From an uncultured Candidatus Saccharibacteria bacterium (GTDB lineage: Bacteria; Patescibacteriota; WWE3; 9FT-COMBO-53-11): a DNA stretch of 36,311 nucleotides. Location: the NCBI GenBank assembly GCA_964512075.1, contig CAZEID010000011.1, positions 1 through 36,311 of the forward strand. Direction: 5' to 3'. The notes under the pieces are model-generated. The model did no database searches. It was given only the letters and a program-made list of their open reading frames with translations, and was not told the DNA's origin. The position numbers and the translations under genes were made by a program. Positions 1-36,311 of this stretch are shown here, piece by piece. Position 1 is the first letter of the stretch. Every line of letters starts with the position of its first letter.

Positions 1-257
1 GGAGAAAACGTGGGCGGCGGCGGGGGCGTAGTGTCGCCTTGATTTTCTCCTCGACTTCCAGTTAAAAGGGCCCAGAAGTCTCCAATGTAAGTTAGTCCGT
101 TGATCCCGGCGTAGTAGATCAGGGCAACAATGGCCACCAAAACTCCCAAGATTTTTAGGAGCCGGGAAAGGTCGTTTTTCTCCTCTCGGCTGAGATTTTT
201 CCAGCTTTGACTGAGTTTGATTTTTCTGCGGCGGATTGAGTATCTCGATCGATACAT
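1..257 (-). CDS. Partial membrane-anchored protein (N-terminal TM helix, then DTTPPPPPTF, possibly an Ig-like domain); runs off the window
   Basis: Hand translation from ATG at 257: MYRSRYSIRRRKIKLSQSWKNLSREEKNDLSRLLKILGVLVAIVALIYYAGINGLTYIGDFWALLTGSRGENQGDTTPPPPPTFS; no stop. Confidence 0.75.
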   Translation of the reverse strand, partial: MYRSRYSIRRRKIKLSQSWKNLSREEKNDLSRLLKILGVLVAIVALIYYAGINGLTYIGDFWALLTGSRGENQGDTTPPPPPTFS

Positions 258-259
258 TG

Positions 260-359
260 TGAGCGATAGCGAACAATGCTAGGTTTCAGTCCTTTCTGAA
301 CCGTCCATTTGAGCGATAGCGAACAATGCTAGGTTTCAGTCCTTTCTGAACCGTCCATT
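260..359 (-). repeat. Exact 50-bp tandem duplication; each copy is a GAC-hairpin-TAG mini-element on the minus strand
   Basis: 260-309 is identical to 310-359; minus unit AATG GAC GGTTCAG-AAAGGA-CTGAAACC TAG CATTGTTCGCTATCGCTCA. Confidence 0.9.
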
Positions 360-361
360 AA

Positions 362-437
362 TGGAGCCGGAGGTGGGATTCGAACCCACGACCCCCTGTT
401 TACGAAACAGGTGCTCTCCCGCTGAAGCTACTCCGGC
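362..437 (-). tRNA. tRNA-Thr(CGT)
   Basis: Acceptor GCCGGAG/CTCCGGC, anticodon arm CCTGT-TTCGTAA-ACAGG, GGTTCGAATCC, encoded CCA. Confidence 0.95.
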
Positions 438-468
438 TCGGGACGGCGACTTTCCGACTACTAAACTA

Positions 469-1302
469 TTATAACCTAGCGAGGAGAGCGGCTCCGATGG
501 CGCCGGCGGGGGGGCCCAGGGCGGAGCGGAGAATGGGGGTGGACTTGCTAGAAGGATTCCGGATGAACCGGGCGGCGGTTTCCTGGGTCTCTCGGATGAA
601 GAAGTTAGATGCTTCGGCGATTCCTCCTCCCAAGACCACGGCTTCGGGGTCCAGAAGATTAACCAAATTGGCTACAACAATCCCCAGGTTTTTTCCGAAA
701 TCTCGAAAAATCTGGTTGGCCTTCCGATCCCCCGCGGCGGCCCTTTCCCTTAGGATCTGGGGGTTCTCTCCGATTCGCTGGAAGAATTTTGCGGAAGCAA
801 ACTCTTCGGCCTCTTTTTTATTGGGGAGATCAATAATTTCGTGCCCAACCTCGCCGGCCGCGCCTTTCCCGGCGTAGAGGGTCCGGTTTAGGTAGAGGCC
901 TCCCCCGAGGCCGCTCCCGAGGGTTAGACCAATAAAGTTTTGGAGCCCTTGCGCGGCTCCGAGTTGAGCCTCCGCGTAAGTGAAGGCTTTGGCGTCATTA
1001 ATTAGGACGGCAGGAACGCCAAAAATTCTCTCTATCTCTGGCTGAAGTTTCCAGTCTTTCAAGGCGGGGAAGTTGGGGACGTATTCAAGGATTCCCTGGT
1101 GGATAGTCCCGGGAACGCCTACTCCGACTTTTTGGGCCGGCGGAAGTTTCTTAATTTCGTTGGCGATTTCTTGGATAATTTTTTGAAGAGTCCCGCGGGT
1201 TCGGGGGAGAATTTTGAACTCGTTCTCCCGGGCCCGCCGGTCATTCTGAAGGAGAACGTAGCGAACTTTGCTGGCCCCAATATCAATTCCCAAGGTGGTC
1301 AC
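469..1302 (-). CDS. ROK family sugar kinase (glucokinase-like)
   Basis: GIDIGASK, NDA, LGSGLGGG, GEVGH and LGGG motifs; no Cys-rich zinc motif. Confidence 0.9.
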   Translation of the reverse strand: MTTLGIDIGASKVRYVLLQNDRRARENEFKILPRTRGTLQKIIQEIANEIKKLPPAQKVGVGVPGTIHQGILEYVPNFPALKDWKLQPEIERIFGVPAVLINDAKAFTYAEAQLGAAQGLQNFIGLTLGSGLGGGLYLNRTLYAGKGAAGEVGHEIIDLPNKKEAEEFASAKFFQRIGENPQILRERAAAGDRKANQIFRDFGKNLGIVVANLVNLLDPEAVVLGGGIAEASNFFIRETQETAARFIRNPSSKSTPILRSALGPPAGAIGAALLARL

Positions 1303-1307
1303 GGTTG

Positions 1308-1382
1308 TGGAGCGAGGGACGGGATTTGAACCCGCGACTTCCTCCTTGGGAAGGAGGCGTTCTGCCGCTGAACTACCCTCGC
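1308..1382 (-). tRNA. tRNA-Gly(CCC)
   Basis: Acceptor GCGAGGG/CCCTCGC, arm CCTCC-TTCCCAA-GGAGG, U73-CCA. Confidence 0.95.
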
Positions 1383-1426
1383 CTGCCCTTCGACGGTACT
1401 TAGGAAAACCTGCGCCTGCTGAAGGG

Positions 1427-1505
1427 TGGCGGTCCCGACCGGATTTGAACCGGCGATCTTCTCGTTGACAACGAGACGTGTTAGACCAGGCTACACCACG
1501 GGACC
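1427..1505 (-). tRNA. tRNA-Asp(GTC)
   Basis: Acceptor GGTCCCG/CGGGACC, arm TCTCG-TTGTCAA-CGAGA, G73-CCA. Confidence 0.95.
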
Positions 1506-1567
1506 GGGAGCCTCGCGAAAGGTACCGGGTGCTAGGGCGCCAACCGGCGGCCGTCCACCCCGGGACC
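1494..1567 (-). repeat. GAC-hairpin-TAG mini-element at the 5' end of tRNA-Asp, with a duplicated tRNA 5' end
   Basis: GGTCCCGGGGTG|GAC GGCCGCC-GGTT-GGCGCC CTAG CACCCGGTACC...GGTCCCGTGGTG|TAGC. Confidence 0.65.
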
Positions 1568-1620
1568 TCTTCTAAAGTTTACCACACTAGTTTCGCGGAA
1601 ACTGTTAAATTAATCCTGTA

Positions 1621-3375
1621 ATGGAACCGACCAAACTCTCCAATTCCGCGATCGCCCGAATGCTAAGGGAAATTGCGGCCGCTTACGAGATTAAGGGTGA
1701 GAATTGGTTTAGGACGCGGGCTTACGAGGCGGCGGCGGACTCGATTGAACATGCTACTTCCGAAGTCAAGGATCTGTGGGAGGAGGGGCGGCTTGATGAT
1801 CTACCAGGGGTTGGAAAGAATATCGCCGCTTATTTGGACGAATATTTTCGGACGGGGAAGGTGAAGCATTTCGAGGAAGTTAAGAAGGGACTTCCTCCTG
1901 GGATGTTTGCCATTTTCGGGTTGGAGGGAGTGGGGCCGAAGCGGGCTTACCGGTTGGCGGAAGAGTTGAAGGTTCGGACGGTGGAAGATCTCCATCAGGC
2001 TGCTCGCGAAGGCAGAATTGAGAAGCTGGAAGGTTTTGGTCAGCGAAGCCAGGAGCGGATTCTTAAAGCGATTGAGTCTCGAGAGCAGCGCGAGGAGAGG
2101 ATTCTTCTGCCCATTGCGAGTTCGATCGCTGAGCGTCTAATTGAGCAGATCCAGCGCTTGCCGGGAGTGATCCGGGCAGACCCGCTCGGATCTCTTCGTC
2201 GGATGGTTTCGACCGTTGGGGATATCGATATCGGAATTGCCACGACCGCGCCGCGCGCGGTAGTAGAATCTTTTACTTCCCTTCCTGATGTAGCGCGAGT
2301 CGTTGGTGCTGGTGGAGCCAAAGCAACGGTAGTGCTAAAGACGGGTCGTCAGGTGGATATTCGCGTCCACGATCCTCGGAGTTATGGTTCCCTGCTGCAA
2401 TATTTCACTGGTTCGAAGGCGCATAATATTCATACTCGAAAGATTGCCAACCGCCGAGGTTTTTCCCTTTCGGAGTATGGGATTAAGCCGTACCGCGGGG
2501 GGAAGATCGTTGGGGACTACCTGCCGGTGGAGACGGAGGAGGAATTTTACCGACTTTTAGGATTGCCGTGGATTCCGCCAGAGTTGCGGGAGGATACGGG
2601 GGAGATTGAGGCCGCCCAGCAGGGGAGGTTGCCAAAGCTAGTCGAACTGGGAGATATCCGGGGGGAAGTGCATGTTCACACGCTCCACTCGGACGGGGAG
2701 GAAACCACCGCTGACATGATTGAGGAGGCGATTAGATTGGGGCGCCGATATGTCGGAATTTCCGACCATGCTCCCTCGGTCGCAACACGGGGATTCACTG
2801 AGGCGAAGGCGGAGATTCTGCGGCGGAAACGGGAGATTGAGGAACTGCGGAAGAGATTTTCCGGGAGAATTGAAATATTCTTTGGCGCGGAGGTTAATAT
2901 TGATGCGCAAGCGAGAATGGCACTTCCGGACGAATTACTTAAACTCTACGAGTACACAATTGGTGCAATTCATACTTCATTTGATCAGTCCAAAGAGGAG
3001 ATTACTTCCCGTCTCCTCGCCGCGCTGGAGAATCCTTACGTGAATTTGCTGGGTCATCCGACGGGCCGACTACTGGGGGAGCGGGAAGCTTACGAGGCGG
3101 ATTGGGAAAGGATTTTTGCGGCGGCGGAGGGGTTTTGTAAGCCTTTGGAGATCAATGCTTATCCCTCCCGGTTGGACCTTCCCGATGACCTGGTTCGGGC
3201 GGCTCGGAAGCGGAAAATAAAGTTCGTGATTGGTACCGACGCGCATCGCTTTGAGCACTACCGCAACCTCCGGTTTGGAGTAGCGGTGGCTCGGCGAGGT
3301 TGGTGCGAAAGGGAGGACATTCTCAATACGGCTGCGGCTTCAGACTTTGTTAAACTGTTTAAGATAAGACGCTAA
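1621..3375 (+). CDS. polX: DNA polymerase X with C-terminal PHP domain
   Basis: HhH motifs, GSLRR...GDIDI, VDIR, YFTGSKAHN, PHP residues HVHT, SDH, GHPTGR, TDAH. Confidence 0.95.
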   Translation: MEPTKLSNSAIARMLREIAAAYEIKGENWFRTRAYEAAADSIEHATSEVKDLWEEGRLDDLPGVGKNIAAYLDEYFRTGKVKHFEEVKKGLPPGMFAIFGLEGVGPKRAYRLAEELKVRTVEDLHQAAREGRIEKLEGFGQRSQERILKAIESREQREERILLPIASSIAERLIEQIQRLPGVIRADPLGSLRRMVSTVGDIDIGIATTAPRAVVESFTSLPDVARVVGAGGAKATVVLKTGRQVDIRVHDPRSYGSLLQYFTGSKAHNIHTRKIANRRGFSLSEYGIKPYRGGKIVGDYLPVETEEEFYRLLGLPWIPPELREDTGEIEAAQQGRLPKLVELGDIRGEVHVHTLHSDGEETTADMIEEAIRLGRRYVGISDHAPSVATRGFTEAKAEILRRKREIEELRKRFSGRIEIFFGAEVNIDAQARMALPDELLKLYEYTIGAIHTSFDQSKEEITSRLLAALENPYVNLLGHPTGRLLGEREAYEADWERIFAAAEGFCKPLEINAYPSRLDLPDDLVRAARKRKIKFVIGTDAHRFEHYRNLRFGVAVARRGWCEREDILNTAAASDFVKLFKIRR

Positions 3376-3388
3376 GGGGGTGATTTAA

Positions 3389-3940
3389 TTGTCGACGATT
3401 TATTACATCATTGGTCTGCTTGTCCTAGCAGGGCTTTATCTTTTCTGGCTCTACAATTCTCTAGTGCGGGCCAAAACTAAAGTGGAAGAGGCTTGGAGTC
3501 AAGTTGACGTTCAGCTCAAAAGGCGAATCGATCTGATTCCAAATTTAGTGGAGGTGGTCAAGGGTTACGCCAAGCACGAGAAGGGTCTCTTCGAGAATGT
3601 CACCAAAGCCCGCTCAGCGCTCTTGGCGGCAAGAACCGTCAAGGAGTCGGAGGAGGCGGACAATCTTCTGGCGGGTGCGCTGAAGTCGCTTTTTGCGGTG
3701 GCGGAGAACTATCCGGAGTTGAAGGCCTCGGAAAACTTCCGAGAGCTGCAGGCCGGACTGGCAGATACCGAAGACAAAGTTGCTTACGCTCGCCAGTTCT
3801 ACAATGCCAATGTTCGGGACTTCAACATTCTAATCAAGTCTTTTCCGAACGTGCTTCTGGCTTCGATTCTGGGATTTAAAGCGGCGGAGTTCTTCGAGGC
3901 GGAGGCGGAAGAGCGCGAGAAGCCCGCGGTCAAGTTCTAG
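3389..3940 (+). CDS. lemA: LemA family protein
   Basis: N-terminal [35 protein letters not shown]. Confidence 0.95.
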
Positions 3941-4032
3941 TTCTTTACCCACCTTTACCCTCAATTGGCCAGCTCGGCTCCCGCCGAACCTGGTAATTTT
4001 GGATATTCCAAAATTGTGCTAACTTTTAAGAG

Positions 4033-4326
4033 ATGGCCAGGTCTGCGAGGTTGGATATTAGTTATATTGCGAAACTAGCCCGATTGAAACTTACCCCGGA
4101 GGAGGAAGCGGATTTTTCTCGACAGCTCGCGGATGTTTTGAGGCACGTCGAAAAGTTGGAAGAGCTTGACCTCAAAGGGGTTTCCCCGACTTTCCAAACC
4201 ACCGGGGCGACGGACGCGGTTCGTCCGGATCGGGTCGATTTAGAGCGGGGACTTGCCCAGAAGGAGGCGCTGGCCGGTACGGCTTACTCTCGCCGCGGCT
4301 TTTTCCGGGTTCCCAAGATTCTATGA
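4033..4326 (+). CDS. gatC: Asp/Glu-tRNA amidotransferase subunit C
   Basis: IAKLARL...FFRVPKIL; upstream of gatA. Confidence 0.92.
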   Translation: MARSARLDISYIAKLARLKLTPEEEADFSRQLADVLRHVEKLEELDLKGVSPTFQTTGATDAVRPDRVDLERGLAQKEALAGTAYSRRGFFRVPKIL

Positions 4327-5726
4327 TCGAGATTACGAACCTTTCGCTTAAACAGTTGTCTCAAGGAGTGGCTACCGGAGAATTTAGTGCGGTAGAGGTC
4401 CTGCAGGCGTTTCTGAAGAAAATCGCCGAAAAAGAAAGGCGACTAAATGCTTTCATTACTGTTAACAGTGAGGGAGCATTAAAGGCTGCGCAGGCCATTA
4501 AGCGGGGCGGGAAGGGAAAGCTTCTCGGAGTACCCCTCGCGATCAAGGACAACATTTCCACCAAAGGGTTGCGAACGACCGCGGGATCTAAAATCATCGA
4601 GAATTACATTCCGCCTTACAACGCGACAGTAATTGAGAAAGTTTTGCGCGAGGGCGCCATTATTCTGGGTAAGACCAACCTGGACGAGTTTGCCATGGGT
4701 TCCTCTACCGAAAATTCGGCTTATGGGGTGACTAAGAATCCCGCGGATCTAACCCGGGTCCCCGGCGGTTCCTCCGGAGGTTCTGCCGCGGCGGTGGCTG
4801 CGGGAATGGCCCCCGCCGCGCTGGGAACGGATACGGGGGGCTCGATCCGTCAGCCGGCAGCGTTCTGCGGGGTGGTGGGCTTTCGCCCCACCTATGGAGC
4901 GGTTTCCCGTTACGGAGTAATTGCTTTAACCTCTTCCTTGGATCAAGTTGGACCGCTAACTCGGACCGTGGCGGACGCCCGCTACCTTTTTGAGATCATT
5001 CGGGGGAAAGATCCTTACGATGCGACGACGGTTAATGTCCCTTCTCCCGCGACCAAGAAGGGAAAGTTACGGGTGGGATTGCCGCAGGAGTATTTTTCAG
5101 GCAAAGGTTTGGATCCCCGCGTTGGCGCTCGGGTTCAAGAAGCCGCCCAGTATTTGGTGGAGCGGGGGATGGTCGTAGAGGAGATTTCTCTTCCTCACAC
5201 GGAATATGGTCTTCCCGTTTACTACATTCTCACTCCTTCTGAAGCTTCGGCGAATCTTGCCCGCTTTGACGGGGTGCGGTTTGGCCACCAAGCGGTGGCG
5301 GAGAGTCTGGAGGCCTTTTACCTTCGGTCGCGAGGAGAAGGGTTCGGGGCCGAGCCTAAGCGGCGGATTATTTTGGGTACGTTTGCCCTTTCCTCTGGGT
5401 ACGCCGAGCAGTACTACCTGCGGGCAGCTCGGGCCCGAACCTTGATTGGAGACGATTTTCGGAAAGCCTTTCAGAAAGTGGATCTAATCCTGGCTCCGGT
5501 AACGCCGACCACCGCTTTCAAGATTGGGGAGAAGAAGGATCCGCTCTCCATGTACCTTTCCGACATCTTCACAATTCCTGCCAACCTGGCGGGATTGCCG
5601 GGAATCTCCGTTCCGGTGGGAACTTTGGCAGGATTGCCCGTGGGGGTTCAGCTGATTGGGCCCCAGTTCTCGGAGGAACGACTCTTCGCGGTAGGAGAAT
5701 TGCTGGAAGAAAACCGCTGGTCCTGA
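4323..5726 (+). CDS. gatA: Asp/Glu-tRNA amidotransferase subunit A
   Basis: Amidase signature GGSSGGSAAAVA, GTDTGGSIRQPA, KTNLDEFAMGSSTE. Confidence 0.97.
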   Translation: MIEITNLSLKQLSQGVATGEFSAVEVLQAFLKKIAEKERRLNAFITVNSEGALKAAQAIKRGGKGKLLGVPLAIKDNISTKGLRTTAGSKIIENYIPPYNATVIEKVLREGAIILGKTNLDEFAMGSSTENSAYGVTKNPADLTRVPGGSSGGSAAAVAAGMAPAALGTDTGGSIRQPAAFCGVVGFRPTYGAVSRYGVIALTSSLDQVGPLTRTVADARYLFEIIRGKDPYDATTVNVPSPATKKGKLRVGLPQEYFSGKGLDPRVGARVQEAAQYLVERGMVVEEISLPHTEYGLPVYYILTPSEASANLARFDGVRFGHQAVAESLEAFYLRSRGEGFGAEPKRRIILGTFALSSGYAEQYYLRAARARTLIGDDFRKAFQKVDLILAPVTPTTAFKIGEKKDPLSMYLSDIFTIPANLAGLPGISVPVGTLAGLPVGVQLIGPQFSEERLFAVGELLEENRWS

Positions 5727-5742
5727 TGCAGAGCAGCTCAAG

Positions 5743-6147
5743 ATGAGTATTTTGGGGAGAATTTTTGGAAAGAAGGAAAGTCAGCGCGGCCGCGCCACCA
5801 TGGGGGCGCTGAAGCCATTTGACAAGCAGAGGATTCGGGAAGAGTGGGGAAGGATTGCGCAACTAGCCCAAACCGCGCGCCCTAGTGCTTATAAGGAAGC
5901 GGTGATCGCCGCCGATAAATTGCTGGACTATGCTCTTGGGCAAATTGCTTCCGGAGAAACATTGGGAGAGCGGTTAAAGAATGCCGATGCCGCCTTTCCG
6001 CGGAGCGTTTACCAAGGTCTTTGGGATGCGCATAAGATGCGAAACGCTTTGGTTCACGAAACCGATTTTGATCTGCCCGTCCTAGTGGCGAAGGAGCTGT
6101 TGGAAAAGTTCCGCCAGGGATTTACGGCTTTGGGAGTGGATTTATGA
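5743..6147 (+). CDS. Small HEPN/DUF4145-like protein between gatA and gatB
   Basis: All-helical pattern, ADKLLD..L, GERLK, Rx4H motif (RNALVH). Confidence 0.65.
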   Translation: MSILGRIFGKKESQRGRATMGALKPFDKQRIREEWGRIAQLAQTARPSAYKEAVIAADKLLDYALGQIASGETLGERLKNADAAFPRSVYQGLWDAHKMRNALVHETDFDLPVLVAKELLEKFRQGFTALGVDL

Positions 6148-7439
6148 CGAGCTACGAACCGGTAATCGGTCTAGAGGTTCATACTCAGGTAAAGACCCGG
6201 TCAAAGATGTTTTGCGACTGCCCGGCGACTGTTTTTGGTCGGGAGCCGAACACGGCAACTTGCCCAGTTTGCTTGGGCCTGCCGGGGGCCTTGCCCGTGC
6301 CGAACGCCGTTGCAATTGAGAAAACAGTGGTGCTGGCCAAAGCCTTGGGGTGCCAACTGGCAACCTTCTCCCAGTTTGAGCGAAAAAATTACTTTTATCC
6401 CGATCTGCCCAAGGGCTTTCAAATCAGTCAATACGCGGGTCCAGTGGGAAGAGAAGGGAAGCTGGCGGGAATCAATATTACCCGGGTCCATCTGGAGGAG
6501 GATACCGGCCGGCTTCTGCACGAGCCGACCGAAACGCTGGTTGATTTTAATCGTTCCGGCATCCCGCTGATTGAAATCGTAACCGAGCCGGAATTCTCCG
6601 ATCCGAAGGTGGTTTCCCAGTTCCTAAAGGAGTTGCGGAACCTGCTGGTTCATTTGGAAATCTCTACCGCCGACATGGAGAAAGGGTCCTTGCGGCTGGA
6701 GGCCAATATTTCCCTCCGGAAAGTGGGAGAGCGGGGTTTACCCCCTTACAAAGTAGAGTTGAAGAATATTAACTCCTTTGCCTTCTTGGAGGAGGCCCTA
6801 GGAGCGGAGATTGCTCGCCAGCAGAGACTGTTGGCAATGGGAGAGGTCGTGGTCCAAGAAACCCGCGGTTTTGATGAGAAACGCCGGTTGACTGTTTCCC
6901 AGCGGCGAAAGGAGGAAGCTTTTGACTACCGCTACTTCCCAGAGCCGGACCTTCCTCCTCTGACGGCGAAATCGCTGAAGAGCGCGGTTCGCATCAGAAC
7001 GCCGGAGAGGATTCGGGAGGAGTATCGGGCTTTAGGTCTTCCGGAGAAGTACGGGGAGGTTTTTATCCGGGATCGGGAGCTGGCGACCATTTTTGAGGAG
7101 GTTCAGAAGGAGATTCCCGCCGAGGAGGCCGCAAATATTTTGGTGAATAAGCGTTTCGGGGACCCCAAGCGACTGGGGGCCCGCCGGATTTTGGAAGCGT
7201 TTCATTCCCGAAAGAGGCAGGTACTGATAACTGGGGAGGAACTTCAGTCGCTGGCCGAGAAAGTAGTGCTTGACAACCCGGCGGCAGTGAGCGATTATTC
7301 GGCGGGGAAAGCCGCAGCCTTGCAGTTCCTTTTGGGTCAATTAATGCGAGAAACCAAGGGGAGAATTTCCCCGGTGGAAGGGAAAGAGCTGCTCCGGAAA
7401 ATTATTGATGCCCGAACTAAAGCTTCTTCCCAAAACTAG
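6144..7439 (+). CDS. gatB: Asp/Glu-tRNA amidotransferase subunit B
   Basis: IGLEVH, CPVCLGLPGALP, RKNYFYPDLPKGFQISQ, HLEED, DYRYFPEPDLPP. Confidence 0.97.
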   Translation: MTSYEPVIGLEVHTQVKTRSKMFCDCPATVFGREPNTATCPVCLGLPGALPVPNAVAIEKTVVLAKALGCQLATFSQFERKNYFYPDLPKGFQISQYAGPVGREGKLAGINITRVHLEEDTGRLLHEPTETLVDFNRSGIPLIEIVTEPEFSDPKVVSQFLKELRNLLVHLEISTADMEKGSLRLEANISLRKVGERGLPPYKVELKNINSFAFLEEALGAEIARQQRLLAMGEVVVQETRGFDEKRRLTVSQRRKEEAFDYRYFPEPDLPPLTAKSLKSAVRIRTPERIREEYRALGLPEKYGEVFIRDRELATIFEEVQKEIPAEEAANILVNKRFGDPKRLGARRILEAFHSRKRQVLITGEELQSLAEKVVLDNPAAVSDYSAGKAAALQFLLGQLMRETKGRISPVEGKELLRKIIDARTKASSQN

Positions 7440-9204
7440 TTACGAGTTGGTCGAAGAGCAATCCCGATTAACGGCGCTGGCGCGCGAACTATCCGCCGAG
7501 CCGATTATTTCTCTCGACGTGGAGGGGACCAGTTTGGATCCGCATTCGGCTAAACTACTCCTTTTCCAATTGGCAACGCCCCAAAAAGCTTACCTCTTTG
7601 ATGTTCGCCACCTAGACTTGCGCCCCCTGGGGGGAATTTTGGCTGACCAGAAAATCCTCAAATTGCTCCAGAATGCCAAGTTTGACTACGGGATGTTGAA
7701 AGCTAACTTTGGCTTAGAGATTGCCAACATTTTTGACACGATGTTGGCGGAGCGAGTTCTGACCTGCGGCCTTACTAAGATGGGGGATCTATCGTTGGCC
7801 ACCTTGGCGAGCAAGTATCTTCAGGTGGAGCTCTCCAAGGAGATTCGGGAGAGCTTCGCCGGTCACTTCCGAAACTTCTTCTCGAAGAAGCAGCTTGAGT
7901 ACGCCGCCGCGGATGTACTAGTTCTTTTTCCGATTTACACGGCCCAGAAGGAGAAGTTGGCAAGGGAGAGCTTGACCAAAATCGCTCAACTAGAGTTCGA
8001 TTTGGTACCGGTGGTGGCCGAGATGGAGCTGCGGGGGTTTTTGATTGATGTCAAAAAATGGCGGGAAACGATCGCCGAGTACCGGCGGAAGGCCGAAGAG
8101 GTGGATCGAAAAATGCAGGAAGAATTGCGCCCCTACTCCAAAGCGACTCAGCGGGATCTCTTTGGAAACCACGCGCAGGTAGTGAATCTTAATTCTCCCA
8201 CTCAAATTTTAGAGGCCTTTCGCCGCGTGGGATTGGATCTTCCTTCCACGGGGGAGGAAGTGTTGGTGCGCCACGACCACCCGTTGGCCAAACTGCTTTT
8301 GGAGTACCGGCAGTACGAAAAGATTATCAGCGCCTTCGGGGAGAATCTTCTTTCCAAGATTAATCCGAAAACGGGGCGGATTCACCCTGACTACATGCAA
8401 ATCGGAGCGGATACCGGCCGCTTTGCTTGTTCCAATCCTAATCTGCAGCAAATTCCCGCGGAATCCCTCTTTCGCAGCTGTTTTATTGCTTCGCCGGGGC
8501 ACAAGTTGATCGTAGCCGACTATTCCCAAATTGAGCTTCGGATTATGGCGGAATTTTCGGAGGATCCGGTTTTCTTAAAGGCTTTCGAGGAAGACCAGGA
8601 TTTGCACGTGCTAACTGCCTCGCAGATGTTCGGGATTCCGCCGGAGCAGGTTACCAAGGAGCGGCGCTTTCAGGCTAAATCAATTAATTTTGGGCTGATG
8701 TACGGTCGGGGGGCGAGATCGCTTGCGGTCCAGCTAGGGGTTTCCGAGGAGGAAGCCCGGCGCTTGTTGGACAAATATTTTCACCAATACCAGCGGGTGA
8801 AGGCCTGGTTGGATCGAGTGGCGCGGGAATCAGTTCGGCGGGGTTATAGTCAAACCTTGGGGGGGCGGAAGCGCTACTTCGAGAAGATCAGTCCCGCTGA
8901 TCCCAACTATGATCGGCAAGTTGCCTACATTGAGCGGCAGGGGAAGAACACGCCGATTCAAGGAACTTCCGCCGACATTACCAAACTTGCTCTGGTGGGG
9001 CTTTGGCGGCGCTTCAAGAAGGAGAAGCTCCGGGCGGTGCCGATCCATACTGTTCACGATGAAATTGTCGTGGAGGCCCCTCTTGAAGAAGCGGAGCAAA
9101 CTGCTAAGATTGTAGAGGAGGAGATGATTCGAGCTGGAAAGGAGCTGCTCAAGAAAGTTCCGGTCAAGGTGGACGTGGTAATCTCCCAAGTCTGGGAGCA
9201 TTAG
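7408..9204 (+). CDS. polA: Family A DNA polymerase with 3'-5' exonuclease but no 5'-3' exonuclease domain
   Basis: ExoI DVE, ExoII NAKFD, ExoIII YAAAD; motifs A DYSQIELR, B AKSINFGLMYG, C VHDEI; ATG at 7408 overlaps the end of gatB. Confidence 0.92.
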   Translation: MPELKLLPKTSYELVEEQSRLTALARELSAEPIISLDVEGTSLDPHSAKLLLFQLATPQKAYLFDVRHLDLRPLGGILADQKILKLLQNAKFDYGMLKANFGLEIANIFDTMLAERVLTCGLTKMGDLSLATLASKYLQVELSKEIRESFAGHFRNFFSKKQLEYAAADVLVLFPIYTAQKEKLARESLTKIAQLEFDLVPVVAEMELRGFLIDVKKWRETIAEYRRKAEEVDRKMQEELRPYSKATQRDLFGNHAQVVNLNSPTQILEAFRRVGLDLPSTGEEVLVRHDHPLAKLLLEYRQYEKIISAFGENLLSKINPKTGRIHPDYMQIGADTGRFACSNPNLQQIPAESLFRSCFIASPGHKLIVADYSQIELRIMAEFSEDPVFLKAFEEDQDLHVLTASQMFGIPPEQVTKERRFQAKSINFGLMYGRGARSLAVQLGVSEEEARRLLDKYFHQYQRVKAWLDRVARESVRRGYSQTLGGRKRYFEKISPADPNYDRQVAYIERQGKNTPIQGTSADITKLALVGLWRRFKKEKLRAVPIHTVHDEIVVEAPLEEAEQTAKIVEEEMIRAGKELLKKVPVKVDVVISQVWEH

Positions 9205-9214
9205 CAAAGGTATC

Positions 9215-9242
9215 TTGACATTGCTAAAGATTGCGCTAGCCT
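9215..9242 (+). promoter_or_regulatory. Candidate sigma70 promoter of the clp-rplS-rnhB unit
   Basis: TTGACA-16 nt-TAGCCT. Confidence 0.45.
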
Positions 9243-9251
9243 AATTATGAA

Positions 9252-11324
9252 ATGATTTGCGAAAACTGCGGGAAAAGACCAGCTGTTTTTCAGACCCACC
9301 AACTAATAGATGGGCGGCCAACGATTGTTTACCTCTGCGAAGTTTGCGCAGAAGAGCTCCAGTCGGGCGGGCGGCGGACTTCCTTTTTGGATCAATACGG
9401 TCGGGATATCACCGCTTTAGCGGAGCAGGGAAAACTAGATCCCGTGATTGGTCGGAAGACCGAAATTGATCGGGTGATCCACATCCTCTCCCGTCGAACC
9501 AAAAACAACCCCGTGCTGATCGGCGATCCGGGAGTCGGCAAAACTGCGATTGTGGAAGGTCTCGCCCAGCGGATTATCGATGGTTCGGTGCCGGAGACCC
9601 TCCGGGGCAAGCGGATTGTAGCGTTGGACTTGGCGCTGATGTTGGCGGGAGCTTCCCACCGCGGGGAGTTTGAGGAGCGCCTCAAGAAGTCGTTGGAAGA
9701 GGTGCGGCAGGCCAAGGGGGAAATTATCCTCTTTATTGATGAGTTGCATACGGTGGTGGGGGCGGGAGCGGCCCAAGGGGCAATCGACGCCTCCAATATG
9801 CTCAAGCCGGCCCTTGCCCGGGGAGAGTTGCAGTGTATCGGTGCGACTACTCTTGATGAATATCGCCGCTACGTTGAGAAGGACGGCGCTCTTGAGCGCC
9901 GGTTCCAGCCGGTGATGGTAGTGGAGCCCACTCGGGAAGAATCCCTGGAAATTTTACGGGGATTGCGGTCGCGCTACGAAGAACACCACCGCGTTCGGAT
10001 TACTGAAGAAGCCTTGAAGCAGGCGGTGGAGTTATCCGATCGCTACATCGCGGACCGGTTTCTCCCCGACAAGGCGATTGATCTGCTGGATGAAGCTTGT
10101 GCGAAGAAGCGGTTGGAAAACATCGCGATGGCACCCGCGGGATTGAATAAGATTTCAGAGGAGCTGCAGCGTTTGCAGGATAAGCCTCGGAAGACCTTGG
10201 CGGAGATGGAGCGGATTGAGGAATTAACTGAGCACTACGGCAAAGAAGTGGCGGGATGGCGACGGCGGCGGATGGAAAGCATCCCGGAGGTCAGCGGTCA
10301 AGATATTGCTAAGGTGGTGGCGGCCATTACAGGAATTCCGGTAGAAGATTTAACTGAAGATGAGCGGGAGCGGCTGGCTAAGTTGGAGAAGCGGTTGCAC
10401 GAGCGGATTGTGGGTCAGGAGGAGGCGGTGAGAGCGGTCGCGGCGGCCATTCGACGGGCGCGGGCGGGGTTGAAGGACGTCAATCGCCCCATCGGTTCGT
10501 TCATCTTTCTCGGTCCAACTGGCGTGGGTAAGACCGAGCTAGCGAAGGCCCTCGCCGAAGCCCTTTATGGTGACGAAAACTTAATGATTCGGCTCGATAT
10601 GTCCGAATACGGCGAGCGGCACACGGTTTCCCGAATGATTGGCTCACCTCCCGGTTATGTTGGTTATGAAGAGGGAGGGCAATTAACCGAAGCGGTTCGG
10701 CGGAAGCCGTTCTCGGTAATTCTTCTCGACGAGATTGAGAAAGCCCACCCGGACGTCTTTAATATTCTTCTGCAGATTTTGGAAGATGGGCGCCTTACGG
10801 ATGCTCACGGCAAGACGGTGGACTTCAAGAATACGGTACTAATCCTAACCTCCAATGTGGGAACTGCCGCGATTTCGGAGATGCGGGTTGGTTTCGGGGC
10901 CGAGAAGGAAAACCGCCGAAGCTACGAAGAGATTAAGAATGAGCTGCTTTCTCAGTTGCAGAAGAGTTTTCGGCCGGAGTTCCTGAACCGGATTGACGAG
11001 ATTGTCGTTTTCCACCCGTTAGACGAGGAGGATGTTCGGAAGATTGCGGAACTGCTGGTGGAGAAGAGTAGAAAGATAATGGCCTCTCGAGGAATTCGCT
11101 TGGAGGTGACGCCAAAAGCCATTAGTTTTCTGGCCAAGAAAGGCTTTGACCCGGATTTGGGCGCTCGGCCTCTCCGGCGGCTGATTCAGCGGGAGATCGA
11201 GGATCCAATCTCTAATGGGATTATCGCTGGCGAATACAAGGAAGGAAGCACCGTTGTGGTGGACCTGGTGGGGGGTAAATTGACCTTCCAATTGTTGAAG
11301 AAGCGGGTAAGTCTTAAAGTCTGA
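9252..11324 (+). CDS. Class 1 Clp ATPase with N-terminal C4 zinc finger (ClpE-like architecture)
   Basis: CENC...CEVC N-terminus; two AAA+ modules ([13 protein letters not shown]; [17 protein letters not shown]); MRVGF ClpP-binding-type loop. Confidence 0.92.
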
Positions 11325-11641
11325 TGGAGGAGAAAGAAGCTTCCCCGATCCCGAATTTTCGGCCGGGGGATACTCTCAAGGTGTTTTACAAAGTTCGGGA
11401 GGAGGGGAAAGAGCGGGTTCAACCGTTCGAGGGAATTTTAATTGCCCAAAAAGGGGCGGGGATTTCTCGGACGATTACGATTCGCAAGATCGCTTCGCTG
11501 GGGATCGGGGTGGAGCGGATTTTTCCCCTGCACTCTCCCAACCTCACCAAAATCGAAGTGGTGAAGCGGGGGCGGGTTCGGCGAGCTAAATTGAACTACC
11601 TGCGGAAAAGTTCTTCTCTGCGAGTAAGCTCGGCTCAGTGA
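11324..11641 (+). CDS. rplS: 50S ribosomal protein L19
   Basis: [35 protein letters not shown]. Confidence 0.97.
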
Positions 11642-12255
11642 CTAACCTCCGACCGTCTTTTTCCTTTGAGCATCGTCTTTGGGAGGTGGGCTTAAGCCGG
11701 GTGGCGGGAGTGGATGAAGTTGGCCGCGGGGCCTGGGCCGGGCCGCTCTTGGCCGCGGCGGTGATCTTTCCTCCCCAAATGCGCTTGCCGTTTCGGTTAG
11801 CGGATTCCAAACAGCTCTCCCCGGTTCAGCGGGAGGAGCTAGTTGGGGTGATTAAGGAAAAAGCCTTGGGTTGGGCTGTTTCTCAAGTGGAGGTTGATTT
11901 TATCGAAGAGCAAGGAATTTCGGCTGCGACGGTTCGGGCAATGCAGTCGGCTCTGGAGAACCTAGCCGAGCCGCCGGAGTTTGTCTTGGTGGATTACTTC
12001 CGGCTCTCCTCTTGGCCAGCGGAGAAGCAAAATCCTATTAAATTTGGCGACCGGCTTTCCAATTCGATTGCGGCCGCTTCGATTTTGGCAAAGGTGGCGC
12101 GAGATCAGCTGATGCGGGAATTGGGGAAGCAGTATCCGCAGTACGGATTTGAGGTTCACAAAGGTTACGGGACCCGCTTACACCGGCAACGGATTGAGGA
12201 ACACGGGCTCTGCCAACTTCACCGGCGAAGCTTTATTCCGGAGGGATTGTTATAG
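11638..12255 (+). CDS. rnhB: Ribonuclease HII
   Basis: [35 protein letters not shown]. Confidence 0.97.
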
Positions 12256-12276
12256 TATATTAGTATACTGTAACGG

Positions 12277-12708
12277 GTGCCGATGACGATAAAGGAAGTT
12301 TGGGGTCGGCTCAAGATTAAGTTGGCAAGGGTTTCCCGGTCCCGAGAAGTTTCGAACTTGGGGAGTTACGGCGAAAAGTTGGCGAGCGAATTTCTTATGA
12401 AGAAAGGCTTCCGGCTGGTTGAAAAGAATTTTAGGACTCCCCGGTGGGGCGAGATTGATCTGGTGATGCGGGATGGGGACACGCTCGTTTTTGTGGAGGT
12501 TAAGACCCGGAGCGAATCCTCGGCGGTGGTCTACGGCGGTCCGTTAGGGGCAATCCACCCTCACAAGTTGGAAGCGCTAAAACGGGCGGCCCAGTTTTAC
12601 CTCTCTTCTAAAAAACTGGATCGGGAGGCGGCGCGGATCGACGCGGTTTCGGTGGTGATTTCCCCGGAGACGGAGCCGGCGATTGAACACTTTCTTAATA
12701 TCGCCTAG
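12277..12708 (+). CDS. yraN: YraN (UPF0102) family nuclease-fold protein
   Basis: G..GE, GEIDLV, LVFVEVKTR; follows rnhB. Confidence 0.92.
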   Translation: MPMTIKEVWGRLKIKLARVSRSREVSNLGSYGEKLASEFLMKKGFRLVEKNFRTPRWGEIDLVMRDGDTLVFVEVKTRSESSAVVYGGPLGAIHPHKLEALKRAAQFYLSSKKLDREAARIDAVSVVISPETEPAIEHFLNIA

Positions 12709-12722
12709 AATTAACCTTCGTC

Positions 12723-12731
12723 TGCTAAACT
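12723..12731 (+). promoter_or_regulatory. Extended -10 promoter upstream of the tRNA cluster
   Basis: TG-C-TAAACT ending 16 nt before the outer tRNA 5' end. Confidence 0.5.
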
Positions 12732-12786
12732 TATAAAAGGGATTTATGCCCCCGTAGCTTAGTGGGACGCGATCTTCTGCTCGCTA

Positions 12787-12824
12787 CTCTCGTCTGTCGA
12801 GAGCTAGGTCGCATAACGACCGTC
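12787..12824 (-). repeat. GAC-hairpin-TAG mini-element nested in antisense orientation inside the D-loop insertion
   Basis: Minus strand CGAGAG|GAC GGTCG-TTATG-CGACC TAG CTCTCG ACAGA CGAGAG|TA. Confidence 0.7.
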
Positions 12825-12875
12825 CTCTCGCAGAAGCGAGATAAAGTAGCGGCCTTGGATGTGATACCGCCGCGG

Positions 12876-12949
12876 GGGCCTGTAGCTTAGTGGTAAAGCA
12901 GCGGCCTTTTAAGCCGTTTACCAGGGTTCGATTCCCTGCAGGCCCACCA
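12876..12949 (+). tRNA. tRNA-Lys(TTT), nested inside the interrupted tRNA
   Basis: Acceptor GGGCCTG/CAGGCCC, arm GCGGC-CTTTTAA-GCCGT, CAGGG-TTCGATT-CCCTG, ACCA. Confidence 0.95.
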
Positions 12950-13048
12950 GTATCACTAATCTCGCCAAAGGCGAGATAAGCCGTTTACTAAGGAACACCG
13001 CAGGTGTGGTCGCGAGGAGCGACCGCTCAATTCCCTGCGGGGGTACCA

Positions 13049-13123
13049 GGCCCCGTCGTCTAGCGGTGCGGACACTGCCCCTTCAAGGCAGAAATACGGG
13101 TTCGACTCCCGTCGGGGCCACCA
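13049..13123 (+). tRNA. tRNA-Glu(TTC), with C at position 33
   Basis: Acceptor GGCCCCG/CGGGGCC, arm CTGCC-CCTTCAA-GGCAG, ACGGG-TTCGACT-CCCGT, ACCA. Confidence 0.9.
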
Positions 13124-13134
13124 AGACACTTGCG

Positions 13135-13293
13135 TTAGTTTAATTTTCCTAGTATTCTTGGAGAAACCTTTCTACGTAGTGCTTTTGCGATCTTAGAAAG
13201 TGTTTCAGTCGAAGGATTGCGCTCACCGCGCTCGATGTAGCCGATGCAAGCTCGATTGAGACCGGATTCCAGCGCGACTTGTTCTTGGGTCAT
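13135..13293 (-). CDS. XRE-family helix-turn-helix regulator, probably N-terminally truncated (52 aa; absent from the ORF track)
   Basis: MTQEQVALESGLNRACIGYIERGERNPSTETLSKIAKAL; the upstream in-frame GKKITAIRSERG is preceded by TAG with no start codon. Confidence 0.75.
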   Translation of the reverse strand: MTQEQVALESGLNRACIGYIERGERNPSTETLSKIAKALRRKVSPRILGKLN

Positions 13294-13389
13294 TCCGCGC
13301 TCTGATCTGATTGCCGTTATCTTTTTACCACATCTCTAATGTGGCTTATTCTCTACCCCCGGTCGACTTACCAGTGGTATACTTCCGGT

Positions 13390-14415
13390 GTGAAAATACA
13401 GAAGAAGGCAATTATCTTTGCGCTTATCGCTGGTTTGCTGGCTGTGCCACTTGTTATCTGGCTTTTGACGCGATCTCCGTTGAGTTTGGAACAGAAAGTA
13501 GGGCAGATGTTTATGCTTGGGTTTAACGGCATAAAACCTGATTACTACATAACCAAGGCTCTCAAACAGCGTAATTTTGGAGGTGTAATTCTCCTTGGCT
13601 ACAACATCGAACAACCCAATCAACTAAAAGAATTAACTAGTGATCTAACCGGAATACCCGAAACCAAGCCTTTTATTGCAGTAGATCAAGAAGGAAACTT
13701 GGTTGCACGCGTGAAATTTGAGCCCACAGCAAAAGTTTCCCAATCGGATTTGAAGAATGGAGAGGAAGCATACGATACAGCCTTCAAGCGTGGGGCTTAT
13801 CTGAAAGAGATGGGGATAAATCTAAACTTAGCACCAGTTGTGGATCTTGCTACTTCGGAAAGCGCGAACATTTGGAGCAGAGCTTTCCGAAAAGACCATG
13901 GAATATTTGGTGACGCAATGATTAGAGGTTGTAATGACGCTGGTATTTACTGCGTTGTAAAGCACTTCCCATCCTATGGAAATTTCTCCGGAGATGTTGA
14001 GAAAGAGATACCTCGGAAAGAACTAAGCGCTGGAGAGGTTGCTGTTTTTAAAGAGGCGTTGAAGAATGCGAAATTTCTAATGATCTCTCCTGTAATTGCT
14101 ACAAACATCGACCCGGATAACCCCGCTCCAATTTCGGAAAAGGCAATTAAATTTATCAGGGAGAATCTCGGATTCAAAGGACTAATCATTACGGATGATG
14201 TGGAGATGGTTTCTATAAGATCCAATTACAATCCGGTCCAATTCGCAGCAGATGCGATTAAGGCGGGTGTGGACATGGTTCTGTTCTCTGGTAATCCCCA
14301 AGATGCCGCCGATGCTTACGATTTGGTAGTTGAGAAAGTTGAGAGTGGGGAAATATCAGGGAAAAGAATTAATGAGTCCGTTAAACGAATTCTCGGTTTA
14401 AAGAAGTCTCTATGA
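13390..14415 (+). CDS. Membrane-anchored GH3 glycoside hydrolase (NagZ-like)
   Basis: KVGQM, GGVIL, AVDQEG, NLAPVVD, KHFP, ITDD; GTG start chosen because TGgTATACT lies 6 nt upstream. Confidence 0.85.
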   Translation: MKIQKKAIIFALIAGLLAVPLVIWLLTRSPLSLEQKVGQMFMLGFNGIKPDYYITKALKQRNFGGVILLGYNIEQPNQLKELTSDLTGIPETKPFIAVDQEGNLVARVKFEPTAKVSQSDLKNGEEAYDTAFKRGAYLKEMGINLNLAPVVDLATSESANIWSRAFRKDHGIFGDAMIRGCNDAGIYCVVKHFPSYGNFSGDVEKEIPRKELSAGEVAVFKEALKNAKFLMISPVIATNIDPDNPAPISEKAIKFIRENLGFKGLIITDDVEMVSIRSNYNPVQFAADAIKAGVDMVLFSGNPQDAADAYDLVVEKVESGEISGKRINESVKRILGLKKSL

Positions 14416-14651
14416 AAATTTCGGGAAGAATATTTAAAATTGCCGGAATAACCAGCTTAATAACGCTTGCTTTGGGAGCTTGGTATTATTTTGGTTGGTA
14501 TACGAACCCTAGAGAAGTTAGGGCGCGTTGCTGGAGGGAAGCTGATGGTAAAGTAAAGGAGGTTGAGTTTGGAATCTACGGCAGACCTCGGGAATGGGTG
14601 GAAAACTATTACGACGGTTGCCTTAGGTGGAATGGGATTGAACCGAAATGA
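14412..14651 (+). CDS. Small single-TM protein with a Cys pair
   Basis: TM helix, then RARC...YYDGCLRWNG; overlaps both neighbours by 4 nt. Confidence 0.7.
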   Translation: MKISGRIFKIAGITSLITLALGAWYYFGWYTNPREVRARCWREADGKVKEVEFGIYGRPREWVENYYDGCLRWNGIEPK

Positions 14652-15076
14652 TTAAAAAGATTCTTTTAGTTTTAGGAGTAATCGTTATTCTTTTCGCCGG
14701 TGTGAACACCGCCGCCGCTATTAATTCCTCGATTTTAGATGCAATTTCAGGACTACCATTAAGCGATCAGATTCTTTTTATCGCTAAGGAGGTAGACCGT
14801 CTTAAACTCAAAGATGAGTTAAGAGATGCTTGCGACCTAGCTGATGGGCTTTTTAGGGTCCCAACTGATTTTCAGCACTTCCGCGTTGCAAGTATGTCGG
14901 TTCCGTGGAATCTCCAACATGTTAAAGATAACTATCAAATGATAGTCGAACTTTTTGGTGAGCAGGAAGCGCAGTTTGTTCTGTCTTTTTATCAGGAGAG
15001 AACTGATAGCTATCTATCCGCCAAAGCTGACTGCGACCGCTTAACTGAGGAGTTTAATCAGAAGTATGGGGACTAA
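14648..15076 (+). CDS. Secreted/anchored helical protein, tandem paralogue 1
   Basis: Signal-like N-terminus; ends nearly identical to those of the next ORF. Confidence 0.8.
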   Translation: MIKKILLVLGVIVILFAGVNTAAAINSSILDAISGLPLSDQILFIAKEVDRLKLKDELRDACDLADGLFRVPTDFQHFRVASMSVPWNLQHVKDNYQMIVELFGEQEAQFVLSFYQERTDSYLSAKADCDRLTEEFNQKYGD

Positions 15077-15077
15077 A

Positions 15078-15488
15078 GTGCTTAAGAAAATCTTGATTGG
15101 TTTAGGAATTCTCATTGTACTTTTTGCCGGAATAAACACTGCCGCAGCTCTTAGTTCTTCTGTTTTAGATGCAATTTCGGGACTACCATTAAGCGATCAG
15201 GTTCTTTTTATCGCTAAAGAAGTTGATCGGCTCAAACTTAAAGACGAGCTTCGCGATGTTTGTGATTCAGTGGATGAGCTTTCGAAATTTCCTTCCCCAT
15301 TGCCAAGCGATTACCAAGGTCCGGGTGGTATCACCCACAACCCATTACCTCAAATGGTTGAATATGTTGGGGGAGATCTCGAGGAGTGGTTGGGGGCAAC
15401 TCTTATCAAACAGTATCAGAACTATTTAATTGCTAAATCCGATTGCGATCGTTTGACCGAAGAGTTTAACCAGAAATACGGCGATTAG
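15078..15488 (+). CDS. Secreted/anchored helical protein, tandem paralogue 2
   Basis: GTG at 15078 aligns with the start of paralogue 1; shared LDAISGLPLSDQ and CDRLTEEFNQKYGD. Confidence 0.8.
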   Translation: MLKKILIGLGILIVLFAGINTAAALSSSVLDAISGLPLSDQVLFIAKEVDRLKLKDELRDVCDSVDELSKFPSPLPSDYQGPGGITHNPLPQMVEYVGGDLEEWLGATLIKQYQNYLIAKSDCDRLTEEFNQKYGD

Positions 15489-15753
15489 GTTGCCAGATTA
15501 GGAGCATAAAACAGCTGGGTAGTTGTTCTCCATAAGGTTCTAACTTCGTCCGCCAAGGACTGCCTAGATTCTACTAACCTCTGGCAATCGCTACTGAAGT
15601 AACAGGGGAGTCGCTAACCTTTCCCAAAGTCGCCCAATTCTTCAGATCAAGAATAATCTGGTTCCAATGGTGAACTACTTGTGCCACCACCGAGTCAAAC
15701 CCGGTTTGCTTGACGGGGTGAATCGCGTCAGACGCATCTAGCACTTCCATGGG

Positions 15754-15791
15754 AAAAGAAAAACCCCTGGATGATCGGACGATCCAGGGGT
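15754..15791 (-). terminator. Intrinsic terminator of the lipoprotein gene
   Basis: 10-bp stem ACCCCTGGAT/ATCCAGGGGT followed on the minus strand by a T-rich tract. Confidence 0.8.
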
Positions 15792-15809
15792 GGGGAAGTC
15801 GGAATTCCC

Positions 15810-16397
15810 TTACGGAAAAAAGTAGGGAGTGAGATCAACCTCCCAGGCCGCACCGGAACCGCACCCTGCCGCGGAGCATCGCAGACTGTAGGGGGAAGCT
15901 CCTTCCATTGCGAAGAAACCGATGGTTAGGATATGGGTGTCCCAGTTGTAGAACAGCGTTATCCAGTCTTTTGCCACGCCGTTGCGATCAACGACCGAAA
16001 GCTTTCCCTCTCCTTGGAGGGGTCCCCCCGGACCAAAGGTTGCGGAGAGGTCTCCTGACAGGACCTCGGCGGTGATTAACAGTACCACCCGGCCTGGGTT
16101 GGGGGACATTTGTTGGCTTCCTACCGCGGTCGGCCCGTCGTGAATGGACGCCGAAACCAAGCGGATGGTCATCCCCCGGATTCGAAGCGTGGGCAGTGGG
16201 GTGGGGGTTACGGTAGGTGTCGGCGTCGGCGTCCGAGTAGGTGTCGGCGTTCGGGTAGGAGTCGCAGTAGAAGTGGGTGTGAAGGCCGGTGTCGGTGTTT
16301 TCCTCCCCAAAGCTACCTCGATTCCTTCCGCGAGGTTGCAGGCCGCCAGCACGAACATCAGCGTAACGGCTCCGGCAGCAAGCGCTTTTTGGTTCAC
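15810..16397 (-). CDS. Putative lipoprotein with a Thr/Pro-rich linker
   Basis: Lipobox LAAC, (TP)n tract; AGGAG upstream of GTG at 16397. Confidence 0.75.
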   Translation of the reverse strand: MNQKALAAGAVTLMFVLAACNLAEGIEVALGRKTPTPAFTPTSTATPTRTPTPTRTPTPTPTVTPTPLPTLRIRGMTIRLVSASIHDGPTAVGSQQMSPNPGRVVLLITAEVLSGDLSATFGPGGPLQGEGKLSVVDRNGVAKDWITLFYNWDTHILTIGFFAMEGASPYSLRCSAAGCGSGAAWEVDLTPYFFP

Positions 16398-16505
16398 TTC
16401 GTCTCTCCTGTTAGTAAGACCGATTTTCCCAACAAGGCTCCCCAAGCCTATTCGGTCAAGATGCGGCTTCCGCTCCTTTCCCTACTAAGTCAGGTTGTTG
16501 CCGCC

Positions 16506-16534
16506 ATCATAACCTATAGGTGACTTTTTGTCAA
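16506..16534 (-). promoter_or_regulatory. Near-consensus sigma70 promoter
   Basis: TTGACA-17 nt-TATGAT; palindrome ACCTATAGGT in the spacer. Confidence 0.75.
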
Positions 16535-16617
16535 TAGGTTAAGAAGGTCGCGGAACTGATGGGTGCCGTTGCTATTGCGGGGTGAATAGGGGAGAAGGGA
16601 CTCGTTGGACTGCTATT

Positions 16618-17556
16618 CTACTCTTCGAAGAAAGAAAAGCCTTCAACGCTGGGACTAGCAGGGATACCTCCCATTTGAAAGATTATATACATCTGCTTTT
16701 CTTTTTTTTGGAATCTTATTGGATATTTAACATAATGGTAGCCGCCTTGCCAGATGACCGTTGTTGGTGTTCCGAGGGAGGTGTAGGGACCGTAATAATC
16801 CCGGTAAGGTTCGAGTGAACTTTCTTCTAACCTCTCTAGTAAGGAGTAACTGCAACGATTACAGAAATTGGTGAAGTCCTTCCGATTATAGTAACCGAGC
16901 ATCTCCTTTGCGATGGGAGTAGTTGCGGTTAGCACCATTGCTTCCTCAGCTTCTCCAAGAGTGTAAGCTTTCCTTTGGAATAGCGTTGCGCCCGAGTAAA
17001 GACCGCCAACTACCAAAATGAGTCCCAAAGTTCCCAGTATCCACTTCTTTCTAGTAAGAAGAAATATGCTGAATGCCGCGAGCGGAAGAAAAGTAATCCT
17101 GCCGTAGATAAAGTTCTGATAGTAATCGGGAGGATTAGTTCCGAAGGCGACTAGGAGCGCAATTGAAATAGAAATTGGGATTAGTGCTATTAATTTCTTA
17201 AGAATAGAGGATTCCTTTCGGACCCAAAAGATTGAGCCAATGATGACGAAAGAAAGTTGCAAGGGTATGAGGGTTAGGAAAATTTTTTCGTCATTGGCGT
17301 TGAGGAGATCCTCCACGCCGGTTCCGGAGATTGATAGAACGGTCAAAATCAATGTGAAGAAGGCGAGCGAGCTCCAAAACTTAAGATTCTTGATAATAAG
17401 TAGCGTGTAGATTAGGAGCGAAATTGTGCTGGCGACGAACATGAGAAGAAGGTTCTTTTCCGAAGCGTAGTAGAAGGCGAATCCCATGGGGAAGAACGCG
17501 GCAAAGTATAGAAAAAACCAAACCGATTTGCGAGCGGCGGTTTTTAAATCGAGCAT
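16618..17556 (-). CDS. Polytopic membrane protein with a soluble C-terminal domain (DUF3887-like)
   Basis: About seven hydrophobic segments, then a ~110-aa polar domain. Confidence 0.75.
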   Translation of the reverse strand: MLDLKTAARKSVWFFLYFAAFFPMGFAFYYASEKNLLLMFVASTISLLIYTLLIIKNLKFWSSLAFFTLILTVLSISGTGVEDLLNANDEKIFLTLIPLQLSFVIIGSIFWVRKESSILKKLIALIPISISIALLVAFGTNPPDYYQNFIYGRITFLPLAAFSIFLLTRKKWILGTLGLILVVGGLYSGATLFQRKAYTLGEAEEAMVLTATTPIAKEMLGYYNRKDFTNFCNRCSYSLLERLEESSLEPYRDYYGPYTSLGTPTTVIWQGGYHYVKYPIRFQKKEKQMYIIFQMGGIPASPSVEGFSFFEE

Positions 17557-17661
17557 TCGACCTTATTCTACTATTTATACTTATGTTCATGATTTGCATT
17601 GCCTTGACTTGTGTGGTACATTCAGTTCAATCAACCCTGCCTCGTAGGGTCTATTTTTTAA

Positions 17662-20388
17662 ATGAGAACCGATCTTAAACGAAAAATCGGCTCGCTGGCA
17701 GTTTCGCTCTTAATGGTTGCGGGGCAATATGCTCCGCTTTTTGGTACTCTTCTCACCCCAAATTACGCTTTTGCAAGCCCAGCTCTTCCTCTCGTGTGTC
17801 CGGGAGTAATTGGCGATTACAATCTCGTTGATATCGCAGGCGGCGATTCAACGACCGATGGAAAAGATTTCATCTTCGCTGGAGACTCGAATACGGTGGG
17901 TATTAATGCCAAAAAGGGAGACGACTGCATTTTGATTGGTGATAATAATTCGGGAAAAATCGATGGTGGTAACGGTAACGACGTAATCGTTGTTGGAAAC
18001 AATAACGGGGGCGAGATACTTGGCGGCGAGAATAACGACAAGATCGTTGTGGGGAATAACAACAGCGCTCCGGTAAATGGAGGCAAGGGCGACGACACAA
18101 TTACTATCGGTGATAGCAACTCCGGAAAAATTTCTGGACACGACAACCAAGATAAAATCACTGTTGGAGACAACAACACAGGTGAAATAAGCGGAGATAA
18201 GCACGATGACGTCATCATCGTTGGAAACAACAACTCAGGTAAAGTCTCTGGTGGTGACAACGAAGACGACATTACTATTGGTGACAACAACTCGGGTGAT
18301 ATATACGGCAACAAACACGACGATACAATCACTGTTGGTTGTGGTAACACGGGGATAGTGGATGGCGGTGAAGGAAACGACACAGGTGAAGGAAACGACA
18401 CAGTTACCGTTGGTGGTGATTGTGTGGTAGCTGATACCACTGCACCCGCGGTTCCAGATTTGGTTTCCCCCTTTGATGGGGCGGTGATCAAACCGAGTGC
18501 GGCGGTTTTGGATTGGACCGACGTTTCCGACCCAAGTGGTCCGGTTATCTATTGGTATCAGAGTTTTTGGAGTGGCGGTGGTCACTATGGTCCGGTTTCT
18601 ACTGGTACCAACTCGTTTATAAATGCGACCGGTAGTGCAGACCGTGTTTACCAGTGGCAAGTGCAGGCTTGTGATTCTGCTCCAGTTCCGAACTGCAGCG
18701 CCTGGTCACCTCTTTGGGAAGTAACAATTGATGGAACTGTTCCTCCCACTCCTACAATCGTTTTTCCAGGTGCCGAACAGTACTTTACCTCCCAACCGAT
18801 CCTTAATGACTGGACGGACGTTGTCGACAATCTCTCGGGGCTAGACTATTACAGGATTGAGTACGCTTACGACGACGGCCACACCTTTAGCGGATTCCCC
18901 TATCGGACAGCTACTATCTCCGAGCGTAATCATACTCCTGGAATTGGTGAGCAGGGTGGGGTGAGGTTCCGCGTCCAAGCATTCGATAAAGCTGGAAACG
19001 AAGGTGCTTGGAGCGAGTGGCGGCACTACTACTATGACGCTTCCGATCCGTGGACTGTCTTTACCTCCCCTACGAACGGCCAGATTTTTGCCGGTCCTAT
19101 CCATATTTCGGGAATCTCCGAAGATAATCCCAAATTTGGTGGGATTGTTGACTGGGTAGACCTTTTCTACAGCGTTTCCGGGGAAAACGACTGGCAGCCG
19201 CTAGTGACCAACTCTAACCCGGCTGGATATGAGCCGTTTTCTTGGGGAACAAACTGGACCCCCTTAGTGGATGGGACTTATGATCTTAAAGCTGTCGCTA
19301 CTGATCGGGCCGGGAATGTCGAAGGAACCGCTTACGTTTACGGGATTATTTATGATAATACCGACCCGGTCGTAGAGATTACCTCTCCGACTGAGACGTT
19401 CCTTAATGGAACGGTTGCAATTCGGGGCAGCGTAAATGATACCAATCCCTGGCGGTACTGGCTGGTTATTCAAAATTCTTCAAACTCTACCGTTGCTGGC
19501 CCAGGCACCGTTTATGACAGTACATCTTTCACCGACAAGTTCTTCTTCAACTGGAATACCACCGCAGTTCCTGATGGAACTTACACAATTAAGTTGGAGG
19601 CCCGCGACCTGGCGGGCAACAAATCTGGCAACCCGGGAGTTTCCTACGATTGGATGGTGGTTACGGTCGATAATACGGCACCGGTTGTAACTTGGAACAG
19701 CCCGCTGAACGGCGATGAAATTTCCGGAGATTCCGTCCTACTTGACGCGGGGGTAGTGGAGCTTAATCCGGACGGGGGAATTAGCTACTTCTACAAAGTT
19801 TTGGGTGCCAATGACTCCACCCTTCTTCCGATTTCCTCTCCTTGGGATCTGGCACTGATTTCTCTTGACTACTACACTTTGGTTGCTCGAGCTTCTGATC
19901 TGGCCGGTAATTTGGGCGAAGCGCGGATTGACATTGCGGTCAAGGCCGTTGTTTCTGGCGAGACGGCGGTAGGAGTTTCAACCACTTCCTTTGCAGTGGC
20001 GTGGACCACGGACAAGCCAACCACTAGTCGAGTAGTTTACGATACTGTTTCCCACCCGGTTTTGGGAGCAGCTCCCAACTATGGTTACGCCTTCTCGACG
20101 GACACGTTTGATATTGATCCGAAAGTTACCTCTCATTCCGTGTTTCTTACTGGTCTTACTCCCGGAAAGACCTATTACTTTAGAACTATTTCTTCCGGCT
20201 CTCCGACCACAATTGGGGAGGAGCGGTCCGTAAAGACGGGGGACGTTCTGGGAGAGGAGACTGAGCGGGAGGAGGGAGAAGTTCTTCCCGCAACGGGAGT
20301 CCAGGTTGAGAGGTTGGCCTTTGCCGCGCTGGCTTTCGCAGTCGGCAGTTTGCTGCGGAGAAAATCCCGTTTTCTTAAGTCCCGTTAA
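17662..20388 (+). CDS. Large surface protein: RTX-like repeats, Ig/FN3-like domains, LPxTG-type sorting signal
   Basis: Signal peptide; about nine 19-aa repeats; DTTAP/DNTAP and D.AGN Ig-like motifs; LPATG + hydrophobic stretch + RRKSRFLKSR. Confidence 0.88.
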   Translation: MRTDLKRKIGSLAVSLLMVAGQYAPLFGTLLTPNYAFASPALPLVCPGVIGDYNLVDIAGGDSTTDGKDFIFAGDSNTVGINAKKGDDCILIGDNNSGKIDGGNGNDVIVVGNNNGGEILGGENNDKIVVGNNNSAPVNGGKGDDTITIGDSNSGKISGHDNQDKITVGDNNTGEISGDKHDDVIIVGNNNSGKVSGGDNEDDITIGDNNSGDIYGNKHDDTITVGCGNTGIVDGGEGNDTGEGNDTVTVGGDCVVADTTAPAVPDLVSPFDGAVIKPSAAVLDWTDVSDPSGPVIYWYQSFWSGGGHYGPVSTGTNSFINATGSADRVYQWQVQACDSAPVPNCSAWSPLWEVTIDGTVPPTPTIVFPGAEQYFTSQPILNDWTDVVDNLSGLDYYRIEYAYDDGHTFSGFPYRTATISERNHTPGIGEQGGVRFRVQAFDKAGNEGAWSEWRHYYYDASDPWTVFTSPTNGQIFAGPIHISGISEDNPKFGGIVDWVDLFYSVSGENDWQPLVTNSNPAGYEPFSWGTNWTPLVDGTYDLKAVATDRAGNVEGTAYVYGIIYDNTDPVVEITSPTETFLNGTVAIRGSVNDTNPWRYWLVIQNSSNSTVAGPGTVYDSTSFTDKFFFNWNTTAVPDGTYTIKLEARDLAGNKSGNPGVSYDWMVVTVDNTAPVVTWNSPLNGDEISGDSVLLDAGVVELNPDGGISYFYKVLGANDSTLLPISSPWDLALISLDYYTLVARASDLAGNLGEARIDIAVKAVVSGETAVGVSTTSFAVAWTTDKPTTSRVVYDTVSHPVLGAAPNYGYAFSTDTFDIDPKVTSHSVFLTGLTPGKTYYFRTISSGSPTTIGEERSVKTGDVLGEETEREEGEVLPATGVQVERLAFAALAFAVGSLLRRKSRFLKSR

Positions 20389-20417
20389 ATATCCCTTGTA
20401 TTGCTAAAATGCGTTAG

Positions 20418-20711
20418 ATGGCCGAAAAGGCTTCTTCGGGATTGGCCCGCGCGTGCGTTCGGATCTACGGAAAAGTTCAAAATGTGGGCTTTCGTTTCTA
20501 TGTGCATCGGCGAGCCGCCGCGGCGGGCTTGGTCGGCTCGGTCCGGAATCTAAATACCAACGCTATTGAGATTTTTCTTCAAGGGGATCGCCGCCGAATT
20601 GAGAAGTGCATCGAAGAGTGCCGCCGCGGCCCGCTGCTTGCCCAAGTGGAGAGGGTGGAAGTCGTGTGGCAGAAGCCGATCAAAGAGTTGAACCATTTTG
20701 AGATCCGTTAA
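20418..20711 (+). CDS. acyP: Acylphosphatase
   Basis: GKVQNVGFR, GSVRN, GP..A.V. Confidence 0.9.
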   Translation: MAEKASSGLARACVRIYGKVQNVGFRFYVHRRAAAAGLVGSVRNLNTNAIEIFLQGDRRRIEKCIEECRRGPLLAQVERVEVVWQKPIKELNHFEIR

Positions 20712-21425
20712 ATGGTTTGGGTTGGCACCTCCGGTTGGAATTACCCGCATTGGCGATCAGTTTTCTATCCTTCCGACCTTTCCTCCCGTTCTTGGCTATC
20801 TTTTTACGCCCGAAGTTTTTCGGCGGTGGAAGTAAACTATTCTTTTTATCATCTTCCCAAAGTCGAAACTTATCGGAAGTGGTTTGAACAGACTCCCGAG
20901 GAGTTTTTGTTTGCCCTGAAGGCCTCCCGCTTTCTAACCCACGTCAAGCGGCTGAAGGAAGCTCGGACACCCTTGGAAAATTTTCTGGAGAACTCCGCGG
21001 CGCTGGGCGACAAGCGGGGACCGATCTTCTTTCAACTCCCGCCCTCTTTTAAGGTGGATTTAGTTCGCTTGGAGGAGTTTTTAAAGATTTTGCCGCGGGG
21101 GATGCGCTTTGCTTTTGAATTTCGCCACCCCTCTTGGTTTGGGGAGGAAGTTTATCGCCTTCTGCGGAAGTACAATGCGGCGCTGATTTTCGCCGATACT
21201 CCCCGCTACCCCTACGCAGAAGTTCGAACCGCGGATTTCTTTTACTTGCGCTTGCACGGCCATGAAGCGCTTTACGCTTCTTCCTACTCTGATAAGCAAT
21301 TAGAAGACTACGCCGCTAAAATCCGGGAGTGGGGGAGGGAAGGGGAGGGGTTTGTTTTCTTCGATAATGATTTCTCCGGCTTTGCGGTGAAGAATGCTCT
21401 CCACCTGAAGAAGTTGTTAAGATAG
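20712..21425 (+). CDS. DUF72 family protein
   Basis: GTSGW.YPHW, VEVNYSFY, FQLPPSF, EFRHPSW, YLRLHG, FFDND. Confidence 0.93.
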   Translation: MVWVGTSGWNYPHWRSVFYPSDLSSRSWLSFYARSFSAVEVNYSFYHLPKVETYRKWFEQTPEEFLFALKASRFLTHVKRLKEARTPLENFLENSAALGDKRGPIFFQLPPSFKVDLVRLEEFLKILPRGMRFAFEFRHPSWFGEEVYRLLRKYNAALIFADTPRYPYAEVRTADFFYLRLHGHEALYASSYSDKQLEDYAAKIREWGREGEGFVFFDNDFSGFAVKNALHLKKLLR

Positions 21426-21506
21426 AAAAAGCAAGATGCGAAAGGCCGAAAGCGAAAGGTGGAAAAGGTTTTAATCCTTAGCCATTAGCTTCGCGCCTCT
21501 AAGACG

Positions 21507-22931
21507 ATGACTGATTCGCAGGCCTACGTTTTCCGGAAAGAGGAATTAAAGCTTAATCCTTACGTTTTCCGAACTAACGATATTCGGGGGATTTTTGAGA
21601 AGGACTTTGATGAAGAGGATTCCGTGCTGATCGGGCGCGCTTTTGGCACTTGGCTTCAGGACAAGGGCAAGGATAGCGTTTGCTTGGGGATGGACAATCG
21701 GATTACCTCTCCTAAGATTCACGCGGCGGTCTTGGAGGGCTTACTTTCAACGGGGATTAAGGTTTTCGATTTGGGATTAACAACTACACCGATGACTTAC
21801 TTGGCCCCGGTTTTGCATAACGCGGGGGGTTCGGTGATGGTAACGGCTTCCCACCTTCCCTTGGAATGGAATGGGATGAAGCTCTCTTTCGAGGACCGGA
21901 CGATTTTTGGGGATGAGATTCAGGAAGTGCGGAAGATTGCCGAACGGCGGCAGTTCCGGGAGGGAAAGGGAACGATGGAGAAGCTGGATTTTAAGGAAGC
22001 TTATCAGGATGCGCTCAAACGGAGTTTAGAGGAATTGGCCCAAGTCGCGCCCGCTCCCAAAGTTCGCTCACTTAAGATTGTGGTTGATTCGGGAAACGGA
22101 ACCGCCGGGCTCTTAGCTCCCCAGCTTTTGCGAGGGTTGGATTGCGAAATAATTGAGTTGCATACGCGGTTGGATGGAACTTTCCCTAACCATGGCCCGG
22201 ATCCGACCCTTGGCCCCAATATGTTGGAGGCGATCAACAAAGTAAAGAAAGAAGGCGCCGATTTTGGTTTAGTTTTTGATCCCGACGCTGACCGGGTTAA
22301 CGTTTGCGATGATCGAGGGTTCGTTCTTTGGGGGGATGGAATTTTGCTGCTTTTCGCTCGTGATATCTTGTCGCGGAATCCGCGCACCGAAATTCTCTAC
22401 AACACTCAATGCTCGCCCGCGGTGGAGGAAGATATTGTAGCCCACGGGGGAATTCCGGTGATGGTTCCAACTGGACACTCCTTGGTGCTAAATGAGCTCC
22501 GTTTTTACGGCGGGGTTTTCGCAGGCGAATACAAGTGCCACTTTTACTTTTATGACCACTTCTACGGCTTCGACGACGGGATCTACGCGGCGCTGCGACT
22601 GGTTAAGATTTTGGAGAAAAATAGGGACCCGCTTTCCAAAATTATGTCCGACGTTCCTTTCTACCACTCCACCGGCGAAATTGAAATTCCGGTTCCGGAC
22701 GAGCGGAAGTTCAGTGTGCAAGAGAAGATTAAGAATGAACTTCGCCGGCGTTATTTTGTGAACGAGATGGACGGGGCGCGGGTGAAGTTCCGGGATATGC
22801 CGGACACTTGGGGGCTGGTTCGGGCTTCGGGAACCTTTCCAAAATTGGAGGCTTTTGCCTGGGCGCGAACTCGGGAGAATCTGATTGCCGCCAAGGAAAT
22901 TCTGCTAAAGGAGATTCAAAACCACCTTTAG
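21507..22931 (+). CDS. Phosphomannomutase/phosphoglucomutase
   Basis: DIRG, TASHLP phosphoserine motif, DPDADR metal loop, RASGT. Confidence 0.93.
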   Translation: MTDSQAYVFRKEELKLNPYVFRTNDIRGIFEKDFDEEDSVLIGRAFGTWLQDKGKDSVCLGMDNRITSPKIHAAVLEGLLSTGIKVFDLGLTTTPMTYLAPVLHNAGGSVMVTASHLPLEWNGMKLSFEDRTIFGDEIQEVRKIAERRQFREGKGTMEKLDFKEAYQDALKRSLEELAQVAPAPKVRSLKIVVDSGNGTAGLLAPQLLRGLDCEIIELHTRLDGTFPNHGPDPTLGPNMLEAINKVKKEGADFGLVFDPDADRVNVCDDRGFVLWGDGILLLFARDILSRNPRTEILYNTQCSPAVEEDIVAHGGIPVMVPTGHSLVLNELRFYGGVFAGEYKCHFYFYDHFYGFDDGIYAALRLVKILEKNRDPLSKIMSDVPFYHSTGEIEIPVPDERKFSVQEKIKNELRRRYFVNEMDGARVKFRDMPDTWGLVRASGTFPKLEAFAWARTRENLIAAKEILLKEIQNHL

Positions 22932-22943
22932 GTAATTGTTATA

Positions 22944-23483
22944 GTGAAAGCTGAAATGGTAACAATTTCCCAAAGAACTATTGGTGAGATGAAGGAAGTG
23001 GCGTACCAGCCTCAAGCAATTAGGCTGGAAGACGAAGATTTAGCCTATGCGGTGATCCGGAAGTCCGGCAATAACCTCACCATCTTTCCGGTTTATCTTC
23101 TCGGGAGTGAGTATCCTAAGACCTACGGTCATTTCCATGTTCCTCCTTTCGAGGAGCATTACCGCGTTTTATTTGGGCGAGCCGGGTTTCTGCTTCAGCA
23201 GATGGAGGGAGAGAAAGTTACGAGGGTTAAATTCCAGGTGGTGGAGTCTGGAGGGGAGTTGGTGGTTCCCGCGGGCTGGGGCCATGTCGCAATTAACTTA
23301 GGCGAAGATTATCTAGTGACGCAGGACGACCACGAACCGGCGCACTTTGCTAATGAATACTCCCTAGTAAAGAACCGAGGAGGTTTCGGCTATTTTATCG
23401 TCGCGGAGGGGGAAGCTTGGAAAGCGGTGCCCAATCCCCACTATCCCGATCTCCCCCCTTTGGAGGTGGCTGAGCGTGGCTGA
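22944..23483 (+). CDS. Cupin-type (archaeal-like) glucose-6-phosphate isomerase; start may be ATG 22956
   Basis: KTYGHFH, E.Y.VL.G, VPAGWGH..IN, NPHY. Confidence 0.8.
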   Translation: MKAEMVTISQRTIGEMKEVAYQPQAIRLEDEDLAYAVIRKSGNNLTIFPVYLLGSEYPKTYGHFHVPPFEEHYRVLFGRAGFLLQQMEGEKVTRVKFQVVESGGELVVPAGWGHVAINLGEDYLVTQDDHEPAHFANEYSLVKNRGGFGYFIVAEGEAWKAVPNPHYPDLPPLEVAERG

Positions 23484-23661
23484 CGAGGAGATTTACCACT
23501 ATTCTCCCAAAGAGGCCGAGCGGGAGCGGCGGCGGGAAAGGAAGCGCCGGCCTAAAATGAGAATTTCCGGTCGAAGCGTGATCGGATTAGCCCAACTTAT
23601 TTCCCGGCGAGCGCAGGAAATCGGGAGAGAAAGAAAGACCGGCCCCCTGAAACCAACCTAG
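23476..23661 (+). CDS. Small basic hypothetical protein
   Basis: 61-aa ORF filling the gap in the operon; MRISGRSV motif. Confidence 0.55.
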   Translation: MADEEIYHYSPKEAERERRRERKRRPKMRISGRSVIGLAQLISRRAQEIGRERKTGPLKPT

Positions 23662-23677
23662 TTTTTGAAGAGATAAA

Positions 23678-25114
23678 ATGAGGACTCTAGTTTTCTTACA
23701 GGAAATCGGTTTGCGGGACGCTGCCGTTTTTGGGGAAGAGGCCGCCGCGCTAAGTGACCTTTACAAGGTGGGCATTCCGGTGGCGCCGGCATTCGTTTTG
23801 CCTTCCGCTGCTTATGCAGAGTTTCTTAGCAGTAAAGGAGCTCGGCAGATTTTTTCTTCTTCCGGACCGCGGGATCCCGAGAGCCTTCGTCGAGAGCTAG
23901 CCGGCTTAACAATTCCCCCCCGACTTTCCCGGGAAATCTTGGAGTTTTATCGCCGGCTTTCCGGTCCTCGCGATATTTTCGTTTCGGTAAGAGCGGGAAA
24001 CACGGCGGCGCGAGTGGGAAGCGGCGAAGAGTTGCTGGCCGAAATTAAGCGGATTTGGGTTGGGCATTTAGTTACGACCCATTTGCGGGGGGGAGATTTT
24101 TTCCGAGAGGCTTTGCCAATTTTAGTTCAACAGGAAACGGTAGCCGAATTGGCGGGGGAGCTAGTAACTTCCGCTGAAGAGTTAGCTTCGGCCGACTTTT
24201 GCTTGGTGGAAGTTAATCACCCAGGGGGAAAGGAAAGATTTGTTCTCGAGAAAAGTAGCGGGCGGGAGGTACGGCGAATCATCTCTGGCTCGGTGGAGGA
24301 TCAAACTGATATTCAGGTGCTGGGTGAACTCTCCGTCTGGGCCCCCAAAATTGAGCAGGTTCTAGGGGGAGTCTTTCGGTTGGGATGGACATTTTATCAG
24401 GGCCAATTCGTTTTTAGTTATCTCAAGCGGTTTTTCCTTCCTCCCCAAAAAGCGGCGGTATTGGATATTTGGGTAGAGGCTACTCACCATGCTTTGGATT
24501 CGGTTCCGGGGGTGGGAGGTGTGGTTGTGCGGGATGCTAAGCAGGCGGTGGCGATCGCTCGGCGGTTTCCTCACCGGGCCGTCCTCCTTTTCCTAGAGCC
24601 CTTTAACTTTGAGCAGTTGGAAGACTTTCGGGAAGGGAAGCGCAAGTTGGGGATGAAGAACCTCCATCTAATTCTTCCTCCGGTTCGGACGGTGGATGGG
24701 ATGCGGGAGCTAAAACGCTATCTCTCCGGGGAGAGAATTCAACGGGGGACGAACCTCAAGTTTTTCTTTCAAGTTGTCTATCCCGCTAACGTGATTCTTT
24801 TGGACCAGTTTCTCCAAGTGGGAGTGGACGGGGTGGTCCTGAATGAAGAAGAGGTGGCAAAATCCTTGCTCGGTACGGTTGAGAAAGTGGAGCCGGACGA
24901 ATCCTTAATTTGGGCAGTGAAGGAGACTGCTCGGCAGTGCCAGACGGCCCGGATGGATTTTCTCTACCGGGCGGGACAGCCCCGGGACTGGCTTTTGTTG
25001 GAGCTAACTCGCTTGGGAGTAAACGGCGTGATTGTACCCCAGCATCAGCACGCCCAGTACGTAGAGTCCCTCCGAGAAGCGGAGGGGGAAAGTCTGCTCA
25101 AATCCCGTGACTAA
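23678..25114 (+). CDS. Degenerate PEP synthase (PpsA)-like protein
   Basis: GIPV.PAFV...AY..FL, VSVR, ILVQ, NLHLILPPVRT and PANVIL align with PpsA; no phospho-His domain. Confidence 0.7.
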   Translation: MRTLVFLQEIGLRDAAVFGEEAAALSDLYKVGIPVAPAFVLPSAAYAEFLSSKGARQIFSSSGPRDPESLRRELAGLTIPPRLSREILEFYRRLSGPRDIFVSVRAGNTAARVGSGEELLAEIKRIWVGHLVTTHLRGGDFFREALPILVQQETVAELAGELVTSAEELASADFCLVEVNHPGGKERFVLEKSSGREVRRIISGSVEDQTDIQVLGELSVWAPKIEQVLGGVFRLGWTFYQGQFVFSYLKRFFLPPQKAAVLDIWVEATHHALDSVPGVGGVVVRDAKQAVAIARRFPHRAVLLFLEPFNFEQLEDFREGKRKLGMKNLHLILPPVRTVDGMRELKRYLSGERIQRGTNLKFFFQVVYPANVILLDQFLQVGVDGVVLNEEEVAKSLLGTVEKVEPDESLIWAVKETARQCQTARMDFLYRAGQPRDWLLLELTRLGVNGVIVPQHQHAQYVESLREAEGESLLKSRD

Positions 25115-25742
25115 TTTCTTGTCCGCTTTGATTAGCTGGGGACAGGATTTGATGGTTTCCTTGGGATATGGGGGAATCTTTCTGGTAGCGGTGCTGGAAA
25201 ACTTCTTTCCGCCTCTTCCTTCGGAGCTAATTTTTCCTTTCGCTGGATTCATTGCTGGTCAAGGCCATTTTCAGATTTTTCCCGTGGTTTTGACAGGGAC
25301 TTTCGGCGCTTTAGTTGGAGCTTGGTTTTGGTACGGTCTGGGTTACCTCTTAGGACGGGCTAACTTGAAAATTTGGCTGGACCGGTACGGCCCTTTTCTG
25401 CGGGTGCACTTTTCGGACGTGAAAACCGCGGAGAGATGGTTTGCCCGGTTTGGGGGCCCCGCGGTTCTGCTGGGTCGGCTTGTTCCCCTCGTCCGAACGT
25501 TAATTTCCGTCCCCGCCGGGTTTGTCCGCATGCCGCTTTTCCAATTCAACCTTTATAGTTTCGTCGGTTCGCTTTTGTGGATTGGCTGGCTCTCTTTTGC
25601 AGGCTTTCTTCTGGGAGAAAACTGGTCCCAAATTGTCCCGGTCGTTCAGAATTACGAATTGGCTATGGAGCTAGGTTTGGTCTTACTGATCGGTTTTCTC
25701 GGCTTTCGGCTTTATTCTCACCGCCACCAATCGAAGAGATGA
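25107..25742 (+). CDS. dedA: DedA family membrane protein
   Basis: LENFFPPLPSELI, GRLVPLVRTLISVPAG. Confidence 0.93.
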   Translation: MTNFLSALISWGQDLMVSLGYGGIFLVAVLENFFPPLPSELIFPFAGFIAGQGHFQIFPVVLTGTFGALVGAWFWYGLGYLLGRANLKIWLDRYGPFLRVHFSDVKTAERWFARFGGPAVLLGRLVPLVRTLISVPAGFVRMPLFQFNLYSFVGSLLWIGWLSFAGFLLGENWSQIVPVVQNYELAMELGLVLLIGFLGFRLYSHRHQSKR

Positions 25743-25766
25743 GAGCCGCGGGTTGGGCGGACCTTT

Positions 25767-27695
25767 TTACTTCGGATTAAACCACTGCGGAAGGAACTTT
25801 CTCTTCCAAACAGCAACGATTACCAGGATAACGGTCAAAATCCCCAAGTTAGGGAGGCTTAGTGGTAAGTAGATGGGCCGAATTATCTTCTGAGCCGCGT
25901 TCTCGAACGAGAGCGTCTCTCCATCGAAGCTCTTGGTGTGGGCGAGGACCGTTAGCGTCTCGGTTCCCCGAGTTAATAAACTCCTCGGAGAAAGAGTGAC
26001 AGTTTGAGTTACCGAGGCTCCCGGCGGGAGGGTCCCAATCCCCAGCGCGGTTTGATCCAAGTCCAATATTTGGCTGCGAAGATCGAGATTAGTCTCAAAG
26101 GCGCTGGCTTTTCCTCGGTTAGTAATTTGAAGAGTTACTTTCAATGGGAAAGGAGAAATCGCAAAAAGAGGAAAGTTAATTTTGGTTTCGATTTGGGGAG
26201 TTTCTTCTCGGACGGCAGTTTCTGCGGAGAAGGTGATGTCCATATCTTTTTGGCTGAGATCGGTCTTGTAGCTTCCCGCCGGTAACGGGTACTCCGACGA
26301 CTCTCCTTTGATTACGAAAGCCAGGTGAGAGAGATCAAAGGCTTCAAAGTAGTCACTGCCGGAGGTAGATCCCCAGGTTGGATCAACCATTACCCAGCCC
26401 GTTTCGGGGAGGTAAATCTCTGGCCAGGCGTGGAGAACATCCCCGCCCTCAACTTTCAGAGAGAGGGGGCGGTTGGTCTCATCCAGCGTGTAAGCGTAGC
26501 CGTTAACCTCGCGAGCGGGAATTCCCCCCGCGCGGGCAAGGGCGATCAGCAGATCAGTATATTCCATACAGACGGCCTGGTCACTTTGGGAAAGGGCGGA
26601 AAAGGCGCCTAGTCGAACTAGCTCACCGCTTTCCAGTTTTTGGTAGTTGTAGGAAAGTTTTTGGGTGACGAAATCGTAAATCCGGCGGGCATTTTGGGCC
26701 GCGGATAACTCCGGGTCCACCAGTTGGGCGGCTTGCGCCCTGATTTCAACGGCTCCCGTTTCCCAATACTTTTGGGCGGTAGTGTATTTCTGGACCAGTT
26801 CGGCAGGGATGGCTTTGGCTTTCTTGGTCGAGAAATTTCGGGGAGGGTGGAAGGTCACTAGCCATCCTTCCCAAACGACTTCTTTCTTCTCCAGAGGCCG
26901 AAGATTGTAGCGAGCAAGATAGTTTCCGTCCCCGTCGACGCGGATCGCCGCCGGGGTCGGCAGGAGGCTTTTTTGGACGACCTTCTGATAACCAGCTACA
27001 TCTGGGGGGAGGGCGATCTCGGTGTACCCAAAACCTACCCGCGGGTTTGCCAGATGGTAAGTCAGATTAAGCTGGTAAAGCTGAAATCGGCCGAAGCCCA
27101 TGCGCGGGGCCCCCTGGAGAAGGGCTTTCTTGTCGTAGACCATGATTCGACGTTGGTCGACAACGCGCTGGGAAACCGGTGGGGGAAACTGGAAGAGAGG
27201 TGGACCAAAACTCTTCGGCACCGAAATAGTTAATTGGTAGGAGGTAATTTTGTCGAGACCGGTAATCCGGAGGAGATTAAGTTCCCAAATCAGCCCGTTC
27301 TTGGTGGCAAGATGAGGGAAGGTGTAAGAGATTCCGAAATTAAGTTGATTGCCCTTCCCCAGAACCCGGGCGCGAAAGTTAAGGGTAATCTTGGTTTCGC
27401 CTCCGCCTTTCTGAAGTTGGGGTTTGAGAGGGCCGGTCGGATCCCAAGCGGAGATATCCGTTAACTCCTCGCTGCCAATCGTGAATTTGTACTGGGAAAC
27501 AAAGTACTGGCTGGTAAGATTTTCAATTGTGACGTTCTGGGTGACTCTTACGCTTCCGTCTTCCGCGGCGACGTAAGAAGTAGCGTAACTAGTCTGGAAT
27601 TCATTCGCTGCCCAGGCGGTGCTTCGAGGAAGAAAAAGCGGACTGGTAACTAGTAGGAAGAGTGTCCCGAGAACAAAAAATGCTTCCCTCCGCAT
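25767..27695 (-). CDS. Secreted, C-terminally anchored transglutaminase-like protein
   Basis: Signal peptide; triad AVCMEY, HAW, DPTWG; C-terminal TM. Confidence 0.88.
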   Translation of the reverse strand: MRREAFFVLGTLFLLVTSPLFLPRSTAWAANEFQTSYATSYVAAEDGSVRVTQNVTIENLTSQYFVSQYKFTIGSEELTDISAWDPTGPLKPQLQKGGGETKITLNFRARVLGKGNQLNFGISYTFPHLATKNGLIWELNLLRITGLDKITSYQLTISVPKSFGPPLFQFPPPVSQRVVDQRRIMVYDKKALLQGAPRMGFGRFQLYQLNLTYHLANPRVGFGYTEIALPPDVAGYQKVVQKSLLPTPAAIRVDGDGNYLARYNLRPLEKKEVVWEGWLVTFHPPRNFSTKKAKAIPAELVQKYTTAQKYWETGAVEIRAQAAQLVDPELSAAQNARRIYDFVTQKLSYNYQKLESGELVRLGAFSALSQSDQAVCMEYTDLLIALARAGGIPAREVNGYAYTLDETNRPLSLKVEGGDVLHAWPEIYLPETGWVMVDPTWGSTSGSDYFEAFDLSHLAFVIKGESSEYPLPAGSYKTDLSQKDMDITFSAETAVREETPQIETKINFPLFAISPFPLKVTLQITNRGKASAFETNLDLRSQILDLDQTALGIGTLPPGASVTQTVTLSPRSLLTRGTETLTVLAHTKSFDGETLSFENAAQKIIRPIYLPLSLPNLGILTVILVIVAVWKRKFLPQWFNPK

Positions 27696-27702
27696 CAGAA
27701 AG

Positions 27703-27712
27703 ATGTTAACAT
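27703..27712. promoter_or_regulatory. Palindromic bidirectional extended -10 element
   Basis: ATGTTAACAT reads TG-T-TAACAT on both strands, 6-7 nt from each divergent start codon. Confidence 0.65.
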
Positions 27713-27718
27713 ACCTCC

Positions 27719-28093
27719 GTGCTCAAGGTTTTGAAGGTTTTTTTGGCTTCGGTCGCCGCTCTTTTTGCAGTTGCTAAGATTGTTCCAGGGATTTCCTACC
27801 AGGGCGACTTGCGCGTCCTACTGGCGGCCTCCTTGGTCTTTGCAGGCCTTCACTCCATTGCAAAGCCGATTTTGAGCTTCGTTACCGCTCCACTGAATTT
27901 TCTAACGCTCGGTTTGGTCTCCGCGGTGATCAATTTTGGACTTTTCTACGCAGTTTCTTATTTGGTCCCGGCGTTCGTTCTTTCCCCCTTTGAGTTTGCG
28001 GGCATCCCTTTTAGTTCACTTGGGACGGCGATAATCGGGTCGGTGGTGGTTTCAATTTTCTTAGGGTTGTTGGAAGGTTTGCTCAATGCCTAG
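27719..28093 (+). CDS. YvlD-like four-TM membrane protein (holin superfamily IV)
   Basis: KPIL...TAPLNFLTLGL...VIN motif. Confidence 0.85.
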   Translation: MLKVLKVFLASVAALFAVAKIVPGISYQGDLRVLLAASLVFAGLHSIAKPILSFVTAPLNFLTLGLVSAVINFGLFYAVSYLVPAFVLSPFEFAGIPFSSLGTAIIGSVVVSIFLGLLEGLLNA

Positions 28094-28301
28094 CTTATTA
28101 ACCGCGGTTCAAATTCTAATTTCGCTTCTCCTGATTTTGGCAGTGCTTCTGCAAGGGAGGGGATCGGGGTTGTCTTCCCCTCTTGGAGGAATGGGGAAAA
28201 CTTTCCACACCCGCCGCGGCCTAGAGAAGATTCTGTATTATCTGACCGTTTTTTTGGCGATTCTTTTCACTATCTCAATTCTGGTTGGGACTTTAGATTG
28301 A
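28086..28301 (+). CDS. secG: Preprotein translocase subunit SecG
   Basis: Two TMs, VLLQGRGSGLS, TRRGLEK. Confidence 0.9.
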   Translation: MPSLLTAVQILISLLLILAVLLQGRGSGLSSPLGGMGKTFHTRRGLEKILYYLTVFLAILFTISILVGTLD

Positions 28302-28302
28302 A

Positions 28303-29712
28303 ATGGGGCGTTATTTGATTCTGATTTTGTTCCTGGGATTTTTGGGGGGATGGTTCGTTCTTCGGTTTGATCCTTTCCCAACTTTCACTGAAGGGTGGGT
28401 AGGCCAGCCTGAGGACCTGATTCCGGGTCAGGGACCGAGCAGTGCGATCGACAGCACCCTCGAACGGCTGCTGTTTCGGTCGCTTTTTACTTACGGGCCG
28501 AACGGGCAAATTGTTCCCGACCTGGCGGAGAGCTATACCGTTTCGGGAGGCGGTCGAACTTATACCGTAGTTTTGAAGGAGGCCGTTTGGCGGGATGGTC
28601 GCTCGGTTTCTTCCGCCGATGTGGCTTTTACCTTCAAGCGAGACCCGGCTTTCGCAGACGTCGTGATTAAGCAGGAAGGGGAAAGGCAAATCAGCTTTGT
28701 TTTAAAGGAGCCTCTCGCGCCGTTTTTGGGGATCCTGACGCGACCGATTGCTCCGGCCAACTTCTCCAATTCCCGGCCGGAACTGCTAGGAAACAGCAAT
28801 TTTGCCATCAGCCGAGTCTTCCAAGAGGGTGAGACCGTCAAAGAGCTTCGGTTGAAGAATCTCGGCACCGGAAGGATCAAAACTCTCCGCTTCAAGTTTT
28901 ATCCTAAAGAGTTGGATTTGGTGGAAGCGGCCCGTTTGGGGGAGGTGGATGCCCTCTCTTTATCCTCCTTCTCCGACCCTTCTTTTCGGCTTTATACGAC
29001 TCCAACTTGGAGCAGTTATTTTGCTGTTTTCTTCAACCTGGAAAGTTCAAATTCGCTCATTCGGAGCAGGACTTTTCGGAAAGCCGCGGCCTTCAAAACC
29101 CCCGTGCCGGAAGGGGAAGCGGCAGTGAACGGCCCATTTTCCGGGACTTGGGCGGAGGAAAATTTTAATCTTCCCCGATTTACTGATCGGGCGGTAGGAA
29201 AGTTTTCGGGGACCCTTTCGTTAACAGTGGTCGATATGGGCAATTTTCCGGTGATTGCCCGCCGAATTGCGGAGTCTTGGGAACGGGAGTTAGGTATTCA
29301 GGTAAAAGTTCGAGAGATTGATTCAGCCGCGGTTGATGACGTTTTAGCCCGGCGGGATTTTGACGCGATTCTCCTCGGTCAGGCCGTGGAGCGCGATCCC
29401 GACCGCTATAACCTTTGGCACTCTAGCCAAAAAGACTTTCCTGGGCAGAACATCAGCGGTTACGCAGACCCCCGGGCGGACCGGGCTTTAGAGGAGGGCC
29501 GAAAGGCCGAAAAAGTAACCGTTCGGCAGGTGCATTACGCTAATTTTCAACGGCTCTTCTTCGAGAACCAACCGGCAATCTTGGTCTACCATCCAAACTT
29601 CTTTTATTGGGTAAACCGGAAATTTACAGGCATTGATCTAAGTCCAGTTTTTTATCCGGAGGAAAGGTTCTGGAACTTTTCCGATTGGGAATTAGCTTTC
29701 GAATCCCGCTAA
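28303..29712 (+). CDS. ABC transporter substrate-binding protein, family 5 (peptide-type)
   Basis: PDLAESY, WRDG.SVSSADVAFTF, D.YNLWHSSQ, N.SGY. Confidence 0.88.
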   Translation: MGRYLILILFLGFLGGWFVLRFDPFPTFTEGWVGQPEDLIPGQGPSSAIDSTLERLLFRSLFTYGPNGQIVPDLAESYTVSGGGRTYTVVLKEAVWRDGRSVSSADVAFTFKRDPAFADVVIKQEGERQISFVLKEPLAPFLGILTRPIAPANFSNSRPELLGNSNFAISRVFQEGETVKELRLKNLGTGRIKTLRFKFYPKELDLVEAARLGEVDALSLSSFSDPSFRLYTTPTWSSYFAVFFNLESSNSLIRSRTFRKAAAFKTPVPEGEAAVNGPFSGTWAEENFNLPRFTDRAVGKFSGTLSLTVVDMGNFPVIARRIAESWERELGIQVKVREIDSAAVDDVLARRDFDAILLGQAVERDPDRYNLWHSSQKDFPGQNISGYADPRADRALEEGRKAEKVTVRQVHYANFQRLFFENQPAILVYHPNFFYWVNRKFTGIDLSPVFYPEERFWNFSDWELAFESR

Positions 29713-30345
29713 TAGGTCGGCATAGATTGTCGGAGGGTCGGCGGCAGTTACTACGGCTGAAGAGACCACCGCGCCGGCCGCCCCTAATTTGAGGGCGGTA
29801 GTGATATCCGATCTCTCGTGGACTCCCGCTCCGATTAGCAAGGGAATTTTTCCAACTCGGCGGACGGCCTCGCGGATGATTTCCGGCTTTGCCGAAGTGA
29901 CGGAAACGCTTCCACCGATCAGTTCCGGCGGTTCGTAAGCGATATAATCGGGGGAAAGTTCTTTAAGTTCAGCGGCTTTCTGGGGACTCCGCGCAAAGAT
30001 TAATACTTTTAAACCGGCTTCTCTCGCCAAATTGGCGGTTTTTCGAATGGTTTCGAAATTGAGAGGATGCTCGCTGTGGTTGAGAAAGGTACCTACGGCC
30101 CCCGCGGCCCGGGCGTCCGCGGGCGAAAGGTATCCTGTAAACTGTCCCTCCCCGGCAAAATCAACGTGTTGAGCCCAGATCGGAAAGTTGGTATGCGCAG
30201 CGACTTCCGCCAGTTGCAGTGAGGGAGGCGCAAAACCCACCCCCACCTTGGGATATTTCTTTGCTACCTCCTCTAAAAGTTGCGTTAACTTTAGGGCCTT
30301 GGGTCCGATCGCCTGGGGGTAGGTTTTGAAGTTAATCAGGAGCAT
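29692..30345 (-). CDS. tpiA: Triosephosphate isomerase, short archaeal type
   Basis: INFKTY, AQH, NHSE, AYEPPELIG, GAGV; ATG 30345 chosen because the longer track ORF runs into tRNA-Phe. Confidence 0.93.
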   Translation of the reverse strand: MLLINFKTYPQAIGPKALKLTQLLEEVAKKYPKVGVGFAPPSLQLAEVAAHTNFPIWAQHVDFAGEGQFTGYLSPADARAAGAVGTFLNHSEHPLNFETIRKTANLAREAGLKVLIFARSPQKAAELKELSPDYIAYEPPELIGGSVSVTSAKPEIIREAVRRVGKIPLLIGAGVHERSDITTALKLGAAGAVVSSAVVTAADPPTIYADLLAGFES

Positions 30346-30394
30346 ATCTAAAATATAGCAAGAGGATAAGGTAAAATATAGTGGAGAAAGTTCT

Positions 30395-30470
30395 GCCGAG
30401 GTAGCCAAGGTGGTCACGGCGGGCGCCTGAAGAGCGTCAGATGTCGGTTCGACTCCGACCCTCGGCACCA
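30395..30470 (+). tRNA. tRNA-Phe(GAA)
   Basis: Acceptor GCCGAGG/CCTCGGC, arm GGCGC-CTGAAGA-GCGTC, ACCA. Confidence 0.95.
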
Positions 30471-30493
30471 CAATAAGTACCGTTGCAGAGTGG

Positions 30494-30553
30494 GCGGGAG
30501 GACGCGATTTGTTCCAAACAAATCGCTAGCTTCCGCACGTGAGCGGGCGGGAG
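30494..30553 (+). repeat. GAC-hairpin-TAG mini-element at the 5' end of tRNA-Gly(GCC)
   Basis: GCGGGAG|GAC GCGATTTGTT-CCA-AACAAATCGC TAG CTTCCGC ACGTGAGCGG GCGGGAG|TAGC. Confidence 0.75.
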
Positions 30554-30621
30554 TAGCACAGTGGTAGTGCGTCTCGTTGCCAACGAGAAGATCGCGGGTT
30601 CGAATCCCGTCTCCCGCTCCA
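30547..30621 (+). tRNA. tRNA-Gly(GCC)
   Basis: Acceptor GCGGGAG/CTCCCGC, arm TCTCG-TTGCCAA-CGAGA, TCCA. Confidence 0.95.
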
Positions 30622-30622
30622 A

Positions 30623-30708
30623 GGGCGGGTGGCGAAATGGCAGACGCGCAGTCTTCAGGAGGCTGTGAGGGAAACCTCGTGAGGGTTCGACTCCCTCCTC
30701 GCCCACCA
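30623..30708 (+). tRNA. tRNA-Leu(CAG)
   Basis: Arm CAGTC-TTCAGGA-GGCTG, long variable arm, ACCA. Confidence 0.95.
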
Positions 30709-30714
30709 TTCTTG

Positions 30715-30799
30715 GCGGAGATGGCGGAATTGGCATACGCGCAGTCTTGAGGAGGCTGTGCCGAAAGGCTTGAGGGTTCGAGTCCCTCTCTCCGCACCA
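30715..30799 (+). tRNA. tRNA-Leu(GAG)
   Basis: Arm CAGTC-TTGAGGA-GGCTG, long variable arm, ACCA. Confidence 0.95.
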
Positions 30800-30822
30800 A
30801 CCTGCTTTCCTTCACTCGAGAG

Positions 30823-30897
30823 GGGTGGTTAGCTCAGCGGTAGAGCATTCGGCTTACATCCGAAAGGTCGAAGGTTCGATCCCTTCACCACCCACCA
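30823..30897 (+). tRNA. tRNA-Val(TAC)
   Basis: Acceptor GGGTGGT/ACCACCC, arm TTCGG-CTTACAT-CCGAA, ACCA. Confidence 0.95.
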
Positions 30898-30957
30898 GTT
30901 TGACTAAAGCCTAAGAGCTTTTTATTTTCCCCTCCCTAATTAAGCTAAAATCAATTG

Positions 30958-32655
30958 ATGCTTTCGGATGAGCAATTAACCGGAATTCTTTTGGAGAAGG
31001 GCTTACTGACTGACGCGCAAGCAGAAGAGATCAAGGTGGAAGCTAAAGCCAAGGGCACCTCCGCCTACTACCTTCTCCTGGAAAAACAGTTGGTGCCAGA
31101 TAATCAGATTGCCAAGGTTCTTTCCCAGTTCTATGGAGTTCCGGTGGCCCCGCTAGAGAAAGTCTCGATTAAGGAAGAGGTCTTGAAAACTCTCCCAGAA
31201 ATCATGGCCCAATCTAAATTAGCCGTAGTGTTTGCCAAAGATACCGGCGGCCTGAAAGTAGCTTTGGCGGACCCAAAGGACTTGGAAACGGTGGAATTTA
31301 TCCGAAAGAAGACTGGGGAGGAGGTTACGGTTTATTATGCCACTCCCCGGCGAATTGACGAGACTCTCCGCGCTTATCAGCGGGACATTAAGGGGGCAAT
31401 TCAGAAGCTTTTGGAGGAGGCCGAGAAGGAGGCAAAGAAGCTCGGGCGGAAAGTCGAGGCCCCGGTTATTCGGATTGTAGATTTGCTTCTTTCTTACGGG
31501 AACCAAAATCGCGCCTCGGACGTGCATATCGAGCCAAAGGAAGACGGCTCTTTGGTTCGATTCCGCATCGACGGAATTTTGCACGACGTGGTAGTCCTAC
31601 CCCGGGATATTCATGACGAGGTAGTAACGCGGATTAAAGTTTTGGCGGGGTTGCGGACGGATGAGCACTTTGCCGCCCAAGATGGGAAATTGTCTTTTCG
31701 AACCGGCATCGACTTGCCAAAGGAGCGCCAAGAGCGGATGGATGTGCGGGTCTCGATTATTCCTACTACTCACGGGGAGAAGGTGGTGATGCGGCTGCTT
31801 TCCGCCCGGGTGCGCCAATACTCTTTGGAAGATATGGGGTTTGCACCGGAGGATTTAATTAAGATCAAAGACGCCTATGAAAAGCCTTACGGCATGATTA
31901 TTGCTTCCGGGCCAACGGGCTCGGGAAAGACCACCACCATGTACGCAATTCTTAAGATTCTGAATAAGCGCGACGTCAATATTACGACAATTGAGGACCC
32001 GGTAGAGTACGACATGGAGGGGGTCAACCAGATTCAAGTAAATCCCAAGACCGGTTTAACCTTCGCTAACGGGCTGCGCTCGATCGTCCGGCAGGATCCC
32101 GACATCATCTTAGTTGGGGAAATTCGGGACTCCGAAACCGCCAGCATTGCCGTCAATTCGGCGATGACCGGCCACTTGGTTCTTTCCACCATGCACGCTA
32201 ATGATGCCGCGACAACTCTAGTTCGCTTGTTGGATATGGGAGTAGAGCCGTTTTTGGTAGCTTCTTCGGTCAACGTAATCATTGCTCAGCGGCTGCTGCG
32301 GGTTTTATGCAAGGAGTGCCGGAAGGAGCAGGAGATTGCGGTAACTGAGTTGCGCAAGCATTTTCCAGCCGATCTGGTAGAAAGACATTTCGGCAAAGGT
32401 CCAAAAGCTAAGATCTGGGCAGCCGAAGGCTGTCCAGTTTGCCAGCACACCGGTTACGCGGACCGGATCGGTATTCACGAAGTTCTTTTGGTGGACGATG
32501 AGATTCGCCAAGCTGTAATTGACCGGAAGGACGCCGAAACAATTCAAGACCTGTCCATCTCCAAGGGGATGACTACGATGATTGAGGACGGCTTGCGCAA
32601 GGTTGCCGGGGGAGTAACCTCATTGGAAGAGGTGCTTAGGGTAGTGAGGGAATAA
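30958..32655 (+). CDS. pilB: Type IV pilus assembly ATPase (PilB/GspE family)
   Basis: ASDVHIEP, GPTGSGKTTT, TIEDPVEY, RQDPD..VGEIRD, GHLVLSTMH, tetra-Cys motif. Confidence 0.93.
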   Translation: MLSDEQLTGILLEKGLLTDAQAEEIKVEAKAKGTSAYYLLLEKQLVPDNQIAKVLSQFYGVPVAPLEKVSIKEEVLKTLPEIMAQSKLAVVFAKDTGGLKVALADPKDLETVEFIRKKTGEEVTVYYATPRRIDETLRAYQRDIKGAIQKLLEEAEKEAKKLGRKVEAPVIRIVDLLLSYGNQNRASDVHIEPKEDGSLVRFRIDGILHDVVVLPRDIHDEVVTRIKVLAGLRTDEHFAAQDGKLSFRTGIDLPKERQERMDVRVSIIPTTHGEKVVMRLLSARVRQYSLEDMGFAPEDLIKIKDAYEKPYGMIIASGPTGSGKTTTMYAILKILNKRDVNITTIEDPVEYDMEGVNQIQVNPKTGLTFANGLRSIVRQDPDIILVGEIRDSETASIAVNSAMTGHLVLSTMHANDAATTLVRLLDMGVEPFLVASSVNVIIAQRLLRVLCKECRKEQEIAVTELRKHFPADLVERHFGKGPKAKIWAAEGCPVCQHTGYADRIGIHEVLLVDDEIRQAVIDRKDAETIQDLSISKGMTTMIEDGLRKVAGGVTSLEEVLRVVRE

Positions 32656-33707
32656 TGTTCTTAAATCGGGTTTCATTTTCCGAAAAGTTCTTTTTCACCA
32701 AAAATCTGGTGGTGATGCTGAAGAGCGGGATCCCAATTTCGGAAGTAATTGCAACTTTAGTAGAGCAATCCAAAAGCGCTACTTTCAGAAAAATTCTATC
32801 CCAGATTCGGGAGGATATTTCCCGCGGACGCAGCTTGGAAAAATCTCTCCGCCAGCACCCCCAAGTATTTGATCAGTTTTACCTAAGCTTGATTAAGGTG
32901 GGTGAGGAGTCCGGAACGCTGGAAGAGAGTCTGCTCTACTTAGTGGAGCAGATGCAGAAGGAAAGAGAGCTTCGGCAGAAGGTTCAGGGGGCGATGCTCT
33001 ACCCGGCGATTGTGCTCTTGGCGACGGGAGTAATCGGCTTAACTTTGGCTTTTTTCATCCTTCCCCAAATCATTGGATTGTTCGAGAGCTTGAATGTGGA
33101 TCTTCCGATTACGACCCGGCTTTTGATTTTTGGCGCCCGCCTTTTGCGGGATTGGGGGCTGATTATCATCCCTGCGGTTTTGGCTCTCGCGATTTTGGTA
33201 GCCCTGATTCTACGGACTTCCCGAGTTAAACCGTACTGGCATGCTTTTCTGCTCCGGCTGCCAATTTTTGGTTCGCTCTTCCAGAATATTGCGCTAGCGA
33301 CTCTCTCGCGAAACCTCGGAATTATGCTTAAAAGCGGTTTAACGATTACAGCAGCCTTGGAAACCTCGGCCGAAATTCAAGAAAATCTAGTTTACAAAAG
33401 AGCTCTGGCTAAAACGGCGGAGGAGGTGCGGAAAGGGAAACCGATCGAGTCCATCCTGGTGGAAGGTAAGTTTCGGGAGTTTCCCTTGTTTATGGTTCGA
33501 ATGATCGGGGTAGGCGAGAAGAGTGGAAATTTGGAGGAGAATCTCGCCTACCTCGGCGACTATTTCGAGAACGAAGTTGATGCCGTAACTAAGAATTTGG
33601 CCACAGTTCTCGAACCGGTAATGCTGATCTTTATCGGCGGAGTGGTGGCCTTTGTAGCGCTTTCAATCATCTCCCCGATTTATCAGGTAACGGGGAGTAT
33701 TCGCTGA
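32655..33707 (+). CDS. pilC: Type IV pilus platform protein (PilC/GspF family)
   Basis: Two GspF repeats (GEESGTL, GEKSGNL), AMLYP, LEP. Confidence 0.93.
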   Translation: MFLNRVSFSEKFFFTKNLVVMLKSGIPISEVIATLVEQSKSATFRKILSQIREDISRGRSLEKSLRQHPQVFDQFYLSLIKVGEESGTLEESLLYLVEQMQKERELRQKVQGAMLYPAIVLLATGVIGLTLAFFILPQIIGLFESLNVDLPITTRLLIFGARLLRDWGLIIIPAVLALAILVALILRTSRVKPYWHAFLLRLPIFGSLFQNIALATLSRNLGIMLKSGLTITAALETSAEIQENLVYKRALAKTAEEVRKGKPIESILVEGKFREFPLFMVRMIGVGEKSGNLEENLAYLGDYFENEVDAVTKNLATVLEPVMLIFIGGVVAFVALSIISPIYQVTGSIR

Positions 33708-34156
33708 TGGCTTCTTCTTTTCTAAAGAGGTCTGGTTTAACCGCAATCGAATTATTGGTGGTTGTCGCGATTATGGCGTTATTAGGAGTGACCTCGCTGG
33801 TGGGAGGTTTCCAACTGTTGTCTCAAAGCTACTTTACCAACACGGTTGAGAGAATCGTTCGGACTCTTCGAACTGCCCAAATCTATAGTCTCAGCGGCAA
33901 AAACGACGTCTCCTGGGGGGTTCACTACGAGTCGGGTCAGTTGATTCTCTTTAAGGGGGCGGATTATGCCACGCGGGACCCAGATTTCGACGTGCCGACC
34001 GCCATTCCGCCGGCGATGGCAATCACGGGCTGGAATGATATTTATTTTGATCGGTTGAGGGGAACTCCGTCCGCCCCTCTAAGTATTTTGGTGGAGTGGC
34101 AGGGTCGGGCTGGGACAATTTCGGTGAACAGTCAAGGAGGAATCACTCGGCCGTGA
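33707..34156 (+). CDS. Minor pilin (FimT/GspH-like)
   Basis: Class III signal G|LTAIELLVV. Confidence 0.85.
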   Translation: MASSFLKRSGLTAIELLVVVAIMALLGVTSLVGGFQLLSQSYFTNTVERIVRTLRTAQIYSLSGKNDVSWGVHYESGQLILFKGADYATRDPDFDVPTAIPPAMAITGWNDIYFDRLRGTPSAPLSILVEWQGRAGTISVNSQGGITRP

Positions 34157-34158
34157 GA

Positions 34159-35640
34159 ATGCGGGGGGAAAAGGGGTTCACGATTATTGAAGCGATCTTG
34201 GCGATGGGGCTCTTTGCTTTGGTGGTCGGGAGCGGGGTCGCCGTAGCGGGGCGCGCTTTTTTGACCAATCGGTTGGGCGAAGAGGAAACTTACGCCAATT
34301 TTTTGGCTACCGAAGGGATCGAGGCCGTCCGGGCCATTGCTGCTCGAGATTATCTTAGTCTCATCAGCGGGTCTTACGGACTCTCCTCAAATAACGGCTT
34401 TTGGGAGTTTTGGGGAGCTTCCAACAGTTTTGGCAAATTTACCCGCACCGTGGTGGTCTCAGATGTCTTTCGGGACTCAAATCAAAATATTATCACCTCG
34501 GGAGGATCACTGGATCCGTTCACTAAGAGAGTGGAGGTCCTGGTAACCTGGAATTTCTCGCCCGGTCGGTCAAACTCGGTATCTTTAAAAACTTATTTCA
34601 CTGATTTTCAAGGAAGTTCCGGCTCCGGTGGAGATCTTGGTTGCCGAGGAGTTTCCGGTGACTGGCGCAACCCGGTTACGTTGGGTAGTATCGATTTGGG
34701 GCCAGGGAATCAGCCTACCGGGCTCGATGTAAAGCAAAAGATTGTCTATCTAAGTGCCCAGGCTTCCGCGGCGGCGAAGCCGGACTTTTTCATTGTAGAC
34801 GCAACTGATGGTCAGCACCCGTTCGTTCGCGCCAGCCTCAATACGGGATCGGGGACGAATGCGGTCGATACGGCGGGTAATTACGCCTATTTAGCGAATA
34901 ACGCGACTAGCTCCCAGCTACAAGTCATTGACGTAACTAACTTAAGCCGCCCTGAATTAGTTAGTGCGTTAAGTTTGCCGGGAGTATCTGGCAGCGGGGC
35001 GGTGGGGTTGAGCGTATTTTTCTACAATTCTAAAATTTACGTCGGAACCAGAAAAGCGACTGGCCCGGAATTTCATGTTATTGATGTGTCTAACCCTCTC
35101 AATCCGGTTCCTCTTGGAAGCCGGGAGATAAATGCGGACGTGAATGCAATTACTGTCTCCCAAACCACCGCTTACCTAGCTACCTCGGACAGCCAAGAGT
35201 TAAAGATTCTCGACGTTAGCGATCCCGCGGCGATAAGCTCGGTGGGGGGGTTTGATGCTCCTGGAAACTCGGAGCTTGGCAAGAGCCTGAACCTTGTCGG
35301 GACCACCCTTTACCTTGGGAGAACCGTGGGAGGCAATCATCTTAACCACCACGAGTTTCATATTCTTGATGTTAGCAATCCTGCTTCTGTCGTGAACTTG
35401 GGGTCTAAAGATATCGCCGCCGATGTGAACGGAATAGTTGTTTGCGAAAATTTGGCTTTTCTCGCGACCTCCGACCCCAATAAGGAGTTTCAAGCTTGGA
35501 ACGTTGCCGACCCGGCGAACATCACCTTGTGGAGTCTCTTTAATTTTCCTCAGGCTGGTTCCGGCATCGATTTCGAAGGCAACTTCGTCTACGTAGCTGT
35601 CCGGAGCAATGATGCTTTAAGGATTATCACTTCCCGATGA
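34159..35640 (+). CDS. Minor pilin fused to an LVIVD-repeat beta-propeller (candidate adhesin)
   Basis: G|FTIIE after ATG 34159; repeated L.VIDV.NP and YAYLA units. Confidence 0.85.
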   Translation: MRGEKGFTIIEAILAMGLFALVVGSGVAVAGRAFLTNRLGEEETYANFLATEGIEAVRAIAARDYLSLISGSYGLSSNNGFWEFWGASNSFGKFTRTVVVSDVFRDSNQNIITSGGSLDPFTKRVEVLVTWNFSPGRSNSVSLKTYFTDFQGSSGSGGDLGCRGVSGDWRNPVTLGSIDLGPGNQPTGLDVKQKIVYLSAQASAAAKPDFFIVDATDGQHPFVRASLNTGSGTNAVDTAGNYAYLANNATSSQLQVIDVTNLSRPELVSALSLPGVSGSGAVGLSVFFYNSKIYVGTRKATGPEFHVIDVSNPLNPVPLGSREINADVNAITVSQTTAYLATSDSQELKILDVSDPAAISSVGGFDAPGNSELGKSLNLVGTTLYLGRTVGGNHLNHHEFHILDVSNPASVVNLGSKDIAADVNGIVVCENLAFLATSDPNKEFQAWNVADPANITLWSLFNFPQAGSGIDFEGNFVYVAVRSNDALRIITSR

Positions 35641-36191
35641 AAAAAAGGTTTTCCTCTGGGCGGAAGCGGAAAGTTGTTTGTCAGAGACGAAAGGGTTTCA
35701 CCCTTATTGAGCTTCTTCTCTACGTAGGTTTGGTGGGCGTTTTTCTTACTGCCGCCATGGCCTCGCTGGGGGATATTATCTTGGGAAATGTAAAAAGCAG
35801 CGTTGAACAGGAAGTTCAGGAGAGTCTCCGTTACGCTTCCAATCGGCTTATCTTTGAAATCCGCAACGCAGATTCCATCGGGGTCTCCTCCGATTTTGGC
35901 GTGAACTTGGCTGCTAATCCCGATGCCACCCTTTCTTTAAATTCCCCTGCTCCTAACAATCCAACCGAATTTCGAGTTAATGACGGTTTATTACAGATCA
36001 GGCAAGGCTCGGCAGACTGGACCTCCATCACGAGTCCCGCTGTCGCAGTGACTAATCTTGTCTTTACCGATTTGACCGATGCGTCTTCCGAGAATATCAA
36101 ATTTACCGTGTCGGTAGAATATCGGAATCCAAGCGGTCGGTCGGAATGGGAAAAAGAGCTCACGGTGGAAGCAGCGGCCAATTTGCGGTAG
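35637..36191 (+). CDS. Minor pilin (PilW/GspJ-like)
   Basis: G|FTLIELLLYV. Confidence 0.88.
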   Translation: MKKRFSSGRKRKVVCQRRKGFTLIELLLYVGLVGVFLTAAMASLGDIILGNVKSSVEQEVQESLRYASNRLIFEIRNADSIGVSSDFGVNLAANPDATLSLNSPAPNNPTEFRVNDGLLQIRQGSADWTSITSPAVAVTNLVFTDLTDASSENIKFTVSVEYRNPSGRSEWEKELTVEAAANLR

Positions 36192-36241
36192 CAAAATTGC
36201 AACTGGGCGTAACCGAGAACAGCCCAATTGAGGTAAGAGAA

Positions 36242-36311
36242 ATGATCAACAGAAAACAGTCAACAATTCTCAGACCACAGGGGTATATCGCTTTTACTAC
36301 CTTCCTAATTC
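36242..36311 (+). CDS. Partial PilX-like minor pilin, runs off the window
   Basis: MINRKQSTILRPQG|YIAFTTFLI, no Glu5. Confidence 0.6.
   Translation, partial: MINRKQSTILRPQGYIAFTTFLI

What the first reader, a model, noticed from the sequence alone, without database searches (positions are those of the whole stretch)
12748..13048. A tRNA inside a tRNA: intact tRNA-Lys nested in the anticodon-loop insertion of a triply interrupted tRNA
Seen: an outer cloverleaf assembles from acceptor GCCCCCG/CGGGGGT-ACCA, D-stem GCTT/AAGT, anticodon stem GCGGC/GCCGT and T-stem TAAGG/CCCTG (one mismatch). It has insertions in the D-loop (~12766-12841), anticodon loop (~12858-12976) and T-arm (~12994-13025). The anticodon insert is GAT-GTGATAC-[8 nt + complete tRNA-Lys ending exactly at CCA]-GTATCAC-TAA-TCTCGC-CAAAG-GCGAGA. 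The joined loop reads CT-TGT-AA (Thr; fits the G^TA rule) or CT-TCT-AA (Arg; fits a GGATA D-loop). A candidate promoter precedes the outer 5' end and tRNA-Glu follows with no spacer. Inference: either a precursor that yields two tRNAs by an unknown splicing route, or a tRNA inactivated by mini-elements, one of which carries a tRNA. The wobble and mismatch changes hint at decay. The inserts are too short for group I/II introns.
Basis: partly seen in the sequence, partly recalled or inferred. Interest (0 to 1): 0.92.

Follow-up and report, generated by a model that had tools for sequence, protein, structure and literature searches.

The report
Live tRNA inside a broken tRNA
A working lysine tRNA gene sits inside the anticodon loop of an older copy of itself that was cut up by small hairpin-shaped repeat elements, and the same gene-in-gene layout recurs at other RNA genes of this tiny-genome bacterium and its close relatives.

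Summary
Positions 12748-13048 hold four collinear pieces of a tRNA "shell", split by insertions in the D-loop, anticodon loop and T-loop. An intact tRNA-Lys(UUU) lies at 12876-12949 and tRNA-Glu abuts at 13049.

The shell is a tRNA-Lys paralogue, not Thr or Arg: 61 of 73 bases match the inner gene. When its pieces are joined, ARAGORN does not call a tRNA.

The inserts belong to a lineage-specific, REP-like family of two-hairpin modules (GAC-hairpin-TAS-hairpin). They sit after a G, usually before TA, in either orientation and even inside one another. The genome encodes two RAYT-like Y1 transposases. It has no EndA, RtcB or reverse transcriptase hit.

The same nesting occurs at the 5S rRNA and a tRNA-Val of this genome, and at Lys, Val, Ala and Pro loci of sister genomes. 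Splicing into a second tRNA is therefore unlikely. "A tRNA broken by mini-elements, one carrying a tRNA" is supported.

Three things remain unexplained:
- The shell is far better conserved than synonymous sites.
- Its acceptor stem keeps pairing through two compensatory pair changes.
- The modules' second hairpin often copies the left flank, regenerating start codons or tRNA 5' ends.

I rate it a new variant of a known kind.

The parts
12683..12729 (+). Likely promoter region of the whole array: TTGAAC-17-TAGAAT (12683-12711) and the conserved block GTCTGCTAAA (12720-12729).
   Evidence: Consensus scan. The block was found upstream of the locus in the window, L002, L004, L005 and L051. Promoter function is inferred.
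12748..12765 (+). Shell piece 1: acceptor 5' strand GCCCCCG, TA, D-stem 5' GCTT, D-loop AGTGG.
   Evidence: 16 of 18 identical to the G008 shell.
12766..12841 (+). D-loop insertion. A two-hairpin module (GAC, GCGA..TCGC, TA|C, TCTCGC-agaa-GCGAGA) placed at agtgg|taaagt. It carries a second, inverted module in its linker.
   Evidence: The orthologous module in G008 has the identical second hairpin.
12787..12824 (-). Inverted module nested in the D-loop insertion: GAC-GGTCG..GCGACC-TAG-CTCTCG..CGAGAG, flanked by g|ta on the minus strand.
12842..12857 (+). Shell piece 2: TAAAGT (D-loop end and D-stem 3'), A, anticodon stem 5' GCGGC, loop start CTTG.
   Evidence: 13 of 16 identical to G008.
12858..12875 (+). 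Left part of the anticodon-loop insertion: GAT, stem arm GTGATAC (12861-12867), 8-nt leader.
   Evidence: The arm covaries with its partner between genera: GTGATAC/GTATCAC here, GCGATGC/GCATCGC in genus g5.
12876..12949 (+). Live tRNA-Lys(UUU), with encoded CCA.
   Evidence: ARAGORN. Rfam 78.1 bits. 67 of 74 identical to the G008 gene.
12950..12976 (+). Right part of the anticodon-loop insertion: arm GTATCAC, TAA, second hairpin TCTCGC-caaag-GCGAGA.
   Evidence: The same hairpin type closes insertion 1 of the outer 5S gene on contig C28.
12977..12993 (+). Shell piece 3: TAA, anticodon stem 3' GCCGT, variable loop TTAC, T-stem 5' TAAGG.
   Evidence: 14 of 17 identical to G008. TAAGG is shared by all five shell variants seen.
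12994..13026 (+). T-loop insertion: hairpin AACACC-gca-GGTGT (12994-13007), hairpin GGTCGC-gagga-GCGACC (13008-13024), GC.
   Evidence: The first hairpin is the type that flanks the RAYT-like gene on C25 on both sides. 26 of 34 identical to G008.
13027..13048 (+). Shell piece 4: TCAATT (a 6-nt remnant of the T-loop), T-stem 3' CCCTG, acceptor 3' CGGGGGT, ACCA.
   Evidence: 19 of 22 identical to G008.
13049..13123 (+). tRNA-Glu(UUC), abutting the shell's CCA.

Best explanation
The interval is a former tRNA-Lys(UUU) gene, the 'shell', that no longer makes a tRNA.

It was split by four DNA-level insertions of a lineage-specific, REP-like family of small palindromic modules. The module pattern is 5'-GAC, hairpin 1, TAC/TAG/TAA, hairpin 2. 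Modules sit after a G and usually before TA, without a simple target duplication, in loops of the gene. The live tRNA-Lys(UUU) lies in the loop of hairpin 1 of the module that sits in the old anticodon loop.

Inferred expression route: one transcript starts at the conserved promoter upstream of 12748. RNase P cuts at 12876 and 13049. A 3' nuclease trims the inner tRNA to its encoded CCA. The shell pieces are by-products.

Inferred origin: a module with a tRNA in its hairpin loop (a cassette) was inserted into the resident gene. Insertions into a single-copy essential RNA gene survive only if an intact copy comes with them, which explains why the nesting is always self-in-self. Once the shell was dead, further modules entered its D- and T-loops.

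Shown: the anatomy, the repeat family, its target preference, both orientations, nesting, recurrence at other genes and genomes, and the presence of Y1 (RAYT-like) genes.
Inferred: which enzyme moves the modules, how the cargo is acquired, and the processing route.
For: 1. Only the inner gene and Glu are called as tRNAs. The joined shell gives 0 genes in ARAGORN. It has a 6-nt T-loop remnant, a T-stem mismatch and a broken anticodon.

2. Module family:
- 18 of 19 curated modules from six genomes fold as two hairpins with a 3-nt head and a 3-nt linker.
- The hairpin-1 pattern GACGCGAT-N3-14-ATCGCTA occurs in 10 of 10 genomes of family f1 (1-23 copies each) and in 1 of 124 other genomes of the class. 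The reversed-pattern control gave 0 everywhere.

3. Target preference:
- The base before the insertion is G in 23 of 23 curated insertions and in 35 of 40 further modules.
- The following bases are TA in 13 of 23 and 11 of 40.
- The flanks of the D-loop insertion (agtgg|taaagt) and of 5S insertion 1 (ggtcg|taaaag) restore the uninterrupted sequence exactly.

4. Orientation-independent, DNA-level behaviour: an inverted module lies inside the D-loop module (12787-12824) and another in the outer 5S gene.

5. The same architecture occurs elsewhere:
- 5S-in-5S on C28. The inner gene scores 66.7 bits; the outer pieces are collinear, one matching 25 of 26.
- tRNA-Val(cac) inside a Val-like shell on C13.
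- A Tyr 5' shell on C19.
- Lys(ctt), Val, Ala and Pro loci in G004.
- Lys shells in G004, G008 and G009, and a remnant in G007.
- 4 of 45 tRNAs of this genome score 25 or more against their own upstream flank.

6. Enzymes:
- Two Y1_Tnp genes score above Pfam's cut-off. Their best NCBIfam match is 'REP-associated tyrosine transposase', below that model's cut-off.
- Each is flanked on both sides by a small hairpin, and the C25 type also opens the T-loop insertion.
- RNase P RNA (79 bits over the full model length, below the gathering score of 100) and RNase III are present.

7. No EndA, RtcB or RVT_1 hit.

8. The shell decays unevenly in relatives. G004 lacks the 5' acceptor part. G007 keeps only a 5' remnant. 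Four other genera show a plain Lys-Glu locus.
Against: 1. The shell is not drifting neutrally. Between G000 and G008 the shell pieces are 62 of 73 identical (84.9%). That compares with 64 of 75 for tRNA-Glu and 67 of 74 for the live Lys. Third codon positions of the adjacent UPF0102 gene are only 59 of 123 identical (48.0%), or 41 of 74 within identical amino acids.

2. Both complete shells keep 7 of 7 acceptor pairs, through two flipped pairs at 2:71 and 3:70. The stem flanking the inner tRNA also changed by two compensatory pairs.

3. No link is shown between the RAYT-like genes and the GAC-type modules. RAYT-like genes occur in 49 of 134 genomes of the class, whereas the module pattern is confined to family f1.

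4. Copies differ greatly in stem and loop sequence, unlike a recently active transposon.

5. No empty-site polymorphism or excision product was seen.

6. How a gene gets into a hairpin loop is unexplained.

7. In 16 of 40 modules the 3' arm of hairpin 2 repeats the last 8 nt of the left flank (at least 7 of 8 bases), against 2.9% in mismatched pairs. A plain cut-and-paste model does not predict this.
Confidence: 0.6

Rival explanations
1. The shell and its hairpins are not junk. They have been kept, or co-opted, as a cis-acting processing scaffold. The tRNA-like shell and the leader-trailer stems would guide RNase P, RNase III or a 3' nuclease, so that tRNA-Lys and tRNA-Glu are released correctly from one transcript. 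The origin by insertion may be the same, but the present state is held by host-level selection.
For: - Shell pieces are 84.9% identical between genera, while third codon positions of the neighbouring gene are 48% identical.
- Two compensatory pair changes occur in the shell acceptor stem, and two in the stem flanking the inner tRNA.
- The second hairpin of the D-loop module is identical in G000 and G008.
- The shell's CCA abuts tRNA-Glu, so an RNase P cut at 13049 defines its end.
- RNase P RNA and RNase III are present.
Against: - Four genera of the same family have a plain Lys-Glu locus.
- G007 has no 3' shell, and G004 has no 5' acceptor part. The complete shell is therefore dispensable.
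- Inverted modules would give different RNA.
- Conservation could also come from recombination with the live copy, or from selection at the level of the element.
Confidence: 0.2
2. The three insertions are RNA introns of an unknown bacterial type. One precursor would yield the inner tRNA-Lys and, after splicing, a second tRNA from the shell.
For: - Precise, loop-located interruptions at D-, anticodon- and T-loops, as in multi-intron archaeal tRNAs.
- An intact 7-bp acceptor stem plus ACCA.
- Conservation of the shell pieces.
Against: - No EndA or RtcB hit (genome 90.7% complete).
- The joined pieces are not called a tRNA. They have a 6-nt T-loop and an A-C mismatch in the T-stem.
- The junction gives UGU in G000 but UUG in G008, on a Lys body.
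- Thr(tgt), Arg(tct), Lys(ttt) and Lys(ctt) all exist intact.
- Inverted modules lie inside the inserts.
- The same modules occur in spacers and at ORF starts, where no splicing is needed.
- Half-shells occur in sister species.
Confidence: 0.05
3. The partial tRNA copies are footprints of classical integrase-mediated integration of larger elements into tRNA genes, followed by deletion of those elements.
For: - tRNA anticodon loops and T-loops are known crossover sites of tyrosine integrases (recalled).
- Many tRNA fragments lie beside live tRNAs in this genome.
Against: - No repeated core sequence at the two junctions (12857/12858 and 12976/12977).
- The two shell halves belong to one gene and enclose a complete, different copy. 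Integration with a shared core does not produce that.
- The inserts are 33-119 nt and are built from the repeat family.
Confidence: 0.05
4. Assembly artefact: repeats of tRNA-Lys were joined wrongly in a metagenome bin.
For: - The locus holds internal repeats.
- Public contigs break at 12875-12890, and none laid covers 12663-12875.
Against: - Contigs of two runs from two studies match 12880-13200 and 12889-13123 without a difference. They span the inner tRNA, the 3' shell and Glu.
- The same layout, with substitutions, occurs in a relative in run X5.
- It also occurs in G004, G008 and G009 and in three metagenome contigs from other assemblies.
Confidence: 0.02

Closest known systems
REP / REPIN elements with RAYT (REP-associated tyrosine transposase) genes; GTAG- and CGTC-tagged palindromes (PMC3733652, abstract and passages read)
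   Same: - Short palindromes with short unpaired tags beside the stem. On the complementary strand, hairpin 1 reads GTAG/CTAG-stem-loop-stem-CGTC.
- Lineage-specific multi-copy families.
- Y1 HUH genes flanked by hairpins.
- That paper reports REPs lying inside other palindromes and inside genes.
   Different: - Here the unit has two different hairpins in tandem, and the second often copies the left flank.
- Copies are few (1-23 per genome for the pattern counted) and very diverse.
- They sit inside tRNA and 5S rRNA genes, and some carry a whole RNA gene in a hairpin loop.
- The RAYT-like genes are flanked by another hairpin type, not by GAC modules.
IS200/IS605-family miniature derivatives (PATEs) and the single-strand 'peel and paste' mechanism (recalled)
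   Same: - Hairpin-ended elements.
- Insertion next to a short fixed target without a classical duplication.
- Y1 transposase.
- A preference for single-stranded, folded DNA would explain hits in loops.
   Different: - The fixed part of the target is only G|T(A).
- End sequences are not conserved between copies.
- There is a flank-derived hairpin.
- No IS with tnpA/tnpB ends of this type was found.
Archaeal multi-intron, split and tri-split tRNA genes (bulge-helix-bulge introns; Thermoproteales, Nanoarchaeum; recalled)
   Same: A tRNA interrupted in the D-, anticodon- and T-loops, with complementary sequences flanking the break in the anticodon loop.
   Different: - A bacterial genome with no EndA or RtcB hit.
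- The anticodon is not restored.
- The inserts are members of a dispersed repeat family found in both orientations.
Intervening sequences of bacterial rRNA, and the insertions reported in rRNA genes of Candidate Phyla Radiation bacteria (recalled; PMC9297842 seen only in a search listing)
   Same: Extra stem-loops inside stable-RNA genes of a CPR-type genome. RNase III is present.
   Different: Here the interrupted copy is accompanied by an intact copy nested inside it. tRNAs are affected. The inserts are a mobile-looking family.
Rickettsia palindromic elements inserted in genes (recalled; mentioned in PMC3733652)
   Same: Small palindromic repeats tolerated inside genes of a reduced genome.
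   Different: RPEs are kept in frame within proteins. Here the hit RNA gene is replaced by a nested copy, or the disrupted 5' end is regenerated.

Membership tests
Functional bacterial tRNA gene (the outer shell) | A continuous cloverleaf recognised by tRNA finders, at least after removal of the inserts. | tested here: not met
   ARAGORN and Rfam call only 12876-12949 and 13049-13123. The joined pieces give 0 genes, also at a relaxed threshold.
Functional bacterial tRNA gene (the outer shell) | A 7-nt anticodon loop with an anticodon kept among orthologues, a 7-nt T-loop and a paired T-stem. | tested here: not met
   The junction is CTTG|TAA in G000 and CTTT|GAA in G008. The T-loop remnant is TCAATT (6 nt). 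The T-stem has an A-C mismatch.
Functional bacterial tRNA gene (the outer shell) | A 7-bp acceptor stem, a discriminator base and CCA. | tested here: met
   7 of 7 pairs (one G-T) plus ACCA in G000 and G008.
Archaeal-type (BHB) tRNA introns / split tRNAs | Splicing endonuclease EndA and ligase RtcB encoded in the genome. | tested here: not met
   PF01974 and PF01139 gave 0 matches in G000 (90.7% complete). The controls rang in 4 and 10 of 14 genomes.
Archaeal-type (BHB) tRNA introns / split tRNAs | A bulge-helix-bulge motif at both exon-intron junctions. | not tested
   Not modelled formally. No obvious 4-bp helix between junctions was seen on reading.
Group I intron in a bacterial tRNA gene | A catalytic core of roughly 200 nt or more, recognisable by the Rfam model. 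| tested here: not met
   The inserts are 76, 119 (45 without the tRNA) and 33 nt. A permissive Rfam scan of 12650-13150 listed 8 matches, none to an intron family.
REP/REPIN-RAYT system | Short palindromes with a conserved unpaired tag (GTAG or CGTC) beside the stem. | tested here: met
   Hairpin 1 is preceded by GAC (AAC or GGC in 3 of 23) and followed by TAC/TAG/TAA/TAT. That reads STAG...CGTC on the other strand. The family definition is from PMC3733652.
REP/REPIN-RAYT system | A multi-copy, lineage-specific family. | tested here: met
   10 of 10 genomes of family f1, 1 of 124 outside, 1-23 copies each, control 0.
REP/REPIN-RAYT system | A RAYT gene flanked by the very repeats it would move. 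| tested here: inconclusive
   Both Y1 genes are flanked by hairpins (AACACC..GGTGT and TAACC..GGTTA types). The first type opens the T-loop insertion. GAC-type modules do not flank them. The NCBIfam RAYT model scores 46.7 and 52.3 bits, below its cut-off of 80.
REP/REPIN-RAYT system | Demonstrated mobility (new copies, empty sites). | not testable with these tools
   Only indirect evidence: differing numbers of layers and modules among congeneric genomes.
IS200/IS605-type miniature element | Insertion 3' of a fixed tetra- or pentanucleotide without duplication; similar hairpins at both ends. | tested here: inconclusive
   Only G at position -1 is fixed (23 of 23; 35 of 40). The two hairpins differ. 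A copy of the left flank appears in hairpin 2 in 16 of 40 modules.
Integrase footprints in tRNA genes | A shared core (att) sequence repeated at both junctions. | tested here: not met
   No repeat at 12857/12858 versus 12976/12977. The flanks join to a single loop.

The most novel reading that the evidence does not exclude
A 'self-healing' insertion system in WWE3-type CPR bacteria.

A REP-like two-hairpin element inserts into single-stranded loops after G. As part of the insertion, it re-creates the sequence it displaced:
- a few bases at ORF starts, where the start codon is regenerated;
- the 5' acceptor strand of tRNA-Gly;
- in the extreme case, a whole tRNA or 5S rRNA gene placed in a hairpin loop.

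Essential single-copy RNA genes would then be serially replaced from within, leaving onion-like shells. The shells stay conserved because their tRNA-like fold is part of what the element or the processing machinery recognises.
Probability: 0.3. Interest if true: 0.85.

Novelty: new variant of a known kind. Interest (0 to 1): 0.68.

Why it matters
If the reading holds, it has four consequences.

- Tiny, streamlined CPR genomes tolerate palindromic mobile DNA inside essential, single-copy RNA genes, because an intact copy, or the displaced 5' end, comes with the insertion.
- It offers a new route of gene turnover, in which live genes become shells around their replacements.
- It explains why tRNA and 5S finders can miss or miscount genes in such genomes.
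- It provides a natural system for studying how Y1/HUH enzymes and folded single-stranded DNA choose targets.

The unexpectedly strong conservation of the shell also raises a testable question. Do tRNA-like relics serve as processing handles in bacteria with a reduced set of RNases?

Tried and rejected
Approaches that led nowhere:
- A generic scan for 'GAY + hairpin + TA/TG-N + hairpin' with G-T pairs allowed was not enriched: 38 hits against 28-43 in ten shuffles. Only the GACGC-type hits were real, so I used a specific pattern instead.
- blastn-short of all tRNAs against the genome missed the Lys shell, because its pieces are too short. A local-alignment test of each tRNA against its own flanks worked better.
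- I tried to build a covariance model of the module. MAFFT put half of the sequences out of register and could not align hairpin 2. No model was built and no structure-aware census across genomes was made.
- Pattern scans of public collections for the shell's T-arm junction gave 3 relevant of 7 stretches (genome contigs) and 3 relevant of 61 (metagenome contigs). All six come from genus g5, so they did not widen the sample.

Sequencing runs:
- No RNA holder was listed, so nothing can be said on expression.
- Parts of the stretch without contig cover (12663-12875) say nothing either way.

Ideas rejected:
- Retro-copying of a pre-tRNA: no RVT_1 hit.
- Integrase footprints: no repeated core.
- Tandem triplication with two deletions: the two shell halves pair with each other but differ from the inner gene's acceptor stem.
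- Thr or Arg identity of the shell.

Literature:
- Five searches found no description of a tRNA nested in a tRNA, or a 5S in a 5S, in bacteria, nor of REP-like modules in CPR tRNA genes.
- This covers only the held library. Supplements were not consulted.
- Only PMC3733652 was read (outline, abstract and passages). All other listed papers were seen as search listings only.
- These works are recalled and were not read: Brown 2015 (CPR rRNA insertions), Ton-Hoang 2012, the IS608 mechanism, Williams 2002, Randau 2005, Fujishima 2009, Ogata 2000.

Full report
**What is there**

The window is contig C11 of a 515-kb, 34-contig genome, 90.7% complete. Related loci carry record titles naming Patescibacteria and candidate division WWE3. 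ARAGORN and Rfam each find ten tRNAs in the window. These include tRNA-Lys(ttt) at 12876-12949 and tRNA-Glu(ttc) at 13049-13123.

Around the Lys gene, the sequence read contains four collinear pieces of a second cloverleaf: 12748-12765, 12842-12857, 12977-12993 and 13027-13048. Insertions of 76, 119 and 33 nt lie in the D-loop, the anticodon loop and the T-loop.

**What the shell is**

Joined in a script, the pieces make 73 nt. They match the inner tRNA-Lys at 61 of 73 positions. The next best of the 45 tRNAs are Arg(gcg) 56, Arg(tct) 55, Lys(ctt) 54 and Thr(tgt) 50. So the shell is a tRNA-Lys(UUU) paralogue.

ARAGORN does not call the joined sequence a tRNA. Its T-loop remnant has six bases, its T-stem has an A-C mismatch, and the loop reads CTTG|TAA. 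Thr(tgt), Arg(tct) and Lys(ctt) exist elsewhere in the genome.

**What the inserts are**

They are members of a repeat family. Its unit is GAC, hairpin 1 (often GCGAT..ATCGC), a TAC/TAG/TAA linker, and hairpin 2.
- 18 of 19 curated copies from six genomes fold in exactly this shape.
- The D-loop insert is one such module. It carries a second module, in inverted orientation, in its linker (12787-12824).
- The anticodon-loop insert is a module whose hairpin 1 (GTGATAC/GTATCAC) holds 8 nt plus the whole live tRNA in its loop.
- The T-loop insert begins with the hairpin AACACC-gca-GGTGT. That type flanks one of the genome's two RAYT-like genes on both sides.

In 23 of 23 curated insertions the preceding base is G, and in 13 of 23 the next two bases are TA. 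In 40 further copies fetched from four relatives, G precedes in 35 and TA follows in 11. Where the uninterrupted sequence is known, the flanks rejoin exactly and nothing is duplicated (agtgg|taaagt in the D-loop; ggtcg|taaaag in 5S).

The hairpin-1 pattern GACGCGAT-N3-14-ATCGCTA occurs in all 10 genomes of the family and in 1 of 124 other genomes of the class. The reversed control gave none.

On the complementary strand, hairpin 1 carries GTAG/CTAG at one end and CGTC at the other. These are the tags that define the two REP super-families in PMC3733652. That paper also reports REPs lying within other palindromes and inside genes.

**The layout is not unique to this locus**

- On contig C28, downstream of 23S rRNA, an intact 5S rRNA gene (66.7 bits) lies inside hairpin 1 of a module. 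That module interrupts an outer 5S gene, which carries two further modules, one of them inverted.
- tRNA-Val(cac) on C13 lies between the halves of a Val-like shell whose acceptor strands, GGGTCCG and CGGACCC, pair.
- tRNA-Tyr on C19 is preceded by a 5' shell with modules in its D-loop and anticodon loop.
- In the window itself, a module sits just upstream of tRNA-Gly(gcc) (30501-30553). The 3' arm of its hairpin 2 supplies the tRNA's first seven bases, and the same nine bases stand to the left of the module.
- In genus g5, G008 has three layers at the Lys locus. G009 has the same 3' layout as here. G004 is a mosaic without the 5' acceptor part. G007 keeps only a 5' remnant.
- Four other genera have a plain Lys-Glu locus.
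- G004 also has shells with D-loop modules at Ala, Val and Pro loci. Its tRNA-Lys(ctt) is nested between the same arms (CTTTGCAGG/CCTGCAAAGG) that flank the innermost Lys(ttt) of G008.

**Is it an assembly artefact?**

Contigs of two runs from two studies match 12880-13200 and 12889-13123 without a difference; one of those runs may be the source sample. A relative in a third run has the same 3' layout with 28 differences. Independent assemblies of relatives show the full layout. Positions 12663-12875 had no contig cover. That is no evidence either way.

**Splicing or relic?**

Against splicing:
- The genome has no hit to EndA, RtcB or RVT_1.
- Modules occur in both orientations.
- The junction in the anticodon differs between genera (UGU-like here, UUG-like in G008).
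- The same modules lie in spacers and at ORF starts.
- Sister species keep half-shells.

For a DNA-level mobile origin:
- The target preference, the nesting and the lineage-specific family described above.
- Two Y1 HUH genes score above Pfam's cut-off. Their best NCBIfam match is the REP-associated tyrosine transposase, below that model's cut-off. Both show HUH-like (HFHLLV) and YIHLNP motifs in the translations.

RNase P RNA (79 bits over the full model length, below the gathering score) and RNase III are present. Release of the inner tRNA and of Glu from one transcript is therefore plausible, but it is inferred.

**What does not fit a simple relic**

First, conservation. Between G000 and G008 the shell pieces are 62 of 73 identical. 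tRNA-Glu is 64 of 75, the live Lys 67 of 74 and the T-loop module 26 of 34. Third codon positions of the adjacent UPF0102 gene are only 59 of 123 identical. Even within genus g5, third positions within identical residues are 67 of 96 identical.

Second, pairing. Both complete shells keep all seven acceptor pairs although two pairs are flipped. The stem flanking the inner tRNA also changed by two compensatory pairs. Host-level selection (a processing scaffold), selection on the element, or repeated recombination with the live copy could each explain this. I could not separate them.

Third, the flank copy. In 16 of 40 modules the 3' arm of hairpin 2 repeats the last eight bases of the left flank (at least 7 of 8), against 2.9% for mismatched pairs. 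In several cases this regenerates the start codon of the downstream ORF, for example ATGAAAG before an L36-like ORF. At tRNA-Gly it regenerates the 5' acceptor strand. This suggests that insertion is coupled to re-synthesis of the displaced left flank. The nested genes may be the extreme of the same process. That is inference.

**Verdict**

The splicing reading is unlikely. The reading 'broken by mini-elements, one carrying a tRNA' is supported, and it extends to a family-wide phenomenon.

The thing works like REP/RAYT or IS200/IS605-type miniature elements. It differs from them in its two-hairpin, flank-copying unit, in its presence inside tRNA and 5S genes, and in self-in-self gene nesting. 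In five literature searches I found no description of this. I rate it a new variant of a known kind, with interest 0.68.

Noticed in passing
G000 contig C28:22269-22691 (minus strand; locus L013:10270-10692): 5S rRNA nested in 5S rRNA. The intact gene (C28:22480-22597) sits in hairpin 1 of a module. That module interrupts an outer 5S gene, which has two more modules, one of them inverted. A further copy of the 3' end (taggtcattgccgggacg) lies downstream.
   Followed up: yes
window 30488-30553: A module lies directly upstream of tRNA-Gly(gcc). The last seven bases of its second hairpin are the tRNA's 5' acceptor strand, and the same nine bases (gggcgggag) stand to the left of the module.
   Followed up: partly
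G000 contig C13:43490-43765 (locus L105): tRNA-Val(cac) is flanked by TCGCAA/TTGCGA arms, CTA and a hairpin. It lies inside a Val-like shell whose acceptor strands GGGTCCG and CGGACCC-ACCA pair. A further 5' remnant lies upstream.
   Followed up: partly
G000 contig C19:3771-3916 (locus L096): A 5' shell of tRNA-Tyr, with modules in the D-loop and at ctg|taga in the anticodon loop, lies upstream of the intact tRNA-Tyr. Another module sits 9 nt upstream of tRNA-Thr(tgt).
   Followed up: partly
G000 C25:3980-4660 and C12:10890-11585 (loci L014, L015): Two paralogous RAYT-like Y1 transposase genes in a 515-kb genome. Each is flanked on both sides by a small hairpin (GGTAACACCcgaaaGGTGTAA; TTAACCtcgaaGGTTA). 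Relatives of the protein occur in 49 of 134 genomes of the class, with up to 8 matches in one genome.
   Followed up: partly
loci L131, L134, L137, L145, L150, L154 (G004, G007): Modules are inserted at or just after start codons. The second hairpin's 3' arm repeats the left flank and so regenerates ATG, or ATGAAAG, in front of an open frame.
   Followed up: partly
loci L162-L165 (G004): tRNA-Lys(ctt) is nested between the same arms as Lys(ttt) of G008. The Ala, Val and Pro tRNAs are preceded by 5' shells that carry a module at agtgg| in the D-loop.
   Followed up: partly
G000 C28:18239-18371 (L013:6240-6372, minus): The Rfam tmRNA match (61 bits) spans model positions 1-374 in only 133 nt. 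ARAGORN finds no tmRNA in the genome. The tmRNA gene may be unusual or interrupted.
   Followed up: no
G000 whole genome; C20:25656-25729: No tRNA-Trp, Thr(ggt) or Leu(caa) was found among the 45 tRNAs of the 90.7% complete genome. One odd tRNA-like gene has an undetermined anticodon (33.6 bits).
   Followed up: no
window 1427-1505 (minus): tRNA-Asp(gtc) is 79 nt long, with the anticodon at position 37, so its D-region is unusually long.
   Followed up: no
G006 locus L022:1500-1720 (minus) and G001 L019, G004 L018: The 3' end of 5S rRNA (tagg/taag...gccgg) is repeated one to two times downstream of the intact gene. Each copy starts exactly at the g|ta site used by a module in G000.
   Followed up: partly
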